Below are positions 1-64,000 of a DNA stretch of 64,000 nt, in pieces (within the stretch, counting starts at the first letter, position 1; every line of letters begins with the position of its first letter). The position numbers and the translations under genes were made by a program. The DNA lies in the sequence record NC_024124.2. One strand, given 5' to 3'. The notes beneath the pieces are model-generated. The model was not told where the DNA came from. It saw only the letters and a program-made list of their open reading frames with translations, and made no database searches. Source of the DNA: Escherichia phage vB_EcoM_JS09.

Positions 1-330
1 TGCAACGGTACAATTACCCTTGATGAGGCTGAAAAGCTATTTAATGAAGACGTTGATAAAGCCGTCCGCGGAATCTTGGGTAATGCTAAACTTAAACCGG
101 TATATGATTCTTTAGATGCAGTTCGTCGATGTGCATTGGTCAATATGGTCTTCCAAATGGGTGTAGCAGGTGTAGCTGGTTTTACTAATTCTCTTCGTAT
201 GCTTCAACAAAAACGTTGGGATGAAGCGGCAGTAAATCTAGCCCAATCTAAATGGTATCGTCAGACACCTAATCGCGCGAAACGCGTAATCTCAACATTT
301 AAAACAGGAACTTGGAAAGCGTATATATGA
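1..330 (+). CDS. e: Lysozyme (endolysin), C-terminal part; 5' end outside window
   Basis: Frame-1 translation from nt 1 (...[27 protein letters not shown]...[14 protein letters not shown]) matches recalled T4 lysozyme C-terminus; stop 328-330. Confidence 0.9.
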
Positions 331-608
331 AAACATATAGTGAATTTTTATCAGAATCTATTCTTAACGAAGCTACTGACACATTTGCGACTAAGCTAGG
401 TGCAGCTTTGGTTGAAGCTGAAAGTCTATTAGCACGTATTTCTGAACTTGCTAGTAAGATAGATACTCGCAAATTTGAGCGCACCAGTGATATCGTTAAG
501 CTTGAAGCATTGTTGCGTATGTGCGATAAGCCAGAAGAAATCGCTAAGAACGGCTCGCTGATGAAACAACGTCTTGAAAAATATATTTCAGGCGCTTCAG
601 AAAAATAG
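327..608 (+). CDS. Internal-protein-like (capsid-targeting-type leader MKTYSEF...)
   Basis: N-terminus [10 protein letters not shown] resembles the conserved leader of T4 internal proteins; ATG overlaps e stop (ATATGA); position between e and denV. Confidence 0.55.
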
Positions 609-666
609 TGTTTACTTCCTCCAATGGTTTTGATACTATACATTCATCAACTACTTGGAGGAAATT

Positions 667-1080
667 ATGACTCGTATCAATTTAACACTTGTTTCTGAAC
701 TGGCCGACCAACATCTTATGGCTGAGTATCGTGAATTACCACGCGTATTTGGTGCAGTCCGTAAACATGTTCAAAACGGTAAACGTGTAAAGGATTTTAA
801 AATCTCTCCAACATTTATCTTAGGCACAGGTCACGTAACATTCTTTTACGACAAACTCGAATTTTTACGTTTACGCCAAATCGAGCTAATCGCTGAATGC
901 TTGAAACGTGGTTTCAAAATCAAGGACACGACTGTCCAGGATATTTCCGACATCCCTGCCGAATTTTGTAATAATTATGTCCCGTCCGAAGCGTCCATTG
1001 CGATAAGTCAAGCACGCTTAGATGAAAAAATTGCTCAACGTCCGACTTGGTACAAATACTATGGTAAATCAATTTACTAA
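667..1080 (+). CDS. denV: Endonuclease V (pyrimidine-dimer DNA glycosylase)
   Basis: 138-aa product [34 protein letters not shown]... matches recalled T4 DenV; SD ggagg upstream. Confidence 0.9.
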
Positions 1081-1086
1081 GGAAAA

Positions 1087-1203
1087 ATGAAAATGTATCA
1101 AGAATTTATCATTGAAGCAGAGGCCAAAGGTCCTAAAGTAGATGTTGACGATATTGGATATGATTTTAACAACTTCGGAATTATTTCTGGCGGTAAAGCT
1201 TAA
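1087..1203 (+). CDS. Small internal-protein-like peptide (38 aa) with MKMYQEFIIEA leader
   Basis: Short ORF not in six-frame track; leader resembles IP family; SD aagga upstream. Confidence 0.35.
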   Translation: MKMYQEFIIEAEAKGPKVDVDDIGYDFNNFGIISGGKA

Positions 1204-1266
1204 ACGGTTTACGCTTAAGTATTAATATGGTATAATTGCTCTATCAAAACAAACAAGGAAACAAAA

Positions 1267-1581
1267 ATGAAAACGTATAAAGAATTTATTGCAGAATCCG
1301 CCAACCAACGCGTTGAAGGTGGTTATATTTGGATTGAACAAGTTGAGCCACCGAGCCGCACTTCTACAGGTAAATGGAAAATTACTGTTGATGGTCCTGG
1401 TGGTAAACGTAGGACTCTTAAAGAAATTAACGGGTACTATGAAGAAGCTCTTTCGGATGCAGGAACTTACATGATGCAAATCATGATTAAAAACCCTGAA
1501 AACCGTTTTGCAGCTAAAGTCTTCCGCCGTATTGGTAATAAACTTTATGATGCATATTCTAAAAACTTCCCTAAAGAATAA
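1267..1581 (+). CDS. Internal-protein-like (leader MKTYKEFIAES)
   Basis: Conserved IP-type leader; SD aaggaa; T4 ipII/ipIII occupy this neighbourhood. Confidence 0.6.
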   Translation: MKTYKEFIAESANQRVEGGYIWIEQVEPPSRTSTGKWKITVDGPGGKRRTLKEINGYYEEALSDAGTYMMQIMIKNPENRFAAKVFRRIGNKLYDAYSKNFPKE

Positions 1582-1607
1582 CATAAATTAAAACAATAGG
1601 AAAAAAA

Positions 1608-1910
1608 ATGAAAACATATCAAGAATTTATTACTGAAGCGCGAGTGAGTGCAGGTAAATTAGAAGCCGCTATAAATAAAAAGGCCCATTCATTTCATGAT
1701 TTGTCCGATAAAGACCGTAAGAAACTTGTAAGCCTTTATATTGACAAAGAGCGTATTCTCGCTCTTCCTGGCGCTAATGAAGGTAAACAGGCCAAGCCTT
1801 TGAATGCTGTCGAAAAGAAAATTGATAACTTTGCTTCTAAATTCGGTATGTCTATGGATGACCTTCAGCAAGCGGCTATCGAAGCAGCTAAAGTAATTAA
1901 AGGTAAATAA
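1608..1910 (+). CDS. Internal-protein-like (leader MKTYQEFITEA)
   Basis: Conserved IP-type leader; SD aggaaa; basic lysine-rich product. Confidence 0.6.
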   Translation: MKTYQEFITEARVSAGKLEAAINKKAHSFHDLSDKDRKKLVSLYIDKERILALPGANEGKQAKPLNAVEKKIDNFASKFGMSMDDLQQAAIEAAKVIKGK

Positions 1911-1967
1911 CAGTTTACTTTCTCCTAGAATTGTGATAGTATATTCATAATTACTTGGATGGGTAAA

Positions 1968-2096
1968 ATGACTTATATTAATTTGACTTTAGTATCTAAA
2001 TTTGCTGATCAACATTTAATCGCCGAATACTGTGAATTGCCACGTGTTTTTGGTATAATTCGTAAACACGTGGCAAAAATATTTACATTCAAATAA
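1968..2096 (+). pseudogene. Truncated second copy of denV 5' end (42 codons)
   Basis: [34 protein letters not shown] then diverges and stops; paralogous to 667-780 with its own promoter-like cassette. Confidence 0.6.
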
Positions 2097-2239
2097 AATG
2101 GGAACAACCTGGACCTCATGATTCTATGAGGGATTCCCGCCAACCTGTAATAAGGTCGAGCCCAAGTGCGGTAATGGGTAAATACAGAAATGGACAATTC
2201 ATGCGCCATGGAATGGCCCCCAACCTTAAGAGAAATAAT

Positions 2240-2779
2240 ATGAGAACATTTTTAACTGGACCTTATCTATCCCTGATGAATGCTTTTACACACCATTCTG
2301 ATGCTAGAGTAGAAGAAATTTGTAAGAACGGTTATGCCCCACCATTTGAAGACGTACTCAAGCAGTACTGTACACTTCGTTTAGACGGCGGCAGACAATC
2401 AGGTAAATCGACCGCAGTAACTAATTTTGCTGTTAATTGGCTGTATGACGGTGGAACAGTTATTGTTCTTTCTAATACTTCAGCTTATTCTAAAATTTCT
2501 GCTGGCAACATTGAAAAAGAATTTTCTCGTTATTCTAGCGACGATATTCGATTCCGTTTATTTACTGATTCTGTCCGTAGTTTTATTGGCAATGAAGGTT
2601 CTAAATTCCGTGGATTAACGCTTTCTCGTATTCTGTATATAATTGACGAGCCTATTAAAGCTCCTGATATGGATAAGATTTACAACATACATATTAAAAC
2701 AGTCCAACACTGTTGCAAAAGCAAATATTGCATCGGCGGTATTGCTCGTCCTCAATTTTTTGTGATTGGAATGCAATGA
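2240..2779 (+). CDS. P-loop NTPase-like protein (start uncertain)
   Basis: Walker A GGRQSGKST and Walker B-like ILYIIDEP in ORF 2126-2779; ATG 2240 chosen as first start with weak SD. Confidence 0.4.
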   Translation: MRTFLTGPYLSLMNAFTHHSDARVEEICKNGYAPPFEDVLKQYCTLRLDGGRQSGKSTAVTNFAVNWLYDGGTVIVLSNTSAYSKISAGNIEKEFSRYSSDDIRFRLFTDSVRSFIGNEGSKFRGLTLSRILYIIDEPIKAPDMDKIYNIHIKTVQHCCKSKYCIGGIARPQFFVIGMQ

Positions 2780-3084
2780 TGACCACTATTGAAGTTTTTG
2801 AGTATTGTTATAACAGCCCAGTATGCAATAAAAGGGCTCTTGTAGAAAATTACGAGATCTACCATTTTAAACCTAAACGATATTGTTTGACTAAAGGTCC
2901 GTTCGCAGGTCAGCAGGTTCTTTGTACTGCTCCTAATGCACGGTTGATGACTAGTATTCCGCATTTCAAAATGGAATTTATTGATGGGCCGTTTAAGGGA
3001 TTAATCACTCAAAGTTTAATGGCGTTTAATTCCGTCCCATTTTTGATTAAAGAAAAAACTTGGATAAATTTATTTTCTAATTGA
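2776..3084 (+). CDS. Hypothetical protein
   Basis: ORF in frame with ATGATGA overlap to upstream stop; Cys-containing 102 aa. Confidence 0.35.
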   Translation: MMTTIEVFEYCYNSPVCNKRALVENYEIYHFKPKRYCLTKGPFAGQQVLCTAPNARLMTSIPHFKMEFIDGPFKGLITQSLMAFNSVPFLIKEKTWINLFSN

Positions 3085-3090
3085 GGTTAT

Positions 3091-3453
3091 ATGAAAGCAT
3101 ATCAAATTCTTGAAGGTGCGCATAAAGGCACTATTTATTTTGAAGACGGTACTCAGGCCCGGATTATTGTCTCTAAGACTTTTAAAGAAGACGCTATTGT
3201 AGACCCGGAAATTTTCTACGGTTTGAATGCCCGTGAAATTGAAATTGAACATCAACCTAAAGTTAAAATTGAAGGTGGTCAACACCTGAACGTTAACGTT
3301 CTGCGTCGTGAAACTCTGGAAGATGCAGTTAAGCATCCGGAAAAATATCCTCAGCTGACCATCCGTGTATCCGGTTATGCAGTTCGCTTTAACTCTCTGA
3401 CTCCAGAACAGCAGCGCGACGTTATCGCTCGTACCTTTACTGAGAGTCTATAA
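3091..3453 (+). CDS. Autonomous glycyl-radical cofactor (GrcA/YfiD-like)
   Basis: C-terminal [25 protein letters not shown] is the glycyl-radical signature of PFL/GrcA; T4 is known to encode a YfiD-like protein. Confidence 0.75.
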
Positions 3454-3677
3454 TGGCTAAATTGATTATAGAAGGGTCTGAAGATGTTTTAAAATGTTTT
3501 GCCGCCTGGTTTAGTTGCTCAGGCGAGCAATCATTCACTGAAGCATTTAGAATGGGTGATATTACCGGAAACTATCCGACAACTGATATCACTGTACGTG
3601 GATATGGTATTAATGAGCCTATCCAATTGGTCGAATATGACCTTGCCACCGATGAGGAAATTCCTTATGTCGATTGA
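3453..3677 (+). CDS. Hypothetical protein
   Basis: 74-aa ORF, TAATG-type coupling to upstream gene. Confidence 0.4.
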   Translation: MAKLIIEGSEDVLKCFAAWFSCSGEQSFTEAFRMGDITGNYPTTDITVRGYGINEPIQLVEYDLATDEEIPYVD

Positions 3678-3933
3678 AGATATTAAAGGTTACAAACCGC
3701 ACACCGATGACAAAATCGGCAAAGTGAACGCTATTAAAGATGCCGAAGTCCGTCTTGGATTGATGTTTGATGCTCTGATTGAAGAAGCATATATCTTGAA
3801 AGAAAATGAAACAGAGCAACAAACCAAAGAAGATATGGATGCAGTGCAGGCTCTTAAGTACGCTAAGCAACATCTAAAAGAAGCCAGCATGTGGGCGTGT
3901 CGTGCAGTATTTCGACCTGAGGAAAAATACTAA
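3667..3933 (+). CDS. Hypothetical protein
   Basis: In-frame ATG at 3667 inside ORF 3499-3933, overlapping upstream stop; 88 aa. Confidence 0.4.
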   Translation: MSIEDIKGYKPHTDDKIGKVNAIKDAEVRLGLMFDALIEEAYILKENETEQQTKEDMDAVQALKYAKQHLKEASMWACRAVFRPEEKY

Positions 3934-4148
3934 TGGCTTCTACTATTACTGGGTTATTGGACTTTCAAGAAAAGGTCAACAAAATTTGTAGTGAATACTT
4001 AAAGTATCTTGAAGAAGACCTTGAAGATTGTAAGGAAGAAGGCGAAGAAGACTATGCTGACCAGCGCCGACGCCAAATCGAAGAGATGAGGCATTTCGCC
4101 GATATGGTATCTAAAGAATCTTGGGCTTTAACTCCATTTTATCAATAA
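3933..4148 (+). CDS. Hypothetical acidic protein
   Basis: 71-aa ORF, ATG overlaps upstream stop. Confidence 0.4.
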   Translation: MASTITGLLDFQEKVNKICSEYLKYLEEDLEDCKEEGEEDYADQRRRQIEEMRHFADMVSKESWALTPFYQ

Positions 4149-4152
4149 AGTA

Positions 4153-4202
4153 GTTTACTTCTCCTCTAGTTGTGTTACTATAGACCTTGTCAACTAGAGG
4201 AG
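4153..4202 (+). promoter_or_regulatory. Early promoter with flanking inverted repeat (PeSL-like cassette) upstream of regB
   Basis: GTTTAC -35, TACTAT -10; arms CTCCTCTAGTTG / CAACTAGAGGAG, the second containing the SD. Confidence 0.55.
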
Positions 4203-4209
4203 AAACCAA

Positions 4210-4668
4210 ATGACTATCAATTCGGAAGTTTTTATCCGCCGTAATAAACTCCGTCGAATCTTTGAAACGGAGTTCCGCAAAATAAATGCCGGTATAAAAG
4301 ATGCTGCAAAGTCTCTTGGACTACCAGGCTTTCATATCAAGTATTCTCAACATCTCTTAGATCGTGCCATCCAGAGAGAAATAGATGAGAATTACGTTTT
4401 TGAATTATTTCATAAAGTAAAAAATCATGTTAAAGAAGTTGCAGAATTTTTATCAATGCCGGCACGTCCAGATGTTGATGAAGATTTTGTCGAAGGTGTC
4501 GAATATCGCCCAGGCCGTTTAGAAATAACTGATGGAAATCTTTGGTTAGGACTTACAGTTTGTCGCGAAAATCCAGCATTCAAAATGAAGACTCTTCAAT
4601 GTAGAATGGCTATTATTAACAGTAAACGACTACCAGGAAAAGCTTCTAAAGCAGTGATTAAAATCTAG
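4210..4668 (+). CDS. regB: Sequence-specific endoribonuclease RegB
   Basis: MTINSEVFIRRNKLRR...KYSQHLLDRAIQREID...RPGRLEITDGNLWLG matches recalled T4 RegB; SD gaggag. Confidence 0.85.
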   Translation: MTINSEVFIRRNKLRRIFETEFRKINAGIKDAAKSLGLPGFHIKYSQHLLDRAIQREIDENYVFELFHKVKNHVKEVAEFLSMPARPDVDEDFVEGVEYRPGRLEITDGNLWLGLTVCRENPAFKMKTLQCRMAIINSKRLPGKASKAVIKI

Positions 4669-4676
4669 AGGTAAAC

Positions 4677-5219
4677 ATGAGAAAAGCACTACTCGCTGGT
4701 CTATTTGCTCTTTCGTTATCAGCACATAGCTCCGAGCATACTTTTAGTAATGTCCAACTCGATAACTTGAATTATGCTTATCAGTTTGGGGAACAGTTTT
4801 CTAAGGACGGAAAATTTAAAACGCATGAAAATATGCATAAGAAAGGACTTGGATACATAATGGCCGCAATACTATGGCAGGAATCATCTGCTGGTATTAA
4901 TCTTAAAGATAAGAAAGGTCACCATGCGTATGGAATGTTCCAAAACTATCTACCAACAATGAGGGCAAGAATTAACCAGCTTGGTTATAATATGACTGAT
5001 GCCCAAATTAAGAAAATGCTATCTAAGCGGTCTAATTCAACCAGATGGGCTTATATCGAATTTTCTTATTGGTTAAATATACATAATGGGGATATAAGAA
5101 AAGCTATATCCTCATACAATGCGGGATGGAAGACAAGTGCTGGAAGTAAATATGCTTCTGAAGTCCTAGAAAAGGCTAATTACCTTAAATCAAATAAACT
5201 ACTGGAAATAAAAGAATGA
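4677..5219 (+). CDS. Secreted lytic-transglycosylase-like protein (SLT-type motifs)
   Basis: Signal peptide MRKALLAGLFALSLSAHS; motifs WQESSAG, GMFQ, SYNAGW resemble SLT domain. Confidence 0.55.
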   Translation: MRKALLAGLFALSLSAHSSEHTFSNVQLDNLNYAYQFGEQFSKDGKFKTHENMHKKGLGYIMAAILWQESSAGINLKDKKGHHAYGMFQNYLPTMRARINQLGYNMTDAQIKKMLSKRSNSTRWAYIEFSYWLNIHNGDIRKAISSYNAGWKTSAGSKYASEVLEKANYLKSNKLLEIKE

Positions 5220-5563
5220 CCAAAGTGTTGGCTTTAATAGTTGGCTTGGTTTCATTTAACGCTCTTGCTAATACTACATATACTGATGTAACGGAGTATA
5301 CAAACAGAACGGCGTCTGATTATTGTGGTAAAAGTCAAGAGTGTAAAGTAGATTTTTCACAAAAATTGTTATATGCGTATAAAGACGGAGAAAAAGATGG
5401 GGCGTCTAGTAGGTTCAAGGCGTCTACCTTAATTAAAAGATACTATAAAAAATGGCAAATATTAGAATGCTCGGTGGCGGAACCTAAAGATAAGGCAGCA
5501 TGCAATTCTATGGTGGACCGTCTAGTTGACTCTTATAATAGAGGACTTGCAGCAAGTGATTAA
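5216..5563 (+). CDS. Secreted/periplasmic hypothetical protein
   Basis: N-terminal signal-like MTKVLALIVGLVSFNALA; ATGA overlap with upstream gene. Confidence 0.45.
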   Translation: MTKVLALIVGLVSFNALANTTYTDVTEYTNRTASDYCGKSQECKVDFSQKLLYAYKDGEKDGASSRFKASTLIKRYYKKWQILECSVAEPKDKAACNSMVDRLVDSYNRGLAASD

Positions 5564-6023
5564 AAACTATATCAAGGGCGATATTGTCGCCCTGTTTTCT
5601 AAAGGTAATAATATTGCTCATGGGTGTAATTGTTTTCATACAATGGGCGCCGGTGTAGCAGGCCAATTAGCAAAGGCTTATCCAAAAATTTTAGAAGCCG
5701 ATAAACTTCAAACCGAATTCGGAGACAAGTCTAAACTCGGGACTTATTCGGTTTATGAAAAATATTTTAAGACCCATAAAGCTTATTGCTTTAATCTTTA
5801 TACGCAGTTTGAGCCGGGACCTAATTTTGAGTACTATGCTTTAATGAATTGTATAATAGAATTAAATGAATTCGGAAAGAATAAGATAACAAAGCCTGTA
5901 ATTTATATGCCAAGAATTGGTGCAGGTATCGGTGGCGGAAACTGGGATGTCATCGAAGAGATTTTAGACACATATTCCACTAAACTAGAAATTGTGATTG
6001 TTGATTGGGAACCATTATTATGA
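5556..6023 (+). CDS. Macrodomain protein (TARG1/DarG-like ADP-ribose hydrolase fold); start uncertain
   Basis: HGCNCFHTMGAGVAGQL and MPRIGAGIGGGNWDVI resemble TARG1-type macrodomain motifs; ORF opens at TTG 5526, GTG 5556 chosen after SD gagga. Confidence 0.55.
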   Translation: MIKNYIKGDIVALFSKGNNIAHGCNCFHTMGAGVAGQLAKAYPKILEADKLQTEFGDKSKLGTYSVYEKYFKTHKAYCFNLYTQFEPGPNFEYYALMNCIIELNEFGKNKITKPVIYMPRIGAGIGGGNWDVIEEILDTYSTKLEIVIVDWEPLL

Positions 6024-6232
6024 ATATACATTATCCACATCCATATGACCCAAAGAATAAGGCAGTAATTATTCGTCAATGGGAACGCATTTGTCGTACC
6101 AAATGTCCAATTAATAGTCCACACGATGTAGATAAAGACTACATCGGAACATTCGTTGAATATACCTTTATTGATAAGAAAGGCCGTAAACAACATGTAG
6201 AAGAATATTGCTTAAAGGTGACATGGTTATGA
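6020..6232 (+). CDS. Hypothetical protein
   Basis: 70-aa ORF, ATG overlaps upstream stop (TTATGA). Confidence 0.4.
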   Translation: MNIHYPHPYDPKNKAVIIRQWERICRTKCPINSPHDVDKDYIGTFVEYTFIDKKGRKQHVEEYCLKVTWL

Positions 6233-6435
6233 GTCAAACAAAAATTCTTACAGGTGCTAAATGCGAAAAATGCGAATGGCCTGTAGTTTTTGCTTTATGC
6301 AATGACGAAATGGCTTGTGATTTTGATTATTGGTGTTACTGTTCGAACAAAGGTTGTAGCAATCATAAAGGTGAAGGGTTTTACTCAGGATTTTACCCTT
6401 ACCCGGATTTTGTTAAAGAAGGTGAACCTAAATGA
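6229..6435 (+). CDS. Cys-rich small protein (putative metal-binding)
   Basis: CEKCEW...CNDEMAC...WCYCSNKGC pattern; ATGA overlap. Confidence 0.45.
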   Translation: MSQTKILTGAKCEKCEWPVVFALCNDEMACDFDYWCYCSNKGCSNHKGEGFYSGFYPYPDFVKEGEPK

Positions 6436-6614
6436 AATTAACTAAAGAAGAGAAAGCTAAACTGTTCGAACTTATCCATGACCTATTGGATGAGCAAGCA
6501 GCCACCAATGCGTACGATGAATATGCTCCTTTGACGGATGAAGAATATCAAACATTGTTGGAATCATTTGACAGGAAAGAACAAGAACTCATTGACTACG
6601 TGAATTCACTATAA
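6432..6614 (+). CDS. Hypothetical acidic protein
   Basis: 60-aa ORF with ATGA coupling. Confidence 0.4.
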   Translation: MKLTKEEKAKLFELIHDLLDEQAATNAYDEYAPLTDEEYQTLLESFDRKEQELIDYVNSL

Positions 6615-6623
6615 GGGACTCTT

Positions 6624-7205
6624 ATGGCTAGTTTAATTTTTACATATGCCGCTATGAACGCTGGTAAGTCTGCTTCATTACTTACTGCCGCACATAACTA
6701 TAAAGAACGTGGCATGGGTGTATTAGTTCTTAAACCGGCTATTGATACTCGCGATTCAAAAGGTGAAATAGTCTCTCGTATTGGTATTCGTCAGGACGCC
6801 AATATAATTACAAAAGACATGGATATCTTTGAATTCTATAAATGGGCTGCAGCACAAAAGGATATTCATTGTGTATTTGTTGACGAAGCTCAATTCTTAA
6901 CTACTGAAAAGGTGTATCAACTTAGTCGTATTGTTGACGTATACAATGTGCCGGTAATGGCATATGGACTACGAACAGATTTTAAAGGTAATCTATTTGA
7001 AGGTTCTCAAGCATTAATGGCTATTGCCGATAAGCTTGTTGAACTTAAAGGTGTCTGTCATTGTGGTAAAAAGGCCACAATGGTAGCTAGAGTCACGGAA
7101 GACGGACTTCCAATTACAGATGGCAGTCAAATTGAAATTGGTGATACCGATAGATATGTGTCATTATGCCGGAAGCATTGGAATGATTTGACAGGGTTGT
7201 TATAA
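6624..7205 (+). CDS. tk: Thymidine kinase
   Basis: MASLIFTYAAMNAGKSASLL... P-loop, C-terminal CHCGKKAT zinc motif; matches recalled T4 Tk. Confidence 0.9.
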   Translation: MASLIFTYAAMNAGKSASLLTAAHNYKERGMGVLVLKPAIDTRDSKGEIVSRIGIRQDANIITKDMDIFEFYKWAAAQKDIHCVFVDEAQFLTTEKVYQLSRIVDVYNVPVMAYGLRTDFKGNLFEGSQALMAIADKLVELKGVCHCGKKATMVARVTEDGLPITDGSQIEIGDTDRYVSLCRKHWNDLTGLL

Positions 7206-7208
7206 ATA
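7201..7208 (+). promoter_or_regulatory. Late-promoter-like TATAAATA
   Basis: Exact TATAAATA about 25 nt upstream of ATG 7233. Confidence 0.4.
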
Positions 7209-7232
7209 CTAATATCTAACCAAGAGGTATAT

Positions 7233-7445
7233 ATGCAGCAATTAAACGAAAGACAACTTCGTAATCTTACTGTAACCCAATTGGATGAAATCCGAAGAGA
7301 ATTAGGACATTCTATTTCTCATTTAAACGAGGATATCCGTCAAACTGGTTCTAAAGCTGATTATACACGCAAGCGCAAGCTGGAAAAATACCTCACAGAT
7401 GTTAAGGCCGTCCAAAGGCGAAAAATAAATACTGGCCAAAATTAA
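7233..7445 (+). CDS. Hypothetical protein
   Basis: 70-aa ORF; SD agagg; TATAAATA late-promoter-like motif upstream. Confidence 0.45.
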
Positions 7446-7457
7446 CAGGAGGCCTAT

Positions 7458-7760
7458 ATGGCCTTAAGAGCGATAGCTGTCATGGCGATGCTGGGGTTTT
7501 TTGCAGCAACAACTCCTATCGTTGGTACTGCATATATCGACCCATATTTTGATAACTTTATGGAATCAGGGATTAAAAACGTATATACTTTGTTTGAAAT
7601 TCAAAATGTCGAGAATTCTGAAAAATTCTATAAGTATATGGCAAAGCATTACAAAAATAGCCCCTGTGATGATGCATTTGAATGTCATGAACAAGGCATA
7701 AAAACTGCCAGACAATTTGCCGAGTTCATGAAAATAAAATTAGAGCCTACATCTATCTAA
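7458..7760 (+). CDS. rI: Lysis-inhibition regulator RI-like periplasmic protein
   Basis: MALRAIAVMAMLGFFAA... DPYFDNFMESGIKNVYTLFE... resembles recalled T4 RI; signal-anchor N-terminus; terminator follows. Confidence 0.8.
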   Translation: MALRAIAVMAMLGFFAATTPIVGTAYIDPYFDNFMESGIKNVYTLFEIQNVENSEKFYKYMAKHYKNSPCDDAFECHEQGIKTARQFAEFMKIKLEPTSI

Positions 7761-7766
7761 TTTACT

Positions 7767-7796
7767 AGCCCCTTCCTTACGGTTGGGGCTTTTTTG
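7767..7796 (+). terminator. Rho-independent terminator after rI
   Basis: AGCCCC...GGGGCT stem followed by TTTTTT. Confidence 0.6.
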
Positions 7797-7861
7797 CATT
7801 TAGCAGTTTACTTCTCCTCAGGTTGTGTTATAGTAGTCCTTACTTACTAGAGGAGAACGTT

Positions 7862-8041
7862 ATGTCACGTAAAGAAAAAATTTCTAAGTTAATGTTTTTG
7901 ATTGAAGAGTACGCTAATGCTGTATCTGATTGGGAAAATGCTCATGGTTGCGAAGATGGAGACATCGACATTAACAGAGCTATGAAAAAGATGACCGATG
8001 CCCACACCGAATTGCAAATGTATGTTAACGAGATTATGTGA
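7862..8041 (+). CDS. Hypothetical protein
   Basis: ATG 7862 with SD gaggag inside ORF 7823-8041. Confidence 0.4.
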   Translation: MSRKEKISKLMFLIEEYANAVSDWENAHGCEDGDIDINRAMKKMTDAHTELQMYVNEIM

Positions 8042-8048
8042 GGATATT

Positions 8049-8213
8049 ATGCTTTACGATTATACTGGAAAATCTGAAGACGGTGTACTTGAACTTTTAC
8101 CTGAAAGCGCTGAAGATGATATGGTAGTGATGTTTTGTGTTGGTTGTCAATCAATGCGTGATGAAATTTTTAAACGTGAACCAAGAAACTGTTGGCACAG
8201 GAGCATGAGATGA
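8049..8213 (+). CDS. Small protein, paralogue of 8305-8520
   Basis: MLYDYTGKSEDGVLELLPE vs MLYDPSGNFENGVIVLEPE N-termini; SD gagga. Confidence 0.4.
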   Translation: MLYDYTGKSEDGVLELLPESAEDDMVVMFCVGCQSMRDEIFKREPRNCWHRSMR

Positions 8214-8304
8214 TTTATTATCTTGAACCTTGGGCTTGGTTAACAATGGCTGTAGGACCTGTTTTAATTGGTTTATTCTTTTCATGGTTAGCGAGGAAAC
8301 TGTA

Positions 8305-8520
8305 ATGTTATATGACCCAAGCGGCAATTTTGAAAATGGTGTGATTGTTCTGGAGCCTGAGCATCCAGTTGGTGACGTATACCGCCCAGTTGAAGTATGC
8401 GAATGTAATTTTGTTAAAGGTAATACTGGCGGAATTTCCATTGAGCAAGACGATGATGTTATTTACCTGGATGCAAGCCAAGTAGAAGCTCTTTATAGCA
8501 TTTTAAAACACAATCGGTAG
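8305..8520 (+). CDS. Small protein, paralogue of 8049-8213
   Basis: Shared N-terminal motif; ATG 8305 inside ORF 8230-8520. Confidence 0.4.
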   Translation: MLYDPSGNFENGVIVLEPEHPVGDVYRPVEVCECNFVKGNTGGISIEQDDDVIYLDASQVEALYSILKHNR

Positions 8521-8558
8521 TTTACAACTTGGTAGGACTATGTTATAGTAGTCCTACC
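8520..8558 (+). promoter_or_regulatory. PeSL-like early promoter cassette
   Basis: GTTTAC then GGTAGGACT-atgttatagt-AGTCCTACC inverted repeat. Confidence 0.5.
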
Positions 8559-8684
8559 AAAACAAATGGAGAACAAAATGAAACTTTTGCTTATCGTTTA
8601 TGTTATAGTACAATACAATTATCCAATGTTTACTTATAACATGGTAAATGGCATAGTGAATCTTATTGAAACGAGTATGGTAAA

Positions 8685-8864
8685 ATGACACGTGAACAAG
8701 CTAATAAATTGATGGACCTTATCCATGACTTACGTGAAGCCGATTCAGATTTGAATAATGTAGCTTATCATGCGGTAAATGATAACGGAGACTTTTATGA
8801 AAATCAGGTTGACGCTTGCCAGAATGCTTTGGTGAATTTTGTTGAAACTTTAATTGGTGAATAA
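8685..8864 (+). CDS. Hypothetical acidic protein (59 aa)
   Basis: ORF below track size cut-off; ATGA overlap with preceding 36-codon ORF 8578-8688. Confidence 0.3.
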   Translation: MTREQANKLMDLIHDLREADSDLNNVAYHAVNDNGDFYENQVDACQNALVNFVETLIGE

Positions 8865-8865
8865 T

Positions 8866-9396
8866 ATGAAAACCGTAATTGAAACAACCGAGTTGTTTGG
8901 TGATTTATGTATCGAAAAACGTGGGTATGTGTATGTTCTGACACAAGAAGATGATGCTGCTACTATTCTTCCTATGGAACTGGACAAGATTTTGAAACTC
9001 AATCCACCAGGCCATGCATCTGTAATTAACATTGATGAAGACCTTCAAGTTCGTTTTTATCACGGACTTTATAGTGGGGTTAATATCGAAACTGAAGACG
9101 AATGTTTTTCTATTAATAATTGGAAAACATTCGTCACTAAAGTGAAAGAATTCATGGAATCTGAAACAGCCAAAAAGGCCAAACTTCAATGGGCTAAATG
9201 TCGTAATGCTTTTATTACAAATCAGGACCGCCCTGACTATACAACAGTCCTAGGCGTTAATCCTTCTTATGAAGATGGTGATGTCGTAGTTATTCGTCAA
9301 ATTGACGACCTTCGTCAACATATCGTTACATTAGACAAAGATGAAGCAGTTGCTCTTAAAGCTTATCTTGATTCTATTATCCCGACTTTGAAATAA
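8866..9396 (+). CDS. Hypothetical protein
   Basis: ATG 8866 inside ORF 8854-9396; 176 aa. Confidence 0.5.
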   Translation: MKTVIETTELFGDLCIEKRGYVYVLTQEDDAATILPMELDKILKLNPPGHASVINIDEDLQVRFYHGLYSGVNIETEDECFSINNWKTFVTKVKEFMESETAKKAKLQWAKCRNAFITNQDRPDYTTVLGVNPSYEDGDVVVIRQIDDLRQHIVTLDKDEAVALKAYLDSIIPTLK

Positions 9397-9405
9397 GGAA
9401 TTATT

Positions 9406-9879
9406 ATGATTATCAATGAAAACTCTTGGCACTTTAAAATTTATGCCATGTTCAATAGTACATGGAATCGTCCGAAAACGTTGTGTGCTTATTTTTGGAA
9501 AACGTTTATTCCGGTATTAGCTGTTTCAATTGTTGGATTTGCAACTTTAGCAGGTGCCGCAATCATTGGCCAAGAAATTTTAACTAAGTTCTTTGTCTTT
9601 AGTAGTTTATGGACATTAGTTCCTGCTTCAATTGGTATAGGCATTTTAACAATATCAGTAATGGTTCTTATTGCTGTCGGGTTGGTAATTGGTCCGTCTT
9701 GGTTGTTAGACAAATATAACGACAGAAAATATTATAAAGAAATTGAGCTCATTGCGCAAAACCAAGAACGAATTAAAAATGGACTTGAGCCTATTGAACG
9801 TAAGAAATCATTAATAGGCGAATACCTTAAAGCTCGTAAAGAAAAAGTCTGTCCTACTCTTGAATATAAGGCTAAATGA
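9406..9879 (+). CDS. Integral membrane protein
   Basis: Three hydrophobic helices (IPVLAVSIVGFATLAGAAII..., VFSSLWTLVPASIGIGILTISVMVLIAVGLVIG). Confidence 0.5.
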   Translation: MIINENSWHFKIYAMFNSTWNRPKTLCAYFWKTFIPVLAVSIVGFATLAGAAIIGQEILTKFFVFSSLWTLVPASIGIGILTISVMVLIAVGLVIGPSWLLDKYNDRKYYKEIELIAQNQERIKNGLEPIERKKSLIGEYLKARKEKVCPTLEYKAK

Positions 9880-10865
9880 TGAAAACGATTGTTAAGGCTT
9901 ACTTTGGTAGCCACCTTTATGGAACGTCTACTCCTGAATCTGACGTCGATTTTAAAGAAATTTATGTCCCTCATGCTCGTGATATCTTGACCGGTAACGT
10001 TAAAGAACATATGAGCAAGAACACGAATAACACATCTTCTAAGAACACAAAAGACGACGTGGACCATGAGTTGTATAGTCTCAAATATTTCTTTAAACTA
10101 GCTGCGGATGGTGAAACCGTCGCATTAGACATGCTTCACACTCCACAAAGTCTAGTAGTTAAATCTGATTTGCCTGATGTATGGAAGTATATTCAAGATA
10201 ACAGGTCTCGTTTCTATACCACTAACATGAAATCTTATTTAGGGTATGTCCGTAAGCAAGCTTCCAAATACGGTGTCAAGGGTTCTCGACTGGCTGTTCT
10301 TCGACAAGCCCTTAAACGTTCTAATGAATGGGGACAATACTTTGATAATGGTGCAGTAATTCGTTTATCACATATGAAGAATGTTCTGCCTGTAGGTGAA
10401 TTTGCTTCGTGGGTTGAAACCGAAAACGAGAAAACAGGTAAGCAAACATTCTATAATCTGTTAGACCGTAAATTCCAAGATACGTTAACCAATAAAGAGT
10501 TCAATGCCATCCTGGTTAAACTGGAAGAGAACTATGGTGAACGTGCTCGTAAGGCAGAAGCTAACGAAGGTATTGACTGGAAAGCATTGAGTCATGCATG
10601 CCGTGGTGGACTTCAATTATTGGAAATTTACAAAACCGGTGACTTGGTTTACCCACTTCAGGATGCTCCATTTATTCTCGATGTTAAGCTTGGTAAACAT
10701 ACGTTTAAAACTGTACAAGAATTCCTGGAAGACATTGTTGACCAGGTAGAACAAGCATCAGAACAAGCCGCTAAGAACGGTATGCAACAAAAAGTAGATA
10801 TGAGTTTCTGGGATGATTTCCTTGAGCAAGTCTATCTCGAAAATCATAATTCTTACTATAAATAA
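9876..10865 (+). CDS. Pol-beta-superfamily nucleotidyltransferase-like protein
   Basis: N-terminal GSHLYGTSTPESDVDF resembles GS...[DE]x[DE] NTase motif; ATGATGA coupling. Confidence 0.45.
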   Translation: MMKTIVKAYFGSHLYGTSTPESDVDFKEIYVPHARDILTGNVKEHMSKNTNNTSSKNTKDDVDHELYSLKYFFKLAADGETVALDMLHTPQSLVVKSDLPDVWKYIQDNRSRFYTTNMKSYLGYVRKQASKYGVKGSRLAVLRQALKRSNEWGQYFDNGAVIRLSHMKNVLPVGEFASWVETENEKTGKQTFYNLLDRKFQDTLTNKEFNAILVKLEENYGERARKAEANEGIDWKALSHACRGGLQLLEIYKTGDLVYPLQDAPFILDVKLGKHTFKTVQEFLEDIVDQVEQASEQAAKNGMQQKVDMSFWDDFLEQVYLENHNSYYK

Positions 10866-10896
10866 GTAGATAAATAACTCTTAACTTGAGGTAAAT

Positions 10897-11163
10897 ATGA
10901 AAAAATTAGTAATTGGTTTATTCGCAGTAATGATGGCATTCTCTGTTGGTGCTACCACAGGTACAGGAGCCGGTGGTAACCAGTCTTCTGGGCCTTCCAA
11001 CGGTTCGGTAAATGCATCACATTCTCAGGGTATTGAGAATATCAAATCAAGCTATATTAATAGCACGGCCGGACAAGCAACTGAAGCATGGTCAAAGGGA
11101 CGAGTAGTTACTCGCTCCGTATTCTGTGATATGCCTAATTATGTTGCTAAGTGCGATAAGTAA
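10897..11163 (+). CDS. Secreted Gly/Ser-rich small protein
   Basis: Signal peptide MKKLVIGLFAVMMAFSVGA; hairpin downstream. Confidence 0.5.
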   Translation: MKKLVIGLFAVMMAFSVGATTGTGAGGNQSSGPSNGSVNASHSQGIENIKSSYINSTAGQATEAWSKGRVVTRSVFCDMPNYVAKCDK

Positions 11164-11168
11164 ATGCG

Positions 11169-11184
11169 GGGACCTTCGGGTCCC
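11169..11184 (+). terminator. CUUCGG-tetraloop hairpin (terminator-like)
   Basis: GGGACC-TTCG-GGTCCC; weak T tract. Confidence 0.4.
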
Positions 11185-11282
11185 TTTAGGGGGTTAAAAT
11201 ATTTTTAAAAAAGTAGTGTACATGCTTTTAGGATATGTTATTATAGACCTATCGAAACGAAATGAGTAAATTGGAGAATAAA

Positions 11283-12263
11283 ATGTTCAACGTTCAAATC
11301 AAAAAAGGTATCTATCGTAATAACGAAATCTCTGGTTCTTATGTTGCCACAAAGACCTGGTTCCCGGCAAAGCTTAATCCTGAATGTTCCCACTTAGGTG
11401 ATGGTAAAATTTTCGTTATGATTGATGGTTCTGAACGTGGAGTATGGGTCTTCAAATCAGACATCGTAATGGAAGGAGTTGAGACGTCACCAGTTGCAGT
11501 TGTTGAAAGCACTGAAGATATGAAAACTCGTATCAACAAACGCTTTAAAGTAATGAACATGATGACGAATGGCATTATCGATGGCAAAATTCGTTCACTC
11601 ATTATTTCAGGTGCAGCTGGTATTGGTAAGACGTATTCTCTGGATAAAGCACTTAATAATGCTAATGATAATGGTTTCATCAAATACAAAAGCATTAATG
11701 GTAAAATCTCCGGTATTGGCCTTTACGAACAACTTTGGCTCAACCGTGATGCAGACAGCGTTCTCTTAATCGACGACGTTGACGTATTCTCAGATATGGA
11801 CATCTTGAACCTTCTTAAAGCAGCATTAGATACTGGAGATAAACGCAAAGTTTGCTGGAGCACTGCGTCATCTTATCTCGATGATAAGGGTATTGATAAA
11901 GAATTTGAGTTTGAAGGTACTATCGTTTTCATTACAAACGTTGATATCGATAAAGAGTTAGAACGCGGTTCGAAACTTGCCCCACACCTTCAAGCTTTAG
12001 TATCTCGTTCAGTGTATCTCGACCTCGGAGTACACTCTAATGAAGAGATTATGGTTCGAGTTGAAGATGTAATATTATCTACTGACATGATGCAGAAACG
12101 TGGTCTGACTGATGCAGAAACGTATAAAGCATTGTCCTGGATGAAGGCTAACGTATCTCGTCTTCGCAATGTATCATTACGTACGGCTCTTTATGTAGCA
12201 GATTTTATTTCAACTGATAAAGATGGTTGGGAGGAAATCTCTGAAGTAACTTTACTGAAATAA
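11283..12263 (+). CDS. AAA+ ATPase-like protein
   Basis: Walker A GAAGIGKTY, Walker B LLIDDVDVF; ATG 11283 with SD ggag. Confidence 0.65.
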   Translation: MFNVQIKKGIYRNNEISGSYVATKTWFPAKLNPECSHLGDGKIFVMIDGSERGVWVFKSDIVMEGVETSPVAVVESTEDMKTRINKRFKVMNMMTNGIIDGKIRSLIISGAAGIGKTYSLDKALNNANDNGFIKYKSINGKISGIGLYEQLWLNRDADSVLLIDDVDVFSDMDILNLLKAALDTGDKRKVCWSTASSYLDDKGIDKEFEFEGTIVFITNVDIDKELERGSKLAPHLQALVSRSVYLDLGVHSNEEIMVRVEDVILSTDMMQKRGLTDAETYKALSWMKANVSRLRNVSLRTALYVADFISTDKDGWEEISEVTLLK

Positions 12264-12401
12264 TCTTATAGGAAGTTCTGAGGTAACAAAAGCCATAAAG
12301 ATGAATAATCATATGGCTTACCTCAAAGAAGGACACCAGGAACCTACTGAGGGCATAGAAATATTTAAAAATAATGATGTACAAATCAAAGAGGATATGT
12401 T

Positions 12402-12689
12402 ATGGATTTTATGCAAAAAATTAAAGCCGCAGTCGAACTCTATGCTCATCGTATGGTTAGTTCTACAATGCAATATAGCGAGGAGGTTCGCCAGGACTCT
12501 TCCTTGAAAGGAAAAACTAAAGCCTTAATTACCTTAGATTGTTTGCAAAAGAATGCCATAGAGATGCTCCAGTACGACAAGGGTGTATATAAGAAAGAAC
12601 AGGAAGAGAAACTTAAATCTGAAAAATTACAAAAAATCCCGAAGTCTGTTTGGTTCAGTGGAAAAAATACCGAAAAAAGTTTCTTTTAG
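12402..12689 (+). CDS. Hypothetical protein
   Basis: SD agagga before ATG; lysine-rich 95 aa. Confidence 0.4.
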   Translation: MDFMQKIKAAVELYAHRMVSSTMQYSEEVRQDSSLKGKTKALITLDCLQKNAIEMLQYDKGVYKKEQEEKLKSEKLQKIPKSVWFSGKNTEKSFF

Positions 12690-12691
12690 TT

Positions 12692-12740
12692 GTTTACAAG
12701 GTCTATGATTATGTTATTATAGACCTATCAACTACTGGAG
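12692..12740 (+). promoter_or_regulatory. PeSL-like early promoter cassette
   Basis: GTTTAC, AGGTCTAT...ATAGACCT inverted repeat, shares TGTTATTATAGACCTATCAACTACTGGAG with the 45802 copy. Confidence 0.5.
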
Positions 12741-12747
12741 GTAAAAC

Positions 12748-13275
12748 ATGAACGCTAAAGATATTTTCAACCTGGTAAATTATAACGACGGTAAATTTAA
12801 ATCTGAAGCACAAAGCAAGTTCTTTAATGACGTTGCTTATGGTAACGAGATTACCGTAGACGGAGGTCAGATTTTCAAATCTCGCTGGAATTGGATTGCT
12901 ATCATCGATTCAGTTGGAATTGTGGAAGTCTACAAAAACACTAACAAAAAACGTACATTATTCTGGTCTCGTGAAACTAACGAGCAGTACAAAAAGGATA
13001 AAGCATCTCGTTTATCCAAAGTAACCCAGGAAGATATCGAGTTTATCAAGAAAGATATCGAGATGTACGAAAATTTAATCGCTGAAGACCAGGCAGTACT
13101 CGATAAGTTTGATGAAATTAAAGCTTCTCGTGAAATCCCTGACTTCATGAAAGAAACAGTAAACGAACGATACGCTCTCACTTCAGAACGTATTGCAAAC
13201 TATACAAAACAGAAAGCAGAACGTATTAGTACTCTTCGGAAATTTGAAGAACGTTTAAAGACGGTTCACGCATAA
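12748..13275 (+). CDS. Hypothetical protein
   Basis: SD ggagg; promoter cassette upstream. Confidence 0.5.
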   Translation: MNAKDIFNLVNYNDGKFKSEAQSKFFNDVAYGNEITVDGGQIFKSRWNWIAIIDSVGIVEVYKNTNKKRTLFWSRETNEQYKKDKASRLSKVTQEDIEFIKKDIEMYENLIAEDQAVLDKFDEIKASREIPDFMKETVNERYALTSERIANYTKQKAERISTLRKFEERLKTVHA

Positions 13276-13277
13276 AC

Positions 13278-13302
13278 GCTTTACCCAAGGACGGGTTATA
13301 AT
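13278..13302 (+). promoter_or_regulatory. Promoter cassette (GCTTTAC ... TATAAT)
   Basis: GCTTTACCCAAGGACGGGTTATAAT, related to the CCAAGGATGG family. Confidence 0.4.
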
Positions 13303-13337
13303 GGTTTTGAGTTCCAATTCAATCTGAGGAAATAGTT

Positions 13338-14333
13338 ATGAGCATTACATCTGATGCGGTAAAACATGAAATTAACGGTTTATGTGCTTCACAGATTAAA
13401 GTGTGGTTTAAAGACCATAATGATCGCAGAGCACTTAATTATGAGCAAATTGCTATCCAAGTTCATCAATTATTGACTAGTAAATTTGATTTTCATATGC
13501 CGTCTGAAATCTATACTAATCTACCGCGAGCGCTTATTAAAGCGTGTAAAGGTTACGGAAAATCAATGGCCGATGGAATCTTCAGCGCGCTGAATAAACT
13601 TAACGTTCTGTCGATGATTAACTCTAATAACATCCTGCGTAATCTAGGACGTACTGATTTGTTCGGTCGTGAACAGTGTAAAATGCCTTTGAAATGGATT
13701 GTTGCTCATCTTAACGAGAACCAAACACGTTTTATGGCCGTATCAGCACGCTTACAAATGGGCCTAGATCGTCAGATGAACTTTAAAACTCATCCACGTT
13801 ATTCAGGTTCAACAGACTTTTATAAATGTGAGCTTCAAAAGGTTGCAGGTAAAACTGTCTTAGTAGTTCGTGTAACGTTTGAAGGACGACGTCAAGGATA
13901 TTTTGACCTAATCGGCTCTGGTCTTAAACATTGTGGATTTATTGACGAAGTTGTTATAAAGCGAGACGGCATTGGATATCGTATTGGATATGTTTGTACT
14001 CTTAAAGAAGAGATTTCAGGTCCAGCACCAGGACTAAAAGACGTTAGATATAAAGACGAGCTCGTTGAAGAAATAAAAGAAGTTGAATATGATATCAACC
14101 AAGAAGATGCTCTTAAAGACCTTATTGATGAACTAAACCAAGACGTTATTCCGGTTCAAAAATTTGAATCAAAACATGCTGAGCAAATCAAATACTTTGA
14201 AGCTTTGATTAACGAACTTAATGTAACTATTCAACAGACTGATGATGAAATCTCACGATTAGCAGGCTTAAACGGTAAAAATAAAACAGAACGAGCTAAT
14301 CTTATTCAAGTAGTAAAACTTCTTAAGGAATGA
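13338..14333 (+). CDS. Hypothetical protein with C-terminal coiled-coil
   Basis: 331 aa; SD gagga; cassette GCTTTAC..TATAAT upstream. Confidence 0.5.
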   Translation: MSITSDAVKHEINGLCASQIKVWFKDHNDRRALNYEQIAIQVHQLLTSKFDFHMPSEIYTNLPRALIKACKGYGKSMADGIFSALNKLNVLSMINSNNILRNLGRTDLFGREQCKMPLKWIVAHLNENQTRFMAVSARLQMGLDRQMNFKTHPRYSGSTDFYKCELQKVAGKTVLVVRVTFEGRRQGYFDLIGSGLKHCGFIDEVVIKRDGIGYRIGYVCTLKEEISGPAPGLKDVRYKDELVEEIKEVEYDINQEDALKDLIDELNQDVIPVQKFESKHAEQIKYFEALINELNVTIQQTDDEISRLAGLNGKNKTERANLIQVVKLLKE

Positions 14334-14362
14334 TGTACAACCAAGGATGGTTGGAGTATAAT
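14334..14362 (+). promoter_or_regulatory. Repeated promoter cassette, CCAAGGATGGTTGGAGTATAAT family
   Basis: TGTACAACCAAGGATGGTTGGAGTATAAT; near-identical copies at 15329, 57193, 57752. Confidence 0.55.
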
Positions 14363-14388
14363 AAATTTTTCAACATGAGGAATATAAA

Positions 14389-15324
14389 ATGGCTTCTATT
14401 ACACGTAGAGAACTTATCAAAGAATTTACCTCGAACGCATATACCCCAGGTCCTAATCCTATCCGTATGCCTGTAAAGACTCCTGAAGAGATTGAGGAAA
14501 TCTGTTCATATTATGGGATTACTTCTCGTAAGTTTACTCAATTTGAATGCGTTACTAACACACCCGTTAAAGAGTTCATTAAAAATGGTGAGTTCAGCCG
14601 TTTATTAGCCAAACAGAAACTTCGTAATTTTTGTATTGGCGGTGAAGGACAATATTTCGCTAAGCAGTTCAGGAATAACCTTAACAATCTGATGGCCATT
14701 GCTTCTCGTATTCGTCCTCAAGCAATTAACATGAAACATTTGAAATATACTTACGATAAGTTAGAAATCATGGTTATCAGTGAGAACGAGTTCACTCTTA
14801 CGTATAAACCTAAGAATGATAACGTTGCTCGTGTATTCCACCAAGCGTTGGAAGTGTTAGGTGATAATATCCACCAGATTAAAGCAATTTATTCTCGTGA
14901 GCTTAATATTATCAACCCTATCAAGAATAAGGGCCATATCGCTATCCAGGCTCGTGTATCTATTGGTAAAAAGGTTCCTGCGCCATGGTGGCACAAAGAC
15001 TCTGAATACTATCAAAATCTTAAAAAGGAAAATGCCACGTTCGAAGCGTCAATTACTACAACCCCAATTGGCAATGCTGAAGTTCAAGGTGCATATTTTA
15101 CTGCTCCATCTATATACACTTCACCGTCGACTAAACTGGAAATCTCTAACGGTCTTCTTCCTGCCGAAGATTACCATTACAATCAAATCAAGGCCACTAT
15201 GGACAAACTGTCTGTTGAACTTGACAAAGCACAAGCTAAGCTTCGTGATGCTCAAAGTGTTGTAACGAATCTCCAGTTGCAGTATTCTAAACTTTTTAAC
15301 GCAATGAATGCATTAAAATCATAA
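14389..15324 (+). CDS. Hypothetical protein with C-terminal coiled-coil
   Basis: 311 aa; preceded by CCAAGGATGGTTGGAGTATAAT cassette. Confidence 0.5.
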   Translation: MASITRRELIKEFTSNAYTPGPNPIRMPVKTPEEIEEICSYYGITSRKFTQFECVTNTPVKEFIKNGEFSRLLAKQKLRNFCIGGEGQYFAKQFRNNLNNLMAIASRIRPQAINMKHLKYTYDKLEIMVISENEFTLTYKPKNDNVARVFHQALEVLGDNIHQIKAIYSRELNIINPIKNKGHIAIQARVSIGKKVPAPWWHKDSEYYQNLKKENATFEASITTTPIGNAEVQGAYFTAPSIYTSPSTKLEISNGLLPAEDYHYNQIKATMDKLSVELDKAQAKLRDAQSVVTNLQLQYSKLFNAMNALKS

Positions 15325-15328
15325 AATA

Positions 15329-15358
15329 GTTTACAACCAAGGATGGTTGGAGTATAAT
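15329..15358 (+). promoter_or_regulatory. Repeated promoter cassette, CCAAGGATGGTTGGAGTATAAT family
   Basis: GTTTACAACCAAGGATGGTTGGAGTATAAT. Confidence 0.55.
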
Positions 15359-15386
15359 GAATCTATCTTAACGAGAGGAAAATATT

Positions 15387-16337
15387 ATGACACGTTCACA
15401 TTACATTGATTATTTTGCAGGTCTTATCGCTAACGTTCATGCTCAGCGCGCTACTGGTGCACTAGGATTTGATGTTCCACACCGAGATGTAGTAAGTGGT
15501 ATTCTTCGAGATTTTGGCACATACACAGGTCAAGAAAATCATATCTGTAAAGATACTCAGAATGCGTATTCTCATTCATTAGGGACACTGCTTCATTGGT
15601 TCAAACGTTCTCGTTTATTATCTTCTACTGTGGCTCGTGATAACATTAAAAACTTTATGAAGCCGAGCTTTATTAAATCTGTGACATCTAAAACTGATTT
15701 GGTTGAATTTACTATTATTAACGATGTTAAAAAGACTCATTTGGCTGATTGGTTATCTACCATTCCTGAAACTAAATTTGCTGATAAATTTGCTTGTGAA
15801 TTCAATAACCAAGTGAATATGCTTTTTAAACATTCACGTAAATTATTCACAGGCGGTGATGGTCGTACAAATAAAGTTCATGTTAAAGATTGGGTTACTG
15901 CAGTATTCAAACCAACTGGTAATGGTAACGCATCATTGTCAATTGATATCCAGGTTCCTTATTACTACTCACGTAATCTCGGTACCATGAAAGCCGAAGA
16001 AATTAATAAGCGCAACAAAACCGTTCGTTCGCTGTCTTATAAACTTCGTATGATGTTACAGACTATGGATGTTGTTGAAATGTTCAGCGAAACTGAAGAT
16101 AATGGTTCAATGTTATTCAGTTCTCGTATTCAAATTAAGCTGAAGAACCCTAATACGTATAAACCTAAGCCTATTAAAGAGCCTAAAGCAGAAAAAGTTG
16201 ATAACTTAAGAGAAGAACGCGAATATCTCAAATCTCGTCTGAAAGAAGTCGAAGCCCAGATTGCAGAACAAACTAAATCGTTAAAAGCTCTGAATGCGAA
16301 AGCGGATGGCTTACGAAATGCCATTGAGGTGTTATAA
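15387..16337 (+). CDS. Hypothetical protein with C-terminal coiled-coil
   Basis: 316 aa; preceded by GTTTAC..CCAAGGATGGTTGGAGTATAAT cassette. Confidence 0.5.
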   Translation: MTRSHYIDYFAGLIANVHAQRATGALGFDVPHRDVVSGILRDFGTYTGQENHICKDTQNAYSHSLGTLLHWFKRSRLLSSTVARDNIKNFMKPSFIKSVTSKTDLVEFTIINDVKKTHLADWLSTIPETKFADKFACEFNNQVNMLFKHSRKLFTGGDGRTNKVHVKDWVTAVFKPTGNGNASLSIDIQVPYYYSRNLGTMKAEEINKRNKTVRSLSYKLRMMLQTMDVVEMFSETEDNGSMLFSSRIQIKLKNPNTYKPKPIKEPKAEKVDNLREEREYLKSRLKEVEAQIAEQTKSLKALNAKADGLRNAIEVL

Positions 16338-16642
16338 TGAAACTACGTCTTTTAGAGGATATTGATATGAGCACTAATCATGGCTTGGTTAAGTTTATTG
16401 ACGATAGTTCAAAGATTGAATTTGTTCAGCGAGATAAAATCCACGGTGAAGAAGAGTTCGTTCCTCCGGCATGGAACGAAATAATGAAAATGGTTGAACG
16501 ACGTGAAAATGCTGCCAAATCGGCAGCAAAACATCCATGTCCGGAATGTGGAACTATCCAAGTCCAACTGGTTAACTGGACCACTGATAACTTGAAATTG
16601 AAATGCCGTAAATGCTTCCACAAATTTGAGAGAACATTATAA
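16337..16642 (+). CDS. Zinc-ribbon small protein
   Basis: CPECG...CRKC pairs; TAATG coupling. Confidence 0.5.
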   Translation: MKLRLLEDIDMSTNHGLVKFIDDSSKIEFVQRDKIHGEEEFVPPAWNEIMKMVERRENAAKSAAKHPCPECGTIQVQLVNWTTDNLKLKCRKCFHKFERTL

Positions 16643-17055
16643 TGAGATATAGCCTTCGTTGTTTTATCGCAGCTTTAGTTTTTGCTATTATTCCATTCAT
16701 TTGGAACAGCCAGAATACTTACATGGAAACTAAAGTAATTCCTGTGGAGGTAGTGGAATTAATCTCAGGCCAATCTACAGGAAAATATTCTAAATTAGAA
16801 TTTATTGCAGTCTATAAAGATGAGCAAGGACGAGTTTTTGACAGGCGTGTATCGCCATCGTTTTATACGCTTCTGAATAAAGGTGATACGATAGCTATAG
16901 AAATTCGTGAGATGGATATCAAACAAACTACTAAAGATAACTTGATTTGGTTCTTTGGTACAGTGTTGTTGGTTTCTATCTGTATCACAGGTTTTATTAC
17001 ATGTATTGTATTTGGCATTGCATATTTAATCGATGAAAGGAAAAATAATGTTTAA
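16642..17055 (+). CDS. Membrane protein
   Basis: Hydrophobic N- and C-terminal helices; TAATG coupling. Confidence 0.5.
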   Translation: MRYSLRCFIAALVFAIIPFIWNSQNTYMETKVIPVEVVELISGQSTGKYSKLEFIAVYKDEQGRVFDRRVSPSFYTLLNKGDTIAIEIREMDIKQTTKDNLIWFFGTVLLVSICITGFITCIVFGIAYLIDERKNNV

Positions 17056-17311
17056 AGTGTACGGGTACGACTCTACTATTCATAAATGCATTTATTGCGA
17101 TAATGCGAAACGATTGCTGACTGTTAAGAAACAGCCATTCGAATTCATTAATGTTATGCCAGAAAAAGGTGTTTTTGATGATGAGAAAATTGCTGAGCTT
17201 CTGGTTAAGCTTGGACGTGAATCACAAGTCGGATTGACTATGCCTCAAGTGTTTGCTCCTGATGGAACTTCGATCGGTGGCTTTGACCAACTACGAGAAT
17301 ATTTTAAATGA
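17048..17311 (+). CDS. nrdC: Glutaredoxin/thioredoxin NrdC
   Basis: MFKVYGYDSTIHKCIYCDNAKRLL... matches recalled T4 NrdC; in-frame ATG 17048 of ORF 17033-17311. Confidence 0.85.
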   Translation: MFKVYGYDSTIHKCIYCDNAKRLLTVKKQPFEFINVMPEKGVFDDEKIAELLVKLGRESQVGLTMPQVFAPDGTSIGGFDQLREYFK

Positions 17312-17664
17312 CATATTCATTAAATCTTAAAGATTTCCAAGATGTATACGAAGTTTGTGCCAATGAACTTGGTCCTGATGCTCCAACTATTATTGAAGTT
17401 TTAAATGTGCTCCCTTCATCATTAGCTTACGAAGCCAAATCATGGGGTTGGAGCGACACTGTCGTTCGTGATGACCTTTACGTCCTGATGAACGATATGA
17501 TGGTTAAAAAGGCAGAACCGGTTGCACCAATGGTTACCATTACCGTTGAAGAATATAATCGCCTGCAAGCCATTGAAGAGCTTCTGTGGAACATTGAATG
17601 TGACCTGCCGTCAGGGCTAGAATCCTGGATTGATTATGAAGAGCTCAATAAACTCCGGGGTTAA
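17308..17664 (+). CDS. Hypothetical protein
   Basis: 118-aa ORF with ATGA coupling. Confidence 0.5.
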   Translation: MTYSLNLKDFQDVYEVCANELGPDAPTIIEVLNVLPSSLAYEAKSWGWSDTVVRDDLYVLMNDMMVKKAEPVAPMVTITVEEYNRLQAIEELLWNIECDLPSGLESWIDYEELNKLRG

Positions 17665-17792
17665 ACCGTGGTATTCGGCTCGATGGGAGACAGTCGAGCC
17701 AGACGTCGAAACAGTTTACAATGACGAAGAAACGTGTTATGATGAACCTTCAATAAATGAATTAATTGATATGGAAATGGGAAGAGATTATT

Positions 17793-17963
17793 ATGCAAGT
17801 TAAATTATTATACCGTTTATTAAAAAATGGCAAGCATGATTGGTATTTGCTTATTAAAACCGATCCGAATTTTTTCTCTGGACAACCATTTACAGTTCGT
17901 CCTACTAAACGTCAGCTTCGCAAAGCTAAACGTTCTCATCGTAACTTTTATAGAGAATATTGA
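17793..17963 (+). CDS. Small basic protein, RPTKRQ-motif family
   Basis: C-terminal FTVRPTKRQLRKAKRSHRNFY; SD gggaagag. Confidence 0.45.
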   Translation: MQVKLLYRLLKNGKHDWYLLIKTDPNFFSGQPFTVRPTKRQLRKAKRSHRNFYREY

Positions 17964-17964
17964 T

Positions 17965-18378
17965 ATGAATATTTCTGAAACTCGCGGTAAATGGTTCAAG
18001 ATTGTTAAAGAAGACGAAGAACTCCAAGATAAGTTTCCTGAATTAAAGAAAGATACGATCATCAAGGTAATTGGTACTACTACCGAAGATGGTTATGGCG
18101 ACCATGGCATTATCGAAGTGATGTTGAACACAGGTGAGAAACTTTGCATCTATGACCGTGATACTTCTCTTTGGTGCTTCTGGGAATCCCATTCAATAGA
18201 TGAACTCGAAGAAATTGACCAAGTAGTTTGTGATGGTGGACTTGGCGAATTCGAAGGTGAACGTATTTCTTATGCTTTAGCTAAATTAGCCGCCCAAGAA
18301 AATAATGACGGTTATGAAGGTAATCTGATGCAAGCCGCAGCGGAATACATTGAATATTTAGAAAGACGTTTAAGTTAA
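17965..18378 (+). CDS. Hypothetical acidic protein
   Basis: ATG 17965 inside ORF 17827-18378. Confidence 0.45.
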   Translation: MNISETRGKWFKIVKEDEELQDKFPELKKDTIIKVIGTTTEDGYGDHGIIEVMLNTGEKLCIYDRDTSLWCFWESHSIDELEEIDQVVCDGGLGEFEGERISYALAKLAAQENNDGYEGNLMQAAAEYIEYLERRLS

Positions 18379-18387
18379 GGGCTTATT

Positions 18388-18567
18388 ATGAAAACTGCAT
18401 TATTTTTTGGCGAAAGAACAAACGGTCAAAAATCTTGGAAATTTGTTATAATTGGTGCTCCAAACAATCCGAACATGAGGACTTCAATCATTTCGGTAAC
18501 ACGTCCTACTAAAAGAATGATTCGCCAATACAAACGTTTCCATCGTGACTTTTATAACATTTATTAA
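18388..18567 (+). CDS. Small basic protein, RPTKRQ-motif family
   Basis: 59-aa ORF (not in track) ending SVTRPTKRMIRQYKRFHRDFY; SD aaggg. Confidence 0.45.
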   Translation: MKTALFFGERTNGQKSWKFVIIGAPNNPNMRTSIISVTRPTKRMIRQYKRFHRDFYNIY

Positions 18568-18569
18568 AT

Positions 18570-18577
18570 TATAAATA
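18570..18577 (+). promoter_or_regulatory. Late promoter TATAAATA upstream of gene 49
   Basis: Exact TATAAATA; followed by inverted repeat ACCCTTA...TAAGGGT; T4 gene 49 is known to have late expression. Confidence 0.55.
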
Positions 18578-18605
18578 CCCTTATCTAATATGGTAAGGGT
18601 TTATT

Positions 18606-19079
18606 ATGTTATTATCTGGCAAATTATACAAAGAAGAAAAACAAAAATTTTATGATGCACAGAATGGTAAGTGTCCTATTTGCCACCGTGAATTAGACCC
18701 TGATGTTCAAGGTAACCATCTTGACCACGACCATGAATTAAACGGGCCAAAAGCCGGTAGAGTTCGTGGATTACTCTGTAATCTGTGCAACGCAGCAGAA
18801 GGCCAAATGAAGCATAAGTTCAACCGTTCCGGTCTTAAAGGACGTGATGTCGACTACCTCGAATGGCTTGAAGCTCTTCTTGCTTATTTGAAACAAGATT
18901 ATTCTGATAATAATATCCATCCTAATTTTGTTCCAGACAAAACTAAAGAGTTCTCAAGACTAGGTAAAGAGGAAATGATGGCTGAGATGCTTCAAAGAGG
19001 ATTTGAATATAATGAATCTGATACCAAAACACAATTAATAGCTTCATTCAAAAAGCAGCTTAGAAAGAGTTTAAAATGA
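18606..19079 (+). CDS. 49: Endonuclease VII (Holliday-junction resolvase)
   Basis: MLLSGKLYKEEKQKFYDAQNGKCPICHREL...HLDHDHELNGPKAG matches recalled T4 gp49; TATAAATA upstream. Confidence 0.9.
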   Translation: MLLSGKLYKEEKQKFYDAQNGKCPICHRELDPDVQGNHLDHDHELNGPKAGRVRGLLCNLCNAAEGQMKHKFNRSGLKGRDVDYLEWLEALLAYLKQDYSDNNIHPNFVPDKTKEFSRLGKEEMMAEMLQRGFEYNESDTKTQLIASFKKQLRKSLK

Positions 19080-20893
19080 AAATTGAAAAAGAAATTGAAG
19101 GATTAATTCATAAAACTAATAAAGATCTTTTGAACGAGAATGCTAATAAAGATTCTCGTGTTTTTCCAACTCAACGGGACCTTATGGCTGGTATTGTGTC
19201 TAAGCACATTGCCAAAAATATGGTCCCGTCTTTTATTATGAAAGCACATGAAAGCGGAATTATCCATTTCCATGATATTGATTATTCCCCTGCTCTTCCA
19301 TTTACTAATTGCTGTTTAGTAGATTTAAAAGGAATGCTTGAAAACGGGTTTAAGCTAGGTAATGCTCAAATTGAAACGCCTAAATCGATTGGTGTTGCTA
19401 CTGCAATTATGGCACAAATTACCGCACAGGTTGCTTCACATCAGTACGGCGGAACGACTTTTGCTAATGTAGATAAAGTACTTTCTCCTTATGTTAAACG
19501 CACCTATGCAAAACATATTGAGGATGCAGAAAAATGGCAAATCGCTGATGCGTTGAATTATGCCCAATCTAAAACAGAAAAAGACGTATACGATGCATTT
19601 CAAGCTTATGAGTATGAAGTAAATACTCTTTTTAGCTCAAACGGTCAAACGCCTTTTGTAACAATTACATTTGGTACTGGAACTGACTGGACTGAACGAA
19701 TTATTCAGAAAGCAATTCTTAAAAACCGCATTAAAGGCCTTGGTCGTGATGGAATAACTCCTATTTTCCCTAAACTTGTTATGTTCATTGAAGAGGGTGT
19801 CAATCTTTATAAAGACGACCCGAACTATGATATTAAGCAGCTTGCTCTAGAGTGTGCAAGCAAAAGAATGTATCCTGATATTATTTCAGTTAAGAACAAT
19901 AAAGCTATCACTGGTTCATCTATTCCTGTTTCTCCAATGGGTTGTCGTAGTTTCTTGAGTGTATGGAAAGATTCGACTGGAAATGAAATTCTTGATGGAC
20001 GTAATAATCTTGGTGTTGTAACACTGAATCTTCCTCGTATTGCGTTAGATTCTTATATTGGAACACAATTCAATGAACAGAAATTTGTTGAGCTATTTAA
20101 TGAACGAATGGATCTGTGTTTTGAAGCCTTGATGTGTAGAATTAGTTCTTTAAAGGGTGTTAAAGCAACTGTTGCTCCTATTCTTTACCAAGAAGGTGCA
20201 TTCGGGGTTCGTCTTAAACCTGATGACGATATAATTGAGTTATTTAAAAACGGTAGAAGTTCAGTGTCCTTAGGATACATTGGTATTCACGAATTGAATA
20301 TTCTTGTCGGTCGTGATATTGGACAAGAAATTTTAACTAAAATGAATGCTCATCTTAAGCAGTGGACTGAAAGAACCGGTTTTGCTTTTAGCTTGTATTC
20401 TACTCCTGCTGAAAACCTGTGCTATCGCTTCTGTAAACTTGATACCGAGAAATATGGAAGTGTAAAAGATGTTACTGATAAAGGCTGGTACACTAATAGT
20501 TTCCATGTTTCAGTAGAAGAAAATATCACTCCGTTTGAAAAGATTTCTCGCGAAGCCCCATATCATTTCATTGCGACTGGCGGACATATTTCTTATGTTG
20601 AACTTCCTGATATGAAAAATAACCTAAAAGGTCTTGAGGCTGTATGGGATTATGCTGCACAACATTTAGATTATTTTGGTGTTAATATGCCAGTAGATAA
20701 ATGTTTTACATGTGGAAGTACTCATGAAATGACTCCTACTGAAACCGGATTTGTTTGTTCTATTTGTGGAGAAACTGACCCTAAAAAGATGAACACCATA
20801 AGAAGAACATGCGGTTATCTTGGAAATCCTAACGAACGCGGATTTAATCTCGGCAAAAATAAAGAAATCATGCATAGGGTTAAACACCAATGA
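19076..20893 (+). CDS. nrdD: Anaerobic ribonucleoside-triphosphate reductase
   Basis: 605 aa uninterrupted; C-terminal glycyl-radical and Cys-rich region; matches recalled T4 NrdD. Confidence 0.95.
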   Translation: MKIEKEIEGLIHKTNKDLLNENANKDSRVFPTQRDLMAGIVSKHIAKNMVPSFIMKAHESGIIHFHDIDYSPALPFTNCCLVDLKGMLENGFKLGNAQIETPKSIGVATAIMAQITAQVASHQYGGTTFANVDKVLSPYVKRTYAKHIEDAEKWQIADALNYAQSKTEKDVYDAFQAYEYEVNTLFSSNGQTPFVTITFGTGTDWTERIIQKAILKNRIKGLGRDGITPIFPKLVMFIEEGVNLYKDDPNYDIKQLALECASKRMYPDIISVKNNKAITGSSIPVSPMGCRSFLSVWKDSTGNEILDGRNNLGVVTLNLPRIALDSYIGTQFNEQKFVELFNERMDLCFEALMCRISSLKGVKATVAPILYQEGAFGVRLKPDDDIIELFKNGRSSVSLGYIGIHELNILVGRDIGQEILTKMNAHLKQWTERTGFAFSLYSTPAENLCYRFCKLDTEKYGSVKDVTDKGWYTNSFHVSVEENITPFEKISREAPYHFIATGGHISYVELPDMKNNLKGLEAVWDYAAQHLDYFGVNMPVDKCFTCGSTHEMTPTETGFVCSICGETDPKKMNTIRRTCGYLGNPNERGFNLGKNKEIMHRVKHQ

Positions 20894-21360
20894 ATTATGA
20901 TAGATTTTATCCTTGCGATTTTGTGAATGGCCCTGGTTGCAGGGTCGTTCTTTTCGTTACAGGTTGTTTGCATAAATGCGAAGGGTGTTATAATAAATCA
21001 ACATGGAACGCTAGAAATGGTATTCCATTCACGGGTGAAACACTAGAGCAATTAATTGAATGTTTGAATAATGATTATATAGAAGGATTAACTATAACTG
21101 GAGGAGACCCTCTCTATCCCGATAACAGAGATGTTGTTCATTGCATTGCTCAAACAGTAAAAAATCTTTATCCCAATAAAAGCATTTGGTTGTGGACAGG
21201 ATATAAGTTTGAAGATATTAAACAACTAGAAATGCTTAAATATGTTGATGTTATTATTGATGGGAAGTATGAGAAAAATCTTCCGACTAAAAAGATGTGG
21301 CGAGGATCAGATAATCAGCGACTTTGGTCAAATACCGATGGGGTGTGGAAACATGATTAA
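20890..21360 (+). CDS. nrdG: Anaerobic RNR activating protein (radical SAM)
   Basis: CDFVNGPGCRVVLFVTGCLHKCEGCYN radical-SAM cluster motif; ATGA coupling to nrdD. Confidence 0.9.
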   Translation: MNYDRFYPCDFVNGPGCRVVLFVTGCLHKCEGCYNKSTWNARNGIPFTGETLEQLIECLNNDYIEGLTITGGDPLYPDNRDVVHCIAQTVKNLYPNKSIWLWTGYKFEDIKQLEMLKYVDVIIDGKYEKNLPTKKMWRGSDNQRLWSNTDGVWKHD

Positions 21361-21470
21361 ATTGAATTACATTATGGATACTATAAATGATATGATTTTT
21401 CGTTTTGGTCCAGAATTTTATTCGCAGTATAGTTTGGTGTTTATCAATGCTTAGTTAATTAAGGGTAAAT

Positions 21471-21686
21471 ATGTATAAATTTCGTAAAGGTTTAGCTGAT
21501 TTTCTTACAACTGTAACGTTCTTTTTGTTTATGGCAGTTGGAGCTATTTTTCTTATTCCTTTTACTGTTGTATTTTTCTTGATTAGTTTAATTTCTCCGG
21601 AAAAGGGTTTATCCTCCAGCGAATTCAATGAACGTTTGGACAAAATTACTAATAAACTGAATTCTGTTCTTGATAAAAAGGCTTAA
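21471..21686 (+). CDS. Small membrane protein
   Basis: Hydrophobic core TVTFFLFMAVGAIFLIPFTVVFFLISLI. Confidence 0.4.
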   Translation: MYKFRKGLADFLTTVTFFLFMAVGAIFLIPFTVVFFLISLISPEKGLSSSEFNERLDKITNKLNSVLDKKA

Positions 21687-21688
21687 TT

Positions 21689-22006
21689 ATGATTAGTTTT
21701 GAGCGGTATGTGGTAGAGAGTTGGAAAGGTTTTGATATGTTCGGTAATGACTATTATTTTTACGAATGTAATCTAAATCCTAGTTTTTGGGCTGGACGTG
21801 AACGAGATCTCGAAGAAATTAATGCTCGTGCCGAATTGTTAGGTGAACTGCCTACGGTTTATTTTACCTTTGATGAATCTGGATTTGTTATCCAGGTTTA
21901 TTTTCCTGAAGAAAACTCTGGTGAGGATTCTGTTAATCCTCCTTATTGGGCTTACCAAGGAATTATTTCTCGTGGAACAAAACTCGAACTTAAAGAACAA
22001 GATTGA
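21689..22006 (+). CDS. Hypothetical protein
   Basis: 105-aa ORF. Confidence 0.45.
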   Translation: MISFERYVVESWKGFDMFGNDYYFYECNLNPSFWAGRERDLEEINARAELLGELPTVYFTFDESGFVIQVYFPEENSGEDSVNPPYWAYQGIISRGTKLELKEQD

Positions 22007-22295
22007 AATTTATGGCATCCCTGAAGAAGTAGGACGTTGTCCAGGATGTTATACTGTTACAAAACTTTTAAAGGAGCTCAATGCTCCTTATACATTTTAT
22101 AAAGTCCTCACTAATAATGGTAAGATTGAATACGACCGTCCTTTAATCGTATCTCTTGCTAAACGTGCAGGATTCACTTCACTTAATATTCGTTATCCTG
22201 TCATATTTTTAAATGATAAGAAACAAAAGAATATTGCAGAGTTTAAAAAGTCCTTGATTTCATTAGGATACGACTCTGATATCATAGAAGATTGA
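21972..22295 (+). CDS. Glutaredoxin-like protein (NrdH-like), non-ATG start inferred
   Basis: KIEIYGIPEEVGRCPGCYTVTKLL has a redox CPGC motif; no ATG near domain start, GTG 21972 is nearest candidate; overlaps upstream ORF. Confidence 0.45.
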   Translation: MEQNSNLKNKIEIYGIPEEVGRCPGCYTVTKLLKELNAPYTFYKVLTNNGKIEYDRPLIVSLAKRAGFTSLNIRYPVIFLNDKKQKNIAEFKKSLISLGYDSDIIED

Positions 22296-22320
22296 CCAGG
22301 TGCCGCCTGGTCTTCTTTAT
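22294..22320 (+). terminator. Terminator-like hairpin after nrdH-like gene
   Basis: GACCAGG-tgccg-CCTGGTC then T-rich tract. Confidence 0.45.
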
Positions 22321-22460
22321 CTCATTTCTAATATAATCCATTGGAATCTTCACTTCACTATCTCCTTGTGCCCCTCTCAAATCGAAAATATTTTCATAAA
22401 ACAGTTTACATCCTCAATAGATGTGTTAAGATTAAACCATCTACTATAGAGGAAAATAAA

Positions 22461-22643
22461 ATGACAATTGAAGATAAAGAAATTAAGGTCGACCAGTACT
22501 ATTCTGTCAACGGTAATGCAGTACAGATAACCAGAGTTTCAAGCCTGGATGTTTGGTACCGTTCAATCAAATATCCAGAAATTGGTGAAATGCTTTGTGA
22601 CCGTGGTATCTTCTGTTCAATTGCGAAGGAAATTAAGCCATGA
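22461..22643 (+). CDS. Hypothetical protein
   Basis: ATG 22461 with SD agagga inside ORF 22341-22643. Confidence 0.4.
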   Translation: MTIEDKEIKVDQYYSVNGNAVQITRVSSLDVWYRSIKYPEIGEMLCDRGIFCSIAKEIKP

Positions 22644-22888
22644 TTAGTTTAGATTCAAAGAAAGTTGTTCTAACCCTTAAAGTTAATGATGAGCGTCCAG
22701 TATTCGTTACCATTTCCGATTTGCATGTTGAAATTGCTAATGGCGTCCATACTTATCAAACGTCTAAAACACATTGGGACTATATCCCAATGTTGACGCT
22801 TACTCAGCGTTTAGAATCAATCGGTCTTAAAGACCTTTCAGTAAGTGAAGTGAATTTTATCAAACGCATTGTATCAATCAACCTCTGA
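22640..22888 (+). CDS. Hypothetical protein
   Basis: ATGA coupling; 82 aa. Confidence 0.45.
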   Translation: MISLDSKKVVLTLKVNDERPVFVTISDLHVEIANGVHTYQTSKTHWDYIPMLTLTQRLESIGLKDLSVSEVNFIKRIVSINL

Positions 22889-22895
22889 GGTACTT

Positions 22896-23189
22896 ATGGG
22901 TAAAACGTATCGTCGTAAAGATTTGAAAGTTCGTGATTACGACTATTTTGGTAAACGTAAAGCTCCTGACGGTGTTAGCCACAAAGACATGGTTGAAAAC
23001 ATTTTCCGCTCAGATAAATGGAAACGTATGAAAGGCGTTGATTCCGAAGTCAAGAACGAAATGAATCGACAACTTCGCAAAGAAGTTCGTAAGTTGAAAA
23101 AAGATGTTTACAGTAAAGAAGATTATGATTATAATACTTCTCATACTGAAGCCAAACGTAAAGCTAACGAATGTTATCGTTACAGTTGA
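22896..23189 (+). CDS. Hypothetical basic protein
   Basis: ATG 22896 (MGKTYRRKDLK...) inside ORF 22869-23189. Confidence 0.45.
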   Translation: MGKTYRRKDLKVRDYDYFGKRKAPDGVSHKDMVENIFRSDKWKRMKGVDSEVKNEMNRQLRKEVRKLKKDVYSKEDYDYNTSHTEAKRKANECYRYS

Positions 23190-23196
23190 GGAAATT

Positions 23197-23331
23197 ATGA
23201 ATATCAAACGAATGCTTTTTAAGCAGGGATTATATACTTTAAATGTTAATCCAAAGGGTGATACAACTAAATGGTCTGTAAATGACTGGATTAAGTTCAT
23301 CGATGAAAATGGGACGTGGAACACAAAATGA
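23197..23331 (+). CDS. Small hypothetical protein
   Basis: ATG 23197 after SD gagga; 44 aa. Confidence 0.3.
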   Translation: MNIKRMLFKQGLYTLNVNPKGDTTKWSVNDWIKFIDENGTWNTK

Positions 23332-23528
23332 ATCCTGAAAATATTGTGTCATGGCAACTTCGTGAAGAACGTGCCGAATTCTTTGCCAATATGAAACTCA
23401 ACGGCGTTGAGGACGAAGACTTTTTACGTTGGTTCTGGATTTACAAATACAAAGAATGCCAGCACGCTGTACTACTGACTTGTGCAGCTATGTATGAAGG
23501 CTGGAAAGGCGCTAAAAAGTTCGGTTAA
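23328..23528 (+). CDS. Hypothetical protein
   Basis: ATGA coupling. Confidence 0.4.
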   Translation: MNPENIVSWQLREERAEFFANMKLNGVEDEDFLRWFWIYKYKECQHAVLLTCAAMYEGWKGAKKFG

Positions 23529-23530
23529 TA

Positions 23531-23570
23531 ATGTACAACGATAGGAAGACGTGTTATTATCTTCCTATCG
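23531..23570 (+). promoter_or_regulatory. PeSL-like cassette (TGTACA variant)
   Basis: TGTACA then ACGATAGGAAGA-cgtgttattat-TCTTCCTATCGT inverted repeat. Confidence 0.45.
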
Positions 23571-23591
23571 TCTTAAAATGAGGAAAATATC

Positions 23592-23831
23592 ATGGAACAA
23601 GAATTAGACGTTATTACATCGAAAAAACGTCTTGAAGTCGTAGTGAATGGCTCAACTATTAAGTTTGTATATGACACTTTAACTGATGCTATTACCGTTA
23701 GTTGTGGCGGAAAGGCTTTTAGTCTAGATTCTACTGAAAACAAATACCCGTTCTATAAAGGTATCTTTGATATGGGTGTTGATATCAGTGTTCGTCAAGC
23801 AAACTATTTACATTATCTTATCACGAAATAA
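23592..23831 (+). CDS. Hypothetical protein
   Basis: SD gagga; promoter/stem-loop cassette upstream. Confidence 0.45.
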   Translation: MEQELDVITSKKRLEVVVNGSTIKFVYDTLTDAITVSCGGKAFSLDSTENKYPFYKGIFDMGVDISVRQANYLHYLITK

Positions 23832-23897
23832 TGCATAAACTCTTGGGAGCAGAGTATAATGCTCTCATTGGATAATAAAATAACCGAGGAAAATAAT

Positions 23898-24230
23898 ATG
23901 TCTACTAAAATCAAAAACGTAGTTAATTCTTTCGCTTTCGATAAAGTTGTTGCTCTTCTGGAATCTGGCAATATTGTTACTCCTCAAGTTCTTGACGCGT
24001 GGGAATTCCGTCTTTATGAAATCATGCAAAAACACGATCAGAAAATTGGACGTAATTCTATTCGTGAAATTCTAGTACAATATATTCTTTCTGAATTTGA
24101 CGTTGCTGCATTTGGTGTTGAATCTAAAGCTTATCAGAAACATGAAATCTCTGAAAAGACTATCCGTCGTATGAAAAATCAACGTAAGAAAAAATTCGTT
24201 GACCTGAAAATTGTTAAGGCGGTAAAATGA
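23898..24230 (+). CDS. Hypothetical protein
   Basis: ATG 23898 after SD gagga. Confidence 0.45.
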   Translation: MSTKIKNVVNSFAFDKVVALLESGNIVTPQVLDAWEFRLYEIMQKHDQKIGRNSIREILVQYILSEFDVAAFGVESKAYQKHEISEKTIRRMKNQRKKKFVDLKIVKAVK

Positions 24231-24454
24231 GCGTATTAACAGAAACTTTGATTAATGACCTGCGTTTAGCTGGTTACGAAGTTGGTACAAATAGCCTAGG
24301 TCTTTCTCAGATTGAAGGGCTTGGATTTATCCTAGAATATGAATTCAAACAATGGTGGCTATATGCTACGGCTGACGATGCGTTGAATATTGATTTCGTT
24401 GACCAATTTGATTCGCTGGATGCTGCTCTTGAAGCAGCAAAGGAACTAGAATGA
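24227..24454 (+). CDS. Hypothetical acidic protein
   Basis: ATGA coupling. Confidence 0.45.
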   Translation: MSVLTETLINDLRLAGYEVGTNSLGLSQIEGLGFILEYEFKQWWLYATADDALNIDFVDQFDSLDAALEAAKELE

Positions 24455-24720
24455 AATTAACTCGAATCAGTATAACTGAAGAAAAGCTGGGCGAATTTTA
24501 TGTTGACGAATACATGAAAGTCACGTATTTTCCATTCGTTAAAGGTGTTGGTTTTTGGGAAACTCATGTGTCTCAATTAAACGAAGGCGACTATAACGAA
24601 ACACATGAGAACTTTTTAGATTTTCTTTATAATGCCGGTCTTACTGAGCTTTATATCGATATCCATGAGTTCAAACGTTTAATGGAAAAAGTGTTTCAGG
24701 CTTATTGTTTGCTCCGATAG
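24451..24720 (+). CDS. Hypothetical protein
   Basis: ATGA coupling. Confidence 0.45.
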   Translation: MKLTRISITEEKLGEFYVDEYMKVTYFPFVKGVGFWETHVSQLNEGDYNETHENFLDFLYNAGLTELYIDIHEFKRLMEKVFQAYCLLR

Positions 24721-24792
24721 TATCTCGTGCTTTAAGATAGGTCTCTAAATATTATGATATAATAGACCTATGAATTGAGCTAAGAGGTACTT

Positions 24793-25350
24793 ATGACTGA
24801 ACAAAAACCTAAAAATAACTATGTGAATAATAAAGAGCTTCTCGCCGCTATAATCGAGTGGAAAAAGGAGCTCTTAAATAATAAAGACCCAAACAAAATT
24901 ATTCGTCAGAATGATACCATCGGTTTAGCAATTATGCTTATCGCCGAAGGCCTGTCCAAACGTTTCAACTTTTCAGGATATACCCAGTCTTGGAAGCAGG
25001 AGATGATTGCAGATGGGATTGAAGCCTCTATTAAGGGACTTCATAATTTCGACGAAACTAAGTACAATAACCCACATGCATACATAACTCGAGCTTGTTT
25101 TAATGCTTTTGTCCAACGTATCAAAAAAGAACGTAAGGAAGTTGCAAAGAAATATAGTTACTTCGTTCATAATGTCTACGACAGTCATGACGATGATATG
25201 GTAGCGTTGGTAGATGAAACGTTTATTCAAGACATCTACGATAAAATGACGCATTATGAAGAATCCGCTTATAAAGCTCCTGGGGCTGAAAAGAAGGAAG
25301 TTGTTAGCGATTCGCCTAGTTTGGATTTTTTATATGAGGATGACAATTGA
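24793..25350 (+). CDS. 55: Late-transcription sigma factor gp55
   Basis: 185 aa, [26 protein letters not shown]... matches recalled T4 gp55. Confidence 0.9.
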
Positions 25351-25549
25351 CATCTCTAACTACTTAGAAGAACCTTTTGACGAAGCAATCCCTTATTTGG
25401 TAAAACTGTTGGGTCGTGAATTTAAAATTAATTTTGACATCGACCCTTTGAACCCACATGACGTGTCATTTTCGATAAATGGGACTCCGGTTGAGTATGA
25501 GTTCTGTATTGAAGAGGATGGACGTTTTTATTTTAATTTAATGAGATAA
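25334..25549 (+). CDS. Hypothetical protein
   Basis: In-frame ATG near end of gene 55. Confidence 0.35.
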
Positions 25550-25550
25550 T

Positions 25551-25874
25551 ATGACTACCGAGATTATTGAAAATAAAGAAGCAGAAGATGCAGTAGCTAA
25601 AATGCTACAAGAAATCCAAAAGAAAAATGAAGCTGAAGCACGTAAAAAATCCGAAAAGATTCTTAAAAAGAATCGTTTTGAACTAAACCGTCTTTATGCT
25701 CATGCTCAAGAAGCAGCAATTCAAAACAACTTCGAAGCTTACGAATATGCTATTAAGAAATCTCGGGATATTCTACGACAACCATACAATGACAAGTTAA
25801 TTAAAATCCAGTGGGTTACTACTCGTCAGGCTATTGAGGACATCATTAATGGCGCTAGTTCAAACAAAGTTTAA
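25551..25874 (+). CDS. Hypothetical protein
   Basis: 107-aa lysine/glutamate-rich ORF. Confidence 0.45.
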   Translation: MTTEIIENKEAEDAVAKMLQEIQKKNEAEARKKSEKILKKNRFELNRLYAHAQEAAIQNNFEAYEYAIKKSRDILRQPYNDKLIKIQWVTTRQAIEDIINGASSNKV

Positions 25875-26055
25875 ACGTCTGAAGCTGAACGCAGGGTTCA
25901 CCCTTAAATTGGGAGGTCCTCTTTGTGTTAAAATTTCTGAAAAGGAATATCACGACGGTTCTATTACAGAAATTTGTCCGCCTATTGTAAAGGCAGACCC
26001 AAAACAACTCGTGTGGGTTGATTCATTTCAAGTTAAGAAATGGTGGAAACGATGA
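25849..26055 (+). CDS. Hypothetical protein
   Basis: ATG 25849 after SD gagga. Confidence 0.35.
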   Translation: MALVQTKFKRLKLNAGFTLKLGGPLCVKISEKEYHDGSITEICPPIVKADPKQLVWVDSFQVKKWWKR

Positions 26056-26094
26056 GAGAAATCGATTTAGGTATTTTCTGAGAGGTGATTATGC

Positions 26095-26268
26095 ATGACG
26101 AACGACCCGACCTCTGAAAATTTCGATAAAATCCGTAAAGGCAAAGCAGAAAGAATGAGACGTTTTAAAGAGTCTTATGATAAAGCTAAAGCCGAAGGAA
26201 CTATTACATACAAGCCCATTCGATTTAAAAGTTCAAATGAGCCTCTGTACGGTGTACTATGTGGATAG
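26095..26268 (+). CDS. Small basic protein (57 aa)
   Basis: SD gaggtg; not in track; terminator hairpin starts at its stop. Confidence 0.35.
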   Translation: MTNDPTSENFDKIRKGKAERMRRFKESYDKAKAEGTITYKPIRFKSSNEPLYGVLCG

Positions 26269-26291
26269 GAACTCTTCGGAGTTCCTTTTTT
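26268..26291 (+). terminator. Rho-independent terminator (CUUCGG hairpin + T6)
   Basis: GGAACTC-TTCG-GAGTTCC followed by TTTTTT. Confidence 0.65.
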
Positions 26292-26314
26292 GCTTTATAA
26301 ACGGATGATAGAAT
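26291..26314 (+). promoter_or_regulatory. Middle-promoter-like element (MotA box TGCTTTA + TAGAAT) upstream of gene 47
   Basis: TGCTTTA, 11-nt spacer, TAGAAT; directly after terminator hairpin. Confidence 0.5.
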
Positions 26315-26337
26315 GAATTAACTAATGAGGAAATAAT

Positions 26338-27357
26338 ATGAAAATTTTAAATTTAGGTGATTGGCATTTAGGTGTTAAAGCCGATGATGAGTGGGTTCAA
26401 TCCATTCAGTTGGATGGAATTAAACAAGCAATAGAATATTCTAAGAAAAACGGAATTACTACATGGATTCAATATGGCGATATTTTTGATGTGCGAAAAG
26501 CAATCACACATAAAACTATGGAATTCGCCCGTGAAATAGTTCAAATGCTTGATGATGCTGGTATTACACTACATACCGTTGTAGGAAACCATGATATGCA
26601 CTTTAAAAATACTTTAACTCCAAATGCTTCTACTGAGCTTTTGGCTAAATATCCTAATGTTAAAGTATATGATAAGCCTACTACAGTAGATTTTGACGGA
26701 TGTTTGATTGATTTAATTCCTTGGATGTGCGAAGAAAATACAGGTGAAATCTTAGAGCACATCAAGACTTCTTCTGCCGCTTATTGTGTTGGGCACTGGG
26801 AACTGAATGGCTTTTATTTCTATAAAGGAATGAAGTCTCATGGGCTTGAACCTGATTTCTTAAAGACCTATAAACAAGTCTGGTCCGGCCACTTCCACAC
26901 AATCTCTGAAGCTGCTAACGTCAAATATATTGGGACACCATGGACCCTTACTGCAGGCGATGAGAACGACCCGCGCGGATTCTGGGTATTTGACACTGAT
27001 GTTGAACGTATGGAATTTATTCCTAATGAAACAACATGGCATCGACGAATCACTTATCCATTTAAAGGCAAAATCAATTATTCTGATTATACTAATTTAG
27101 CCGTACGTGTTATAGTATCAGAAATTGATTCAGAGTTGACTAAGTTTGAATCTGAACTTGAAAAAGTAGTTCACTCTCTTCGTATGGTTTCTAAAGTTGA
27201 TAACAGTGTTGAATCTGATGACGACCAGGAAATCGAGATTAAATCACTTCAAGATATCATTAAAGAATATATTGACGCGATTCCAGATATCTCAGACGAA
27301 GACAGAGAAGCGCTGGTTAAATATTCCAACGAACTTTATATTGAGGCAACACAATGA
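26338..27357 (+). CDS. 47: Recombination endonuclease subunit gp47 (Mre11-like)
   Basis: Phosphoesterase motifs GDWHLG, GDIFD, GNHD; 339 aa as in T4. Confidence 0.9.
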   Translation: MKILNLGDWHLGVKADDEWVQSIQLDGIKQAIEYSKKNGITTWIQYGDIFDVRKAITHKTMEFAREIVQMLDDAGITLHTVVGNHDMHFKNTLTPNASTELLAKYPNVKVYDKPTTVDFDGCLIDLIPWMCEENTGEILEHIKTSSAAYCVGHWELNGFYFYKGMKSHGLEPDFLKTYKQVWSGHFHTISEAANVKYIGTPWTLTAGDENDPRGFWVFDTDVERMEFIPNETTWHRRITYPFKGKINYSDYTNLAVRVIVSEIDSELTKFESELEKVVHSLRMVSKVDNSVESDDDQEIEIKSLQDIIKEYIDAIPDISDEDREALVKYSNELYIEATQ

Positions 27358-27611
27358 CTTTAGATGAATTTAACAATGCTGGGCTCGGGCTTGAAGTTGA
27401 AATGGACGTTAAAGATGATGATGGATTCGAGAACACTATCAAGTATTGGATTGAACCATTACGTGTTGAAGGCAATGAAGTTAAAGCTGTTCATGTTTGT
27501 ACCGACTGGGCTATTGAATTTAGCTTTAATATAATGGACAACGATACTCCTGGCTCTATTCTTAAAATGGCTGAAGCGTGTATTGAGGATGCGTATAATG
27601 ACGAAGACTGA
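27354..27611 (+). CDS. Hypothetical acidic protein
   Basis: ATGA coupling. Confidence 0.45.
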   Translation: MTLDEFNNAGLGLEVEMDVKDDDGFENTIKYWIEPLRVEGNEVKAVHVCTDWAIEFSFNIMDNDTPGSILKMAEACIEDAYNDED

Positions 27612-27837
27612 TTATGAAATCCATCGTCATGAATTTAGTATTGGTGACGGTTATATTGGTATCGTTGAATGGACTGAGAATTGCGAGGAATCAACTCCTC
27701 GTTTCTTTGGAACAATGTATGTTACCTGTGAGTACGCACCAGGTGTTGTTATGTATGCAGAACTAGATGAATATTTTGCTGATAGAGATGACATGTTAAA
27801 ATATGTAGAGGACTTCATTCGAAGAGAATACATATGA
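27598..27837 (+). CDS. Hypothetical protein
   Basis: ATG 27598 after SD gagga. Confidence 0.4.
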   Translation: MTKTDYEIHRHEFSIGDGYIGIVEWTENCEESTPRFFGTMYVTCEYAPGVVMYAELDEYFADRDDMLKYVEDFIRREYI

Positions 27838-29522
27838 AATCATTTAAATTAAATCGTGTTCGTTATCAAAACATCATGTCGGTAGGTGGGAATCCTATTG
27901 ATATCCAATTAGATAAAGTCCAAAAGACATTAATCACTGGTAAAAATGGCGGCGGTAAATCTACGATGTTAGAAGCCATTACTTTCGGACTTTTCGGTAA
28001 ACCATTTCGTGATGTTAAGAAAGGGCAAATCATTAATAGCACGAACAAGAAAGAGCTCTTAGTTGAGCTTTGGATGGAATTCGATGGTAAAAAATACTTC
28101 ATTAAACGTGGCCAAAAGCCCAATATTTTCGAAATCTCCGTTGACGGTGTTCGTCTTGATGAATCTGCCAGCAGTCGTGACTTCCAAGAAGAATTTGAAC
28201 GTAGCATCGGAATGTCATACGCGTCTTTTAAACAAATCGTTGTGCTTGGGACGGCAGGGTATACCCCTTTCATGGCTCTTAGCACCCCTGCTCGTAGAAA
28301 ACTTGTCGAAGACCTTTTAGAAGTCGGCACGCTCGCTGAAATGGATAAAATCAATAAGTCTCAAGTTCGAGAACTTAATTCCCAGGGACAAGTTCTCGAT
28401 GCCAAGAAAGATGGTGTTATCCAACAAATTAAGATTTATAACGAGAATATCGAACGTCAAAAGAAATTATCCGGTGATAATGTAGCGCGTCTACAGAATA
28501 TGTATGACGACCTAGCCAAAGAAGCTCGTTCATTAAAAGCAGAAATCGAAGAAGCTAATGAGCGGCTACTTAATATCGTTCTTGATGAAGACCCTACTGA
28601 GGCATTCAACAAGATAGGACAAGAAGCATTCTTGATTAAATCTAAAATTGACTCATATAACAAAGTTATTAAGATGTATCATGATGGTGGTACATGTCCT
28701 ACTTGTGCATCACAGTTGCACCAGGGTGATCCTATTGTCTCTAAGATTACCGATAAGCTTCATGAATGTAATCACTCATTCGAGCAACTTACATGTCACA
28801 GAGATAATCTGAGTGTCCTAGTGGACGAATATAGAGCTAATGTTAAGACTAAACAGGACCTTGCATCTGATATTCGTACCAAGAAACAAGCAATGATTGC
28901 CACTATTGATAAAGCTAAGAAAGTTAAAGCTGCAATAGAACAAGCCTCGGCGGAATTTATCGACCACGCTGATGAGATAGCTTTGCTTCAAAAAGAACTT
29001 GATAAAATCATTAAAACAAAATCAGATATCGTTCTTGAAAAATACCATCGTGGTATTATCACAGATATGTTAAAAGATTCCGGTATTAAAGGTGCTATCA
29101 TTAAAAAATATGTGCCTCTGTTCAACAAGCAGATTAACTATTATCTTAAAATCATGGAAGCTGATTACGTGTTTTCTATTGATGAAGAATTCAATGAATC
29201 TATAAAATCACGTGGCCGTGAAGATTTTAGTTATGCTTCATTTAGTCAAGGTGAAAAAGCACGTATCGATATCGCATTGTTGTTTACATGGCGAGATATT
29301 GCTGAAAAGGTCTCTGGTGTTAAAATCAACACTCTGATTCTTGATGAGGTTTTTGATGGTGCTGTTGATTCTGAGGCTGTTAAGGCTATAGATACCATTC
29401 TTGGAAGTTTACAAAATACTAATGTGTTCATTATCTCTCATCGAGACCATGACCCTCAACGGTATGGACAACATCTTCAGATGAGCAAAGTTGGACGATT
29501 TACGGTAATGACTGTTTCATAA
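27834..29522 (+). CDS. 46: Recombination endonuclease subunit gp46 (Rad50-like)
   Basis: Walker A GKNGGGKST, central coiled-coil with CPTC zinc hook, C-terminal signature. Confidence 0.9.
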   Translation: MKSFKLNRVRYQNIMSVGGNPIDIQLDKVQKTLITGKNGGGKSTMLEAITFGLFGKPFRDVKKGQIINSTNKKELLVELWMEFDGKKYFIKRGQKPNIFEISVDGVRLDESASSRDFQEEFERSIGMSYASFKQIVVLGTAGYTPFMALSTPARRKLVEDLLEVGTLAEMDKINKSQVRELNSQGQVLDAKKDGVIQQIKIYNENIERQKKLSGDNVARLQNMYDDLAKEARSLKAEIEEANERLLNIVLDEDPTEAFNKIGQEAFLIKSKIDSYNKVIKMYHDGGTCPTCASQLHQGDPIVSKITDKLHECNHSFEQLTCHRDNLSVLVDEYRANVKTKQDLASDIRTKKQAMIATIDKAKKVKAAIEQASAEFIDHADEIALLQKELDKIIKTKSDIVLEKYHRGIITDMLKDSGIKGAIIKKYVPLFNKQINYYLKIMEADYVFSIDEEFNESIKSRGREDFSYASFSQGEKARIDIALLFTWRDIAEKVSGVKINTLILDEVFDGAVDSEAVKAIDTILGSLQNTNVFIISHRDHDPQRYGQHLQMSKVGRFTVMTVS

Positions 29523-29523
29523 A

Positions 29524-29558
29524 CGCTTTAACATGATGTGGTTATAATGACCACATCA
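29524..29558 (+). promoter_or_regulatory. Promoter with TATAAT inside an inverted repeat, upstream of 29577 gene
   Basis: CGCTTTA box, TGATGTGGT-TATAAT-GACCACATCA palindrome. Confidence 0.45.
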
Positions 29559-29576
29559 AATTAAATGGAGAACAAC

Positions 29577-29765
29577 ATGGAGTATTCAACTGGACAACAT
29601 CTTCTCGTTGTCCCTGAAATTAAAAAATATGTTTTGACCAATACGTTTTCAGGTGAAGAACATATTGTTACTGAACAAATGCTCAAATCTGCTTTTAAAG
29701 ATGAGTATAATAAAATAATGTCTAATCGCAATTCCGCATGGACAGTTACCGACTTCTACGAATAA
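29577..29765 (+). CDS. Hypothetical protein
   Basis: ATG 29577 after SD ggag. Confidence 0.45.
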   Translation: MEYSTGQHLLVVPEIKKYVLTNTFSGEEHIVTEQMLKSAFKDEYNKIMSNRNSAWTVTDFYE

Positions 29766-29777
29766 GAGAGAAATAAT

Positions 29778-30194
29778 ATGTTTACTACTGCTAAAGGTTT
29801 CACTGCTGCTGATCTGAAAGTTACTTCTATCCGTACTGACGCTAACCCACATAACCATAATCGTGTTCGTAAAGCATGGGTCCTGCATTGTGATGACGCA
29901 AGTGCTAAAAAACTCCAATCTTTGCCACAAGAAACTCGTTTTATGATTTACGGTTTTATTGATAACGATGTATCTGATATGTGGATTCATCTGATGCGTA
30001 AGCACTATAAAGATTCTATTGAAGCCGGCGGAAAAATCGTTCTTGATAAAGATGGTTCTGAGCGTCTGGAAGATCTCTACTGTGTTGATGCCGACGAACA
30101 ACTAATTGCAGCTGGCGAAATTGTTGCTTCTAAAATTCCAGAATATATTGAATCACTGCCTGAAGCTATTAAAAAGCAGATGGTTGCTGCATAA
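29778..30194 (+). CDS. rpbA: RNA-polymerase-binding protein RpbA-like (by position)
   Basis: Size and position immediately upstream of gene 45 as in T4; sequence identity not verified. Confidence 0.55.
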   Translation: MFTTAKGFTAADLKVTSIRTDANPHNHNRVRKAWVLHCDDASAKKLQSLPQETRFMIYGFIDNDVSDMWIHLMRKHYKDSIEAGGKIVLDKDGSERLEDLYCVDADEQLIAAGEIVASKIPEYIESLPEAIKKQMVAA

Positions 30195-30236
30195 TAAATT
30201 TGTTATAAACTTTGAATTGTCTTGAAAGGAAATAAA

Positions 30237-30923
30237 ATGAAACTGTCTAAAGATACTATCGCTATTCTGAAAAACTTTGCCTCTATTAACTCCGGCATTC
30301 TGCTGAGTCAAGGTAAATTTATTATGACTCGTGCAGTTAATGGCACCACTTATGCGGAAGCAAATATCTCTGATGAAATTGATTTTGACGTAGCACTTTA
30401 TGATTTGAATAGCTTCTTAAGCATTTTGAGTCTAGTGTCTGATGATGCTGAAATTTCAATGCACACTGATGGTAATATTAAAATTGCAGATACACGTTCC
30501 ACAGTTTATTGGCCTGCCGCTGACAAGAGCACCATTGTTTTTCCTAATAAACCAATTCAATTTCCAGTGGCTTCTGTGATTACTGAAATTAAAGCTGAAG
30601 ACCTTCAACAATTGCTTCGAGTTTCACGTGGTCTTCAGATTGATACAATTGCTATTACAAATAAAGATGGTAAAATTGTTATCAACGGCTATAATAAAGT
30701 TGAAGATTCTGGACTAACTCGTCCTAAGTATTCTTTGACTCTTACCGATTATGATGGTTCTAACAACTTTAACTTCGTAATCAATATGGCTAATATGAAA
30801 ATCCAGCCAGGTAACTATAAAGTAATGTTGTGGGGAGCTGGTGATAAAGTTGCAGCTAAGTTTGAAAGCTCTCAAGTAAGTTATGTTATTGCGATGGAAG
30901 CCGATTCTACTCACGACTTCTAA
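30237..30923 (+). CDS. 45: Sliding clamp gp45
   Basis: 228 aa, MKLSKDTIAILKNFASINSGILL... matches recalled T4 gp45. Confidence 0.9.
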   Translation: MKLSKDTIAILKNFASINSGILLSQGKFIMTRAVNGTTYAEANISDEIDFDVALYDLNSFLSILSLVSDDAEISMHTDGNIKIADTRSTVYWPAADKSTIVFPNKPIQFPVASVITEIKAEDLQQLLRVSRGLQIDTIAITNKDGKIVINGYNKVEDSGLTRPKYSLTLTDYDGSNNFNFVINMANMKIQPGNYKVMLWGAGDKVAAKFESSQVSYVIAMEADSTHDF

Positions 30924-30928
30924 GTCAA

Positions 30929-30953
30929 AGCTTTACGTTTATTGTGATACGAT
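30929..30953 (+). promoter_or_regulatory. Middle-promoter-like element upstream of gene 44
   Basis: AGCTTTA, 12-nt spacer, TACGAT; GGAGG...CCTCC hairpin in leader. Confidence 0.4.
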
Positions 30954-30998
30954 TATGGAGGAGAAATCCTCCAGTTTAATGATAATGAGGAAAATTAC

Positions 30999-31961
30999 AT
31001 GATTACTATCAATTCCAAAGAACACATTCTAGAACAGAAATATCGTCCTTCTTCCATTGACGAATGTATTCTGCCTGCGTATGACCATGAAACATTCAAG
31101 TCTTTAGTATCTAAAGGAAAACTTCCTCATATTATTTTACACTCTCCATCTCCTGGTACCGGTAAAACAACCGTAGCAAAAGCATTATGTAATGATATCA
31201 ATGCCGAAATGATGTTCGTCAACGGTTCTGATTGTAAGATTGATTTTGTGCGTGGTCCGTTAACTGCATTCGCTCGTTCAGTCTCAATGGAAGGCAAGCC
31301 TAAAGTTATTGTTATTGATGAATTTGACCGTAGTGGCCTCGCCGAATCACAACGTCACCTTCGTACATTCATGGAAGAATTCTCTAGTAACTGTTCTATT
31401 ATTATTACGGCTAACAACATCGATGGAATTATTGAACCATTACGTAGTCGTTGTCGAGTTATCGAATTCGGACGTCCAACCGAAGAAGATAAAATCTCGA
31501 TGATGAAGAAAATGATTCATCGTATGGTTGAAATCTGTAAGAATGAAAATATCGAAATCGCTGATATGAAAGTTGTTGCAGCTCTGGTTAAAAAGAACTT
31601 CCCGGACTTTCGTCGTACAATTGGACAATTAGACCAGTACTCGTCTAAAGGTGTTCTTGATGCAGGTATTTTGTCTATCGTAACTAATGACCGTGGCACA
31701 GTCTCTGATGTTATCGAAGCAATGAAGAACAAAGATATCAAACAGCTTCGTGCATTAGCTCCAAAATATGCCGCAGATTATTCATGGTTCATCGATAAAT
31801 TAGTTTCAGAATGTTATGACCAAGTTGCACCTGGTAAAAGTATTATTTCGCTTTATGAAATTGCAGGCGAAAACAATAAGTTTCATGGATTAGCAAGTAA
31901 TATTGAATTACATGTTATGTATATGCTTCTTCAACTGACCTGCGAACTGACTTGGAAATAA
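30999..31961 (+). CDS. 44: Clamp-loader large subunit gp44
   Basis: Walker [11 protein letters not shown], Walker B VIVIDEFD, sensor SRC motif. Confidence 0.9.
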
Positions 31962-31962
31962 T

Positions 31963-32526
31963 ATGAACTTATTCGATGATGACGTCCGGCTTAACGAGCA
32001 CCAAATTGCATGGAAGTCTAATGACGCTGATGCGATTCAAAAATGTGCTGATATGTTTAAAGAAAAACCTGAGAATGAATTCTTTAAAATCATTAATGCT
32101 ATTAATGAAAAGAAATCTATGTCAATTGCTCAGGTCGACTACTCAAAATTTATGGTTGAGAACTCATTATCCCAGTTCCCAGAATGTATGCCAGCTGTTT
32201 ACATGATGAACTTAGTCGGTTCTGAATTAAGTGATGAAGCGCACTTCAACTATATGATGGCGGCAATTCCGCGTGGTCGTCGATTCTCTAAATGGGCTAA
32301 ACTGGTTGAAGACACTTCAGAGTTACTAGTTATCAAACTGTTGATGAAACATTACACAATCAACATGAATGATGCTACTGAGTATAAGCGGCTCCTTGAA
32401 AAAAATAACAAGTTGCCAATAGTCCTTAAAGAACTGAAGGCCATGGTCACTGATGAGTTTCTCAAAGAAGTTACAAAAAATGTGAAAGAACAAAAACAAT
32501 TTAAAAAATTAGCATTGGAATGGTAA
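31963..32526 (+). CDS. 62: Clamp-loader small subunit gp62
   Basis: 187 aa, positioned between 44 and regA as in T4. Confidence 0.85.
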
Positions 32527-32528
32527 AA

Positions 32529-32897
32529 ATGATTGAAATTAAATTGAAGAACCCTGAAGATTTTCTGAAAGTCAAAGAGACTTTGACCCGTATGGGCATC
32601 GCTAATAACAAGGATAAAGTCCTTTACCAGTCTTGTCATATCCTCCAAAAGCAAGGTAAATATTACATCGTCCACTTTAAAGAAATGCTGCGTATGGACG
32701 GACGTCAGGTTGATATTGATGGTGAAGACTATCAGCGACGTGATTCGATTGCTCAGTTGCTTGAAGACTGGGGATTGATTGTTATTGAAGACTCTGCTCG
32801 TGAAGATCTATTTAGCCTGACTAATAACTTCCGTGTTATCTCTTTTAAACAGAAAGATGACTGGACTTTGAAAGCAAAATATACAATTGGTAATTAA
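32529..32897 (+). CDS. regA: Translational repressor RegA
   Basis: MIEIKLKNPEDFLKVKETLTRMGIANNKDKVLYQSCHILQKQGKYYIVHFKEML matches recalled T4 RegA. Confidence 0.9.
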   Translation: MIEIKLKNPEDFLKVKETLTRMGIANNKDKVLYQSCHILQKQGKYYIVHFKEMLRMDGRQVDIDGEDYQRRDSIAQLLEDWGLIVIEDSAREDLFSLTNNFRVISFKQKDDWTLKAKYTIGN

Positions 32898-32902
32898 AGC
32901 AA

Positions 32903-32920
32903 TGGGACTTCGGTCCCATT
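32903..32920 (+). terminator. CUUCGG hairpin downstream of regA / upstream of gene 43
   Basis: TGGGAC-TTCG-GTCCCA then TTTGG and TATAAT. Confidence 0.45.
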
Positions 32921-32978
32921 TGGAGTATAATAAGTTCATCAACAAACAAAAGACAATAACTCGTCTAAAGGAAATTAA

Positions 32979-35690
32979 ATGAAAGAATTTTACTTAACGG
33001 TTGAACAGATTGGTGATTCAATTTTTGAACGTTACATCGATTCTAACGGCCGTGAACGTACTCGTGAAGTAGAATATAAACCATCACTGTTTGCTCATTG
33101 TCCGGAAAGTCAGGCTACGAAATATTTCGATATCTACGGTAAGCCGTGTACTCGTAAGTTGTTCGCTAATATGCGTGATGCCTCACAATGGATTAAACGC
33201 ATGGAAGATATCGGACTTGAAGCACTTGGCATGGACGATTTCAAATTGGCGTATTTGTCTGACACTTATAACTATGAAATCAAATACGACCATACAAAAA
33301 TTCGTGTGGCTAACTTCGACATCGAAGTAACATCTCCGGATGGGTTCCCTGAGCCGTCACAAGCAAAACATCCTATTGATGCTATCACTCATTATGACTC
33401 AATTGACGACAGGTTCTACGTATTTGATCTATTGAATTCTCCATATGGTAATGTGGAAGAATGGTCTATCGAAATTGCAGCTAAGCTTCAAGAACAAGGT
33501 GGTGATGAAGTTCCATCCGAAATTATCGATAAAATCATTTATATGCCGTTCGATAACGAAAAAGAATTGTTGATGGAATATCTCAACTTCTGGCAACAGA
33601 AAACTCCTGTCATTTTGACTGGATGGAACGTTGAGTCATTTGATATTCCATATGTGTATAACCGAATCAAGAATATTTTTGGCGAATCTACTGCGAAACG
33701 TTTATCACCACATCGTAAAACTCGTGTTAAAGTTATCGAAAACATGTATGGTTCTCGTGAAATCATTACACTGTTCGGTATCTCTGTTCTTGATTACATT
33801 GACCTTTACAAAAAATTCTCTTTTACCAATCAACCGTCGTATTCTCTGGATTACATTTCAGAATTTGAATTGAACGTTGGTAAACTGAAATATGACGGCC
33901 CTATTTCTAAGCTTCGTGAAAGCAATCACCAACGATATATTTCTTATAACATTATCGACGTGTATCGTGTATTGCAAATTGATGCTAAGCGTCAGTTCAT
34001 CAACTTGAGTTTGGACATGGGTTATTATGCTAAGATACAGATTCAATCCGTGTTTAGCCCAATTAAAACATGGGATGCTATTATTTTTAATAGCCTTAAA
34101 GAACAAAACAAGGTGATTCCACAAGGTCGTTCTCACCCGGTTCAACCTTATCCTGGCGCTTTTGTTAAGGAACCTATTCCAAATCGATACAAATATGTAA
34201 TGAGTTTCGACCTTACATCTCTGTATCCAAGTATTATTCGCCAAGTGAATATTAGCCCAGAAACAATAGCAGGAACGTTTAAAGTAGCTCCACTGCATGA
34301 TTATATTAACGCAATCGCTGAACGTCCTTCAGATGTGTACAGTTGCTCTCCTAACGGCATGATGTATTATAAAGACCGTGATGGTGTAGTTCCAACTGAA
34401 ATCACTAAGGTCTTTAATCAACGTAAAGAACATAAAGGTTACATGCTTGCAGCTCAACGTAATGGTGAAATAATTAAAGAGGCATTGCATAATCCTAATC
34501 TTTCTGTTGACGAACCATTAGATGTTGATTATCGTTTCGACTTCAGTGATGAGATTAAAGAAAAGATTAAAAAGTTGTCTGCTAAATCTCTTAATGAAAT
34601 GTTGTTTAGAGCTCAACGTACTGAAGTTGCAGGTATGACTGCACAGATTAACCGTAAATTGCTCATCAACTCACTTTATGGTGCACTTGGAAACGTTTGG
34701 TTCCGTTATTATGATTTGCGTAATGCTACTGCAATCACAACATTTGGTCAAATGGCTTTACAGTGGATTGAACGTAAAGTTAATGAATATCTGAATGAAG
34801 TTTGTGGTACAGAAGGCGAAGCTTTCGTTCTTTATGGTGATACAGACTCTATTTACGTATCTGCTGATAAAATTATCGATAAGGTTGGTGAATCTAAATT
34901 CCGTGATACCAACCATTGGGTAGACTTCTTAGATAAGTTCGCTCGTGAACGTATGGAACCTGCTATTGATAGAGGTTTCCGTGAAATGTGCGAATACATG
35001 AACAATAAGCAACATTTGATGTTCATGGACCGAGAAGCTATCGCTGGGCCTCCGCTTGGTTCTAAAGGTATTGGCGGATTTTGGACTGGTAAGAAACGTT
35101 ATGCATTAAACGTGTGGGATATGGAAGGTACTCGTTACGCTGAGCCTAAACTCAAAATCATGGGTCTAGAGACTCAGAAATCTTCGACTCCTAAAGCAGT
35201 ACAGAAAGCTCTTAAAGAATGTATTCGTCGTATGCTTCAGGAAGGTGAAGAATCATTACAAGAATATTTTAAAGAGTTTGAAAAAGAATTCCGTCAATTG
35301 AATTATATTAGCATCGCGTCGGTATCTTCTGCGAATAACATTGCTAAATACGACGTCGGTGGATTCCCTGGTCCCAAATGCCCGTTCCATATTCGTGGAA
35401 TTCTGACGTATAACCGGGCTATCAAAGGTAATATCGATGCACCGCAAGTTGTAGAAGGTGAAAAAGTATATGTTCTGCCTTTACGTGAAGGAAACCCATT
35501 CGGTGATAAATGTATCGCATGGCCTTCTGGCACTGAAATCACAGATTTAATTAAAGACGACGTACTTCATTGGATGGACTACACTGTTCTCCTTGAGAAG
35601 ACATTTATTAAACCACTTGAAGGATTCACATCAGCAGCGAAACTCGATTACGAGAAGAAAGCATCTCTATTCGATATGTTCGATTTTTGA
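32979..35690 (+). CDS. 43: DNA polymerase gp43 (family B)
   Basis: 903 aa; exonuclease motif FDIEV, polymerase motifs DLTSLYPSII, KLLINSLYGALG, YGDTDS. Confidence 0.95.
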   Translation: MKEFYLTVEQIGDSIFERYIDSNGRERTREVEYKPSLFAHCPESQATKYFDIYGKPCTRKLFANMRDASQWIKRMEDIGLEALGMDDFKLAYLSDTYNYEIKYDHTKIRVANFDIEVTSPDGFPEPSQAKHPIDAITHYDSIDDRFYVFDLLNSPYGNVEEWSIEIAAKLQEQGGDEVPSEIIDKIIYMPFDNEKELLMEYLNFWQQKTPVILTGWNVESFDIPYVYNRIKNIFGESTAKRLSPHRKTRVKVIENMYGSREIITLFGISVLDYIDLYKKFSFTNQPSYSLDYISEFELNVGKLKYDGPISKLRESNHQRYISYNIIDVYRVLQIDAKRQFINLSLDMGYYAKIQIQSVFSPIKTWDAIIFNSLKEQNKVIPQGRSHPVQPYPGAFVKEPIPNRYKYVMSFDLTSLYPSIIRQVNISPETIAGTFKVAPLHDYINAIAERPSDVYSCSPNGMMYYKDRDGVVPTEITKVFNQRKEHKGYMLAAQRNGEIIKEALHNPNLSVDEPLDVDYRFDFSDEIKEKIKKLSAKSLNEMLFRAQRTEVAGMTAQINRKLLINSLYGALGNVWFRYYDLRNATAITTFGQMALQWIERKVNEYLNEVCGTEGEAFVLYGDTDSIYVSADKIIDKVGESKFRDTNHWVDFLDKFARERMEPAIDRGFREMCEYMNNKQHLMFMDREAIAGPPLGSKGIGGFWTGKKRYALNVWDMEGTRYAEPKLKIMGLETQKSSTPKAVQKALKECIRRMLQEGEESLQEYFKEFEKEFRQLNYISIASVSSANNIAKYDVGGFPGPKCPFHIRGILTYNRAIKGNIDAPQVVEGEKVYVLPLREGNPFGDKCIAWPSGTEITDLIKDDVLHWMDYTVLLEKTFIKPLEGFTSAAKLDYEKKASLFDMFDF

Positions 35691-35730
35691 TATAATGACA
35701 TGGACGGTAAACTAATTAAATGAGAGAAAT

Positions 35731-36366
35731 ATGAAAACTACTCCTATTACTATCGCTATTGACGCAATCATAAAACAAGCTTCTTCTTTGGCCGCTATGG
35801 CCAAAGTAATTAGTCAAAACCCTGCTCGTTATAATGCTATTCTAGAAACTCTTCGACGCCCTGGACTTAGTAATTATGAAAGTCGTGTAATTATTACAGG
35901 TGTTGGTAAGAACGCTAATATCGCAACTAAAGCTTCTGAGACATTTGCTTCACTCGGTATCCCGAGTATGTACTTGAACACCGGGCATTATTCTCACGGT
36001 GATGCAGGATTCATTGCGCCTAATGATGTGTTGATTCATATTAGTCGTTCTGGTAAAACTGAAGAAATGATAGGCGTGGCTAAGCATCTTAAAACGATTC
36101 GTCCGAACGTCAAACAGATTCTGTTGCATTGTAACCCAGACATTCCACAAGAAAATGAAGCCCTTTTTGATTACTCTTTCTGTACAGGCATCGCAGTAGA
36201 GGTTGATGAGAATTCTCTGGCTCCGACCATGTCCACTACATTGTTGTTAGCGCTTATCGATACTTTTGCTATCAACCTTTCGTCTGAGCGTGGATTTACC
36301 TCTAATGACTTCCTTAAGTTCCACCCTGGCGGTGCACTAGGTGCCATGTTACGAGGCGAACAATGA
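35731..36366 (+). CDS. SIS-domain sugar-phosphate isomerase (arabinose-5-phosphate-isomerase-like, KdsD/GutQ-type)
   Basis: ITGVGKNANIATKASETFASLGIPS...HGDAGFIAPNDVLIHISRSGKTEE...LAPTMSTT...HPGGALGAM mirrors the KdsD/GutQ SIS domain; no CBS domains. Confidence 0.75.
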   Translation: MKTTPITIAIDAIIKQASSLAAMAKVISQNPARYNAILETLRRPGLSNYESRVIITGVGKNANIATKASETFASLGIPSMYLNTGHYSHGDAGFIAPNDVLIHISRSGKTEEMIGVAKHLKTIRPNVKQILLHCNPDIPQENEALFDYSFCTGIAVEVDENSLAPTMSTTLLLALIDTFAINLSSERGFTSNDFLKFHPGGALGAMLRGEQ

Positions 36367-36506
36367 AAGCAATAACAATAGGACTTTTACTATTGATGCT
36401 TGTCATGACTATCTACTGGAGCTTAACGGCTCCAGTAATGATTCCAACACTTGTAATCGGATGGATTATGATTGGACTACAAGCAAAGTATGAATGCTTT
36501 AACTAG
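36363..36506 (+). CDS. Small hydrophobic membrane peptide (47 aa)
   Basis: MKAITIGLLLLMLVMTIYWSL...TLVIGWIMIGL; ATGA overlap with SIS gene; T4 imm lies at this locus. Confidence 0.35.
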   Translation: MKAITIGLLLLMLVMTIYWSLTAPVMIPTLVIGWIMIGLQAKYECFN

Positions 36507-36547
36507 AATAGTGTACAATACTCCTACTTACTAATGAGGACCACAAC

Positions 36548-38233
36548 ATGAAAAAAGCTGTTATTCTTGGTGCTGGACTGGCAACTCGTTTGTATCCAAT
36601 AACGCATCATATTCCTAAGGTGCTTGTTAACTATAAACAAGACACTATTCTGAGCAATTTGTATACAATTTATTCTGACCTTGGTGCAGATGAAATTATT
36701 GTAGTAGTTCATTCAAAATTTGCTGAAACTGTTCGAGCTTATTGTGAGCAAGAAGGGTTCAATGTGACTATTCGTACAGTTGATGAAGCATATGGTTCTG
36801 CTTATGCTCTTGCTAAATTACACAAAGATTTAGACGGCCATAATGTAATTGTTAACTGGTGTGATATTATTCCTGATTTTGGTTCATGGTCTTGGAATGT
36901 TAACGCAATCTATGTTAAGGGTGACGAATGTCGATATAATTTCGACGGTGAAAATATCACTAACGTAGGTTCAACAGGTGGTAATGTTGTAGGAATTTAT
37001 CAGTTCAAAGACTGGGAATTCTATATGGGTTCTACTGATGAGGAAATTCATGAATACTGCAAAGGACGTGATTTCGTAGAATTCCTTTACGGCAGCGCAT
37101 TCAATAAATCAGAGCTTATGAATCTAATTGATTTAGGTGATATGCCTAAACTTGAAAAAGCTCATGAAGTTCGTGAACTTAATCGTAGTTTTAATGCAGT
37201 TGAAATTGGTGAAGAAACTGTAACTAAATTCGCATTAACCGAACAGGGCCGAGCTCTTCAGAAAGATGAGATTTCATGGTATCTTAAAGTGAAATCAGAT
37301 TCAGTTCCTCAGTTAGTTTCTGTTAATGAAAATAACTTTGAAATGGAACGCATTAAAGGTAAGCCGGCATTTGAATATATTAAATCCAAATCGAGTCTTG
37401 CTCGTCCACAAATTGTTGATGCAATTTTAGACGCACTGAAATTCAGCACAGACACTTATTTTGTAAGTCCTGAAACTGTTCGTCGTGATTTCACTAAAGA
37501 ATTCTATACGAAAGTTATTGATCGTTGTGAAAGCATTCAACCATTGATTGATTCATTTGGTAAAATCACACATGTGAACTACACTAAGATTGGACGTCTG
37601 AAGCCAATGTTGAAACAAGCTTTAGAACACCTTATTCGTTATCATAACCGTTCTCAGGGACAGTACTCTGTTATTCATGGCGACCCGAACTTCAGTAATA
37701 CTATGATTACTGATAATGGTGAAGTCAAGTTTATCGACCCTCGCGGATATTTTGGCGAAACCAAGATTTATGGGCCAAAATTGTATGATGAAGCTAAAGT
37801 GCTTTATGCTGTTTCAGGTTATGATGAATTCAACGCTAATCCGACCTGGGGACAGTTTACTATTGATGAAACAACTTGTAATGTGACTATTAACATCAAT
37901 CCATTAGTTTACAAATATGGAAAGATGAGTTCGTTTAACGAGTATCATCATTTGGCTGTAGCAATTATCTGGATTGCATTAGGTGGTTATTTCAAGAATA
38001 ATCCACTTAAAGCGGTAGCCGCATATTATAAAGGTATGGAACTTCTGACTAAGCAATTACGTAACATGGGCCGTGTACTTCAGGACGGCTCTATTAGTTA
38101 TGACGTAGCAGAACCTGTAACGGCTACTCTGATTACAAAAAATCCTGGTAAATGGGTACTAACTGATAAAGAAACTGGTGTTTCCTATCGTCCAATCGGT
38201 GGCGATATCACTCATCAATGGGAACGAATCTAA
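36548..38233 (+). CDS. Bifunctional sugar-1-phosphate nucleotidyltransferase / kinase-like protein
   Basis: N-terminus MKKAVILGAGLATRLYPITHHIPKVLV is NTP-transferase-like; C-terminus VIHGDPNFSNTMITDNGEVKFIDPRGYFG resembles the APH/choline-kinase catalytic loop. Confidence 0.65.
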   Translation: MKKAVILGAGLATRLYPITHHIPKVLVNYKQDTILSNLYTIYSDLGADEIIVVVHSKFAETVRAYCEQEGFNVTIRTVDEAYGSAYALAKLHKDLDGHNVIVNWCDIIPDFGSWSWNVNAIYVKGDECRYNFDGENITNVGSTGGNVVGIYQFKDWEFYMGSTDEEIHEYCKGRDFVEFLYGSAFNKSELMNLIDLGDMPKLEKAHEVRELNRSFNAVEIGEETVTKFALTEQGRALQKDEISWYLKVKSDSVPQLVSVNENNFEMERIKGKPAFEYIKSKSSLARPQIVDAILDALKFSTDTYFVSPETVRRDFTKEFYTKVIDRCESIQPLIDSFGKITHVNYTKIGRLKPMLKQALEHLIRYHNRSQGQYSVIHGDPNFSNTMITDNGEVKFIDPRGYFGETKIYGPKLYDEAKVLYAVSGYDEFNANPTWGQFTIDETTCNVTININPLVYKYGKMSSFNEYHHLAVAIIWIALGGYFKNNPLKAVAAYYKGMELLTKQLRNMGRVLQDGSISYDVAEPVTATLITKNPGKWVLTDKETGVSYRPIGGDITHQWERI

Positions 38234-38619
38234 TGCACCGTGTAGAAAACATGCTTAATCTTTGTTTTGATGTCGATGATTGTATAACAGAGTGGAATAA
38301 CAATCGTGATTACGTGAACTTCAAACCAGACGTCGAAATGGTGACTGCCATTAATGCCCTGTATGATGCAGGGCATACAATAACGCTTTACACTGCTCGC
38401 GGTATGAAGTCAGTCGGTCCTGGTCGTATAGCAATTGACATTCTCCCAAGTCTGATTCAGAACTTGGCAAACATTGGATTGAAGTACCATAATTTGCTAA
38501 CACATAAACCAGTATATGATTGGATTATCGACGACAAAGCTATGCGTCCTGACGAATTCAAAGCTCTTATGAATAAAGGCGAATTCGAAACATTTAAATC
38601 ATATAAACCGAATCTATAA
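38233..38619 (+). CDS. HAD-superfamily phosphatase
   Basis: Motif I LCFDVDDCIT, motif II TLYTARG, motif III K...IIDDKA; TAATG coupling to upstream gene. Confidence 0.6.
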   Translation: MHRVENMLNLCFDVDDCITEWNNNRDYVNFKPDVEMVTAINALYDAGHTITLYTARGMKSVGPGRIAIDILPSLIQNLANIGLKYHNLLTHKPVYDWIIDDKAMRPDEFKALMNKGEFETFKSYKPNL

Positions 38620-38673
38620 TAATTTAAGTAAGACCTGCAAAAACCATCGCAACAATTAACGCGAGATGCAAAA

Positions 38674-39834
38674 ATGAATACCTTTAAAATCGGAACGAAT
38701 TTTGATTTAGCTCTTCTTGATAAAATCGTAGAGCTCAATAAAACTTATCCTAATAGCTTGATAAACGAAGTATACGGCTCTACAAGAGAAATGGCTTTTG
38801 TAGCAGCCAGACCTGATTTTAGGCTTCCTGACGTTGACAAAAAGATGTTAGAAGATTACGTTAAACGTTGTAACGAATTAGGTATTTGCTTTAACTATAC
38901 ACTCAACACGATAAATCCTGGTTCAAAAAGAGAACTAGTTGAGTGGAAGAAGAAAGCTATTCAGGATTATGTTCAGTATCTTTGGTCAATAGGCGTATGG
39001 CGTATTACTATCGCTAACCCTGTTGTTATGGAAATTGTTCGTGAAGTCAATAAAGACATTGAGATTGAAGTTTCAACAATTCTACATGTCGATGCTGTAA
39101 CTCAAATCAAATACTTGCATGACCAGTATAATATCAAAAAGGTCTGCTGTGGAATTCATAAGAACCGTTCAGTTTCTTTCCTGAAGCGTGCAGCAGAGTT
39201 TTGCAATAAGAACAATATAATATTTGAAGTTCTTGTAAATGAGTTCTGTTCTAATGCTGGTAAAGGGTATACAACACATTGTAGCTATCGTGACTCTTGC
39301 TATATTTTCCATAGTACTGATGTTACAGCTGATGATGCTAAATCCTTAAACGGATATCCTATGCAGCACTGTATTAAAGCTCGTGATACAGACCCATTTA
39401 ACTGGTTGAGAACTCGTTTTGTTCGCCCCCAAGATTTGAAACTTTATAATGATATTGGTATCACTCAATTTAAAGTTTCGGGACGTACAGGTAGCACCGA
39501 CTACATTTTGAAAGTTCTTGAAGCTTATGCTTCTGAAAAGTTTGAAGGTAATTTGTTGGAATTGTGGAAGCCTTTAGAGACCATTTTCACTCTTGAAAAT
39601 GAGACAGAGTTTTCACATACAGTAAATATTGAAACCTCTTTGTTAGATGGCTTTTTAGAAAAAAGGTGGTTCAGACATCCAGATTTCGATTGTGCTAATG
39701 AAATCTGCGGGACGACGTGTACATATTGTGAAAGATATTATAAACGTCAATTATCTAAAAACGGGTTAGCAGAAAACTCTATATCTATTATTGATATAAC
39801 TAACTCTGATGACGCTTTGAGGTACCCGGAATGA
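38674..39834 (+). CDS. Peptidase-U32-family protein (UbiU/RlhA/TrhP-like putative Fe-S enzyme)
   Basis: N-terminus IGTNFDLALLDKIV...EVYGSTREMAFVAARPDF, NPVVMEIVREVNKDIEIEVST and Cys cluster EVLVNEFCSNAGKGYTTHCSYRDSCY parallel U32 hallmarks. Confidence 0.6.
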   Translation: MNTFKIGTNFDLALLDKIVELNKTYPNSLINEVYGSTREMAFVAARPDFRLPDVDKKMLEDYVKRCNELGICFNYTLNTINPGSKRELVEWKKKAIQDYVQYLWSIGVWRITIANPVVMEIVREVNKDIEIEVSTILHVDAVTQIKYLHDQYNIKKVCCGIHKNRSVSFLKRAAEFCNKNNIIFEVLVNEFCSNAGKGYTTHCSYRDSCYIFHSTDVTADDAKSLNGYPMQHCIKARDTDPFNWLRTRFVRPQDLKLYNDIGITQFKVSGRTGSTDYILKVLEAYASEKFEGNLLELWKPLETIFTLENETEFSHTVNIETSLLDGFLEKRWFRHPDFDCANEICGTTCTYCERYYKRQLSKNGLAENSISIIDITNSDDALRYPE

Positions 39835-39992
39835 TTTCTAGAAAAACTTTTAACCACCAACTTAACGAAGAGATTTTGACTATGAAACTGAACACTAATG
39901 AACAAATTCTTAAAAAGGCCCTGATGGGCCTGTTTGAAACTAAAGCGGCTAAAGTGATTAAAGAAACCTGTTCAATTGGAATACTACGCTGA
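39831..39992 (+). CDS. Small hypothetical protein (53 aa)
   Basis: ATGA overlap with U32 gene; not in track. Confidence 0.3.
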   Translation: MISRKTFNHQLNEEILTMKLNTNEQILKKALMGLFETKAAKVIKETCSIGILR

Positions 39993-40070
39993 TGCATTTC
40001 TTCATAGTGTTCTTGGAAGTATCGATGCTGAAGCTTTACGTTATATCAACATTGTCAAGAAATTCAAATA

Positions 40071-40094
40071 AGCTTTACGAATTGAGTATATAAT
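40071..40094 (+). promoter_or_regulatory. Middle-promoter-like element upstream of gene 42
   Basis: AGCTTTA, 11-nt spacer, TATAAT. Confidence 0.4.
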
Positions 40095-40113
40095 AAATTG
40101 TATTGAGGTAAAC

Positions 40114-40830
40114 ATGGGAAAACATAACACAATGAAATATATCAAAGCCGCAGATTTTCAAACCGCATTTAAAGCAGTCAATCGTGAAATTTTAGAAAAC
40201 CCGGAATTCGTAACTGATTCTCGTATTGGACGTTGTAATGAAATTGGGTCTATGACAGTAGTTGTTGACACTCCATCATCATTCAAAATGACCGACCCAC
40301 GTATTAACCGCATCTCTTATGAATATGCCGAAGACTTCTGGAAGTTTATGATTTCTGGTGGTACCAACGCAGAAGAAGCGTTTAAGGCATATCCTAATGT
40401 CGCTAAATTTATTTCTAAACCAAAATCAGATGTTTTGCCGGCGAACTTCAACACTTTCTATGGTCCTCGCATTGCGGCCCAATTACCAGCTCTTCTAAAA
40501 GAACTTAAAGAGAAGCCTAACTCCCGAAGAGTTGTGTTCCAAATTCTAGAAAGTTCTGATCAGGCTTTGCTTGATTCAGACGAAACGCTTGAATATCCAT
40601 GTACTGACTCAGTGACTTATTATATTCGTGATGGTAAGCTTTATACCCACTGTCATATGCGTTCTCAGAACTGTGCTGTTGTTATGCAGTTGGATTTTTA
40701 TCTCCAAGGAAAATTACTTCATTATATCGCTAACGAATGTGGTGTAGAAGTTGGTGATTATACTCATACCATGGTAAGTGCCCATGTGTTTGAACGTGAT
40801 TTTGATTATGTTAAAGGATTCCTTGACTAA
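40114..40830 (+). CDS. 42: Thymidylate-synthase-fold pyrimidine hydroxymethylase (dCMP hydroxymethylase-like, divergent)
   Basis: Active-site-like EYPCTD, SRRVVFQI and MRSQNCAVVMQLDF segments; occupies gene 42 position between 43 and uvsX. Confidence 0.65.
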   Translation: MGKHNTMKYIKAADFQTAFKAVNREILENPEFVTDSRIGRCNEIGSMTVVVDTPSSFKMTDPRINRISYEYAEDFWKFMISGGTNAEEAFKAYPNVAKFISKPKSDVLPANFNTFYGPRIAAQLPALLKELKEKPNSRRVVFQILESSDQALLDSDETLEYPCTDSVTYYIRDGKLYTHCHMRSQNCAVVMQLDFYLQGKLLHYIANECGVEVGDYTHTMVSAHVFERDFDYVKGFLD

Positions 40831-41729
40831 TGGCTATTTTCCGCGTACCTATTTTGAGTATGCGGTCTTATGAAACTGGACAGTATGCTATCCTTAAGGA
40901 TGGCAACTTCCAACTTCATTTGCACCGTGCTAATCCAGGTGATGTGATTACATATCCACGTAATGCATCTGATATTAAAGAATGCGAACGTCTTTTTCCG
41001 GAATTTAAGTTTGTTCCATTATGGTATAAAGATAACGCGTATAACACTCGTAAATATTTCTGGTCTGAAAATGAATTTGTGGTTGATTCATTAATTGCTT
41101 ATTATGATTGTGATTTTCTAATCACAGATATCACTGGATATGATGGCGCTTTTGACGTAGAATTCAATTTCAATATCACTGCAGACCCTAATAAACCACG
41201 TTTTTATATTGATGAATTCTTAAAAACCGACATGTTGTCTGTTAATCGTTCACTTCAAACTACTGTGTTGAATGAACGTCAAAAAGAAGTGCTGGTTAAC
41301 GCAGGTGCAGATGGTAATAAGATTATCGTAACACAGAAAGTTATACGTCCTTCCGTCATGCAGCGTCTTGTAGGTGATTTGGCTCCTATTCATCTAGATG
41401 GTATTTTTCATCCATTTCGAATTAGTGACCCATGCTATCGTTTTGAACAAGTGGTTGAATGCGCAATTCAATTAGGTCAACCGCTTTATATAACTGATCC
41501 AAATAATAGTTTCGACAGAAATAAGTATCCTGAAGAAGCGCTGATTCGAATTTTTAATCCAACTAAAACTGAGTACTATCAAATTCTTAAAGGACGTCCG
41601 AAGATTCAATATTTCGAAAATCCTGAAGAAGTATTCCATCCAGGTCTTGGTGAGTTCATCTACTTTAATGCTTTAATTTCTTCGCCGTATAATATACCTA
41701 AATACGAAGATGTCGTAATCGAGGAATAA
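40830..41729 (+). CDS. Hypothetical protein at the T4 beta-glucosyltransferase locus
   Basis: 299 aa; TAATG coupling to gene 42; no resemblance to recalled T4 beta-gt. Confidence 0.5.
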   Translation: MAIFRVPILSMRSYETGQYAILKDGNFQLHLHRANPGDVITYPRNASDIKECERLFPEFKFVPLWYKDNAYNTRKYFWSENEFVVDSLIAYYDCDFLITDITGYDGAFDVEFNFNITADPNKPRFYIDEFLKTDMLSVNRSLQTTVLNERQKEVLVNAGADGNKIIVTQKVIRPSVMQRLVGDLAPIHLDGIFHPFRISDPCYRFEQVVECAIQLGQPLYITDPNNSFDRNKYPEEALIRIFNPTKTEYYQILKGRPKIQYFENPEEVFHPGLGEFIYFNALISSPYNIPKYEDVVIEE

Positions 41730-41730
41730 A

Positions 41731-42279
41731 ATGGCTAAAATTATTTTAGTAGATGGCCCGGATAATGCCGGTAAAACAACTTTCATTAATGACATAATGG
41801 AAATTAGTGAAAGATATGTAAAGATTGATTTCCCTAAACGAACAGTTGATGGACGTTTCGATGTTAAGTCTCGAAATGAAGTTGGCTGTTTCGAAACGAT
41901 GTTGAATTATTTAGACCCTACTAAGATTTATCTGTTAGACCGTGGATATATTAGTAACTGGGTTTATGGACGTATTCGACAAGATGTGGACTCGGTTCTT
42001 GACGTTTATGAACAGGATTATGTTCGTCTTTGCCAAAACCATGATGTGTTCACAATTATTTTAACACGTAACGAAATGACTGAAAGTTTTGAAGACGACC
42101 TTATTACTTTGTCTTCATTCGGTTTTAATACAGTCATTTCATATTTTGAAGAGTTTGCAATTCATAACAAAATCCAAACGTATCAATTACTTAATCATGA
42201 CGGTGCTAACAAAGTTATAGGATTTAATGCAAGCGAACGTAATTATTTGATTACAGAAATTATCAAATGGGCTCGTTAA
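41731..42279 (+). CDS. P-loop kinase-like protein
   Basis: Walker A VDGPDNAGKTT at N-terminus, 182 aa, NMP/sugar-kinase-like size; SD gagga. Confidence 0.5.
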   Translation: MAKIILVDGPDNAGKTTFINDIMEISERYVKIDFPKRTVDGRFDVKSRNEVGCFETMLNYLDPTKIYLLDRGYISNWVYGRIRQDVDSVLDVYEQDYVRLCQNHDVFTIILTRNEMTESFEDDLITLSSFGFNTVISYFEEFAIHNKIQTYQLLNHDGANKVIGFNASERNYLITEIIKWAR

Positions 42280-42301
42280 GAGCCTGTTTAAAGTTTTTAA
42301 A

Positions 42302-42326
42302 TGCTGTATAACCCTTAGTATATAAT
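42302..42326 (+). promoter_or_regulatory. Middle-promoter-like element upstream of uvsX
   Basis: TGCTGTA box variant, 12-nt spacer, TATAAT. Confidence 0.4.
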
Positions 42327-42379
42327 CGTCTTATCTTTTAAACATGAGTAAAATATAATGATGCCTATGGAAAAATACA

Positions 42380-43552
42380 ATGTCTGATTTAAAATCTCGT
42401 CTGATTAAAGCTTCTACTTCTAAAATGACTGCAGACTTGACTAAGTCTAAGCTGTTTAATAATCGTGATGAAGTCCCTACTCGTATTCCGATGTTGAATA
42501 TTGCATTAGGTGGTGCACTGAATGCAGGGTTGCAATCAGGCTTAACTATTTTTGCTGCTCCTTCTAAACACTTTAAAACGTTGTTTGGACTAACTATGGT
42601 TGCAGCATATATGAAGAAATATAAAGATGCAATCTGTTTGTTTTATGACTCAGAATTCGGTGCTTCAGAATCTTATTTTCGTTCAATGGGTGTTGATTTA
42701 GACCGTGTAGTTCATACGCCAATTCAGTCCGTCGAACAACTTAAAGTTGATATGACTAATCAGCTTGACGCGATTGAACGCGGTGATAAAGTTATTATCT
42801 TTATCGATTCAATCGGTAATACTGCATCTAAGAAAGAAACCGAAGATGCGTTGAACGAGAAAGTTGTAGGTGATATGTCTCGTGCTAAGGCACTTAAATC
42901 TCTTTTCCGTATTGTGACTCCTTATCTGACTATTAAAGATATTCCGTGTGTTGCAATTAACCATACCGCAATGGAAATTGGTGGATTGTATCCTAAAGAG
43001 ATTATGGGCGGTGGTACAGGTATTCTTTATTCTGCCAACACGGTATTTTTTATCTCTAAACGTCAGGTTAAAGAAGGTACAGAATTGACCGGTTATGACT
43101 TCACGTTGAAAGCAGAAAAATCTCGCACCGTTAAAGAAAAATCTACTTTCCCAATCACGGTTAATTTTGATGGTGGTATCGACCCATTCAGCGGCTTGCT
43201 AGAAATGGCAACCGAAATTGGTTTTGTAGTTAAGCCTAAAGCCGGTTGGTATGCTCGTGAATTCCTTGACGAAGAAACAGGTGAAATGATTCGTGAAGAG
43301 AAATCGTGGCGTGCTAAAGCTACTGATTGTGTAGAATTCTGGGGACCTTTGTTTAAACACAAACCTTTCCGAGATGCAATTGAAACTAAATATAAACTAG
43401 GTGCTATCTCTTCTATTAAAGAAGTTGATGATGCTGTTAACGACCTTATTAATTGCAAAGCAACAACTAAAGTTCCGGTTAAAACTTCTGATGCTCCGTC
43501 TGCAGCAGATATAGAAAACGACCTTGACGAAATGGAAGATTTCGATGAATAA
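42380..43552 (+). CDS. uvsX: Recombinase UvsX (RecA-like)
   Basis: MSDLKSRLIKASTSK... near-identical in pattern to recalled T4 UvsX; acidic C-terminus. Confidence 0.95.
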   Translation: MSDLKSRLIKASTSKMTADLTKSKLFNNRDEVPTRIPMLNIALGGALNAGLQSGLTIFAAPSKHFKTLFGLTMVAAYMKKYKDAICLFYDSEFGASESYFRSMGVDLDRVVHTPIQSVEQLKVDMTNQLDAIERGDKVIIFIDSIGNTASKKETEDALNEKVVGDMSRAKALKSLFRIVTPYLTIKDIPCVAINHTAMEIGGLYPKEIMGGGTGILYSANTVFFISKRQVKEGTELTGYDFTLKAEKSRTVKEKSTFPITVNFDGGIDPFSGLLEMATEIGFVVKPKAGWYAREFLDEETGEMIREEKSWRAKATDCVEFWGPLFKHKPFRDAIETKYKLGAISSIKEVDDAVNDLINCKATTKVPVKTSDAPSAADIENDLDEMEDFDE

Positions 43553-43886
43553 TCTCGATGATTTAAATCTAGAAATCGTTGATGAATCCCCTTCTTCGGA
43601 AGGGGAAGACATTCGCAAAGAACGAGTGTTTAATGAATCTCTTAAAATTATCCGTTCAGCAATGGAAAATGTCATTCAAGAGATTCTGATTACACTTGAA
43701 GATGGTTCTCATCATATAGTCTATATTACAAAACTAGACTGGGTTGATGGTAAAATCGTAATGGACTTTGCAGTTCTTGACCAGGACAGAAAAGCAGAAC
43801 TTGCACCGCATGTTGAAAAATGTGTTACAATGCAAGTACAACAAGCTTTTAATGAACGGACCAAGAAAAAATTTAAATTCTTTTAA
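43545..43886 (+). CDS. 40: Gene 40-like protein (by position)
   Basis: ATG 43545 overlapping uvsX end; lies between uvsX and 41 as T4 gene 40. Confidence 0.55.
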   Translation: MNNLDDLNLEIVDESPSSEGEDIRKERVFNESLKIIRSAMENVIQEILITLEDGSHHIVYITKLDWVDGKIVMDFAVLDQDRKAELAPHVEKCVTMQVQQAFNERTKKKFKFF

Positions 43887-43895
43887 GGAGTTATC

Positions 43896-45338
43896 GTGGT
43901 AGAAATTATTTTGTCTCATCTAGTATATGACCAGGCTTATTTTTCTAAGGTCTGGCCTTATATGGATTCTGAGTATTTTGAGCGTGGACCGGCAAAAAAT
44001 GTCTTTAAAATTATAAAGAGCCACGTTAACGAATATAATGCAATGCCGTCTATCAATGCGTTAAAGGTGGCTTTAGATAACAGTTCTTTAACTGAAGCCG
44101 AATATAAAGGAACTTCAGACCTAATTGAAAAATTGGCTGATACTCCTGAAGACCACGAATGGTTGGTTAAAGAAACTGAGAAATATGTCCAGCAAAAAGC
44201 GATGTATAATGCTACATCCAAAATCATTGAGATTCAGTCTAATGCTGAACTACCTCCAGAACAACGTAACAAGAAAATGCCTGATGTAGGAGCTATTCCT
44301 GATATTATGCGTCAAGCACTTTCAATTTCGTTTGATAGTTATGTTGGACATGACTGGATGGAAGACTATGAAGCCCGCTGGCTTTCTTATCTGAACAAAG
44401 CACGTAAGGTCCCGTTCAAATTAAACATTCTGAATAAAATCACTAAAGGTGGTGCTGAAACTGGTACACTGAATGTTTTAATGGCTGGTGTTAACGTTGG
44501 TAAATCTTTAGGCCTTTGTTCACTTGCTGCAGATTATCTTCAAACAGGTCATAATGTTCTTTATATTTCCATGGAAATGGCTGAAGAAGTTTGTGCTAAG
44601 CGTATAGATGCAAACATGCTTGACGTATCACTTGATGATATTGATGATGGTAACGTATCTTATGCCGAATATAAAGCCAAGATGGAAAAATGGCGTTCAA
44701 AAACAACATTAGGACGTTTAGTAGTTAAACAGTATCCTACTGGCGGAGCTAATGCTAATACATTCCGTGCGTTGCTTAATGAATTGAAACTCAAGAAGAA
44801 CTTTGTGCCATCTGTAATCATGGTTGATTACTTAGGTATTTGCGGGTCTTGTCGTATAAGAGTTTACACTGAAAATAGTTACACGTTAGTTAAAGCTATC
44901 GCAGAAGAACTTCGTGCATTAGCAGTAGAATCTGAAACAGTTCTATGGACTGCAGCTCAAGTAGGACGTGCAGCATGGGATGCTTCGGATATGAACATGA
45001 GCGATATTGCAGAATCAGCAGGTTTACCAGCAACAGCAGATTTCATGTTGGCCGTAATTGAAACCGAAGAACTTGCACAAGCTGAACAACAACTTATCAA
45101 ACAAATCAAATCACGATACGGCGATAAGAATAAGTGGAATAAATTCCTGATGGGCGTACGTAAAGGCAACCAGAAATGGATTGAGATTGAGCAAGAAGGC
45201 ATGAACACATCTAACACAGTAAATGAAAACGCAGGTGCTCAGATGCGCCAGGCAGAGGTGAATCGTACGGAACGCGTAGGTAAAGCCAAAGCAACACGTG
45301 CTGACCTAGATAGCTTAGCCAATGAGTTAAAATTTTAA
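43896..45338 (+). CDS. 41: Replicative helicase gp41 (DnaB-like)
   Basis: GTG start after SD aaggag; Walker A GVNVGKS; MVEIILSHLVYDQAYFSKVWPYMD N-terminus. Confidence 0.9.
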   Translation: MVEIILSHLVYDQAYFSKVWPYMDSEYFERGPAKNVFKIIKSHVNEYNAMPSINALKVALDNSSLTEAEYKGTSDLIEKLADTPEDHEWLVKETEKYVQQKAMYNATSKIIEIQSNAELPPEQRNKKMPDVGAIPDIMRQALSISFDSYVGHDWMEDYEARWLSYLNKARKVPFKLNILNKITKGGAETGTLNVLMAGVNVGKSLGLCSLAADYLQTGHNVLYISMEMAEEVCAKRIDANMLDVSLDDIDDGNVSYAEYKAKMEKWRSKTTLGRLVVKQYPTGGANANTFRALLNELKLKKNFVPSVIMVDYLGICGSCRIRVYTENSYTLVKAIAEELRALAVESETVLWTAAQVGRAAWDASDMNMSDIAESAGLPATADFMLAVIETEELAQAEQQLIKQIKSRYGDKNKWNKFLMGVRKGNQKWIEIEQEGMNTSNTVNENAGAQMRQAEVNRTERVGKAKATRADLDSLANELKF

Positions 45339-45344
45339 TAAAAA

Positions 45345-45363
45345 GGAGACTTCGGTCTCCTTT
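45345..45363 (+). terminator. CUUCGG hairpin terminator after gene 41
   Basis: GGAGAC-TTCG-GTCTCC then TTT. Confidence 0.5.
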
Positions 45364-45426
45364 CGGGGTTTACATCTTCCTCTAGGCATGATATGATGTA
45401 CTTACACCAACCAAGAGGAAAACATT

Positions 45427-45801
45427 ATGAATATGTCTCAGGCAATTTTTACTGCAATCACCGAAAACACAACTGTTGAAGTAGTTTCTCCGCTGGCAAC
45501 CTACGTTATTCTTGCTCCTAAAACTATTGTATCTCGTATGGAAAACATGGGCAAACGTATCGTACAAATTGTTGGAGCCGGAAATCAAAAACTTGATTAT
45601 CTGCGAACCATCAAAGCTTATGAACATTTCCAACTCGAAAAAGGTTCTCCTATCCAGGTAGAACTCGTAAATGGTGATATCGTTCGAGCAATGTTCCATC
45701 ATTTCTATGCATTGAATGACCCATCTAAAGCGGTTCGTTTAATTGCATACGACGCAAACCAAAACGAAATCAACGCAGATATATCTAAATTACGTTTTTA
45801 A
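45427..45801 (+). CDS. Hypothetical protein
   Basis: SD agagga; early promoter upstream. Confidence 0.5.
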   Translation: MNMSQAIFTAITENTTVEVVSPLATYVILAPKTIVSRMENMGKRIVQIVGAGNQKLDYLRTIKAYEHFQLEKGSPIQVELVNGDIVRAMFHHFYALNDPSKAVRLIAYDANQNEINADISKLRF

Positions 45802-45850
45802 GTTTACTTCTCCAGTAGTTGTGTTATTATAGACCTATCAACTACTGGAG
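45802..45850 (+). promoter_or_regulatory. PeSL-like early promoter cassette
   Basis: GTTTAC, TATTAT -10, arms TCTCCAGTAGTTG / CAACTACTGGAGA. Confidence 0.55.
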
Positions 45851-45856
45851 AACAAA

Positions 45857-46174
45857 ATGAAAACCATCGATTGTAAAGCAGAATTTAAGATTTTTTATCA
45901 CGGTTCAAGTAGTTCAGCTAACATCGAAAACATGCTTTGTCCTCCTGAAGAAACAGGAGTTCTGTCTGAAACAGGACGTAAGAAAAACTTGGATCGTGTA
46001 TTCTTTACCGAAGATATCGGTTTAGCAAAGATTTATGCAGGACGAGCAGCACGCTCTTATGGAGGTGAACCACGTCTCTATCGAGTAATTTCTCCGGTAG
46101 ATGTAGTTCAAATGAATAATACTAAAGGTGCTACAGTTTATCACGCTGAATGGGCATTTTGCGAGGAAATATGA
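45857..46174 (+). CDS. Small ART-fold-like protein (HGS motif, Tpt1/KptA-like)
   Basis: IFYHGSSSS...GRAARSYGGEPRLYRV resembles the catalytic half of Tpt1/KptA ADP-ribosyltransferase-fold proteins; weak. Confidence 0.35.
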   Translation: MKTIDCKAEFKIFYHGSSSSANIENMLCPPEETGVLSETGRKKNLDRVFFTEDIGLAKIYAGRAARSYGGEPRLYRVISPVDVVQMNNTKGATVYHAEWAFCEEI

Positions 46175-46362
46175 GCAAATTAACTAAAGTTACTTTTATT
46201 GGCTGGTTTAAAAATGATAATACGTTCACTAAAGATATCATGTTATCAGGTGACCGTGAAGAAATCGAGTGGGTTGCGGTACAACTTGCTGAAGTGAACA
46301 AAGCATTAGTTAAAGCATTTGTTAATGACGAGAAAGTTTTTGAAGCTGATTTCAGAGGATAA
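46171..46362 (+). CDS. Hypothetical protein
   Basis: ATG 46171 after SD gagga; ATGA overlap. Confidence 0.4.
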   Translation: MSKLTKVTFIGWFKNDNTFTKDIMLSGDREEIEWVAVQLAEVNKALVKAFVNDEKVFEADFRG

Positions 46363-46363
46363 T

Positions 46364-46576
46364 ATGTATTCAACTGTGTTTAAACCATCAACATACGAAT
46401 TTGCATCAACTACACAATGGAAAGCTCTTATTCTGGAAGGATGGGAACTAATGATGGACTGTGAAGCATCTGAAAAGTTTCCACACGGCAAAGTGGACTT
46501 CGTTAAATTTGCTGTACGTCCGACTAAACGACAGATTCGTCAAGAAAAACGCAAATTTCGCAAAAGTTTAAAATAG
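46364..46576 (+). CDS. Small basic protein, RPTKRQ-motif family
   Basis: C-terminal FAVRPTKRQIRQEKRKFRKSLK. Confidence 0.45.
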   Translation: MYSTVFKPSTYEFASTTQWKALILEGWELMMDCEASEKFPHGKVDFVKFAVRPTKRQIRQEKRKFRKSLK

Positions 46577-46636
46577 CTGTTTACAAGCACCACATACTGT
46601 GTTACTATCTTTCTATCAACTACAGAGGAAATTGAA

Positions 46637-47005
46637 ATGAAAAAATTAATCGCTTTAGCAATGGTATTTGGATTAACCGGATGTGGTGCCCATGGCTTTA
46701 TCCCTAATAACGTCGGCCAATTGATTTACAATCCGAATGTTAAACAGTACGACCAACCTAAAGTTGAAGTGGAAGACCCGGTTACTGTAGGTAATCGAAT
46801 GATTCAAGCTGATGCCCATGCTCAACGTTATCGTGACTCTGATACTGTAGCATTGTCAAAAGAACAACGCGTTAAAGAACATTGTCTACAGGCTACTGAA
46901 ATCGCATTCATTCGCTATGTTGAAACAACTGGTAAAGAGCCTACCCAGAAACAAATCGCGAATAACTACGTCCAGTGTATTGAACGTTTAAACAAATTTA
47001 ATTAA
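46637..47005 (+). CDS. Putative lipoprotein
   Basis: Signal peptide with lipobox MKKLIALAMVFGLTGC. Confidence 0.55.
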   Translation: MKKLIALAMVFGLTGCGAHGFIPNNVGQLIYNPNVKQYDQPKVEVEDPVTVGNRMIQADAHAQRYRDSDTVALSKEQRVKEHCLQATEIAFIRYVETTGKEPTQKQIANNYVQCIERLNKFN

Positions 47006-47066
47006 TTGGTTTACACCAAAGTTAAAACAAGATACTATAAACATAACAAATCAAGAGGAAATTAAC

Positions 47067-47315
47067 ATGGAATTATTCGTAGCTAGTTCAGTAGCAGTTT
47101 TAATCGCAGGTATTGGTTCAATCATCATTTACATGCTGCCTTGGGTAATCGCACTTATTCGTGGCACAAAAAGCACAACAGCAATCTTCTTTGTATCTTT
47201 ACTCTTTAACTGGACGATGGTTGGTTGGATTGGAACTTTAATTTGGTCTATCGTTGCCGAAAAGAAATCGGCTCAGCAGCCTCAACAAGTAATTATTATT
47301 CGCGAAAAAGAATAA
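47067..47315 (+). CDS. Small membrane protein (two helices)
   Basis: SVAVLIAGIGSIIIYMLPWVIALI and FFVSLLFNWTMVGWIGTLIWSIV. Confidence 0.5.
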   Translation: MELFVASSVAVLIAGIGSIIIYMLPWVIALIRGTKSTTAIFFVSLLFNWTMVGWIGTLIWSIVAEKKSAQQPQQVIIIREKE

Positions 47316-47378
47316 ACTTGTTTACATTATAGATGGACTATAGTATAGTAGTCCTATCAAATCAACTAAGGAGTTAAA

Positions 47379-47672
47379 ATGAAAAAGTTATCATTGGCAG
47401 CAATCTTACTTGCAGTATCATGTGCACCGGCTCCAGTTACGGCAGGTTATGATAAAGACCTCTGTGAGTGGTCAATGACTGCAAATCAAGAAGATGTTGA
47501 ACAACAAATCTTCTCTGATATCATGAACATCACTAAACGAGACCGTCCTAATATGGTTAATAAAGTTGTTGAACAACTTAAGTCTGGCGGTATCATGCAG
47601 TACAACTATGTTTTGTATTGTGACCCTAATTTCGATAACAAAGATATCGTAACCGAAATCACAGGTGAATAA
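47379..47672 (+). CDS. Putative lipoprotein / periplasmic protein
   Basis: Signal peptide MKKLSLAAILLAVSC; T4 spackle lies in this neighbourhood (identity not verified). Confidence 0.5.
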   Translation: MKKLSLAAILLAVSCAPAPVTAGYDKDLCEWSMTANQEDVEQQIFSDIMNITKRDRPNMVNKVVEQLKSGGIMQYNYVLYCDPNFDNKDIVTEITGE

Positions 47673-47673
47673 C

Positions 47674-48324
47674 ATGATTTATTACATGCACAAAAATGCG
47701 CCATTTAAATATGGTAAATTTCCTAATGCGCAATGTTATAATATAACGCCGAATGAAAATAATAACGGATATCATATTGGTGTAATTTTTGTAATTGTTA
47801 AAGATAACGAAATCGTTGCCTGGGCAGATTTTAAAGGTACAACATATGATGTTAATCCTGTGCCTTTCACATATTACAATATAATGGATTTGGCATATGA
47901 TTATAATTGGTTTAATCATGACGCGTTGGTTCATATTGAAGGTGTAGGATTTGACATCTCCTATTCTAGCTATTCATTATGTCCTATGAGCCGAGCTCAC
48001 GGTAAAGATGTATCATATCTTTCAATTCGGAAACGTGTAAACTTCAAACGTAGTACAGAGTATGTTGGTGGACTCTTTGTTAAAGATAATAAAATAACCC
48101 GTATTAGTTATCCTCTAAGTGTAGGTCAAAAAGATGTTGATGTTGATTTAGACTTAACTGAAAATAACATTAATCATATTGCTTCTGTATATTTTGATAT
48201 CGATGAAAAAATTGTAGTGTGTGGATACGAATTACCACCCGAAGAAAAGGCTGAAGCAATTGAAGTCGAATTAGAAATTTCTGTCGATGACCAAATATTT
48301 AATGCATTTATGAATCGAGGTTAA
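47674..48324 (+). CDS. Hypothetical protein
   Basis: ATG 47674 inside ORF 47665-48324. Confidence 0.5.
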   Translation: MIYYMHKNAPFKYGKFPNAQCYNITPNENNNGYHIGVIFVIVKDNEIVAWADFKGTTYDVNPVPFTYYNIMDLAYDYNWFNHDALVHIEGVGFDISYSSYSLCPMSRAHGKDVSYLSIRKRVNFKRSTEYVGGLFVKDNKITRISYPLSVGQKDVDVDLDLTENNINHIASVYFDIDEKIVVCGYELPPEEKAEAIEVELEISVDDQIFNAFMNRG

Positions 48325-48325
48325 A

Positions 48326-48523
48326 ATGACTACTGCAATTTGCACTGGTTCTAAAATTAGTGTTTTTACAAGTTTTGAAGATTATGAAGTTATTTCAAAA
48401 CACCAATGCCATATTAGCGTAAAAGCTAATGACGGTGTAATTTGGAATATTCCACAGTATGAAGGCACTACATATGAAGTCACAGATATAAATGGTGACA
48501 AAGCAATCTTTGTAATTGATTAA
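48326..48523 (+). CDS. Hypothetical protein
   Basis: 65-aa ORF, close coupling. Confidence 0.4.
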   Translation: MTTAICTGSKISVFTSFEDYEVISKHQCHISVKANDGVIWNIPQYEGTTYEVTDINGDKAIFVID

Positions 48524-48542
48524 ATATACTCAGGAGGTACCT

Positions 48543-49010
48543 ATGGGTATTATTAACACTGCAATAGATTCTGTTTACGCATATAAGTTTATTCGACTAA
48601 TGCAAAAACCTTTTACTGAATGGAAAGCATACGAAGCCAAAATCATCGATGAACGTGGAAGTGTTCTTAAACGTCCTTCCACTCCTGAAGAGAAAGCGGC
48701 TTATACACCTTTTCATGCTTCAGTTCGTTCAATGAAGCGAATGATGAGCACTGTTCCAGGTCTTAATGGAATGGCCTCAATGATGTCTGCCTGGAGTGCT
48801 GTAGCTTCACGCTATAACATTACGGAAGAACAGCAGAAAGAAATATTTAAAGAACTCCCTTTATTTGAGGATATGGTTGCTGGTGATTCAGGTGGCAGCC
48901 CTCAAGCTATTGCATCAGGAACAACTACAGGTGCAGTAGTAAATAAAGGTCCAGAACAAATTCCTTCCAAGAAAAGAAAGCGAATTAAAGTAAATATTAA
49001 TAAGTTGTGA
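48543..49010 (+). CDS. Hypothetical protein
   Basis: ATG 48543 after SD aggagg. Confidence 0.45.
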   Translation: MGIINTAIDSVYAYKFIRLMQKPFTEWKAYEAKIIDERGSVLKRPSTPEEKAAYTPFHASVRSMKRMMSTVPGLNGMASMMSAWSAVASRYNITEEQQKEIFKELPLFEDMVAGDSGGSPQAIASGTTTGAVVNKGPEQIPSKKRKRIKVNINKL

Positions 49011-49049
49011 TAAGATGGCCTTATTAATTTAAGGCCTCTGGAGAATACT

Positions 49050-50072
49050 ATGGCTGAATGGATAGATAATGAATTTGCTTATCGTGTGTTTTCTCACCTC
49101 CCTCGTTTTAGACAAATCAATAATTCAAGCACATTTAAATTAACGTTTCGTTGTCCAGTTTGTGGCGACTCCCAGACAGATGCAATGAAAGCTCGCGGTT
49201 GGTATTATGGCGGTACTCCTGGTAATGTACATTGCTATAACTGTCAATACCACAATACAATTTCCGGATACTTAAAAGAGTATGATGAAGAGCTTTATCG
49301 CGAATATCTAATGGAAGTTCGTAAAGAAAAAGCTAGAATGGAACCAAAGATTGAAAAGGTTCCTGAACATAAACCAGAACCGGAGAAAAAGACTATAAAT
49401 TCTTTGCCGTCTTGTTCTCGTCTGGACAAGTTGCCTGAAGAGCATCCTATTGTGAAATATGTTAAGTCTCGGTGTATTCCTAAAGAATCGTGGAACAGAT
49501 TATGGTTCACATTAGAATGGCCCAAATTGGTCAACAAGATTCAACCTGGTACGTATAAGAAAGAGATTCCTGAACCACGTTTAGTTATTCCTATTTTTAA
49601 TAAAGATGGGAAGGCCGAGTCATTCCAAGGACGTGCACTTCGTAAAGATGCTCCTCAGAAATATATCACTATTAAAGCGTTTGAGTCTGCAACAAAAATT
49701 TATGGTGTTGAACGTGTTAAGGAAGGGGACGTCTGGGTAATGGAAGGCCCTATTGATAGTTTATTCATACCCAATGCAATCGCTATTACAGGAGGCTCGA
49801 TAGATTTAGATGTGGTACCATTTAAAGAACGTCGGGTATGGGTAATGGATAATGAACCTAGGCATCCGGATACTATAGCTCGCATGAAGCGATTAGTTGA
49901 TGCAGGCGAACGTGTCATGTTCTGGGACCGAGCTCCATGGAGATCAAAGGATGTGAATGATATGGTAATGAAAGAAAATGCAACACCACAAGAAATTTTA
50001 GAATATATGAAACAGAATATTTCAAGTGGGTTGCATGCTAAAATGAGATTATCTCGTTATTCGAAGATTTAA
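49050..50072 (+). CDS. 61: DNA primase gp61
   Basis: Zinc ribbon CPVCGDSQTD...CYNCQYH and WIDNEFAYRVFSHLP N-terminus match recalled T4 gp61. Confidence 0.9.
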   Translation: MAEWIDNEFAYRVFSHLPRFRQINNSSTFKLTFRCPVCGDSQTDAMKARGWYYGGTPGNVHCYNCQYHNTISGYLKEYDEELYREYLMEVRKEKARMEPKIEKVPEHKPEPEKKTINSLPSCSRLDKLPEEHPIVKYVKSRCIPKESWNRLWFTLEWPKLVNKIQPGTYKKEIPEPRLVIPIFNKDGKAESFQGRALRKDAPQKYITIKAFESATKIYGVERVKEGDVWVMEGPIDSLFIPNAIAITGGSIDLDVVPFKERRVWVMDNEPRHPDTIARMKRLVDAGERVMFWDRAPWRSKDVNDMVMKENATPQEILEYMKQNISSGLHAKMRLSRYSKI

Positions 50073-50266
50073 ACAAGCCCTATAATAGCAAAGGCCAAAT
50101 CAACTACAGTATCCAATGGAACAGAAGGAACTATAATACCATTAGCAACTAATAATGGTGCGATACCGAAGTTCCATGAAATAATGCCACCTACAACTAT
50201 TGCGGCGATAGCAGTTTTCTTTTTATTGCCTTTAATAGCATTGATTAACGATGGAAGTTTAAACAT
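50069..50266 (-). CDS. Small hydrophobic membrane protein on opposite strand
   Basis: Strong SD TAAGGAG 7 nt before ATG on minus strand; AT-rich third positions; MFKLPSLINAIKG...AIAAIVVGGIISWNFGIAPLLVANGII. Confidence 0.5.
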   Translation of the reverse strand: MFKLPSLINAIKGNKKKTAIAAIVVGGIISWNFGIAPLLVANGIIVPSVPLDTVVDLAFAIIGLV

Positions 50267-50354
50267 AATATCTCCTTAGTTACCTATTATTTATTACGCT
50301 TTATAAAATTAATGTTAGAATTAACTCTCTTATACTGAATTGAAAGGAAAAATA

Positions 50355-50876
50355 ATGGCACACTTTAACGAATGTTCACAACTTATTTCTGGTGTTGATA
50401 AAGCAGAAGAAGCTTATTTTAATGCTCTGATTCACGAAGATAAAGACCCACTTCAGGTAATGCTTGATATGCAGAAATCTTTACAGGTTCGTTTGGCAAA
50501 TGACAAGCCTGAACATAACAAACATCCTGATGAATTGGCCACTGCAGGCGACGTTGTTGATTGGCTGCGTAATCAGAAAGATTATATTGATGATGAATTC
50601 CGTGAACTGCTGACTTCACTTGGTGGTATGAGCAATGGTGAAAAAGCCGCCAGCAGTGTATGGAAGCCGTGGAAAGCACAACATGCTGAATATCGTAATC
50701 GTCGTATCGATGAACTGTCTCCTGAAGACCAGCTTGAAATTAAATTTGAGATGATTGATATTCTGCACTTCGTTCTGAACATGTTCCAAGGTCTGGGTCT
50801 TTCTGCTGAAGAAATCTTTAAACTTTACTACTTGAAAAACCAACACAACTTTGAACGCCAGGATAATGGTTACTGA
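50355..50876 (+). CDS. 56: dCTP pyrophosphatase gp56
   Basis: MAHFNEC...DKDPLQVMLDMQ...SPEDQLEIKFE...AEEIFKLYYLKN matches recalled T4 gp56. Confidence 0.9.
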   Translation: MAHFNECSQLISGVDKAEEAYFNALIHEDKDPLQVMLDMQKSLQVRLANDKPEHNKHPDELATAGDVVDWLRNQKDYIDDEFRELLTSLGGMSNGEKAASSVWKPWKAQHAEYRNRRIDELSPEDQLEIKFEMIDILHFVLNMFQGLGLSAEEIFKLYYLKNQHNFERQDNGY

Positions 50877-50882
50877 TTAAGT

Positions 50883-50890
50883 TATAAATA
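50883..50890 (+). promoter_or_regulatory. Late promoter TATAAATA upstream of soc
   Basis: Exact TATAAATA about 30 nt before soc ATG; soc is a late capsid gene. Confidence 0.6.
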
Positions 50891-50921
50891 CACCTGTAAT
50901 TAAACAACAAAGGAGTTAATT

Positions 50922-51158
50922 ATGGGTGGTTACGTTAATATCAAAACCTTTACGCATCCTGCAGGTGAAGGCAAAGAAGTTAAAGGTATGGAAGTTTCTG
51001 TACCGTTTGAGATTTATTCAAACGAACATCGGATTGCAGATTCTCATTACCAAATCTTTCCATCAGAAAAGGCAGCTTATTCTGATGTCGTTTCTGATGC
51101 AGCAACTTGGAAAACTAAGAACGCAGCAATGTTTACCCCTACACCAGTAAGTGGTTAA
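50922..51158 (+). CDS. soc: Small outer capsid protein Soc
   Basis: GYVNIKTF...YQIFPSEKAAYS matches recalled T4 Soc; TATAAATA late promoter upstream. Confidence 0.85.
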   Translation: MGGYVNIKTFTHPAGEGKEVKGMEVSVPFEIYSNEHRIADSHYQIFPSEKAAYSDVVSDAATWKTKNAAMFTPTPVSG

Positions 51159-51166
51159 ATAATTTA

Positions 51167-51196
51167 AGGAATCCTTCGGGATTCCTTTTTTTTTTG
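51167..51196 (+). terminator. Rho-independent terminator after soc
   Basis: AGGAATCC-TTCG-GGATTCCT followed by 10 T residues. Confidence 0.75.
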
Positions 51197-51262
51197 TTTC
51201 TACAGTTTACAACCACTAAAAACTGTGTTAAGATATTATTACTTACTCAAGAGGAGAACAAT

Positions 51263-51490
51263 ATGTTAAATCGTTGGATTAAACCTAATAACACATTAGG
51301 TGCTTTGATTGCTCAAGAAGTTTCGTTGAAATATGGTCTTGGATATTATGACGACGTAGTCGTACACTCATTCATGATGGATGGTGAAGACGTCAAATTT
51401 AATGCCGAAATCCGTTGGGATGATGGTGGTGTTCGTTTTGTTCGAGGAACAATTAATGCTTACGATGCTGAAGAAGTTGTTTGCTGTTAA
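51263..51490 (+). CDS. Hypothetical protein
   Basis: ATG 51263 after SD gaggag; terminator + early promoter upstream. Confidence 0.4.
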   Translation: MLNRWIKPNNTLGALIAQEVSLKYGLGYYDDVVVHSFMMDGEDVKFNAEIRWDDGGVRFVRGTINAYDAEEVVCC

Positions 51491-51503
51491 ACCAGGCGAA
51501 GGT

Positions 51504-51692
51504 ATGATGCCTATTCCTGATACACGTGAAAAGGCTTGGGAATACATTGGTGACGGAATGATGGAAGAAGTTGTTCGTCCTAAGTCTGCTTCAAACTCTT
51601 CAAGTTATAATCATTCATACGTATCGTCTTGGCCCGGTGATTCTGGGTCAAGTTATTCTGATTGTGGTTCAAGCTCAGGGAGCTGCGAATGA
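51504..51692 (+). CDS. Ser-rich small protein
   Basis: In-frame ATG in ORF 51381-51692. Confidence 0.3.
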   Translation: MMPIPDTREKAWEYIGDGMMEEVVRPKSASNSSSYNHSYVSSWPGDSGSSYSDCGSSSGSCE

Positions 51693-51868
51693 ACAAGATA
51701 GTTAAATGGTTTAAAAGCTGGGACGATGGTGTCGGTCCAGAAGATTGGCTGGATGTTCTTGAAGAGAATATGGCTAAAGAATTCCAGAAACATGAAGAAA
51801 AGCTCGTCGAAGATGAAGGCGAACGTATTGTAAAACTTTATATGGGTGAACCATCGAGGAAATTATAA
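51689..51868 (+). CDS. Hypothetical protein
   Basis: ATGA coupling. Confidence 0.35.
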   Translation: MNKIVKWFKSWDDGVGPEDWLDVLEENMAKEFQKHEEKLVEDEGERIVKLYMGEPSRKL

Positions 51869-52332
51869 TGGATGCTATGCTATTTAAAATGTATTTGCTT
51901 GAAGCCAAGTCGTTTAAACATATACCAGTAGAAGATAAGACTCCACTAGAAATAGCTATTCTAATTAACAAAAGTCTAAATAATCCGCAATATATCGTAG
52001 AAGAATTCTGCAAATTGCAGATTCCTAAAGGTTACAAAATTCGTGTAGAGCGAGTTGGAGCTATTACTCGTTCTAAAAATTCTCCGTTTAGTCTTGAAGA
52101 AGGCATAAAGGACTTAGGTTATGAATCTACGGAAAATGCAGTTTATGTGAATCCTGAAAAGCGTTTAGACTTGTTTGAAAAGCGAGACCATAAGTATTTT
52201 GCCAAAAAATACTTTATTACATCATTAGCAGATTTAGTCCATTTGCAACGAGCTATTTGGAAATTTTTTAAGACAAAAGGTGTAGCGCTAGAAACATTCT
52301 CTGAACCTGCTAGTTTTTATCTAGGTGAATAA
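51868..52332 (+). CDS. Hypothetical protein
   Basis: TAATG coupling; 154 aa. Confidence 0.5.
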   Translation: MDAMLFKMYLLEAKSFKHIPVEDKTPLEIAILINKSLNNPQYIVEEFCKLQIPKGYKIRVERVGAITRSKNSPFSLEEGIKDLGYESTENAVYVNPEKRLDLFEKRDHKYFAKKYFITSLADLVHLQRAIWKFFKTKGVALETFSEPASFYLGE

Positions 52333-52333
52333 T

Positions 52334-52513
52334 ATGGACCTTATGAGTATGTTTGACGAGCCTGAAGTTGAGGCTCCTAAAGTGCATCGTAGTGAACTTA
52401 TTGATGAACTAGATAGTATTATACAACGACACGGCTTTAGTTTACCTGTTGAAGCCCTGAAAGACCTTGCATCTTATTATGACGACCCTCCACCATGGAG
52501 TCCTTGGAAATGA
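52334..52513 (+). CDS. Hypothetical acidic protein
   Basis: ATG 52334 inside ORF 52325-52513. Confidence 0.4.
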   Translation: MDLMSMFDEPEVEAPKVHRSELIDELDSIIQRHGFSLPVEALKDLASYYDDPPPWSPWK

Positions 52514-52729
52514 AAGAGAAATTGAAAGAGAAATTCTTACTAGAAATCAAGGAAAAAGACTTTGAGACATGGTATCGAATGGTGAAAGGGCTGACATTGC
52601 TTTTTAAAGCATCGTTATTCATGTTAGAACAACCTGGTCCTGATGGGCCTTTAGTAGGAAAGCTTAAAAAGTAGTTTACATTCCCTCCTCTCGTGTTATG
52701 ATAGGCTTATCTTTAAATGGAGGTCTATC

Positions 52730-53311
52730 ATGACATGTCAATCTGAACTTCAAGAACGCGAATACCTAACAAATCTGATTGATAGCAAATTCACCCGCCA
52801 AGAACAAAACATTCTCTGGGCCTGCACCGATTCTAAGGAAGACCCGGATTTCCACTATGAATTAGACCATCTTGTTCGTAAGCATATGACTTCTACAGTG
52901 CCAGTAGAACTCTACCGTGGTGTAACTCCAGAAGAAGTAGAACGTCTTTCCCTTCTTTCTGTGGGATGCCATTGGTCTCCTGGACGAGTAACATCGTTCA
53001 CAACTGATTTCAGTACAGCTCGTCAATTCTCCGGGAGATGGGAATATCAGACGTACACTATTCTTAGTCTCAGGAATGCTCCATTCATTTTTGATTACTA
53101 CCAAAACATGGTTAACATTGTACTTGCCGGAAAGAACCCTAAGCATGTTATGGAAGAAACGCGTGTTGACGTCCTAGATATGATTGAATCTGAACAAGAA
53201 TACATGGTCTCAGGTATCTCTAGATTTGAGATTGCGGAAATTGAAGAGTTAGAGTATGACCCTTTGTCTCGAGTATACAAAATCATTCACTTAAAGATGT
53301 TGAATTTTTAG
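52730..53311 (+). CDS. modB: ADP-ribosyltransferase, ModB-like (by position and R-S-E motifs)
   Basis: YRG, FTTDFSTA, EQEYMV motifs; tandem paralogue of next gene. Confidence 0.55.
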   Translation: MTCQSELQEREYLTNLIDSKFTRQEQNILWACTDSKEDPDFHYELDHLVRKHMTSTVPVELYRGVTPEEVERLSLLSVGCHWSPGRVTSFTTDFSTARQFSGRWEYQTYTILSLRNAPFIFDYYQNMVNIVLAGKNPKHVMEETRVDVLDMIESEQEYMVSGISRFEIAEIEELEYDPLSRVYKIIHLKMLNF

Positions 53312-53368
53312 TGTACAAACTCTACCTACGATGATACTATACTTTTATCAACCACAGGAGAAACCTAA

Positions 53369-53977
53369 ATGTTTATGCCGTATAACGAGTGTGAAATTGA
53401 AGAAATGGTTCGTCGTGCTCAAAACCCCGAATATCAAGATGTATTGCAGTACGAAATTGATAGTCAATTCAGCGACATTGAACAAAGTGTACTGTGGCAG
53501 TGTATGGAAAACAAGCCAGACTGTATTCAACAGGAGTTAAGTTCAATCGTTCGTAGAAATTGGACGTCTTCTGTTCCTGAGACAATGTATCGTGGAATCT
53601 CTAAGAAAACTATGGCCACACTCGATGATAAAGGTATTGGTAGTATTATTAAATTTGACAGAGTAATGAGCTTCAGCCCAGTGTTCGGTGTAGCACGTAA
53701 CTTTGCTTCGTATAATTTTTACGGAACATTTAATATGTTCTGCATCAAAGATGCACCATTTGCTTTCAACTTCCGTGAACATATGCTTAATATGATTCTG
53801 GCTGCACCATCTTGTGAGTTCAATGGAGCTTTCCCTGAAGCGACAAGACGGTCTAATGCTAGACTTATATCTGACGAATGTGAATTTATGCTCCCTATAG
53901 GGACTACACTGCATGTAGATTCTATTATTCAAGATGGACGTTATACAATCTGGAATCTGTCTATTGTCAGTTACTGA
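53369..53977 (+). CDS. modA: ADP-ribosyltransferase, ModA-like (by position and R-S-E motifs)
   Basis: YRG, SFSPVFG, ECEFML motifs; paralogous to 52730-53311. Confidence 0.55.
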   Translation: MFMPYNECEIEEMVRRAQNPEYQDVLQYEIDSQFSDIEQSVLWQCMENKPDCIQQELSSIVRRNWTSSVPETMYRGISKKTMATLDDKGIGSIIKFDRVMSFSPVFGVARNFASYNFYGTFNMFCIKDAPFAFNFREHMLNMILAAPSCEFNGAFPEATRRSNARLISDECEFMLPIGTTLHVDSIIQDGRYTIWNLSIVSY

Positions 53978-54129
53978 CTGAATTGGAATAACCGGATGGA
54001 ACTCAGAACCATTATAACACATAAAAAATTAAAGCATTTTATGAAAAAAGAGTGTACACTACCTGAGGGCATGATATTATAAGCTTATCAGCTAAATGAC
54101 CTAACGTCCGTAAGACAGAGGAAAATATT

Positions 54130-54876
54130 ATGTTGTCAAATAATAAAATTAACAAAATCAATCGTCGTCTTGACCACACCAGAGCTTCTGCGAAGAGACG
54201 CTCTAAGGATTTTAACTTAGACTTTAATTACCTTAAAAACATTCTTGATCAAAAGGTCTGCGCTTACTCAGGTGAATCTTTCAATAACTCTGTTGAAGGT
54301 GAGAAATTATCCTTAGAACGTTTTAATAACGATATCGGCTACATTAAAGGTAATGTTATCCCGGTTAAGAAAAAATATAACACGGCTCGTTCTGATTTAA
54401 CATTAGAAGAACTTATTGAGAAACGTGATGCCATTGCAAGACGTATCGCTAATCCTTCTGCCCGTAAAGTAGAGAAACTTAATCTCGACGAGAAGAAATG
54501 GGCCCAAATTAAAAAGGTTTATGGTACTATTTTAAAAATCCGAGCAAAACGTGAAAATCGTGTTAAGCATATGGCAAACATGATGAAAAATCAACCTTTA
54601 TCTAACGAATCTAAACTTAGAATTGTTGCTTTGAAAGCACGCATTAATGGCTCACATCAAGCAGAAGGCCATGAACTTACTAAACTCAACGTTCTTCTTA
54701 AAGGCTCTGACTGGAAAACTAAAACTAAATTAACTGACGCTGAATCGCTTTTCGATACATATGATAAAGTTATCCAAGGTCTGCAACGTTTTGAAAAGAT
54801 TGGTTTCATTGGTAAATTAAAATTGAAACGTGGCTTACCACTTAGCGCATCATTATTCCAACTGATTAAAGGTTAA
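54130..54876 (+). CDS. Basic hypothetical protein at T4 srd position
   Basis: 248 aa lysine/arginine-rich; lies between modA-like and dda; identity not verified. Confidence 0.4.
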   Translation: MLSNNKINKINRRLDHTRASAKRRSKDFNLDFNYLKNILDQKVCAYSGESFNNSVEGEKLSLERFNNDIGYIKGNVIPVKKKYNTARSDLTLEELIEKRDAIARRIANPSARKVEKLNLDEKKWAQIKKVYGTILKIRAKRENRVKHMANMMKNQPLSNESKLRIVALKARINGSHQAEGHELTKLNVLLKGSDWKTKTKLTDAESLFDTYDKVIQGLQRFEKIGFIGKLKLKRGLPLSASLFQLIKG

Positions 54877-54878
54877 TT

Positions 54879-55190
54879 ATGGTTTATGTATATGCAATAG
54901 TTTATCGAGATATGGAAGGATTTACTGTCCCGGTTCCACTTGATGAGCATCGTCCTGCAGTATTTTTTAGAAAGGATATTGCAGATAAAGTTTTCGATAC
55001 TTTGAAAACACAGTATAAAACAGATTTAAAAATGGGAGTTCTAAGAATGGTTGAAACTCCGCGTAAGTTCTGGTTTAATAAGCTTGAAATGAAACACGTT
55101 AAACTAGATGCGGAGACGCAAAGATTGTATCAACGAATCCTGGACACAGGCCGTATTGTTAGTATTCCAATTGCAGGGACTTTACGATGA
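54879..55190 (+). CDS. Hypothetical protein
   Basis: 103 aa; ATGA coupling to dda. Confidence 0.45.
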   Translation: MVYVYAIVYRDMEGFTVPVPLDEHRPAVFFRKDIADKVFDTLKTQYKTDLKMGVLRMVETPRKFWFNKLEMKHVKLDAETQRLYQRILDTGRIVSIPIAGTLR

Positions 55191-56500
55191 CATTTGATGA
55201 TTTGACTGAAGGCCAGAAAAACGCCTTCAACGTTGTTATGGAAGCTATTAAAGAAAAGAAACATCATGTAACTATTAATGGACCTGCTGGTACAGGTAAA
55301 ACAACCCTTACTAGATTCATCGTTGAAGCCCTTATTTCTTCTGGAGAATCAGGTATTATTTTAGCAGCCCCTACACATGCTGCTAAAAAGGTTCTAAGCA
55401 AACTTGCGGGTCAAGAAGCATCGACTATTCATAGCATTCTTAAAATCAACCCAACTACATACGAAGAAAACGTATTATTTGAACAGAAAAAGGTTCCAGA
55501 CTTAGCCTTGTGTCGTGTACTGTTATTTGATGAAGCGTCAATGTGCGACCGTTCTCTGTTTAAAATAATGTTAGCTAGTATCCCTAAATGGTGTACAGTA
55601 ATTGGAATCGGCGACCGATGCCAGATTCGTCCGGTAGACCCAGGCGAATCAACTGCGTATCTAAGTCCTTTCTTCACTCACAAAGACTTCGTGCAATGCA
55701 ACCTTACAGAAGTTAAACGTAGCAATGCACCAATTATTGATGTTGCGACTGATATTCGTAATGGCAAATGGATTTACGATAAAGTAGTTGATGGGCACGG
55801 TGTTCACGGATATACAGACCTTAAATCGTATATGATGAACTATTTTAACGTCGTTAAAACTCCTGAAGACCTTTTCGAAAATCGAATGATGGCATTCACA
55901 AATAAGTCAGTGGACAAGTTAAATTCAATTATTCGACGAAAACTTCTTGAAACAGAAAAACCATTTATTAAAGACGAAGTCATTGTTCTACAAGAGCCAT
56001 TTACTAAGACATATAAGCTAGATGGTAAAAATATGACCGAAATGCTTTTCAATAACGGCCAATTCGTTCGTATTCGAGATGCTGTAGAAACGTCTACATT
56101 CGTTAAAGCACGTGGCGTTTCAGGCGAATATATGATACGATACTGGAATCTTACAGTAGAAACATATGGGGATGATGAAGAATACATCCGCGAAGATATA
56201 AAGGTTATTTCTTCTGAAGAAGAGCTTTATAAATTCAATTTGTTTTTGGCTAAGACCGCAGAAACATACAAATTTTGGAATAAAGGTGGTAAAGCTCCAT
56301 GGAGCGAATTCTGGGATGCTAAACGTATGTTCACTAAGGTGAAGGCACTACCAGTATCAACCTTCCATAAGGCCCAGGGTATGTCTGTTGACACGGCCTT
56401 TGTTTATACACCGTGTATCCATTATGCCGATTCAGAATTAGCTAAACAGTTATTGTATGTCGGTACAACTCGTGGTCGTTTTGACGTCCATTTTATTTGA
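55187..56500 (+). CDS. dda: DNA helicase Dda (SF1)
   Basis: MTFDDLTEGQKNAFNVVMEAIKEKKHHVTINGPAGTGKTT matches recalled T4 Dda. Confidence 0.9.
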   Translation: MTFDDLTEGQKNAFNVVMEAIKEKKHHVTINGPAGTGKTTLTRFIVEALISSGESGIILAAPTHAAKKVLSKLAGQEASTIHSILKINPTTYEENVLFEQKKVPDLALCRVLLFDEASMCDRSLFKIMLASIPKWCTVIGIGDRCQIRPVDPGESTAYLSPFFTHKDFVQCNLTEVKRSNAPIIDVATDIRNGKWIYDKVVDGHGVHGYTDLKSYMMNYFNVVKTPEDLFENRMMAFTNKSVDKLNSIIRRKLLETEKPFIKDEVIVLQEPFTKTYKLDGKNMTEMLFNNGQFVRIRDAVETSTFVKARGVSGEYMIRYWNLTVETYGDDEEYIREDIKVISSEEELYKFNLFLAKTAETYKFWNKGGKAPWSEFWDAKRMFTKVKALPVSTFHKAQGMSVDTAFVYTPCIHYADSELAKQLLYVGTTRGRFDVHFI

Positions 56501-56509
56501 GAGAAAATT

Positions 56510-57187
56510 ATGAGCACTGATGTTATTATAGATTTTGAAACATTCGGCAATACATCAAAAGCGGCTGTTATTGACCTTGCGGTTATTGCATATAATTCCG
56601 ACCCTGAAGTTGTTGAATCATTTGAAGAACTTGTTCAACGAGGTAAGCGAATTAAATTTAATTTAGCTTCTCAGAAAGGGAAGCGAGTTTTCGCTAAATC
56701 CACTATGAAATGGTGGAAAGAACAATCAGCAGAAGCACGCAAAAACCTGGCTCCGTCTGAAGACGATGTCACTACGCTTGAAGGCATTAAAATCTTTTTA
56801 GATTATTGTCGAGCTAATAAAGTTGACCAATGGAAATCACAGATGTGGTGCCGTGGTATGAGCTTTGACTTCCCGATATTGGTCGATTTGATTCGTGACC
56901 TCTATCGTGATGAAGGTGTTCTTGAACCAGAGATTGATACTGATAAATTAGAACCGGTTAAATTCTGGGCTCAACGTGATATTCGTACGGCAATCGAAGC
57001 TTACTCGTTGACACGAGGATTAAGTATGTGTCCATTACCGATGGGTACGCTAAAAGGATTCGTTGCCCATGATAGTATTCATGATTGTGCTAAAGATATT
57101 TTGATGTTAAAATATGCTCAGCGTTATGCGCTTGGCCTTGAAGATGTCCCTGAGAATCCTGACCCGTTAAGTGTAAAACAGCGATAA
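56510..57187 (+). CDS. dexA: Exonuclease A (DEDD family)
   Basis: MSTDVIIDFETFG DEDD-type motif, 225 aa, next to dda. Confidence 0.85.
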   Translation: MSTDVIIDFETFGNTSKAAVIDLAVIAYNSDPEVVESFEELVQRGKRIKFNLASQKGKRVFAKSTMKWWKEQSAEARKNLAPSEDDVTTLEGIKIFLDYCRANKVDQWKSQMWCRGMSFDFPILVDLIRDLYRDEGVLEPEIDTDKLEPVKFWAQRDIRTAIEAYSLTRGLSMCPLPMGTLKGFVAHDSIHDCAKDILMLKYAQRYALGLEDVPENPDPLSVKQR

Positions 57188-57192
57188 AATCA

Positions 57193-57222
57193 GTTTACAA
57201 CCAAAGATGGTTGGAGTATAAT
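57193..57222 (+). promoter_or_regulatory. Repeated promoter cassette, CCAAGGATGGTTGGAGTATAAT family
   Basis: GTTTACAACCAAAGATGGTTGGAGTATAAT. Confidence 0.55.
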
Positions 57223-57253
57223 CTTTCCATCTTAACCAAACAGGAAAAACATT

Positions 57254-57748
57254 ATGAATATCGATACTACGGCTACTTACATCCTGAAAGACGAAAAACA
57301 AATCAACTGGTACGGTGCTTCAGTGCGAGCTTATGAAAAGTTTTGTGAAATTTTAGGTGCCACTCAAGGTAATAGTTTCACTATTGTTAACTTCATCAAA
57401 CAAGCTGAAGGCCCTTGGTTATTCTTAGAAATTAAAAATTCATATGGTACAATTTCTACTACTGCCATCCCAAGCACCGACTTTGAACTGTTGATTGAAG
57501 AAGCACCTGTTAAAGATGGTCTCCACTTTGATATGGATATCGTTTGTATGTACGGTACTCTGATTAAGCCTATTGAGCCTACTGATTTATTGTGTAAATA
57601 TGTTTCAATTCGACGCCCATTCGATGGTCCAGTAAATGGATGGGTAACTGACCAGTGGATTGAAGATGGGGTTGAACTTCTGAACGTTGTTCATGCCGGT
57701 GATTTTAGTGTAGTTCCACGTAGTGCTGTGGTTAATATTCTAAATTAA
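57254..57748 (+). CDS. Hypothetical protein, member of tandem paralogue triad
   Basis: C-terminal VTDQWIEDGVELLNVVHAGDFSVVP shared with next two genes. Confidence 0.5.
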   Translation: MNIDTTATYILKDEKQINWYGASVRAYEKFCEILGATQGNSFTIVNFIKQAEGPWLFLEIKNSYGTISTTAIPSTDFELLIEEAPVKDGLHFDMDIVCMYGTLIKPIEPTDLLCKYVSIRRPFDGPVNGWVTDQWIEDGVELLNVVHAGDFSVVPRSAVVNILN

Positions 57749-57751
57749 TGT

Positions 57752-57780
57752 TGTACATCCAAGGATGGATGGAGTATAAT
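57752..57780 (+). promoter_or_regulatory. Repeated promoter cassette, CCAAGGATGGTTGGAGTATAAT family
   Basis: TGTACATCCAAGGATGGATGGAGTATAAT. Confidence 0.55.
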
Positions 57781-57810
57781 GAATTCAACTTAAACAAAGA
57801 GAGAAAAATT

Positions 57811-58266
57811 ATGATTACTATTGGTGAAATTAAGCGTGTATCAATTGCATCCCGGTCTAAAGCCGCAGGTCGTCTGGTTGAAGTTATCGGACTTCGCACA
57901 AATGGCATGGGACGTATTAAAGAAGTTAAAGTTCGAATCATTCCTAGTTTTGGACGTCAGGATACTCAGTACGCTTACGTAAGTCCTAAATTCCTGGAAA
58001 CTCGTGTGAGCGCTCCATCTGCTTCTACTGAACCTAATGTACAGTTCAAATGGGCCTTGTGTAAAGGTGTTGAATTCCAGACTGATAAAGAATTTGACTT
58101 CATCGATGAATACGGTTATCCAAGCAAAACTGATACCATGTGTGGCTTCATTAGTGACCAATGGGTCGAAGATGGTGAAAAGTTATACAATATCGTATTC
58201 TTAGGTGACTTCCGAGTTGTTAAAGAATCTGAAATCACTCGCTATGTGTCTCCTCGTAAAGCTTAA
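57811..58266 (+). CDS. Hypothetical protein, member of tandem paralogue triad
   Basis: ISDQWVEDGEKLYNIVFLGDFRVV; ATG 57811 inside ORF 57748-58266. Confidence 0.5.
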   Translation: MITIGEIKRVSIASRSKAAGRLVEVIGLRTNGMGRIKEVKVRIIPSFGRQDTQYAYVSPKFLETRVSAPSASTEPNVQFKWALCKGVEFQTDKEFDFIDEYGYPSKTDTMCGFISDQWVEDGEKLYNIVFLGDFRVVKESEITRYVSPRKA

Positions 58267-58275
58267 GGAATTATT

Positions 58276-58695
58276 ATGAATATTGTAAATCTCTCTACAG
58301 GTGATTACGTATATGTATCTGTTGCTTCTCGCTCTAAAGTTGCCGGGAAGTTGGTAGAAGTTCTTTCTGTGAGTGATCCGGTTTTTGGTCGTAACCAAGT
58401 TAAAGTTCGTGATGCTAATGGTAATATTGGCTACGTCTCAAGCCAGTTCATTGAGCCGGAAGAACGTGCGTTCAAATGGAAACTGTGCAGGTCTGTTTTA
58501 GTTGTAAAAGACCATGAATTTACTATTGCTGCTGCAACTGACGGGTCTCCATGGACAACGAATCAAGTTGCTGGTTTTATTTCGGACCAATGGGTTGAAG
58601 ATGGTGTTAAGCTTTATAACATCGTTTTCGCTGGACAGTTCATGGTAGTTCCTGAGTTCCAAATCAAAAAATATTGTCCAGCATCTTTTGCATAA
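58276..58695 (+). CDS. Hypothetical protein, member of tandem paralogue triad
   Basis: ISDQWVEDGVKLYNIVFAGQFMVV; N-terminal VSVASRSKVAGKLVEV shared with 57811 gene. Confidence 0.5.
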   Translation: MNIVNLSTGDYVYVSVASRSKVAGKLVEVLSVSDPVFGRNQVKVRDANGNIGYVSSQFIEPEERAFKWKLCRSVLVVKDHEFTIAAATDGSPWTTNQVAGFISDQWVEDGVKLYNIVFAGQFMVVPEFQIKKYCPASFA

Positions 58696-58754
58696 AGTTG
58701 TTTACTTCTCCTCCGGTTTTGATATTATAACCATATCAACCAGAGGAGAATAAT

Positions 58755-59279
58755 ATGTTAGTTTACCGCGTAGAACGTAGTTTTTGTACTCAACGTGAAT
58801 CATTACCAGGAATTGCTATCAAAGACGGTAAAGCCGTCAGAATTTGGGAAACCTCTTGGAATAAAGAACCTCGTTCGCCATACGGTTGGTCGGGCACCGA
58901 CAACTCTGAAGAAACATGGGAGTTCCTTGATAAGCATGGAATACTCTCAGGTAACTTCTACCATCACGGCGACAACTATAATGTCCCTAATCGTCCTACA
59001 GTAAATGAAGACAAACTCCTTGAACAAAATATCTTAAGATACTATAGAATTGATTACACATTTGAATTGAGTGAAGATTGGGCTCAAGGGTTCTATTTTG
59101 GATTTGAAAGTGTTGACGCGGTTTATGCATGGTTTGATGACCAGGTGGATGTTGAACTCTTGAAAGCTAAAGGATACTACATCGCGGTCTATGAAGCACC
59201 TGATTTCATCCTCGGAAGTTGTCAATTAATGTTCAGACGTTCATTGGCAGAACAAGTTGATTTTATTTTGCTAAAATGA
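58755..59279 (+). CDS. Hypothetical protein
   Basis: SD agaggag; promoter cassette upstream. Confidence 0.5.
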   Translation: MLVYRVERSFCTQRESLPGIAIKDGKAVRIWETSWNKEPRSPYGWSGTDNSEETWEFLDKHGILSGNFYHHGDNYNVPNRPTVNEDKLLEQNILRYYRIDYTFELSEDWAQGFYFGFESVDAVYAWFDDQVDVELLKAKGYYIAVYEAPDFILGSCQLMFRRSLAEQVDFILLK

Positions 59280-59336
59280 TGTACAACAACTATGGTCTAT
59301 GATACTATAGACCTATCAAAACAAGAGGAGAATATT

Positions 59337-59564
59337 ATGAAACGTCAAATCATTAAAAACGTAACTACTGATTCAAACATCGATGAGTTTGAAGATGTTC
59401 TGTTTAATCCTGATTTAGTTGTTGTACAGAAAAACTGGACTGAATTTTTATGCTACACTGAAGTGGTTTACGTTTACGAAAAACTAGGCGATGAAATGCC
59501 TATCTATGGTATCTTCCGTGAAATCACTGAAAATGGTACAACTTATTGGAAGGAAACTTACTAA
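59337..59564 (+). CDS. Hypothetical protein
   Basis: ATG 59337 after SD agaggag. Confidence 0.45.
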
Positions 59565-59974
59565 TGGCTAATAAATTCCGCGTTAACTCATGGTACCAAT
59601 TTATAGATAAACGTGCCCAAGAAGAGTTTATTAAAGACCACACTGATAATGGGATTTATGCACGACGTCTTGGCATGGAACCATTTAAAGTATTAGATGT
59701 TGACCATCTTGGTCGTCCTACTAAAATTGTGACATCTACTGGCACGGTTGGATACGCAACAGGTGGTGATATCCTTGATGAAAACTTTATCTGGCTCTCC
59801 ACGAATGAAGCAGAGTTCTTTGACGAAGTTGAAAATCCATATCAAGCGTCCGAAGAGCAAGATTCTGGTGAACTTGAAGAATTGTCTGAATTTCCTGTGA
59901 TGACGATTACTATCGAAAATAATGACCAGGCATGGTCTTTGTATCAAATGTTGAAAGCACATTTTAAGGAATAA
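59564..59974 (+). CDS. Hypothetical protein
   Basis: TAATG coupling; 136 aa. Confidence 0.45.
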
Positions 59975-59976
59975 TA

Positions 59977-60156
59977 ATGCCGTTATACGACTATAAATGC
60001 CAATCTGAAGATTGTGGTCATGAATATGAAAAAATTAAAAGAATTTCTGAACGAGAAAACGATGTTTGCCCTGAATGTCATCGTCTGACTACTCGTCGGG
60101 TTTCTGCTCCTAAACATGTGAACGGTGGTTTTTACGACTTACTTAAGAAGGGTTAA
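59977..60156 (+). CDS. FmdB-type zinc-ribbon small protein (59 aa)
   Basis: MPLYDYKCQSEDCGHEYE...CPECH pattern; not in track. Confidence 0.4.
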   Translation: MPLYDYKCQSEDCGHEYEKIKRISERENDVCPECHRLTTRRVSAPKHVNGGFYDLLKKG

Positions 60157-60158
60157 TT

Positions 60159-60581
60159 ATGGCTTTTAAAGGTTTTGAAGTTGGTAAGAAATATCGTATT
60201 ATCAAAGGTCAAGAAGATAATTTCTTGAGAATTCTTAATACAACTGGTAAACGTCTTAACACTACTCTGCATACAGTTTTATTATCAAGAGATTTTATTG
60301 TAGAAGAGATGATTGGTTACGGTGTTTCAATGATTGCCGCTGAAACCGATGGACCTGGGCGTACAATCATTAGTATGCAAGGTGATATTCTGCTTTATGG
60401 TGCAGAATTTAAATTCTTTGAAGAAGTTCCGGAACCAGATACAGCTGTCGATTTCAAAAAAGGCTCTATAGAATTTGTTGATGGTTCGGTGATCGTATCA
60501 GGCGATGTGGTCATTACAGTTAAAAGTGAACAAGGGCGTTTGGCTGCAATTGATGCACTTCAGAAAATTAAATTTAAATAA
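60159..60581 (+). CDS. Hypothetical protein
   Basis: 140 aa; terminator hairpin downstream. Confidence 0.5.
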   Translation: MAFKGFEVGKKYRIIKGQEDNFLRILNTTGKRLNTTLHTVLLSRDFIVEEMIGYGVSMIAAETDGPGRTIISMQGDILLYGAEFKFFEEVPEPDTAVDFKKGSIEFVDGSVIVSGDVVITVKSEQGRLAAIDALQKIKFK

Positions 60582-60598
60582 GGGCTTCGGCCCTTTTT
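60581..60598 (+). terminator. Rho-independent terminator upstream of gene 39
   Basis: GGGC-TTCG-GCCC followed by TTTTT. Confidence 0.6.
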
Positions 60599-60622
60599 GC
60601 TTTAGATTTCGGATGATAGAAT
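60598..60622 (+). promoter_or_regulatory. Middle-promoter-like element upstream of gene 39
   Basis: TGCTTTA, 12-nt spacer, TAGAAT; near-identical to the gene 47 element. Confidence 0.5.
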
Positions 60623-60644
60623 ACCTTCATAACGAGGAGACAAC

Positions 60645-62462
60645 ATGATTAAAAATGAAATTAAGGTATTGTCAGATGTAGAACATATTAAGAAACGTAG
60701 TGGCATGTATATTGGTTCTTCGGCCAAAGAAGCCCACGAGCGTTTTTTGTTTGGTAAATATCAACAAGTTGAATATGTTCCTGGTCTGGTTAAATTAATC
60801 GATGAGATTATTGACAACTCGGTTGATGAAGCTATTCGTACATCATTTAAGTTTGCAAATAAAATCGATGTGCAAATTAAAAATAATCAAGTTTCGGTGG
60901 AAGATAACGGACGTGGTATTCCTCAAGGTTTAGTTACCGACCAAACAGGTGAACAAATTCCTGGGCCTGTAGCGGCCTGGACTATTCCAAAGGCTGGTGG
61001 TAACTTTGGTGATGACTCTGAACGCAAGACTGGCGGTATGAACGGCGTCGGGAGTAGTTTAACTAATATCTTCTCTACGTTGTTTACAGGCATAACGTCA
61101 GATGGCGAAAATGAAATCACTGTTAACTGTTCAAACGGAATGGAAAACAAATCGTGGTCTTCTAAGAAATCTAAAGGTAAAGGCACTAAAGTAATCTTCA
61201 CTCCTGATTTCTCTTCATTTGAAGAGCATAATTTATCTCAAATTTATTTAGATATTACTTTAGACCGACTTCAAACATTGGCAGTCGTTTATCCTGATAT
61301 CAAGTTCACATTTAATGGTAAAAAGGTTGATGGTAATTTTAAACGATTTGCTAAACAATTTGGCGAAGATAGCATCATTCAAGAAAATGATAAAGTCTCT
61401 ATAGCATTCACAACATCACCGGACGGCTTCCGTCATTTAACTTATGTGAATAACATCCATACTAAAAATGGTGGTCATCATGTTGAATGTGTAATGGATG
61501 ATATCTGCGAACATCTTTTGCCGGGTATTAAAAAGAAATATAAGGGTATTGAAGTCACTAAAGCTCGTGTTAAAGAATGTCTCACAATGTTGATGTTTAT
61601 TAGAGACATGAGCAACATGCGTTTTGATTCTCAGACTAAAGAACGTTTAACGTCAACGTATGGCGATATTCGTAATCATATCCAATTAGATGCTAAGAAA
61701 ATTGCTCAGGCACTTCTTAAAAACGAAGCCTTGATTATGCCTATTGTTGAAGCAGCATTAGCTCGTAAATTGGCAGCAGAAAAGGCTGCAGAAACTAAAG
61801 CAGCTAAAAAGGCAACTAAAGCTAAGGTTCATAAGCATATTAAAGCTAACCAATGTGGTAAAGATGCAGATACGACATTGTTTTTAACAGAAGGTGATTC
61901 GGCAATTGGTTATCTCATTGATGTTCGTGACCGTGAACTACACGGTGGATTCCCATTACGTGGTAAGGTGATGAATAGCTGGGGTATGTCATATGCCGAT
62001 ATGATGAAGAACAAAGAGCTCTTCGATATCTGTGCTATCACAGGTCTTATTCTTGGTGAAAAGGCAGAGAATACGAACTATCGTAATATTGCAATTATGA
62101 CCGATGCCGATCATGACGGTCTTGGAAGTATCTATCCGGCTTTGCTTGCTTTCTTTAGTAATTGGCCTGAATTGTTTGAACAAGGACGTATTCGCTTTGT
62201 TAAAACGCCTGTAATTATTGCACAAATTGGCAAAACTCAAAAATGGTTTTATACTGTAGCTGAGTATGAAGAAGTTAAAGATACACTGCCTAAGCATAGT
62301 ATTCGATACATCAAGGGATTAGGCTCCCTTGAAAAGTCAGAATATCGTGAAATGATTCAGAACCCTGTGTACGACGTAGTTAAACTTCCTGAAAATTGGA
62401 AAGAACTCTTTGAAATGTTGATGGGTGATGATTCAGAACTTCGTAAAGAATGGATGTCCTAA
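60645..62462 (+). CDS. 39: Type II DNA topoisomerase large (ATPase) subunit, unsplit 39/60 form
   Basis: GHKL ATPase motifs EVIDNSVDE, GRGIP, GGMNGVG; 605 aa without interruption. Confidence 0.9.
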   Translation: MIKNEIKVLSDVEHIKKRSGMYIGSSAKEAHERFLFGKYQQVEYVPGLVKLIDEIIDNSVDEAIRTSFKFANKIDVQIKNNQVSVEDNGRGIPQGLVTDQTGEQIPGPVAAWTIPKAGGNFGDDSERKTGGMNGVGSSLTNIFSTLFTGITSDGENEITVNCSNGMENKSWSSKKSKGKGTKVIFTPDFSSFEEHNLSQIYLDITLDRLQTLAVVYPDIKFTFNGKKVDGNFKRFAKQFGEDSIIQENDKVSIAFTTSPDGFRHLTYVNNIHTKNGGHHVECVMDDICEHLLPGIKKKYKGIEVTKARVKECLTMLMFIRDMSNMRFDSQTKERLTSTYGDIRNHIQLDAKKIAQALLKNEALIMPIVEAALARKLAAEKAAETKAAKKATKAKVHKHIKANQCGKDADTTLFLTEGDSAIGYLIDVRDRELHGGFPLRGKVMNSWGMSYADMMKNKELFDICAITGLILGEKAENTNYRNIAIMTDADHDGLGSIYPALLAFFSNWPELFEQGRIRFVKTPVIIAQIGKTQKWFYTVAEYEEVKDTLPKHSIRYIKGLGSLEKSEYREMIQNPVYDVVKLPENWKELFEMLMGDDSELRKEWMS

Positions 62463-62485
62463 GCTCCTTCGGGAGCTTCATTTTA
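62462..62485 (+). terminator. Terminator-like CUUCGG hairpin after gene 39
   Basis: AGCTCC-TTCG-GGAGCT then T-rich tract. Confidence 0.5.
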
Positions 62486-62504
62486 ATTTTAATAAGGCTT
62501 AATT

Positions 62505-63605
62505 ATGAAAGTTATGTTTATCCCATCTCGTGCAGTCCCATTTAATCCTGACCGTGTACAAGGTGGTCTTGAAGCAGTACATTTAAATGTGTTGAAATAT
62601 CTTGTGTCCATCGGTGCTGATATTGATTATATCGGTTTTGATAATGACACATTTGGTGATTGGAAGGTTAATCATCATCCTGTTGGTCATCTGACTAAAT
62701 TCAGTCTAGGTATGAGTTATACTATGGCTCGTAAGATTGTTGAACTAGCCGGCATCCATGAATACGATTTTGTTGTTACTATGGAACCGACTAAACTAAC
62801 CGTTCAGGCAATTAAAGACGCAGGTCTCTCTAAAGTTCATAAGAATTTTATGGCAACACCATTTGAACCGGTATCTCGTGGCATTGTTCAAATTTGGGAC
62901 CAGACTATTCAAATTCATAAGAATGGTGGTAAGAGTTATGCTCCTACTAAAGCCTTCCGTGAATTTGAACGCAAATATTGTTATATGACTTCAGGTTTGA
63001 CTGACAAAATTGATTACGATTATTGGCGAGCAAATCCGTTGTTTGAAGCCGAAGATTATCCGGTTATTTGTTTGAATGAGAAACCTGAAGTTCTTCCGGC
63101 GACGGATCTGATTATTAGTGCACAACGTTATGACACTAAAATGCGTCGTACTGATGTTGCTCTTGAAGCGATTAAAGCACTAGGCGAAAATGGTGCAGGA
63201 TACTGTCCAAGCAAATGGGCGCCACCAGCTAAATATCCTGTTATTATTGATGCTCCACACAGTGAAATCATGGAACGTCTTAAAACAGCTAAAGCACTTA
63301 TTAATACGTGTCCTGACACAGGTACGGTAGAGAATAGTTCTATTGAAGCCATCTCTAAAGGTGTCCCTGTAATCCAGTTAGTTTTTAAGGATTATCCTCA
63401 TGCGACATTTGAATACGACCCAGATACTGTGCGTGTAGAAATTGATTCCTCTACTCCTAAGAAAGAAGTAGTTGCGCTTTACACAAAAGCTGTATTAGAA
63501 TTCACTGACACATACGAAGCTCGAGTTAAACGTGCTGAAGCAGTATGGAAGAAGTATAATCGAGATGCAGTTGTTGCGATGTGGGATAAAATCTTCACAG
63601 CGTAA
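62505..63605 (+). CDS. GT-B-fold glycosyltransferase-like protein (candidate DNA sugar transferase)
   Basis: N-terminal MKVMFIPS...GGLEAV and C-terminal TVENSSIEAISKGVPVIQL resemble GT-B donor-binding motifs; lies where T4 carries gene 60/mobA. Confidence 0.55.
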   Translation: MKVMFIPSRAVPFNPDRVQGGLEAVHLNVLKYLVSIGADIDYIGFDNDTFGDWKVNHHPVGHLTKFSLGMSYTMARKIVELAGIHEYDFVVTMEPTKLTVQAIKDAGLSKVHKNFMATPFEPVSRGIVQIWDQTIQIHKNGGKSYAPTKAFREFERKYCYMTSGLTDKIDYDYWRANPLFEAEDYPVICLNEKPEVLPATDLIISAQRYDTKMRRTDVALEAIKALGENGAGYCPSKWAPPAKYPVIIDAPHSEIMERLKTAKALINTCPDTGTVENSSIEAISKGVPVIQLVFKDYPHATFEYDPDTVRVEIDSSTPKKEVVALYTKAVLEFTDTYEARVKRAEAVWKKYNRDAVVAMWDKIFTA

Positions 63606-63697
63606 ATCCTGAATAGCCTGAGGCACTATTACACATAAGATGATAGATTATATAGTCTTTAGTAATAGTGCCCTAGGAATCTACTGAAGAGAATATT

Positions 63698-63898
63698 ATG
63701 AGAACATATAACGTGGACTTGGAACTTTTTGATAAAGCTGTACTCCGGGAATTCCGGCTTATCCAAAGATTTTTTGATATCGAATCAGCAGAGTCCTTTA
63801 AAGAACGCTTTAAAGAAATTCGATATAAAATACAAACCGATACAGCTACTAAAGAAGAACTTCTTGAAGTAGCAGAAATTTTTAAACGTAACTTGTGA
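63698..63898 (+). CDS. Small hypothetical protein (rIIA.1 position)
   Basis: 66 aa, SD gaga; AT-rich third codon positions. Confidence 0.45.
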   Translation: MRTYNVDLELFDKAVLREFRLIQRFFDIESAESFKERFKEIRYKIQTDTATKEELLEVAEIFKRNL

Positions 63899-64000
63899 TG
63901 AGAGAAAAATCCAGTCAAGTCCTTTACGAGTACCAACAAAGTTTGAACGACGAGTATTACCGAATGCTCCTGCATCGCCATGTTCACCAAAACCGCCAGC

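Follow-up and report, generated by a model that had tools for sequence, protein, structure and literature searches.

The closest described relatives of the locus analysed here are those of phage RB69 and Acinetobacter phage DLP3, which substitute mono- or poly-arabinosylated 5-hydroxycytosine (5hoC) for cytosine, the arabinose being ether-linked to C5 of the base (Lee et al., NAR 2026; PMC13326640). That paper places the pathway in the gp45-gp55 region of RB69, names RB69 gp46:47 "arabinosyltransferase 1" and gp45 "nucleotide kinase" (gp79 and gp78, respectively, in DLP3), and describes the experimental demonstration that gp48, a flavin-associated thymidylate synthase (TS) homolog, converts dCMP into 5-hydroxy-dCMP (5hodCMP) using O2. 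According to the same paper, the synthesis of UDP-arabinofuranose (UDP-Araf) was shown for the HY126 orthologues, which are analogues of AfhE and AfhF; 5hodC readily enters DNA when just the hydroxylase and a gp1-type kinase are expressed; DLP3 gp76/77 act on DNA and later arabinoses go onto DNA; and the authors were unable to tell a nucleotide-level from a DNA-level first arabinosylation (PMC13326640). One Mosigvirus of the Durham collection carries the same DNA modification, and Thomas et al. 2018 had noted an eight-gene module and proposed only ORF003c as a transferase. The locus is therefore already known from papers of 2025-2026 as real and functional rather than new, and it belongs to a recently solved anti-restriction and anti-CRISPR hypermodification, arabinosyl-5-hydroxycytosine. 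We hold with good confidence that the two ORFs considered below are the transferase and the kinase of this pathway of RB69-like phages.

The window, i.e., the whole stretch of 64,000 nucleotides of Escherichia phage vB_EcoM_JS09 (NC_024124.2) that was analysed, can be assigned on its sequence to an RB69-like phage (Mosigvirus): a 2.4-kb segment that includes the locus is 98-99% identical to about 150 RB69-type (Mosigvirus) Escherichia and Shigella phages. A preliminary description of this DNA had placed two ORFs of 299 aa (40830-41729, plus strand) and 182 aa (41731-42279, plus strand) ahead of uvsX, where T4 has beta-gt, and had taken the first for a gene translationally coupled to the one upstream. 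Both statements hold: the T4 order 42 - beta-gt - segA - uvsX, which we confirmed in NC_000866, has beta-gt and segA in the corresponding interval, and the stop codon of the upstream TS homolog (40114-40830, plus strand) overlaps the start codon of the 299-aa ORF by one base (gacTAATGgct). A single base then separates the stop of the 299-aa ORF from the start of the 182-aa ORF (TAAaATG), the product of which begins with MAKIILVDGPDNAGKTT. A hairpin on the plus strand (42265-42289; a ten-pair stem, then a T-rich tail) overlaps the stop codon of the kinase ORF upstream of uvsX (42380-43552; Pfam T4_UVSX_C, E 1e-38); it is terminator-like and may end the hydroxylase-transferase-kinase unit ahead of uvsX. 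Homologs of both ORFs, with 24-100% identity, occur in about 345 phage records as well as in metagenomes, and for this reason we regard both as real genes and not as chance ORFs.

The remainder of the arabinosyl-5-hydroxycytosine cluster is present too, and RB69 shares its gene order, 43 - isomerase - bifunctional enzyme - HAD - U32 - TS homolog - transferase - kinase - uvsX. On the plus strand, the cluster opens with an arabinose-5-phosphate isomerase (35731-36366, RB69 gp55; NCBIfam KpsF/GutQ E 1e-32, KdsD E 7e-31), followed by a bifunctional sugar-1-phosphate nucleotidyltransferase/kinase (36548-38233, RB69 gp52:53, the AfhE analogue; Pfam NTP_transferase E 9e-10, with weak APH/kinase matches), the ORF of which is intact here and split in the RB69 record, and by a HAD-type phosphatase (38218-38619, RB69 gp51, the AfhF analogue; NCBIfam capsule biosynthesis phosphatase E 5e-13). 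PMC13326640 gives the bifunctional enzyme a role in making UDP-Araf and the phosphatase that of an arabinose-1,5-bisphosphate 5-phosphatase. Next on the same strand lies a Peptidase-U32-family protein (38674-39834, RB69 gp50; Pfam Peptidase_U32 E 7e-11, PHROG 5757 E 5e-267), a putative accessory member that some lineages have and others lack. A second arabinosyltransferase, of GT4 type and predicted to add the distal arabinose, is encoded much further along the plus strand (62505-63605) and is the orthologue of RB69 gp3; the solved HY126 enzyme is an orthologue of this transferase and not of the 299-aa protein. All seven parts of the cluster are thus found in the window, namely the isomerase, the bifunctional kinase/nucleotidyltransferase, the HAD phosphatase, the 5hodCMP synthase, the first transferase, the kinase and the second GT4 transferase.

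The upstream gene had been read in the preliminary description as gene 42, and this reading does not stand. The protein matches Pfam Thymidylat_synt (E 2e-15) and is about 98% identical (mismatches counted in the alignment) to PDB 9iqc/9ir2, with an E-value of 8e-161, and its identity to T4 gp42 is only 25%. Aligned by MAFFT with T4 gp42, Thanatos TH1_062 and E. coli ThyA, it shows the signature D169N, N177D and L143E in E. coli ThyA numbering, with the catalytic Cys kept (MRSQN...LD, LEYPC); in a BLASTP alignment with E. coli ThyA a two-residue gap displaces the signature positions, which the MAFFT alignment with T4 gp42 resolves. The Asp that is the hallmark of T4 gp42 at ThyA position 169 is replaced by Asn, the published diagnostic residue of 5hodCMP synthase. 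Judged by these residues and by the match to 9iqc, the upstream gene encodes a flavin-dependent dCMP 5-hydroxylase (5hodCMP synthase), the counterpart of RB69 gp48, and not a dCMP hydroxymethylase, so that the chemistry of the locus would be on 5-hydroxycytosine and not on hm-dCMP. The Mosigvirus-type "gene 42" should accordingly not be named dCMP hydroxymethylase.

The 299-aa protein was at first considered unknown, but the comparison with RB69-like phages that had been suggested found its orthologue, the already named gp46:47: identity reaches 98.7% over 299 aa to RB69ORF047c plus ORF046c, into which a frameshift splits the transferase in the GenBank record of RB69, the ORF being intact in this phage. 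The flanking genes are identical, and the position adjoining the 5hodCMP synthase on its downstream side is conserved. We found no Pfam or NCBIfam match for the protein, no PDB sequence match with either the protein or its profile, and no hhalign match of the transferase-family profile to T4 alpha-gt, T4 beta-gt or RB69 gp3. Only the comparison of folds was informative. The predicted structure, which had been proposed as a means of looking for a GT fold, consists of two Rossmann-like domains with a cleft between them, i.e., a GT-B fold; its top match, 6kih, is that of the published prediction, and its best matches are enzymes with small phosphorylated acceptors. In the alignment of homologs, R197, K246 and H270-P271-G272 of the C-terminal half are invariant; in E267-x7-E275, which might pass for an EX7E-type donor-binding motif, the leading Glu is not conserved. 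By its predicted structure the protein is a minimal, highly diverged GT-B glycosyltransferase, which independently reproduces the published assignment; its predicted reaction is the attachment of the arabinofuranose nearest the base, at O5 of 5-hydroxycytosine. The dissimilarity to beta-gt noted earlier is borne out at the sequence level (BLASTP E 3.6; hhalign probability 0.1%), and beta-gt is absent from the top 60 structural matches of the model. Members of the transferase family are acidic, with a median pI of 5.1 compared with 9.05 for T4 beta-gt; net charge or pI as a test of DNA against small-molecule acceptors was dropped, as T4 alpha-gt (6.1) and the GT4 enzyme DLP1_075 (5.7) overlap the acidic range.

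The 182-aa protein corresponds to RB69ORF045c, i.e., gp45, and is 97-99% identical to its Mosigvirus relatives. Its predicted fold is that of a P-loop NMP kinase nearest to thymidylate kinase (TMPK), and the motifs GPDNAGKTT, FPKR and DRGYIS show little or no variation among 28 homologs; they align with those of vaccinia and yeast TMPK, and with those of human TMPK as far as an approximate human sequence allows. The third position of the DR[YHF]xxS motif departs from Y/H/F and is Gly. The protein gave no PF02223 match at E<=0.1 and scored 16 bits against TIGR00041, the cutoff of which is 83; it is TMPK-like and falls below the curated thresholds of dTMP-kinase families. Since the kinase is genetically tied to a dCMP 5-hydroxylase, it probably acts on a 5-substituted dCMP and not on dTMP. 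A role as a DNA-base kinase, like the 5-hmdU DNA kinases, is unlikely in view of the conserved NMP-binding motifs of TMPK.

To place this gene pair in a wider context, we ran a profile search per cluster protein on 56 IMG/VR loci that encode a transferase relative and on four others. A TMPK-like kinase was found in the same locus as the transferase in 55 of the 57 informative loci, immediately beside it and in the same direction in most of them. TS, transferase and kinase are contiguous in this order in 28 loci, and the order is kinase-TS-transferase in six loci (Dhakavirus); the kinase of Klebsiella and Proteus phages lies 2 kb upstream, beside the HAD gene. Nine strictly contiguous trios, on non-T4-like contigs, have no arabinose-activation genes. 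Pootjesviridae-like loci (L061-L064) keep the order TS-transferase-TMPK-like, which matches the published order in RL38J1; at one locus (L058) a UDP-galactopyranose mutase adjoins the transferase, and in some loci a U32 protein takes the place of the TS-type hydroxylase. The linkage of transferase and kinase spans at least four phage lineages. What is new here is that hydroxylase, transferase and kinase travel together, also without arabinose-activation genes. As the linkage holds in loci devoid of these genes, the kinase appears tied to the base enzyme and the transferase and not to the sugar pathway, which argues against its being a pentose kinase; a sugar-kinase role is unlikely also given that a sugar kinase is already encoded in the cluster. 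The earlier proposal of a transferase/kinase pair acting on a modified nucleotide or sugar is therefore retained in part: the GT-B and TMPK-like folds and the linkage to the base enzyme speak for a pair acting on a modified nucleotide, and hm-dCMP gives way to 5-hydroxycytosine chemistry. The near-universal linkage, whatever the sugar, delineates a portable three-gene core and sharpens the question as to why a second nucleotide kinase is retained.

Taken with the published work, these data suggest the following course of events. The TS homolog would hydroxylate dCMP at C5 with flavin and O2, as the literature describes for its RB69 orthologue, and the 182-aa kinase would phosphorylate a non-canonical pyrimidine dNMP, most likely 5-hydroxy-dCMP, on its way to the triphosphate pool and the replisome. 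The isomerase, the bifunctional kinase/uridylyltransferase and the HAD phosphatase would supply UDP-Araf, as shown for the HY126 orthologues (PMC13326640). The 299-aa GT-B enzyme would then use UDP-Araf to place the first arabinofuranose on the 5-hydroxyl group of the base, a step proposed on account of the fold, the synteny and the fact that Thanatos, a mono-arabinosylated phage, has just one such transferase; finally, the gp3-type GT4 enzyme (62505-63605) would add the second arabinose. As to the acceptor of the first arabinose, we lean slightly towards 5hoC already in DNA, following the T4 paradigm, and regard transfer to the free nucleotide as a possible but clearly less probable course, what is left of the probability going to other arrangements. 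In the simplest reading, hydroxylase, own NMP kinase and first transferase may constitute a self-sufficient mobile module, in which the transferase would work on DNA, following the T4 example.

Among the alternatives, the one that survives best is a pre-replicative pathway, in which the 299-aa enzyme arabinosylates free 5hodCMP, the 182-aa kinase is dedicated to the bulky arabinosyl-5hodCMP, and the polymerase uses a glycosylated dCTP; we give this complete scheme a tentative place, somewhat below that of nucleotide-level transfer as such. It is tempting to consider it since the RB69 gp159 protein, a T4 gp1-type dNMP kinase, takes 5hodCMP as a substrate in vitro and allows incorporation in E. 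coli (PMC13326640). A second 5hodCMP kinase consequently looks redundant in T4-like phages and suggests a second non-canonical dNMP, for in this scheme the gp1-type kinase would not handle arabinosyl-5hodCMP. The almost inseparable association of transferase and kinase in at least four lineages, including the loci with U32 in place of the hydroxylase, points the same way, although a mobile module made of a hydroxylase and its own kinase accounts for the linkage without this scheme. The biochemical observations of PMC13326640 fall on both sides. With the DLP3 orthologue, gp79, neither UDP-Araf nor UDP-Arap led to arabinosylation of 5hoC-DNA (a result that the paper states without showing the data), individual DLP3 transferases are reported without activity on 5hoC-DNA, and the authors themselves do not separate the two levels; against this, the DLP3 gp76/77 proteins do act on DNA, and incorporation of 5hodC with the hydroxylase and a gp1-type kinase alone means that unglycosylated 5hoC would enter DNA anyway. 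The acidic nature of the transferase family and structural matches that use small phosphorylated acceptors are in keeping with a nucleotide acceptor, but charge is weak evidence, given the values for alpha-gt and DLP1_075. To our knowledge, moreover, all phage DNA glycosylations characterised so far take place after replication; if true, the scheme would be the first pre-replicative nucleotide glycosylation in a virus.

An ordinary dTMP kinase, which raises the supply of dTTP and is linked to the modification genes by position only, is an improbable reading of the 182-aa protein. The thymidylate-kinase fold and motifs would fit, and many phage records label the orthologues "thymidylate kinase"; but the score far below the family cutoff and the Gly in place of an aromatic residue in the DRY/H/F motif argue otherwise, as does the persistence of the gene beside transferase and hydroxylase through permutations of gene order and in unrelated lineages. 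Besides, a T4-type gp1 already handles dTMP. Very unlikely, in turn, is that the 299-aa protein activates the sugar as a UDP-pentose pyrophosphorylase rather than transferring it. The idea stems from its Thanatos orthologue TH1_063 (47.5% identity), since the His-tagged protein formed UDP-xylose from UTP and xylose-1-phosphate in vitro, as the Thanatos paper reports, an assay in which contamination by a host uridylyltransferase may have played a part. The fold is GT-B and not that of a nucleotidyltransferase, the cluster already has a nucleotidyltransferase domain, the HY126 orthologue of which has the pyrophosphorylase activity (PMC13326640), and the 299-aa family persists in loci without sugar-activation genes. 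A novel beta-gt substitute acting on hydroxymethyl-dCMP or hmC, which the chromosomal position of T4 beta-gt and the GT-B fold common to both proteins might evoke, is scarcely credible.

In comparison with known systems, T4 beta-gt occupies the corresponding site, flanked by the TS homolog and uvsX, and the T4 glucosyltransferases (beta-gt and alpha-gt) are alike in the GT-B fold and in the use of a UDP-sugar to modify a cytosine hydroxylated at C5, which serves anti-restriction. The 299-aa protein differs from these enzymes in lacking sequence similarity to them, in its length (299 aa versus 351/400) and in being acidic rather than basic; its predicted acceptor is the 5-OH of 5-hydroxycytosine instead of the CH2OH of hmC, its donor would be UDP-Araf, and its action on DNA is putative. 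The 182-aa kinase shares with type I TMPKs (eukaryote/poxvirus-like, e.g., vaccinia 2v54) the fold, the [DE]GxDxxGK[ST]T P-loop, FPxR and DRxxxS, whereas it is shorter, has DRG for DRY/H/F, lies below the family thresholds and is tied to a dCMP 5-hydroxylase. In the Pootjesviridae Rhizobium phage RL38J1, which carries hexosylated 5-hydroxycytosine, gp216-215-214 follow the same hydroxylase - transferase - TMPK-like order, but the sugars are galactose and glucose, the transferases share 24-28% identity and arabinose-activation genes are absent. RB69 gp46:47/gp45 and DLP3 gp79/gp78 are orthologous to the present pair, with gene order, predicted folds and the top match 6kih all alike, and nothing substantive differs from the RB69 system apart from a transferase ORF that is intact here and frameshift-split in the RB69 record. 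It seems reasonable, therefore, to carry the annotation over: the "hypothetical protein" downstream of the Mosigvirus "gene 42" is a glycosyltransferase and the "thymidylate kinase" that follows a pathway-specific nucleotide kinase.

The U32-family protein of the arabinosyl-hydroxycytosine gene cluster (window 38674-39834), orthologous to RB69 gp50, may provide an anaerobic route to 5-hydroxycytosine. The literature gives RB69 gp50 the label "sugar or heterocycle reductase". Strong U32 homologs (E about 1e-113) lie immediately 3' of the transferase in three phage loci from metagenomes (L055 5466-8051, L057 4301-6865, and L060 5439-7973), where a TMPK-like kinase is located upstream and no thymidylate-synthase homolog was found within 6 kb; by this arrangement, U32 takes the place held in other loci by the hydroxylase. 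Across the collected locus set, phages of facultative anaerobes carry U32; those of Acinetobacter and Pseudomonas do not, and neither does Dhakavirus. The U32 proteins include O2-independent hydroxylases (TrhP, RlhA, and UbiU/V). A full-text literature search retrieved no paper connecting U32 proteins, phages, and 5-hydroxycytosine.

A gene of the Flavodoxin_2 family, FMN-reductase-like, adjoins the 5hodCMP-synthase homolog on its upstream side in a 122-kb phage contig, and another lies within about 6 kb of that homolog in a 356-kb contig (Flavodoxin_2 genes at L008 6739-7293 and L007 1-523). The encoded protein may be a flavin-reducing partner of the flavin-dependent hydroxylase; no gene of this type is present in the window's cluster.

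Two other metagenomic loci, neither with a kinase nearby, place the transferase in different contexts. At L056 (5452-7107) it forms the C-terminal portion of a longer protein of 551 aa; the DxD start (LILDFDG) of the N-terminal part suggests a HAD-type domain, with no family match in Pfam. At L058 (5248-6201), the gene after the transferase encodes a UDP-galactopyranose mutase (E 6e-34 to Pfam GLF), and this neighbor suggests a donor of the galactofuranose type.

Within the window, the counterparts of ORF053c/052c (36548-38233) and ORF047c/046c (40830-41729), both split in the RB69 GenBank record, are each one unbroken ORF (compared with L001 1718-3404 and 6001-6901). That both genes are intact supports the interpretation, already in print, that sequencing errors account for the RB69 splits. 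Between the U32 and hydroxylase genes, the small ORF at 39831-39992 encodes only 53 aa against 79 aa for RB69ORF049c, its reading frame being cut by an early stop. The second arabinosyltransferase (62505-63605) lies some 20 kb away from the main cluster, still within the window; it is 99.7% identical to RB69 gp3 and matches PDB 9iqz with an E value of 8e-250. The DNA of vB_EcoM_JS09 probably carries di-arabinosylated 5-hydroxycytosine, as does that of RB69.

Follow-up and report, generated by a model that had tools for sequence, protein, structure and literature searches.

The 105-aa protein encoded between genes 41 and 61 of Escherichia phage vB_EcoM_JS09 was identified as a minimal ADP-ribosyltransferase (ART) domain of the Arr/KptA-like part of the ART superfamily, with no accessory domain, an assignment supported by predicted structure and by profile comparison. 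On balance we favour the reading that this mini-ART is an active, stand-alone, early NAD+-dependent mono-ADP-ribosyltransferase that modifies an acceptor conserved across hosts and serves in host takeover or counter-defence; its activity, timing, role and acceptor we infer from the observations below. The analysis covered a window of 64,000 nt (NC_024124.2), and the features used are listed in Table 1.

The initial annotation had placed an open reading frame (ORF) with an HGS motif between genes 41 and 61, and this ORF was confirmed, with an ATG start. The two motifs quoted from it lie in the translation at residues 12–20 (IFYHGSSSS) and 62–77 (GRAARSYGGEPRLYRV). It is a real gene and no chance ORF, because it matches phrog_2110 at E 7e-60 and is found by tblastn in 608 T4-like phage records. 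Its product shares 100% identity with RB69ORF040c (NP_861730.1), and the window itself comes from an RB69-like (Mosigvirus) T-even phage, with the 1.4 kb around the mini-ART gene 98–99% identical to RB69 and its relatives.

Table 1. Coordinates, within the window, of genes and expression signals referred to in the text
Feature	Position	Strand	Evidence or remark
Tk.4 homologue	5526..6023		phrog_335 'phosphatase'
Gene 41	43896..45338		upstream of the mini-ART gene
ORF041c, 124 aa (RB69ORF041c, phrog_10668)	45427..45801	+	directly 5' of the mini-ART gene; no Pfam family
Sigma-70 / T4-early-type promoter-like site	45803..45830	+	TTTACT-16 nt-TATTAT with TG extension; 9 of 12 consensus matches
Perfect 14-bp inverted repeat, TTCTCCAGTAGTTG ... 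CAACTACTGGAGAA	45808..45852	+	predicted dG -22.1 kcal/mol, z -4.1
Mini-ART gene (RB69ORF040c homologue), 105 aa	45857..46174	+	ORF, phrog_2110, tblastn
dmd (antitoxin against RnlA/LsoA)	46171..46362	+	Pfam Dmd E 3e-21; RB69 annotation
61.4/tifA homologue (ToxN inhibitor)	46364..46576	+	Pfam DUF7279 E 5e-20; RB69 gp61.4
61.2/adfA (anti-DarT1)	47665..48324		Pfam AdfA E 6e-120
Gene 61	49050..50072		downstream end of the interval holding the mini-ART gene
modB	52730..53311		phrog_832 'RNA polymerase ADP-ribosylase'
modA	53369..53977		phrog_832 'RNA polymerase ADP-ribosylase'

The gene order in this region is 41, ORF041c, mini-ART, dmd, 61.4/tifA, imm.1, imm, sp, 61.2/adfA, further genes and 61, where tifA is the published name of 61.4 (PMC9391042). 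In T4, gene 41 is followed directly by dmd, with no mini-ART gene between them. The dmd start codon overlaps the mini-ART stop codon as ATGA, as it also does in RB69, which makes dmd the second and tifA the third cistron. A second in-frame ATG for dmd lies 21 nt 5' of the annotated start, within the mini-ART coding region (46150–46170); the start at 46171 is favoured by the Pfam match and by the RB69 annotation. The stretch directly 3' of the mini-ART gene (46171–48324) forms an anti-toxin and superinfection island of dmd, 61.4/tifA, imm.1, imm, sp and adfA. ORF041c was considered as a partner of the mini-ART and rejected, because it is missing from the close relative 348Ecol098PP, where the order is 41, ART, dmd.

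The HGS motif had been read as the sign of an ART fold, and structure prediction, the check proposed beforehand, matched the protein to ART-fold proteins and not to an unrelated fold. Nearly all of the 60 structural matches listed are ART-fold proteins, with OspC3, TreX, PARP15, CARDS, DarT1 and others further down the list. Foldseek against the PDB gave its top ranks to KptA (E 3e-3) and to Arr (E 8e-3, TM 0.59). In BFVD a phage protein of 94 aa that bears the name rifampin ADP-ribosyl transferase (E 3e-9, TM 0.74) was the nearest non-trivial match; ART-PolyVal proteins came next, along with a putative RNA 2'-phosphotransferase. The predicted secondary structure consists of strand b1 (13–18, YHGS), strand b2 (48–51, VFFT), a helix (54–68, with Y60 and R63) and strands b3 (72–78), b4 (84–87), b5 (94–97) and b6 (100–104). 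Both the split beta-sheet ART core and the C-terminal, NAD+-binding ART lobe of Tpt1/KptA are recognisable in the predicted fold, and only 12 residues precede the first predicted strand. Together with the profile homology to Arr described next, these matches bear out the ART-fold reading far above what a chance tripeptide would give.

Homology at the sequence level was visible with profiles only and not in single-protein searches of Pfam and the PDB. The single mini-ART sequence gave no Pfam match even at E <= 10, so that Arr-ms (PF12120), PTS_2-RNA and ART-PolyVal (PF18760) were all unmatched, and no PDB sequence match. A profile of 43 family sequences searched against the PDB found Arr-ms (2hw2/9iaf) at E 3.8e-4 and Arr-2 at E 0.037. 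In this alignment H15 falls on the catalytic H19 of Arr and V48-F49-F50-T51 on Arr I-Y49-I-T, the Arr numbering of H19 and Y49 being derived from the alignment itself. Comparison with an Arr alignment in hhalign gave a probability of 96.2% and E 2.7e-9 over residues 6–84. The homology stops there, 84 residues into the 105 and short of the Arr 'EDD' segment, and in the hhalign and hmmsearch alignments the conserved C-terminal half of Arr (EDDPN...PGNPT.S.R..P and about 40 further residues) is absent from the mini-ART. Judged by these alignments, the protein is Arr-related and not an Arr orthologue, since profile homology to Arr goes together with the missing C-terminal half, and it is Tpt1-like in the NAD+ lobe only. 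The earlier comparison with the NAD+ half of Tpt1/KptA lacking the N-terminal lobe therefore holds for the structure; by sequence the closest relative is Arr, and no sequence-level homology to Tpt1/KptA was detected.

A true Arr orthologue that inactivates rifamycin-type antibiotics, and thereby shields the host RNA polymerase that the phage needs, would account for the profile-level homology, and such a role has been given to Arr-family ARTs of some actinophages (Iyer et al., PMC9503650). With no homology beyond residue 84, no counterpart of the conserved C-terminal segment of Arr, no match to the Pfam Arr-ms model, and enteric and aquatic Gram-negatives as hosts, we regard it as hardly credible here.

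Across the broad family (43 diverse members) H15, G16, T51 and A57 are invariant, and conservation reaches at least 90% at P29, P30, E38, R41, V48, F49, Y60, A61, G69 and G70. The T4-like phages share 26 invariant positions, among them the G40-R41-x-K43-N44-L45 loop and E103; the loop belongs to a flexible basic segment (residues 34–46, SE.GRKKNL). The strand-1 histidine of the NAD+-binding H-G-[ST] motif of ARTs is present as H15-G16-S17. The strand-2 position aligned to Arr Y49 is F49, an aromatic residue that is neither Tyr nor His, with Tyr in a minority of relatives. Predicted strand 5 (T93-V94-Y95-H96-A97) holds no acidic residue, so no canonical catalytic Glu, Asp or Gln was identified in it. 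The acidic E103 of strand 6 is constant within the T4-like subfamily only; many relatives have V, K, I, L or T at this position. N87/N88, which is D in most homologues, lies near the expected place of D84 of the Arr 'EDD' segment, and the alignment stops before it.

The bare strand 5 and the very small size of the protein would also suit a catalytically dead binder of NAD+ or ADP-ribose, acting as a decoy or as a sponge for NAD-derived immune signals, and phage sponges for ADPr-derived signals are known. We consider this highly unlikely, as the conserved residues are those used by active H-class ARTs, and the same domain occurs among the enzymatic effector domains of polyvalent proteins. Moreover, Arr and Tpt1 are active although they have no canonical strand-5 glutamate. 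The published description of the H-H-h ART clade is consistent with such an active site (Iyer et al. 2022, PMC9503650).

The initial annotation further counted three ADP-ribosylation-related folds in the window. The modA and modB genes were upheld by phrog_832 and the Tk.4 homologue by its phosphatase match. For the macrodomain, no Macro model matched; RB69 Tk.4 is annotated with an A1pp phosphatase motif, which we take to denote a macrodomain. Elsewhere in the window (57254–58695), three consecutive ORFs of 164, 172 and 139 aa each match Pfam MotB (modifier of transcription), forming a small cluster of tandem paralogues.

The mini-ART gene has expression signals of its own. A Shine-Dalgarno sequence, GGAG (45847–45850), lies 7 nt 5' of its ATG, and the promoter-like site and the inverted repeat of Table 1, predicted by consensus and by folding energy, respectively, overlap just upstream. 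None of 200 shuffled sequences folded into an equally stable hairpin. The -10 hexamer (TATTAT) sits within the hairpin loop, and the 3' arm includes the GGAG. In RB69 the same stem is present with mismatches. From this layout the predicted hairpin would mask the ribosome-binding site in read-through transcripts from gene 41 or ORF041c and not in those started at the promoter, an arrangement with parallels among known T4 cases. Because the predicted hairpin covers the ribosome-binding site and holds the -10 in its loop, translation of the mini-ART may be limited to transcripts from its own promoter. Phages of Klebsiella, Aeromonas and Acinetobacter likewise have an extended -10 promoter just 5' of their ART gene, and T4 has an early promoter and an inverted repeat at the equivalent site before dmd, from which dmd-tifA is driven (PMC9391042). 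On the basis of these signals, the T4 equivalent and the promoters in other phages, the mini-ART is most likely the first cistron of a predicted immediate-early ART-dmd-tifA operon. A terminator-like site inside the ORF (45942–45959) was dismissed as no more than chance expectation. Further upstream, a GC hairpin (GGAGAC-TTCG-GTCTCC) with a short interrupted T tract (TTT), uncalled by the terminator scan, lies 3' of gene 41 at about 45347–45365, and ORF041c has a strong early-type promoter-like site of its own (TTTACA-17-TATGAT, 45369–45397).

The classification of the gene is already known as a computational prediction, from a 2022 paper and from the name 'putative ADP-ribosyl transferase' in several GenBank records; literature searches found no experimental study of it. 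Iyer, Burroughs, Anantharaman and Aravind (Viruses 14:1977, 2022; PMC9503650, section 3.7.1) predicted that a 'p0068-family' ART and Dmd form a toxin-antitoxin system, placed the ART in the H-Y-[EDQ] clade and speculated on RNA modification. The mini-ART almost certainly belongs to this family, because it is the only ART-fold gene adjoining dmd here. In their proposal the ART would be the toxin of a type II pair, perhaps modifying RNA, with the adjacent Dmd as cognate antitoxin. ART domains are common toxins, the two genes are arranged as an operon in which the ATGA overlap implies translational coupling, and the direct adjacency is kept across RB69-like and JS98-like phages.

The distribution of the two genes argues against such a pair. 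A census of 50 ART loci in 20 ART lineages (88% identity), with Dmd sought within 6 kb, found Dmd in one lineage only, the one that holds this window. The ART occurs in phages of Klebsiella, Acinetobacter, Aeromonas and Vibrio; none of these genera was among the listed organism names of 796 Dmd-positive records, where they could number at most a handful. Conversely, at least 380 Escherichia phages, T4 included, have dmd without the ART, as do hundreds of Tequatrovirus records. Where the two are adjacent they do not co-vary: JS98-like phages (L026–L031, about 6295–6483) carry one ART allele (88.6%) beside Dmd alleles 65% and 47% identical to that of the window, which suggests that dmd alleles were swapped independently of the ART. 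In other genera the downstream genes are unrelated to Dmd, one of them coding for 58 aa whose sequence suggests a membrane-embedded protein, and the downstream ORF of Klebsiella phages was rejected as a counterpart because it is not Dmd-like. Dmd, in addition, already has proven targets, RnlA and LsoA. We therefore think a toxin-antitoxin pair unlikely. The two genes are largely independent in distribution, and the ART behaves, as far as sequence comparison can tell, as an autonomous module inserted before dmd in one lineage.

The same census spoke against any universal partner, immunity gene or antitoxin. Among the 50 loci no gene cluster was common to more than five of the 20 lineages and none stood at position ±1 in more than three, so no target can be deduced from the gene neighbourhood. 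The genes upstream of the ART in the window, in Klebsiella phage and in Acinetobacter phage showed no mutual similarity in pairwise BLASTP. Outside the Dmd lineage just one immediate neighbour recurs, a related 250–300-aa protein that precedes the ART in Klebsiella (Slopekvirus), Aeromonas (Tulanevirus) and one further lineage (phrog_7439 / phrog_7204, cross-matching at 1e-9 to 1e-12; L003 1593–2462, L004 1683–2441).

The 608 T4-like phage records matched by tblastn share 34–100% identity with the mini-ART, most of them 60–100%. By host they include Escherichia (214), Klebsiella (116), Acinetobacter (68) and Aeromonas (62), besides Enterobacter, Vibrio and others. In the comparison of the window with the JS98-like phages, identity was 88.6% for the ART, 67.5% for gp41, 62% for gp61, 47–65% for Dmd and 89.5% for UvsX; against an Acinetobacter phage (L046) it was 69.5% for the ART, 58% for gp41 and 53% for gp61. 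Within each of these phage pairs, then, gp41 (replicative helicase) and gp61 (primase) are less conserved than the accessory mini-ART. The mini-ART is under very strong purifying selection.

Searched with a profile, 1.84 billion representative proteins gave 221 matches at E <= 0.001, of which 122 were at E <= 1e-10. With a narrower alignment, 185,579 species genomes yielded only five loci, no fewer than two of which resemble contigs of T4-like phages; judged from such searches, the family is essentially viral. Two sequences filed as bacterial assemblies, Flagellimonas marina NZ_JBHSCL010000010.1 (L012, 178 kb) and CAVJPU010000002.1 (L013, 167 kb), encode an ART whose type is that of Klebsiella phages or related to it. 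Both are of T4-like-phage size and are probably phage sequence.

Among the representative relatives listed, about one in three is a multidomain protein, the largest with 3,924 aa. Pfam Arr-ms was matched at E <= 0.001 by 31 of 55 multidomain relatives, of which only some reach the 25-bit cut-off. Their partner domains include ART-PolyVal (8), NUDIX (3), DUF7178 (3), GNAT (2) and Toprim (2), with single cases of phage minor tail protein, lambda-type portal, LPD23, CHAP, 2H phosphoesterase/Acb1-like and ddrB-ParB domains. ART-PolyVal is here a separate, additional domain of the same polypeptide, so two different ART domains are possible in one chain. Among distant relatives, giant phage proteins with an embedded mini-ART were seen at 954 aa (P0166), about 1,960 aa (P0163/P0202) and about 3,700–3,900 aa (P0139/P0147). 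The architectures of such giants include lambda-type portal, mini-ART and 2H phosphoesterase/Acb1-like, and ART-PolyVal, mini-ART and NUDIX. The multidomain relatives thus show the 'polyvalent protein' architecture described for injected effectors of phages and conjugative elements (PMC5512222).

Some of these fusions bear on a role in RNA repair, in which a Tpt1-like enzyme would ADP-ribosylate the terminal 2'- or 5'-phosphate of toxin-cut RNA and work with phage ligases and phosphoesterases. KptA/Tpt1 is the best structural match, 2H phosphoesterases and NUDIX enzymes process Tpt1-type products, the mini-ART has an invariant basic loop, its predicted co-transcription is with two inhibitors of host RNases, and the Slopekvirus ART lies four genes 5' of RNA ligase 2. 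Set against this, the fusions are few (1 of 55 for 2H and 3 of 55 for NUDIX), Pfam PTS_2-RNA is not matched, and the sequence is closer to Arr. The entire N-terminal RNA-binding lobe is missing, which in Tpt1 holds most of the Arg-His-Arg-Arg tetrad, and end healing by a T4-type Pnkp leaves no 2'-phosphate. We consider RNA repair of this kind quite unlikely.

In the favoured reading, that of an active early mono-ART, transcription of the mini-ART, the cistron that leads dmd and tifA, would start at its own early-type promoter as soon as the phage has infected its host. The strand with H15-G16-S17, together with the aromatic residues F49 and Y60, would most likely bind NAD+, and ADP-ribose would be moved to an acceptor conserved across many Gram-negative hosts, aiding host takeover or counter-defence. 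This outcome is proposed because the gene sits in an island with Dmd, TifA and AdfA, which are proven inhibitors of host toxins, because AcrIF11 sets the precedent of a small phage ART that disables immunity, because injected polyvalent effectors make use of the domain, and because the purifying selection is so strong. Since its kin act on an RNA phosphate (Tpt1) and a small-molecule hydroxyl (Arr), and since it has an invariant basic loop (G40-R41-K42-K43-N44), a nucleic-acid or nucleotide-like acceptor is plausibly at least as likely as a protein one. More tentatively, and with clearly less confidence than in the general reading, the mini-ART may be a new enzymatic counter-defence or takeover factor that ADP-ribosylates a non-protein or universally conserved acceptor. 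Candidates would be the ends of RNA or DNA, nucleotides that signal in immunity, and conserved components of host immunity or translation.

If true, this would account for the retention of an 'accessory' gene of 105 aa, at an identity above that of helicase and primase, by more than 600 phages whose hosts span at least six genera. The mini-ART is among the smallest ART domains known, has no target-recognition module and heads a predicted operon of two proven anti-toxin factors, Dmd and TifA. Its biology is probably important to these phages. The sole published functional hypothesis, with the ART as toxin and Dmd as antitoxin, is weakened by these data, and the priority among experiments changes accordingly.

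Compared with known systems, the mini-ART shares with the p0068 ART and Dmd module (PMC9503650) the occurrence in Escherichia and Shigella T4-like phages and the position directly beside dmd. It differs in that its nearest relatives here are Arr and KptA and its pairing with Dmd is restricted to one lineage, whereas the published module was described as H-Y-[EDQ] and as a toxin with Dmd as antitoxin. Arr (PF12120; PDB 2HW2, 9IAF, 9IBA) is longer, at about 143 aa, and has Tyr49 where the phage protein has Phe; the mini-ART lacks the 'EDD' (D84) segment and the C-terminal region, with the alignment ending at 84, has PP..T..SE.GRKKNL in place of a shorter Arr loop, and does not reach the Pfam model. 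Unlike Tpt1/KptA (PDB 9LD3, 9LDI, 8TFI), it has no N-terminal lobe for binding the RNA 2'-phosphate and no PTS_2-RNA match. AcrIF11 (PDB 6KYF), a phage anti-CRISPR ART, has no detectable sequence similarity to it, and its target Cas8f is absent from most hosts of mini-ART phages. Alt, ModA and ModB of T4 are early-acting ARTs of the same phage group, and modA and modB are present in this window, but they belong to the R-S-E clade and not to the H type, are about 200–680 aa long and have known protein or RNAylation targets.

Follow-up and report, generated by a model that had tools for sequence, protein, structure and literature searches.

Between the primase gene 61 and the dCTPase gene 56 of Escherichia phage vB_EcoM_JS09 (NC_024124.2) lies a 65-amino-acid (aa) open reading frame (ORF) that runs against every flanking early or middle gene. 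The stretch of this genome that was analysed, here called the window, is 64,000 nucleotides long and comes from an RB69-like T-even phage of the genus Mosigvirus. Over the 2.2 kb spanning the ORF, Escherichia phage S143_2 shares 98.9% identity with it, and more than 150 records reach 95% or better. The features of the locus are collected in Table 1, and the translation of the ORF is MFKLPSLINAIKGNKKKTAIAAIVVGGIISWNFGIAPLLVANGIIVPSVPLDTVVDLAFAIIGLV. It meets gene 61 tail to tail, the two stop codons overlapping by four nucleotides, and a terminator could not fit between these convergent genes. On its other side only 88 nt (50267-50354) separate it from gene 56, which leaves no space for a methyltransferase gene and agrees with the statement in a preliminary description of the sequence that none is present there. 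Scans of both strands of the window for tRNAs and Rfam RNAs found none. The G+C content of codon positions 1, 2 and 3 of the ORF is 0.46, 0.37 and 0.25, respectively, and that of third positions in real genes of the window is 0.26-0.34; the AT-rich third positions remarked on in that description are thus confirmed. The strong Shine-Dalgarno sequence that it reported is also present, but the 7-nt spacer that it gave is obtained only by counting from the middle of the motif, the true spacer being 5 nt.

Table 1. Features at the gene 61/gene 56 junction of the window
Feature	Position	Strand	Remarks
Gene 61 (primase)	49050..50072	plus	
TTAA stop-codon overlap of gene 61 (plus) and small gene (minus), 4 nt	50069..50072		tail-to-tail
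65-aa ORF, predicted small membrane protein	50069..50266	minus	ATG start; stop included; PHROG 2024 match
Shine-Dalgarno TAAGGAG	50278..50272	minus	5 nt (ATATT) between GGAG and ATG
Predicted T4-type late promoter box AATAAATA	50295-50288	minus	22-29 nt before ATG
Gene 56 (dCTPase)	50355..50876	plus	

The length of the ORF is not significant in itself, because ORFs of at least 55 aa are plentiful on the minus strand. Several other observations lift it above chance, namely a match to a known protein family, purifying selection, a frame that stays open in diverged relatives and conserved synteny. The profile of PHROG 2024 matches the ORF over its full length (residues 1-65 on profile positions 1-65 of 65, E=1.4e-26). 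Purifying selection is clear, with dN/dS at about 0.05-0.15 against relatives: 0.046 against RB69 (3, 0 and 11 differences at codon positions 1, 2 and 3), 0.105 against a 71%-identical metagenomic relative (L012) and 0.144 against T4; the homologues of phages Marfa and Potts1, compared with each other, give 0.089. Third-position variation alone cannot pick the frame, because the plus-strand frame that shares the wobble positions of the ORF, in phase with gene 61, is open over the whole interval in the window, RB69 and T4. This plus frame contains one to four stops in nine of the 12 diverged homologue loci that were compared, whereas the minus frame of the ORF is open in all 12. An ATG with a strong Shine-Dalgarno sequence recurs in the nine loci first compared, as AAGGAG, AGGAGG or GGAGG at equal spacing in the T4, Gaprivervirus, Moonvirus, Gelderlandvirus, Marfa-, Potts1-, CkP1-, Kanagawavirus and Mosugukvirus homologues. 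We conclude that the ORF is a genuine protein-coding gene that is present across the T-even phages. The preliminary description had placed a 65-aa opposite-strand gene at the 61/56 junction, and its coordinates prove exact. It had also called this the only convincing minus-strand gene in the window, which fits the behaviour of the seven other minus-strand ORF candidates (62-159 aa): none of them has a PHROG match, unlike the three overlapping plus-strand ORFs scanned beside them, all of which do, and these seven were rejected as genes. The exact protein is present in the NCBI database as a hypothetical protein (AHV82735.1 and others), and related phages carry the annotation of a hypothetical protein on the same strand.

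The gene is therefore already known, and by sequence it is a member of the catalogued family RB69ORF029w / T4 dam.1 / PHROG 2024. PHROG 2024 carries no functional label, and the present analysis adds a signature motif, a division into three sequence subtypes and a predicted late promoter. A tblastn search found a homologue in 733 phage records (689 at 80% coverage or more). A word-indexed profile search returned 113 clusters, and all of those with a named source came from T4-like phages or enterobacterial assemblies; only 19 clusters were returned when the profile was run exhaustively against 1.84 billion representatives. No match was found when genome contigs were scanned with the prophage-type homologue P0123, or when P0127 was compared with cultured phages by tblastn. 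In every T-even phage examined the gene lies on the opposite strand beside the 3' end of gene 61, on the side of gene 56. Comparison with the 56-61 interval of related phages, which the preliminary description had proposed as a check, shows that this arrangement is kept in at least nine genera (Tequatro-, Mosig-, Gapriver-, Moon-, Gelderland-, Marfa-, Slopek-like, Kanagawa- and Mosugukviruses). It is as in the window in T4T, RB69, UPEC01, PSD2001, CF1, STML-198, Marfa, Potts1, CkP1, CIP9, PEi20 and PM2; among the groups that show it are a Slopekvirus-like Klebsiella phage and phage CkP1. The 4-nt overlap with gene 61 is common to T4T, CF1, STML-198, Marfa, Potts1, CkP1, RB69 and CIP9. It has been lost in PSD2001 and in metagenomic contig L012, where gaps of 108 and 18 nt, respectively, separate the two genes and the protein is kept. 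Tandem paralogues, two in each case, occur in UPEC01 and in L012. The family is thus duplicated in some genera, and it is fast-evolving, with 52% identity between the T4 and Mosigvirus proteins.

The T4 member, dam.1 (ADJ39749.1, strain T4T), is a 66-aa orthologue that stands in the same strand relation to gene 61 and likewise overlaps it by 4 nt. In T4T it occupies 17724..17924, between dam and 61, and its UniProt name is "Uncharacterized protein dam.1"; GATAAATA and AAGGAGG stand upstream of it. The T4 RefSeq record NC_000866.4 shows 17626-17934 as empty, although the dam.1 ORF is intact there at 17738..17938. T4 differs from the window in carrying the dam methyltransferase gene between dam.1 and gene 56, for which the junction in the window has no space. 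The preliminary description was thus right that dam lies in this interval of T4, but its comparison was incomplete in that T4 has the small gene as well. Since T4 has both dam and a homologue of the ORF, we discarded the view of the ORF as a substitute for dam. Some Tequatroviruses align through the junction without extra sequence and so have no dam-sized insert there. Dam is the variable element here, inserted between the conserved small gene and gene 56. In RB69, the type Mosigvirus, the same gene is RB69ORF029w (NP_861719.1; 16061..16258, "w" strand), which lies between 56 and 61 with the 4-nt overlap, encodes a protein with two amino-acid differences from that of the window, and shows no substantive difference from the window ORF; its annotation goes no further than hypothetical protein. 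In the 2006 genome paper, RB69ORF029w was placed among the "novel ORFs" because the T4 reference annotated no counterpart. No mention of "dam.1" or "ORF029w" was found in the literature searched.

The main clue to the expression mode of the ORF is the predicted late promoter box upstream of its Shine-Dalgarno sequence, which the preliminary description does not mention. The T4 late promoter TATAAATA spans positions -13 to -6 (PMC1524935), and AATAAATA is a variant of it with A at -13. The -13 to -6 rule puts the predicted transcription start at about 50281-50282 on the minus strand, so that the leader would be about 16 nt long. Such a variant has ample precedent: 32 of 50 listed T4 late sites are perfect, nine have A at -13, which is the commonest variant, and the remainder are mostly single deviations, one of them a TA-to-AT swap; the relative in vivo strength of variant late promoters is not established (PMC2988020). 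RB69-type phages show poor conservation of the T at -13 (PMC1524935). The 7-mer ATAAATA occurs nine times in the window, on both strands (two on the minus strand), against 30 +/- 5.4 expected from shuffles, so it is strongly avoided, and its sites are placed non-randomly: seven of the nine lie within 40 nt upstream of start codons. The genes behind those seven are a 70-aa gene, rI, an 88-aa gene (with two boxes), gene 49 (endonuclease VII), soc and the ORF itself; rI (7458..7760) is preceded by the identical AATAAATA variant. At the corresponding position the homologues have TATAAATA in Marfa, Potts1 and CIP9, GATAAATA in T4 and PM2, CATAAATA in Gaprivervirus, PEi20 and locus L017, and ATTAAATA in Moonvirus, Gelderlandvirus and CkP1, while in L012 CATAAATA stands before the first gene of the two-gene pair. 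Against a late promoter counts that the box deviates from the consensus at -13 in the window phage and T4, and at two positions in Moon- and Gelderlandviruses. As an altered form of AATAAATA we propose AATCGATA.

Early and middle transcripts of T4 all run in one direction; use of either strand is confined to late transcription (PMC2988020). No sigma-70-like promoter was found on the minus strand upstream of the ORF. The box, its counterparts in the homologues, this strand polarity and the lack of a sigma-70-like promoter together indicate that the ORF is most likely a late gene whose transcription depends on gp55. A caveat is that no late promoter was predicted for RB69ORF029w in the 2006 genome paper, nor does a site for it appear in the HMM scan of late promoters of RB69 from that year. 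For T4, a preprint based on dRNA-seq lists 22 start sites in antisense orientation (bioRxiv 10.1101/2024.04.04.588121); nothing relevant from T4 ribosome profiling or cappable-seq was found in the literature searched. In the mechanism that we propose, host RNA polymerase with the phage sigma factor gp55 would transcribe the small gene late from AATAAATA, and the mRNA would start about 16 nt 5' of the ATG and carry a strong ribosome-binding site. As the minus strand shows no terminator-like site from 50069 down to 46000, this transcript would be expected to continue antisense into gene 61.

What kind of protein would be made? The product is hydrophobic by its hydropathy profile, and an AF2 model built on a 64-sequence alignment (pLDDT 83) has helices at residues 4-13, 15-41 and 51-62, the last two joined by a loop (42-50); the small membrane protein of the preliminary description is thus upheld by a confident model with a single membrane helix. 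TMHMM places a membrane segment at residues 21-41 of the RB69 orthologue (supplement of PMC1524935). The charge is +5 on the N-terminal side and -2 on the C-terminal side; five lysines precede the long helix, two aspartates and no basic residue follow it, and the C-terminal 20 residues are hydrophobic. By the positive-inside rule, the five lysines before the helix and the two aspartates after it predict that the N-terminus is inside and the C-terminus outside. The product is most likely, judging from the model and the charge distribution, a small single-pass protein of the inner membrane with its basic N-terminus in the cytoplasm. It would have an amphipathic basic N-terminal part, one 27-residue membrane helix and, at the periplasmic face, a conserved proline-rich turn followed by a short hydrophobic helix.

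From 27 non-redundant members we derived the family signature W/Y-N-(F/Y/L)-x3-P-x-A-x3-G-x2-L-P-x-(V/I)-x-L-(D/E). Conserved positions among these members are K/R17, W/Y31, N32, F/Y/L33, P37, A39, G43, L46, P47, V/I49 and D/E52. The window protein carries W31, N32, F33, P37, G43, P47, V49, L51 and D52, and departs from the signature in having L rather than A at 39 and V rather than L at 46. The first half of the membrane helix is variable in the 27 members, and the signature falls in its outer half and the turn that follows. On the predicted topology, the conserved cluster points to a docking surface for a partner at the periplasmic face rather than to the lining of a pore along the whole helix. 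Pfam and NCBIfam scans of the window protein, 64 family members and the distant members gave chance-level matches only; the PDB gave no match by sequence profile or by fold, and a viral fold library returned only the family itself.

Distant members of the family occur in contigs of non-T4 phages, at library-wide E-values of 5e-7 to 2e-4, and match PHROG 2024 back at 1e-9 to 6e-11. These contigs carry a lambda-J-type tail tip gene. Around the homologue, all four non-T4 loci (L015, L016, L018 and L019) have as constant neighbours a basic protein of 180-196 aa and a protein of about 106 aa, and a small membrane-anchored coiled-coil protein is likewise encoded nearby in all four. A T4-type lysozyme is encoded two genes downstream of the homologue in L016 and at a distance of about 1.5 kb in L019, whereas the modules of L015 and L018 have no lysozyme and are followed by tail genes. 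The proposal that the distant homologues sit in a lysis cassette was thus only partly borne out, lysozyme not being a constant neighbour. Their context fits a late function near tail and lysis genes, and does not establish a holin.

Taken as a whole, the reading that the ORF is a T-even gene, transcribed late in dependence on gp55, which encodes a single-pass inner-membrane protein seems to us probable. What the protein does is a matter for more tentative suggestion. It might be a late envelope-associated accessory factor that acts with a partner at the periplasmic face, for example in the timing of lysis or the protection of the infected cell; this is our best guess, though we hold it to be doubtful, and it includes that the protein is neither an enzyme nor a part of the virion. 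The fast evolution and duplication of the family would fit a role in interaction with the host at least as well as one in lysis. T4 rI, a small envelope protein that is driven by a late promoter and regulates the holin T, offers a partial parallel. In the window, AATAAATA precedes both rI and the ORF at comparable distances; both proteins are small with an N-terminal membrane-targeting segment, and both genes are scattered in the early region rather than grouped in a lysis cassette. There is, however, no sequence similarity between the two, rI is on the early-gene strand, and its periplasmic domain is about 70 aa long, whereas the ORF product is predicted to expose only about 20 hydrophobic residues.

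It is less likely that the product is itself a holin, a pinholin-like protein or a direct regulator of lysis, which would build up late in the inner membrane and whose oligomers, formed through the polar Trp-Asn face of the helix, would help to time or trigger disruption of the envelope. Like lambda S, the phage 21 S68 pinholin and T4 T, which are small, late and membrane-embedded with a polar residue in the helix, the product is small, predicted to be late and predicted to cross the membrane by one helix, which contains a conserved Asn. In addition, UniProt labels the homologue of the T4-group phage OE5505 (A0A482MZV5) "Holin", and distant homologues lie in late regions, near a small membrane-anchored coiled-coil protein and, in L016 and L019, near a T4-type lysozyme. 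Yet that label is one unreviewed name against hundreds of "hypothetical protein" entries, no member scanned matches a Pfam or NCBIfam holin family, and the tail genes and missing lysozyme of the L015 and L018 modules speak against a lysis setting. Holins typically have a charged cytoplasmic tail, whereas the C-terminus of the product is hydrophobic and uncharged. The conserved residues, moreover, cluster where the helix meets the periplasm instead of running its length. Gene order weighs little either way: the T-even ORF does not adjoin an endolysin gene, the T4-type lysozyme fragment at positions 1-324 of the window being about 50 kb away, but the lysis genes of T4 are dispersed in any case, and lysozyme is near the distant homologues in two of the four non-T4 loci only. 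T4 possesses an essential holin of its own. Both holin T and lysozyme E are required for its lysis, which t mutants do not achieve, and the product therefore cannot be a sufficient holin.

Still less probable is a function chiefly at the level of RNA, in which the late antisense transcript would silence or destabilise leftover primase and dCTPase mRNAs and the peptide would be secondary, or, conversely, early read-through transcripts would hold the small gene off until late. The conserved 4-nt overlap with gene 61, the lack of a terminator on either strand between the genes and the predicted start of the late transcript 60 nt from gene 56 would all suit such an arrangement. But purifying selection and a conserved protein signature show that the peptide itself is selected, and the protein is kept in PSD2001 and L012, where gaps have replaced the overlap. 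An RNA effect may be an addition to the role of the protein and is unlikely to be the primary one.

Two further explanations seem to us hardly credible. The ORF might be no gene but a shadow of primase read-through, of regulatory DNA of gene 56 or of an oriA-like origin, as the open wobble-sharing plus frame in the window, RB69 and T4 and the nearness of oriA and the gene 56 promoter in T4 could suggest; it was rejected on the stops that break this plus frame in nine of the 12 loci where the minus frame stays open, and it is also at odds with an ATG and strong Shine-Dalgarno sequence conserved on the minus strand only, with the conserved stop codon of gene 61 and with homologues in unrelated phage backgrounds that have no adjoining primase. 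A type I toxin-like or other early toxic peptide of small size, expressed from a host-type promoter and checked by antisense RNA, is suggested by a small hydrophobic peptide antisense to abundant early transcripts and by a chance-level Ldr match (E=0.1) in one of 64 family members, and is opposed by the lack of an upstream sigma-70-like promoter on the minus strand, the opposite polarity of T4 early and middle transcription (PMC2988020), a late-promoter box at the right distance and the absence of any significant toxin-family match or Rfam RNA.

As a finding in this window the gene is ordinary, a hypothetical gene already annotated in hundreds of GenBank records, and its interest comes mainly from its being missing in the T4 reference annotation. 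RefSeq NC_000866.4 shows an empty interval where an intact, conserved and selected gene with a late-promoter box sits, and transcriptomic, proteomic and knock-down studies keyed to that record would, we infer, miss it. A broader proposal, to which we give little weight, is that the product is a T-even-wide late membrane factor whose conserved motif on the periplasmic side would bind an envelope component of host or phage and so tune the timing of lysis, lysis inhibition or the protection of the infected cell, and that, through the conserved stop-codon overlap with primase, its late transcript would double as an antisense switch on early replication-gene mRNAs. If late action at the envelope is indeed what the protein does, it would be an added player in the biology of T4 lysis or superinfection.

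Two records leave an intact homologue of the small membrane-protein gene (50069..50266, minus strand) without annotation. The T4 RefSeq record (NC_000866.4, locus L023) has such an open reading frame at 17738..17938, while showing nothing over 17626–17934, and Edwardsiella phage PEi20 (AP014714.1) has another in the interval 593–804 of locus L025; these omissions leave seeming intergenic gaps of about 210–310 nt. Two loci, from Gaprivervirus UPEC01 and a metagenomic contig, carry the family as a tandem pair, in which one T4/Mosigvirus-type copy and one Klebsiella-phage-type copy lie side by side in varying order. The second copy is wrongly labelled "DNA packaging ATPase" in UPEC01 and lacks annotation in PSD2001, and in TH22 its frame is seemingly disrupted. 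In four non-T4 phage or prophage contigs a family member sits in a module with two constant companions. One is a basic protein of 180–196 aa that weakly matches the "minor tail protein" family PHROG 1924; the other is about 106 aa long. A small membrane-anchored coiled-coil protein is also found nearby, as is endonuclease VII (L015, L016 and L018) or a SegE-like GIY-YIG nuclease (L019).

Coordinates of ATAAATA copies in the window and of small-gene family members elsewhere
Feature	Sequence	Position	Strand	Downstream gene
ATAAATA	window	1671	+	
ATAAATA	window	7202	+	70-aa gene at 7233
ATAAATA	window	7425	+	rI at 7458
ATAAATA	window	10858	+	88-aa gene at 10897
ATAAATA	window	10870	+	88-aa gene at 10897
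ATAAATA	window	18571	+	endonuclease VII at 18606
ATAAATA	window	50884	+	soc at 50922
ATAAATA	window	50294	-	small gene, 50069..50266
ATAAATA	window	3138	-	
Tandem paralogues	L004 (Gaprivervirus UPEC01)	2001-2198, 2207-2407		
Tandem paralogues	L012	1805-2008, 2001-2198		
Module	L015	2501-3582		
Module	L016	2501-3623		
Module	L018	4001-5089		
Module	L019	2980-4213		

Read in phase with gene 61, the plus strand has no further stop for about 69 codons beyond the TAA of that gene (50070–50279), and this frame has its wobble positions in common with the minus-strand open reading frame. It is open in RB69 and T4 too; however, it is broken by one to four stops in nine other homologue loci, and we therefore reject a read-through extension of the primase: this is a shadow frame. 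The small gene and gene 56 diverge from a spacer of 88 nt (50267–50354), which must house the predicted late box of the former plus any promoter of the latter. It contains a -10-like element, TATACT, at about 50331–50336, and neither a clear MotA box nor a clear sigma-70 -35 element was found in it; the T4 annotation places the replication origin oriA at the beginning of gene 56.

Directly 3' of soc lies a stem-loop, AAGGAATCC-TTCG-GGATTCCTT, with a perfect 9-bp stem followed by a T-run (51166–51187). It is predicted to be a strong plus-strand terminator, which would form the boundary of the soc late transcript; the terminator scan flags it on the minus strand as well, and past it is an early-type T4 promoter-like site (51206–51234). 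The window itself begins (1–324, plus strand) within a gene for a T4-type lysozyme. This is probably gene e, and its product shares 57% identity over 108 aa with the L016 lysozyme; the endolysin gene is therefore some 50 kb away from the small gene.

ATAAATA, the late-promoter core, is about 3-fold depleted over both strands of the whole window (9 copies found versus 30 ± 5.4 expected), and seven of the nine copies have a start codon no more than 40 nt downstream. Apart from that of the small gene, AATAAATA occurs on the minus strand as a single copy (3132–3138), inside a plus-strand gene (3091..3453); it is probably inert, since no Shine-Dalgarno sequence or open reading frame start lies downstream of it. 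ATAAATA appears to have been purged from the genome save at the sites where it is used.

Follow-up and report, generated by a model that had tools for sequence, protein, structure and literature searches.

The open reading frame at 62505..63605 of Escherichia phage vB_EcoM_JS09 (NC_024124.2; the window analysed here is a stretch of 64,000 nucleotides of this record) raises the question of which sugar its 366-aa product transfers, and onto which acceptor. The first-pass annotation had regarded it as a GT-B-like enzyme that stands in the place of T4 gene 60/mobA, acts on hmC-DNA and completes a plausible system of donor synthesis and transfer. The answer brings no new biology, and its value lies in a corrected annotation, namely a probable second-sugar transferase, a base that is 5-hydroxycytosine (5hoC) and not hmC, and a separate, proposed first transferase encoded at 40830..41729.

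The locus and its RB69 counterpart

The gene and its flanking elements are as follows.

60645..62462, + strand: gene 39, unsplit topoisomerase II large subunit of 605 aa, the upstream flank
62461..62478, + strand: UUCG-loop hairpin AAGCTCCTTCGGGAGCTT with a T-rich tail, found by the terminator-like scan, between the gene 39 stop and the transferase ATG
62505..63605, + strand: glycosyltransferase ORF of the ORF003c/gp3 family, 366 aa, ATG start, GT-B; probable second DNA arabinosyltransferase
63698..63898, + strand: rIIA.1 ORF, the downstream flank (PF24210, E 2.1e-30)

An unsplit gene 39 immediately upstream of the transferase, as first described, is indeed present, and its product carries the Pfam domains DNA_gyraseB, HATPase_c and Toprim and matches PHROG 543 across its full length. 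The adjacency to an rIIA.1-like ORF likewise holds, with the PF24210 match, whereas the proposed replacement of gene 60/mobA does not, since the transferase follows a whole, unsplit topoisomerase ORF. The T4 gene order is 39-mobA-60.1-60-rIIA.1, with mobA/60.1 splitting the T4 topoisomerase gene; the transferase gene is an insertion relative to T4, at a T4 spacer of ~55 nt, and does not replace gene 60/mobA.

A candidate AAGG ribosome-binding site could be read ~8 nt 5′ of the transferase ATG. Terminator-like sites are commoner in the region than in shuffled sequence (6 versus 2.4±1.6), and the promoter scan of the same region gave no excess (9 matches versus 11.7±3.5 in shuffled sequence). 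A second GC-rich hairpin with a UUCG tetraloop, AAGGGCTTCGGCCCTT, occurs at 60580..60595, directly after the stop codon of the 60159..60581 ORF. Further upstream, two adjacent paralogous MotB-like ORFs (57748..58266 and 58276..58695) have the C-terminal motif GFISDQWVEDG.KLYNIVF.G.F.VV in common and match RB69 motB and RB69p010.

For practical purposes, the ORF is RB69 ORF003c/gp3 as carried by a further Mosigvirus isolate. Its product has 99.7% identity to RB69 ORF003c (gp3, NP_861693.1) across 366/366 residues, with T327I as the sole amino-acid change, and is 100% identical to the protein of E. coli O157 typing phages 3 and 6. At the DNA level, the gene is 98.4% identical to RB69ORF003c (RB69 2520-3620) between the same neighbours, gene 39 and rIIA.1, and the locus is colinear with RB69 across 7.4 kb at 96.2% identity. 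The position of ORF003c, which had been guessed from its numbering and was to be checked by a BLASTP-type comparison, is thus confirmed. Compared with RB69, 18 codons are changed, 17 of them synonymously and one nonsynonymously; the gene is therefore under purifying selection and is not a chance ORF. By megablast it was found in 162 phage records at ≥90% identity, all RB69-like (Mosigvirus), and the protein matches PHROG 8302 over residues 1-366 (E 5.9e-223), which PHROGs labels 'unknown function'. The gene is an ordinary and already known one, proposed as a transferase in 2018, with a crystal structure in 2025 and a published pathway in 2025-2026; the 2018 proposal (Thomas et al., 2018; PMC6024577) was of an ara-hmC transferase and drew solely on HHpred and Phyre.

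In Shigella phage JK45 (NC_054940.1; stretch L005, 1501..3104), the full transferase gene is followed by a 411-nt ORF that duplicates the transferase 3′ end, either through partial tandem duplication or as an artefact of assembly. The JK45 record is filed under Tequatrovirus although its locus is Mosigvirus-like.

Fold and conserved residues

Sequence profiles give little hold on the protein. No Pfam family matches it at E≤1, the GT4 models PF00534, PF13439 and PF13692 included, and in the profile search of PDB sequences only the HY126 entry was significant, with GT4 chains marginal (E 1.3-2.9). With no Pfam match, therefore, sequence models alone cannot classify the ORF. Remote members of its family do reach Pfam Glyco_transf_4 (1.6e-7) and Glycos_transf_1 (2.3e-5).

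The structural evidence is more direct. A 366-aa protein 99% identical to the window protein is represented by PDB 9IQZ (apo) and 9IR0 (with UDP according to its title), both released on 2025-07-16 and described in Foldseek as 'phage HY126 glycosyltransferase'; UDP is the probable donor nucleotide, to judge by the title of the 9IR0 entry. A first AlphaFold run with 6 sequences (pLDDT 60, with a poor N-domain) was replaced by one with a 13-sequence alignment, which gave pLDDT 91.7 and pTM 0.88 and a model that superposes on 9IQZ with TM 0.97 at 1.4 Å. The model has the two Rossmann-like domains and inter-domain cleft of a GT-B enzyme, and its N-terminus is a confident and usual GT-B N-domain start, with a strand at 2-6, a Gly20-Gly21 loop and a helix at 21-35. 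The E-x4-EA-x-S-x-G-x-PVI motif lies at residues 276-290 (ENSSIEAISKGVPVI). The GT-B hallmarks noticed at first reading, that is the C-terminal motif, the Rossmann-like N-terminus and a glycosyltransferase fold, are thereby borne out by motif, model and the 9IQZ match.

After the HY126 entries, the structures that match best belong to retaining GT-B enzymes of the GT4 type. The bacterial enzymes PimA, BshA, MshA, WaaG, BGluT and sucrose-phosphate synthase, all retaining members of GT4, are 10-14% identical to the window protein. In the family alignment of 13 sequences, down to 19% identity, R208, R214 and E281 never vary and G20 is conserved in ≥90%, and so the features conserved in GT4-type enzymes are found, namely a Glu in the C-domain (E281, matching the second Glu of EX7E), basic residues to hold the diphosphate and a Gly-rich loop near the N-terminus. 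The canonical EX7E is incomplete, as the first-Glu position, eight before E281, is occupied by G273. The nearest acid, E276 of the E-x4-E, is offset from that position, and the most distant family members, P0015 and P0016, do not share it. The window protein thus differs from bacterial GT4 enzymes in the first Glu of this motif, as well as in its presumed acceptor, glycosylated DNA. E281 and the other conserved residues may correspond to the catalytic residues of T4 alpha-GT, following Thomas et al. (2018; PMC6024577), and to those of PimA. In the charge analysis the protein came out as mildly acidic (pI 6.3), with no hint of DNA binding. The best explanation of these features is a soluble, UDP-sugar-dependent GT-B glycosyltransferase with a GT4-like architecture.

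DNA arabinosylation and the distribution of the family

The DNA chemistry of RB69-type phages has been determined in published work. By MS/MS and NMR, RB69 DNA contains mono- and di-arabinosylated 5-hydroxycytosine (Lee et al., 2026; PMC13326640), in which arabinose is ether-linked to the 5-hydroxycytosine (PMC13326640; PMC13390438), and the disaccharide nucleoside is beta-D-Araf-(1->3)-alpha-D-Araf-O5-dC (PMC13326640). A Durham-collection paper gives a mono:di ratio of ~1:4 in Mosigvirus NP. The ThyA homolog gp48 has been experimentally confirmed to make 5hodCMP, and the same study proposed gp46:47 as the first transferase and RB69 gp3 as 'beta-arabinosyltransferase 2' (PMC13326640). The literature credits He et al. 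(2026; Nat Chem Biol, doi 10.1038/s41589-026-02150-z) and Mahler et al. (2025; Cell Host Microbe, doi 10.1016/j.chom.2025.06.005) with the Afh pathway of HY126 and with Bas46/47; the former is reported to describe HY126 crystal structures, presumably 9IQZ/9IR0, and the latter a deletion of the Bas46 transferase.

The window holds the whole RB69 arabinosylation module at 35.7-42.3 kb, colinear at 97.3%, and the sugar-nucleotide cassette that had been noted elsewhere in the window is thus present.

35731..36366, + strand: arabinose-5-phosphate isomerase (SIS; RB69 gp55); PF01380 E 6.6e-11; 99.5% identical to gp55
36548..38233, + strand: nucleotidyltransferase/kinase of 561 aa (RB69 gp53:52; AfhE-like); N-terminal NTP_transferase and weak C-terminal kinase matches; colinear with RB69
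38218..38619, + strand: HAD-like phosphatase (RB69 gp51; AfhF-like); 98.4% identical to gp51
38674..39834, + strand: peptidase-U32-like protein (RB69 gp50); PF01136 E 7.3e-11; 99.5% identical to gp50
40114..40830, + strand: 5hodCMP synthase, thymidylate-synthase (ThyA) homolog; PF00303 E 2.3e-15; 99.2% identical to RB69 gp48
40830..41729, + strand: Aat-type transferase of 299 aa (RB69 gp47+gp46 as one ORF); intact; 98-99% identical to gp47 and gp46
41731..42279, + strand: nucleotide (dNMP/thymidylate-type) kinase (RB69 gp45, annotated there as thymidylate kinase); 97.8% identical to gp45

As relayed in PMC13326640, the gp53:52-type enzyme is proposed to make UDP-D-arabinofuranose and the gp51-type enzyme to convert Araf-1,5-bisphosphate to Araf-1-P. 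The 299-aa and 561-aa proteins are each encoded here by a single intact ORF where the RB69 reference splits gp47/gp46 and gp53/gp52, which is independent support for the published reading of the RB69 splits as errors of sequencing. The U32-like protein, for which a NAR 2026 paper guesses a role as 'sugar or heterocycle reductase', occurs in both the Mosigvirus and the Thanatos clusters (TH1_065 in the latter) and was not seen in the stretch of the Acinetobacter phage DLP1 cluster that was examined.

Two of the earlier claims have to be revised on these grounds. First, the acceptor is not hmC-DNA, as the base of RB69-type DNA is arabinosylated 5-hydroxycytosine and the ThyA homolog of the window is a near-identical counterpart of the gp48 5hodCMP synthase. 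Second, the ORF at 62505 does not complete the system as its one transferase, as a separate and unrelated Aat-type transferase lies inside the cassette and is common to every arabinosylating lineage, while the ORF003c family is confined to lineages with two or three arabinoses. By BLASTP, the 62505 product gave no alignment with the Aat-type product of the window or with DLP1 077 even at E≤10, and so does not belong to the Aat family. A homolog of the Aat-type ORF at 47.5% identity is TH1_063 of Shewanella phage Thanatos (stretch L008, 4995..5897), which has been reported as a UDP-xylose pyrophosphorylase (PMC12838424), in conflict with the Aat transferase role given in PMC13326640.

A census of 50,697 phage records separated the two families. 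The Aat type was found in 347 records, comprising Mosigvirus, Dhakavirus/JS98-like, Klebsiella, Serratia, Enterobacter, Proteus, Yersinia and Acinetobacter phages and Shewanella phage Thanatos. The ORF003c family was found in 210 records at 266 places: 154 Mosigvirus-type records with one copy each; 55 Acinetobacter phage records, with two copies in all 16 of those listed, and the totals of 266 and 210 fit two in nearly all; and one Tegunavirus record of the Yersinia phage group, at <60% identity, the other Yersinia phages having only the Aat type. Thanatos, whose DNA carries a single pentose, has no ORF003c-family member. Mosigvirus-type DNA is mono- plus di-arabinosylated (PMC13326640; PMC13390438; PMC12923530), and the DNA of phage DLP3, which is related to the two-copy Acinetobacter phages, is tri-arabinosylated. 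The copy number of the ORF003c family (0, 1, 2) thus goes in step with how many arabinoses follow the first one, and the DNA of the Tegunavirus with a family member is predicted to be di-arabinosylated. The family is very small and confined to phages, with almost no presence in cellular genomes; it forms five clusters at 90% identity in a set of 5.8 billion proteins, and a profile search gave 12 representatives among 1.84 billion.

In Acinetobacter phage DLP1, the two paralogs (075/074) form a tandem within the arabinosylation cluster, where they follow immediately on the Aat and kinase genes, whereas the window gene is a single copy 21 kb from its cluster. The paralogs show full-length homology to the window protein, and the Acinetobacter pair (DLP1 075/074; DLP3 gp77/gp76 by gene order) belongs to the same family and has G20, R208, R214 and E281 in common with it. 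One-to-one orthology to either paralog was rejected, as the two are closer to each other (57.5% identity) than to the window protein (41-43%), which is therefore co-orthologous to both. Thanatos TH1_065 (stretch L008, 6462..7598), suspected of being a hidden family member as it sits where the Acinetobacter paralogs sit, was also rejected; it is the U32-like protein, and hhalign gives it a probability of 0.1% with the profile of the family.

Which sugar, and with what alternatives

Since the Aat type occurs in every arabinosylating lineage and the ORF003c family only in those with two or three arabinoses, the ORF most likely encodes the transferase of the second sugar. We propose that the ORF003c/gp3 ortholog is probably a UDP-Araf-using GT-B enzyme that adds the second (beta) arabinose on DNA, after the Aat step; acceptor and linkage are drawn from phyletic pattern, gene context and homolog biochemistry. 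Natural furanose donors are generally regarded as 1,2-cis sugars. In the phage, as the cited literature has shown, dC is replaced by 5-hydroxy-dC, supplied as 5hodCMP by the ThyA homolog, and the cassette genes at 35.7-38.6 kb are proposed there to supply UDP-D-arabinofuranose. According to the literature proposal, the Aat-type enzyme (40830..41729) would then attach the first, alpha-linked arabinose to the base O5. Acting next on the DNA, the ORF003c-type enzyme would transfer beta-Araf from UDP-Araf to O3 of the base-proximal arabinose, and most mono-arabinosyl-5hoC would be converted to di-arabinosyl-5hoC, which would further shield the DNA from host nucleases. At one further remove, as the nearest structures are all retaining enzymes, catalysis from the 1,2-cis donor UDP-beta-D-Araf would be retaining, and the Aat step would invert. 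Several points count against the second-sugar role, namely the ~21 kb between the gene and the other pathway genes, the mildly acidic charge of the protein, the Gly at the first Glu of EX7E, the dependence of the DLP3 homologs on each other and the presence of one remote family member in a virion-structural module, both described below.

Arabinosylated 5-hydroxycytosine shields Mosigvirus DNA from many restriction and CRISPR systems and also exposes it to type IV enzymes such as BrxU. In so far as they set the number of sugars per base, as proposed here, ORF003c-family enzymes are relevant to the choice and engineering of therapeutic phages.

The T2/T6 beta-alpha-glucosyltransferase is a second-sugar enzyme that makes gentiobiosyl-hmC. 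Its logic is like that proposed here, in that a second DNA glycosyltransferase extends a sugar on a modified cytosine and leaves a mixed mono/di population, although the T2/T6 enzyme works with glucose and hmC, the window enzyme presumably with arabinofuranose and 5hoC, and the two have no detectable sequence relationship. The gentiobiosyl product of T-even DNA is cited in PMC13390438. Nor does the window protein belong by sequence to the T-even hmC glucosyltransferases (alpha-GT of GT72, PDB 1Y6F/1XV5, and beta-GT of GT63), and hmC-DNA, their acceptor, is not its proposed one.

Biochemical evidence on homologs comes from DLP3, whose gp76 and gp77 are equated with the DLP1 paralogs by matching gene order only. 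Together, and with UDP-Araf as donor, these two proteins attach a third arabinose to RB69 DNA in vitro, and singly they are inactive (PMC13326640). The third sugar made by the pair is beta-1,5-linked; the Mosigvirus end product stops at the second sugar, which is beta-1,3-linked. Because the DLP3 homologs were active only as a pair, a lone enzyme of the ORF003c family may be unable to act by itself.

A more speculative extension of the second-sugar reading, which we consider doubtful though worth stating, is that the enzyme could be a retaining furanosyltransferase that reads the major-groove sugar and not a flipped-out base, and that its action could be incomplete because it selects sites by their sequence or their neighbours. 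On this view the genome of a Mosigvirus would bear a glyco-epigenetic mark with two states, laid out in a pattern and tuned against particular defence systems. In a related reading, the enzyme may need a partner protein, as the DLP3 paralogs need each other.

In a stronger form of such dependence, the ORF product would be competent only in a complex, with the Aat-type or another phage protein, or would be a non-catalytic, auxiliary partner that licenses chain extension. The behaviour of the DLP3 paralogs, inactive alone and active together (PMC13326640), speaks for this reading, and the single family member of a Mosigvirus genome would then have to pair with a different protein. The nucleotide-binding residues, however, are invariant, and the near-identical HY126 protein was by the title of 9IR0 crystallised with UDP, both of which speak for a functional transferase in its own right; adjacency, moreover, offers no partner, the neighbours being a topoisomerase and rIIA.1; we therefore consider this reading unlikely.

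Unlikelier still is that the ORF encodes the first, base-proximal transferase onto the modified cytosine, whether hmC or 5hoC, as in the model of Thomas et al. (2018) and of the first-pass annotation. Thanatos and the Dhakavirus/JS98-like, Klebsiella, Serratia and Proteus phages arabinosylate their DNA with no member of the ORF003c family, and therefore the base-proximal enzyme must be another one, common to all. The tracking of extra sugars by family copy number also argues against a base-proximal role, the hmC version of it is at odds with a base that is 5hoC, and single DLP3 glycosyltransferases were inactive on 5hoC-DNA (PMC13326640).

That the enzyme glycosylates an acceptor other than DNA, such as a host envelope or LPS precursor, a small molecule or a phage protein, is very improbable. 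In favour of such an acceptor, the closest solved relatives (PimA, BshA, WaaG, BGluT and sucrose-phosphate synthase) use lipids, small molecules or glycans, the protein is acidic, the gene stands apart from the DNA-modification cluster of JS09 and one remote family member is found among structural genes. Against it, the family is strictly limited to phage groups that also have the Aat/5hodCMP-synthase cluster and is almost absent from cellular genomes, the Acinetobacter paralogs lie physically inside the modification cluster, and the positional counterparts of these paralogs in DLP3 modify DNA in vitro (PMC13326640).

The remote member just mentioned, P0009, is 36-38% identical and was found in the virion-structural module of an unrelated phage contig (Logan SRR34261890; stretch L006, 8001..9140). 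No modification genes occur within 8 kb of it, its neighbours being a gp13-like protein, very large proteins and a terminase, and its own acceptor may be something other than DNA.
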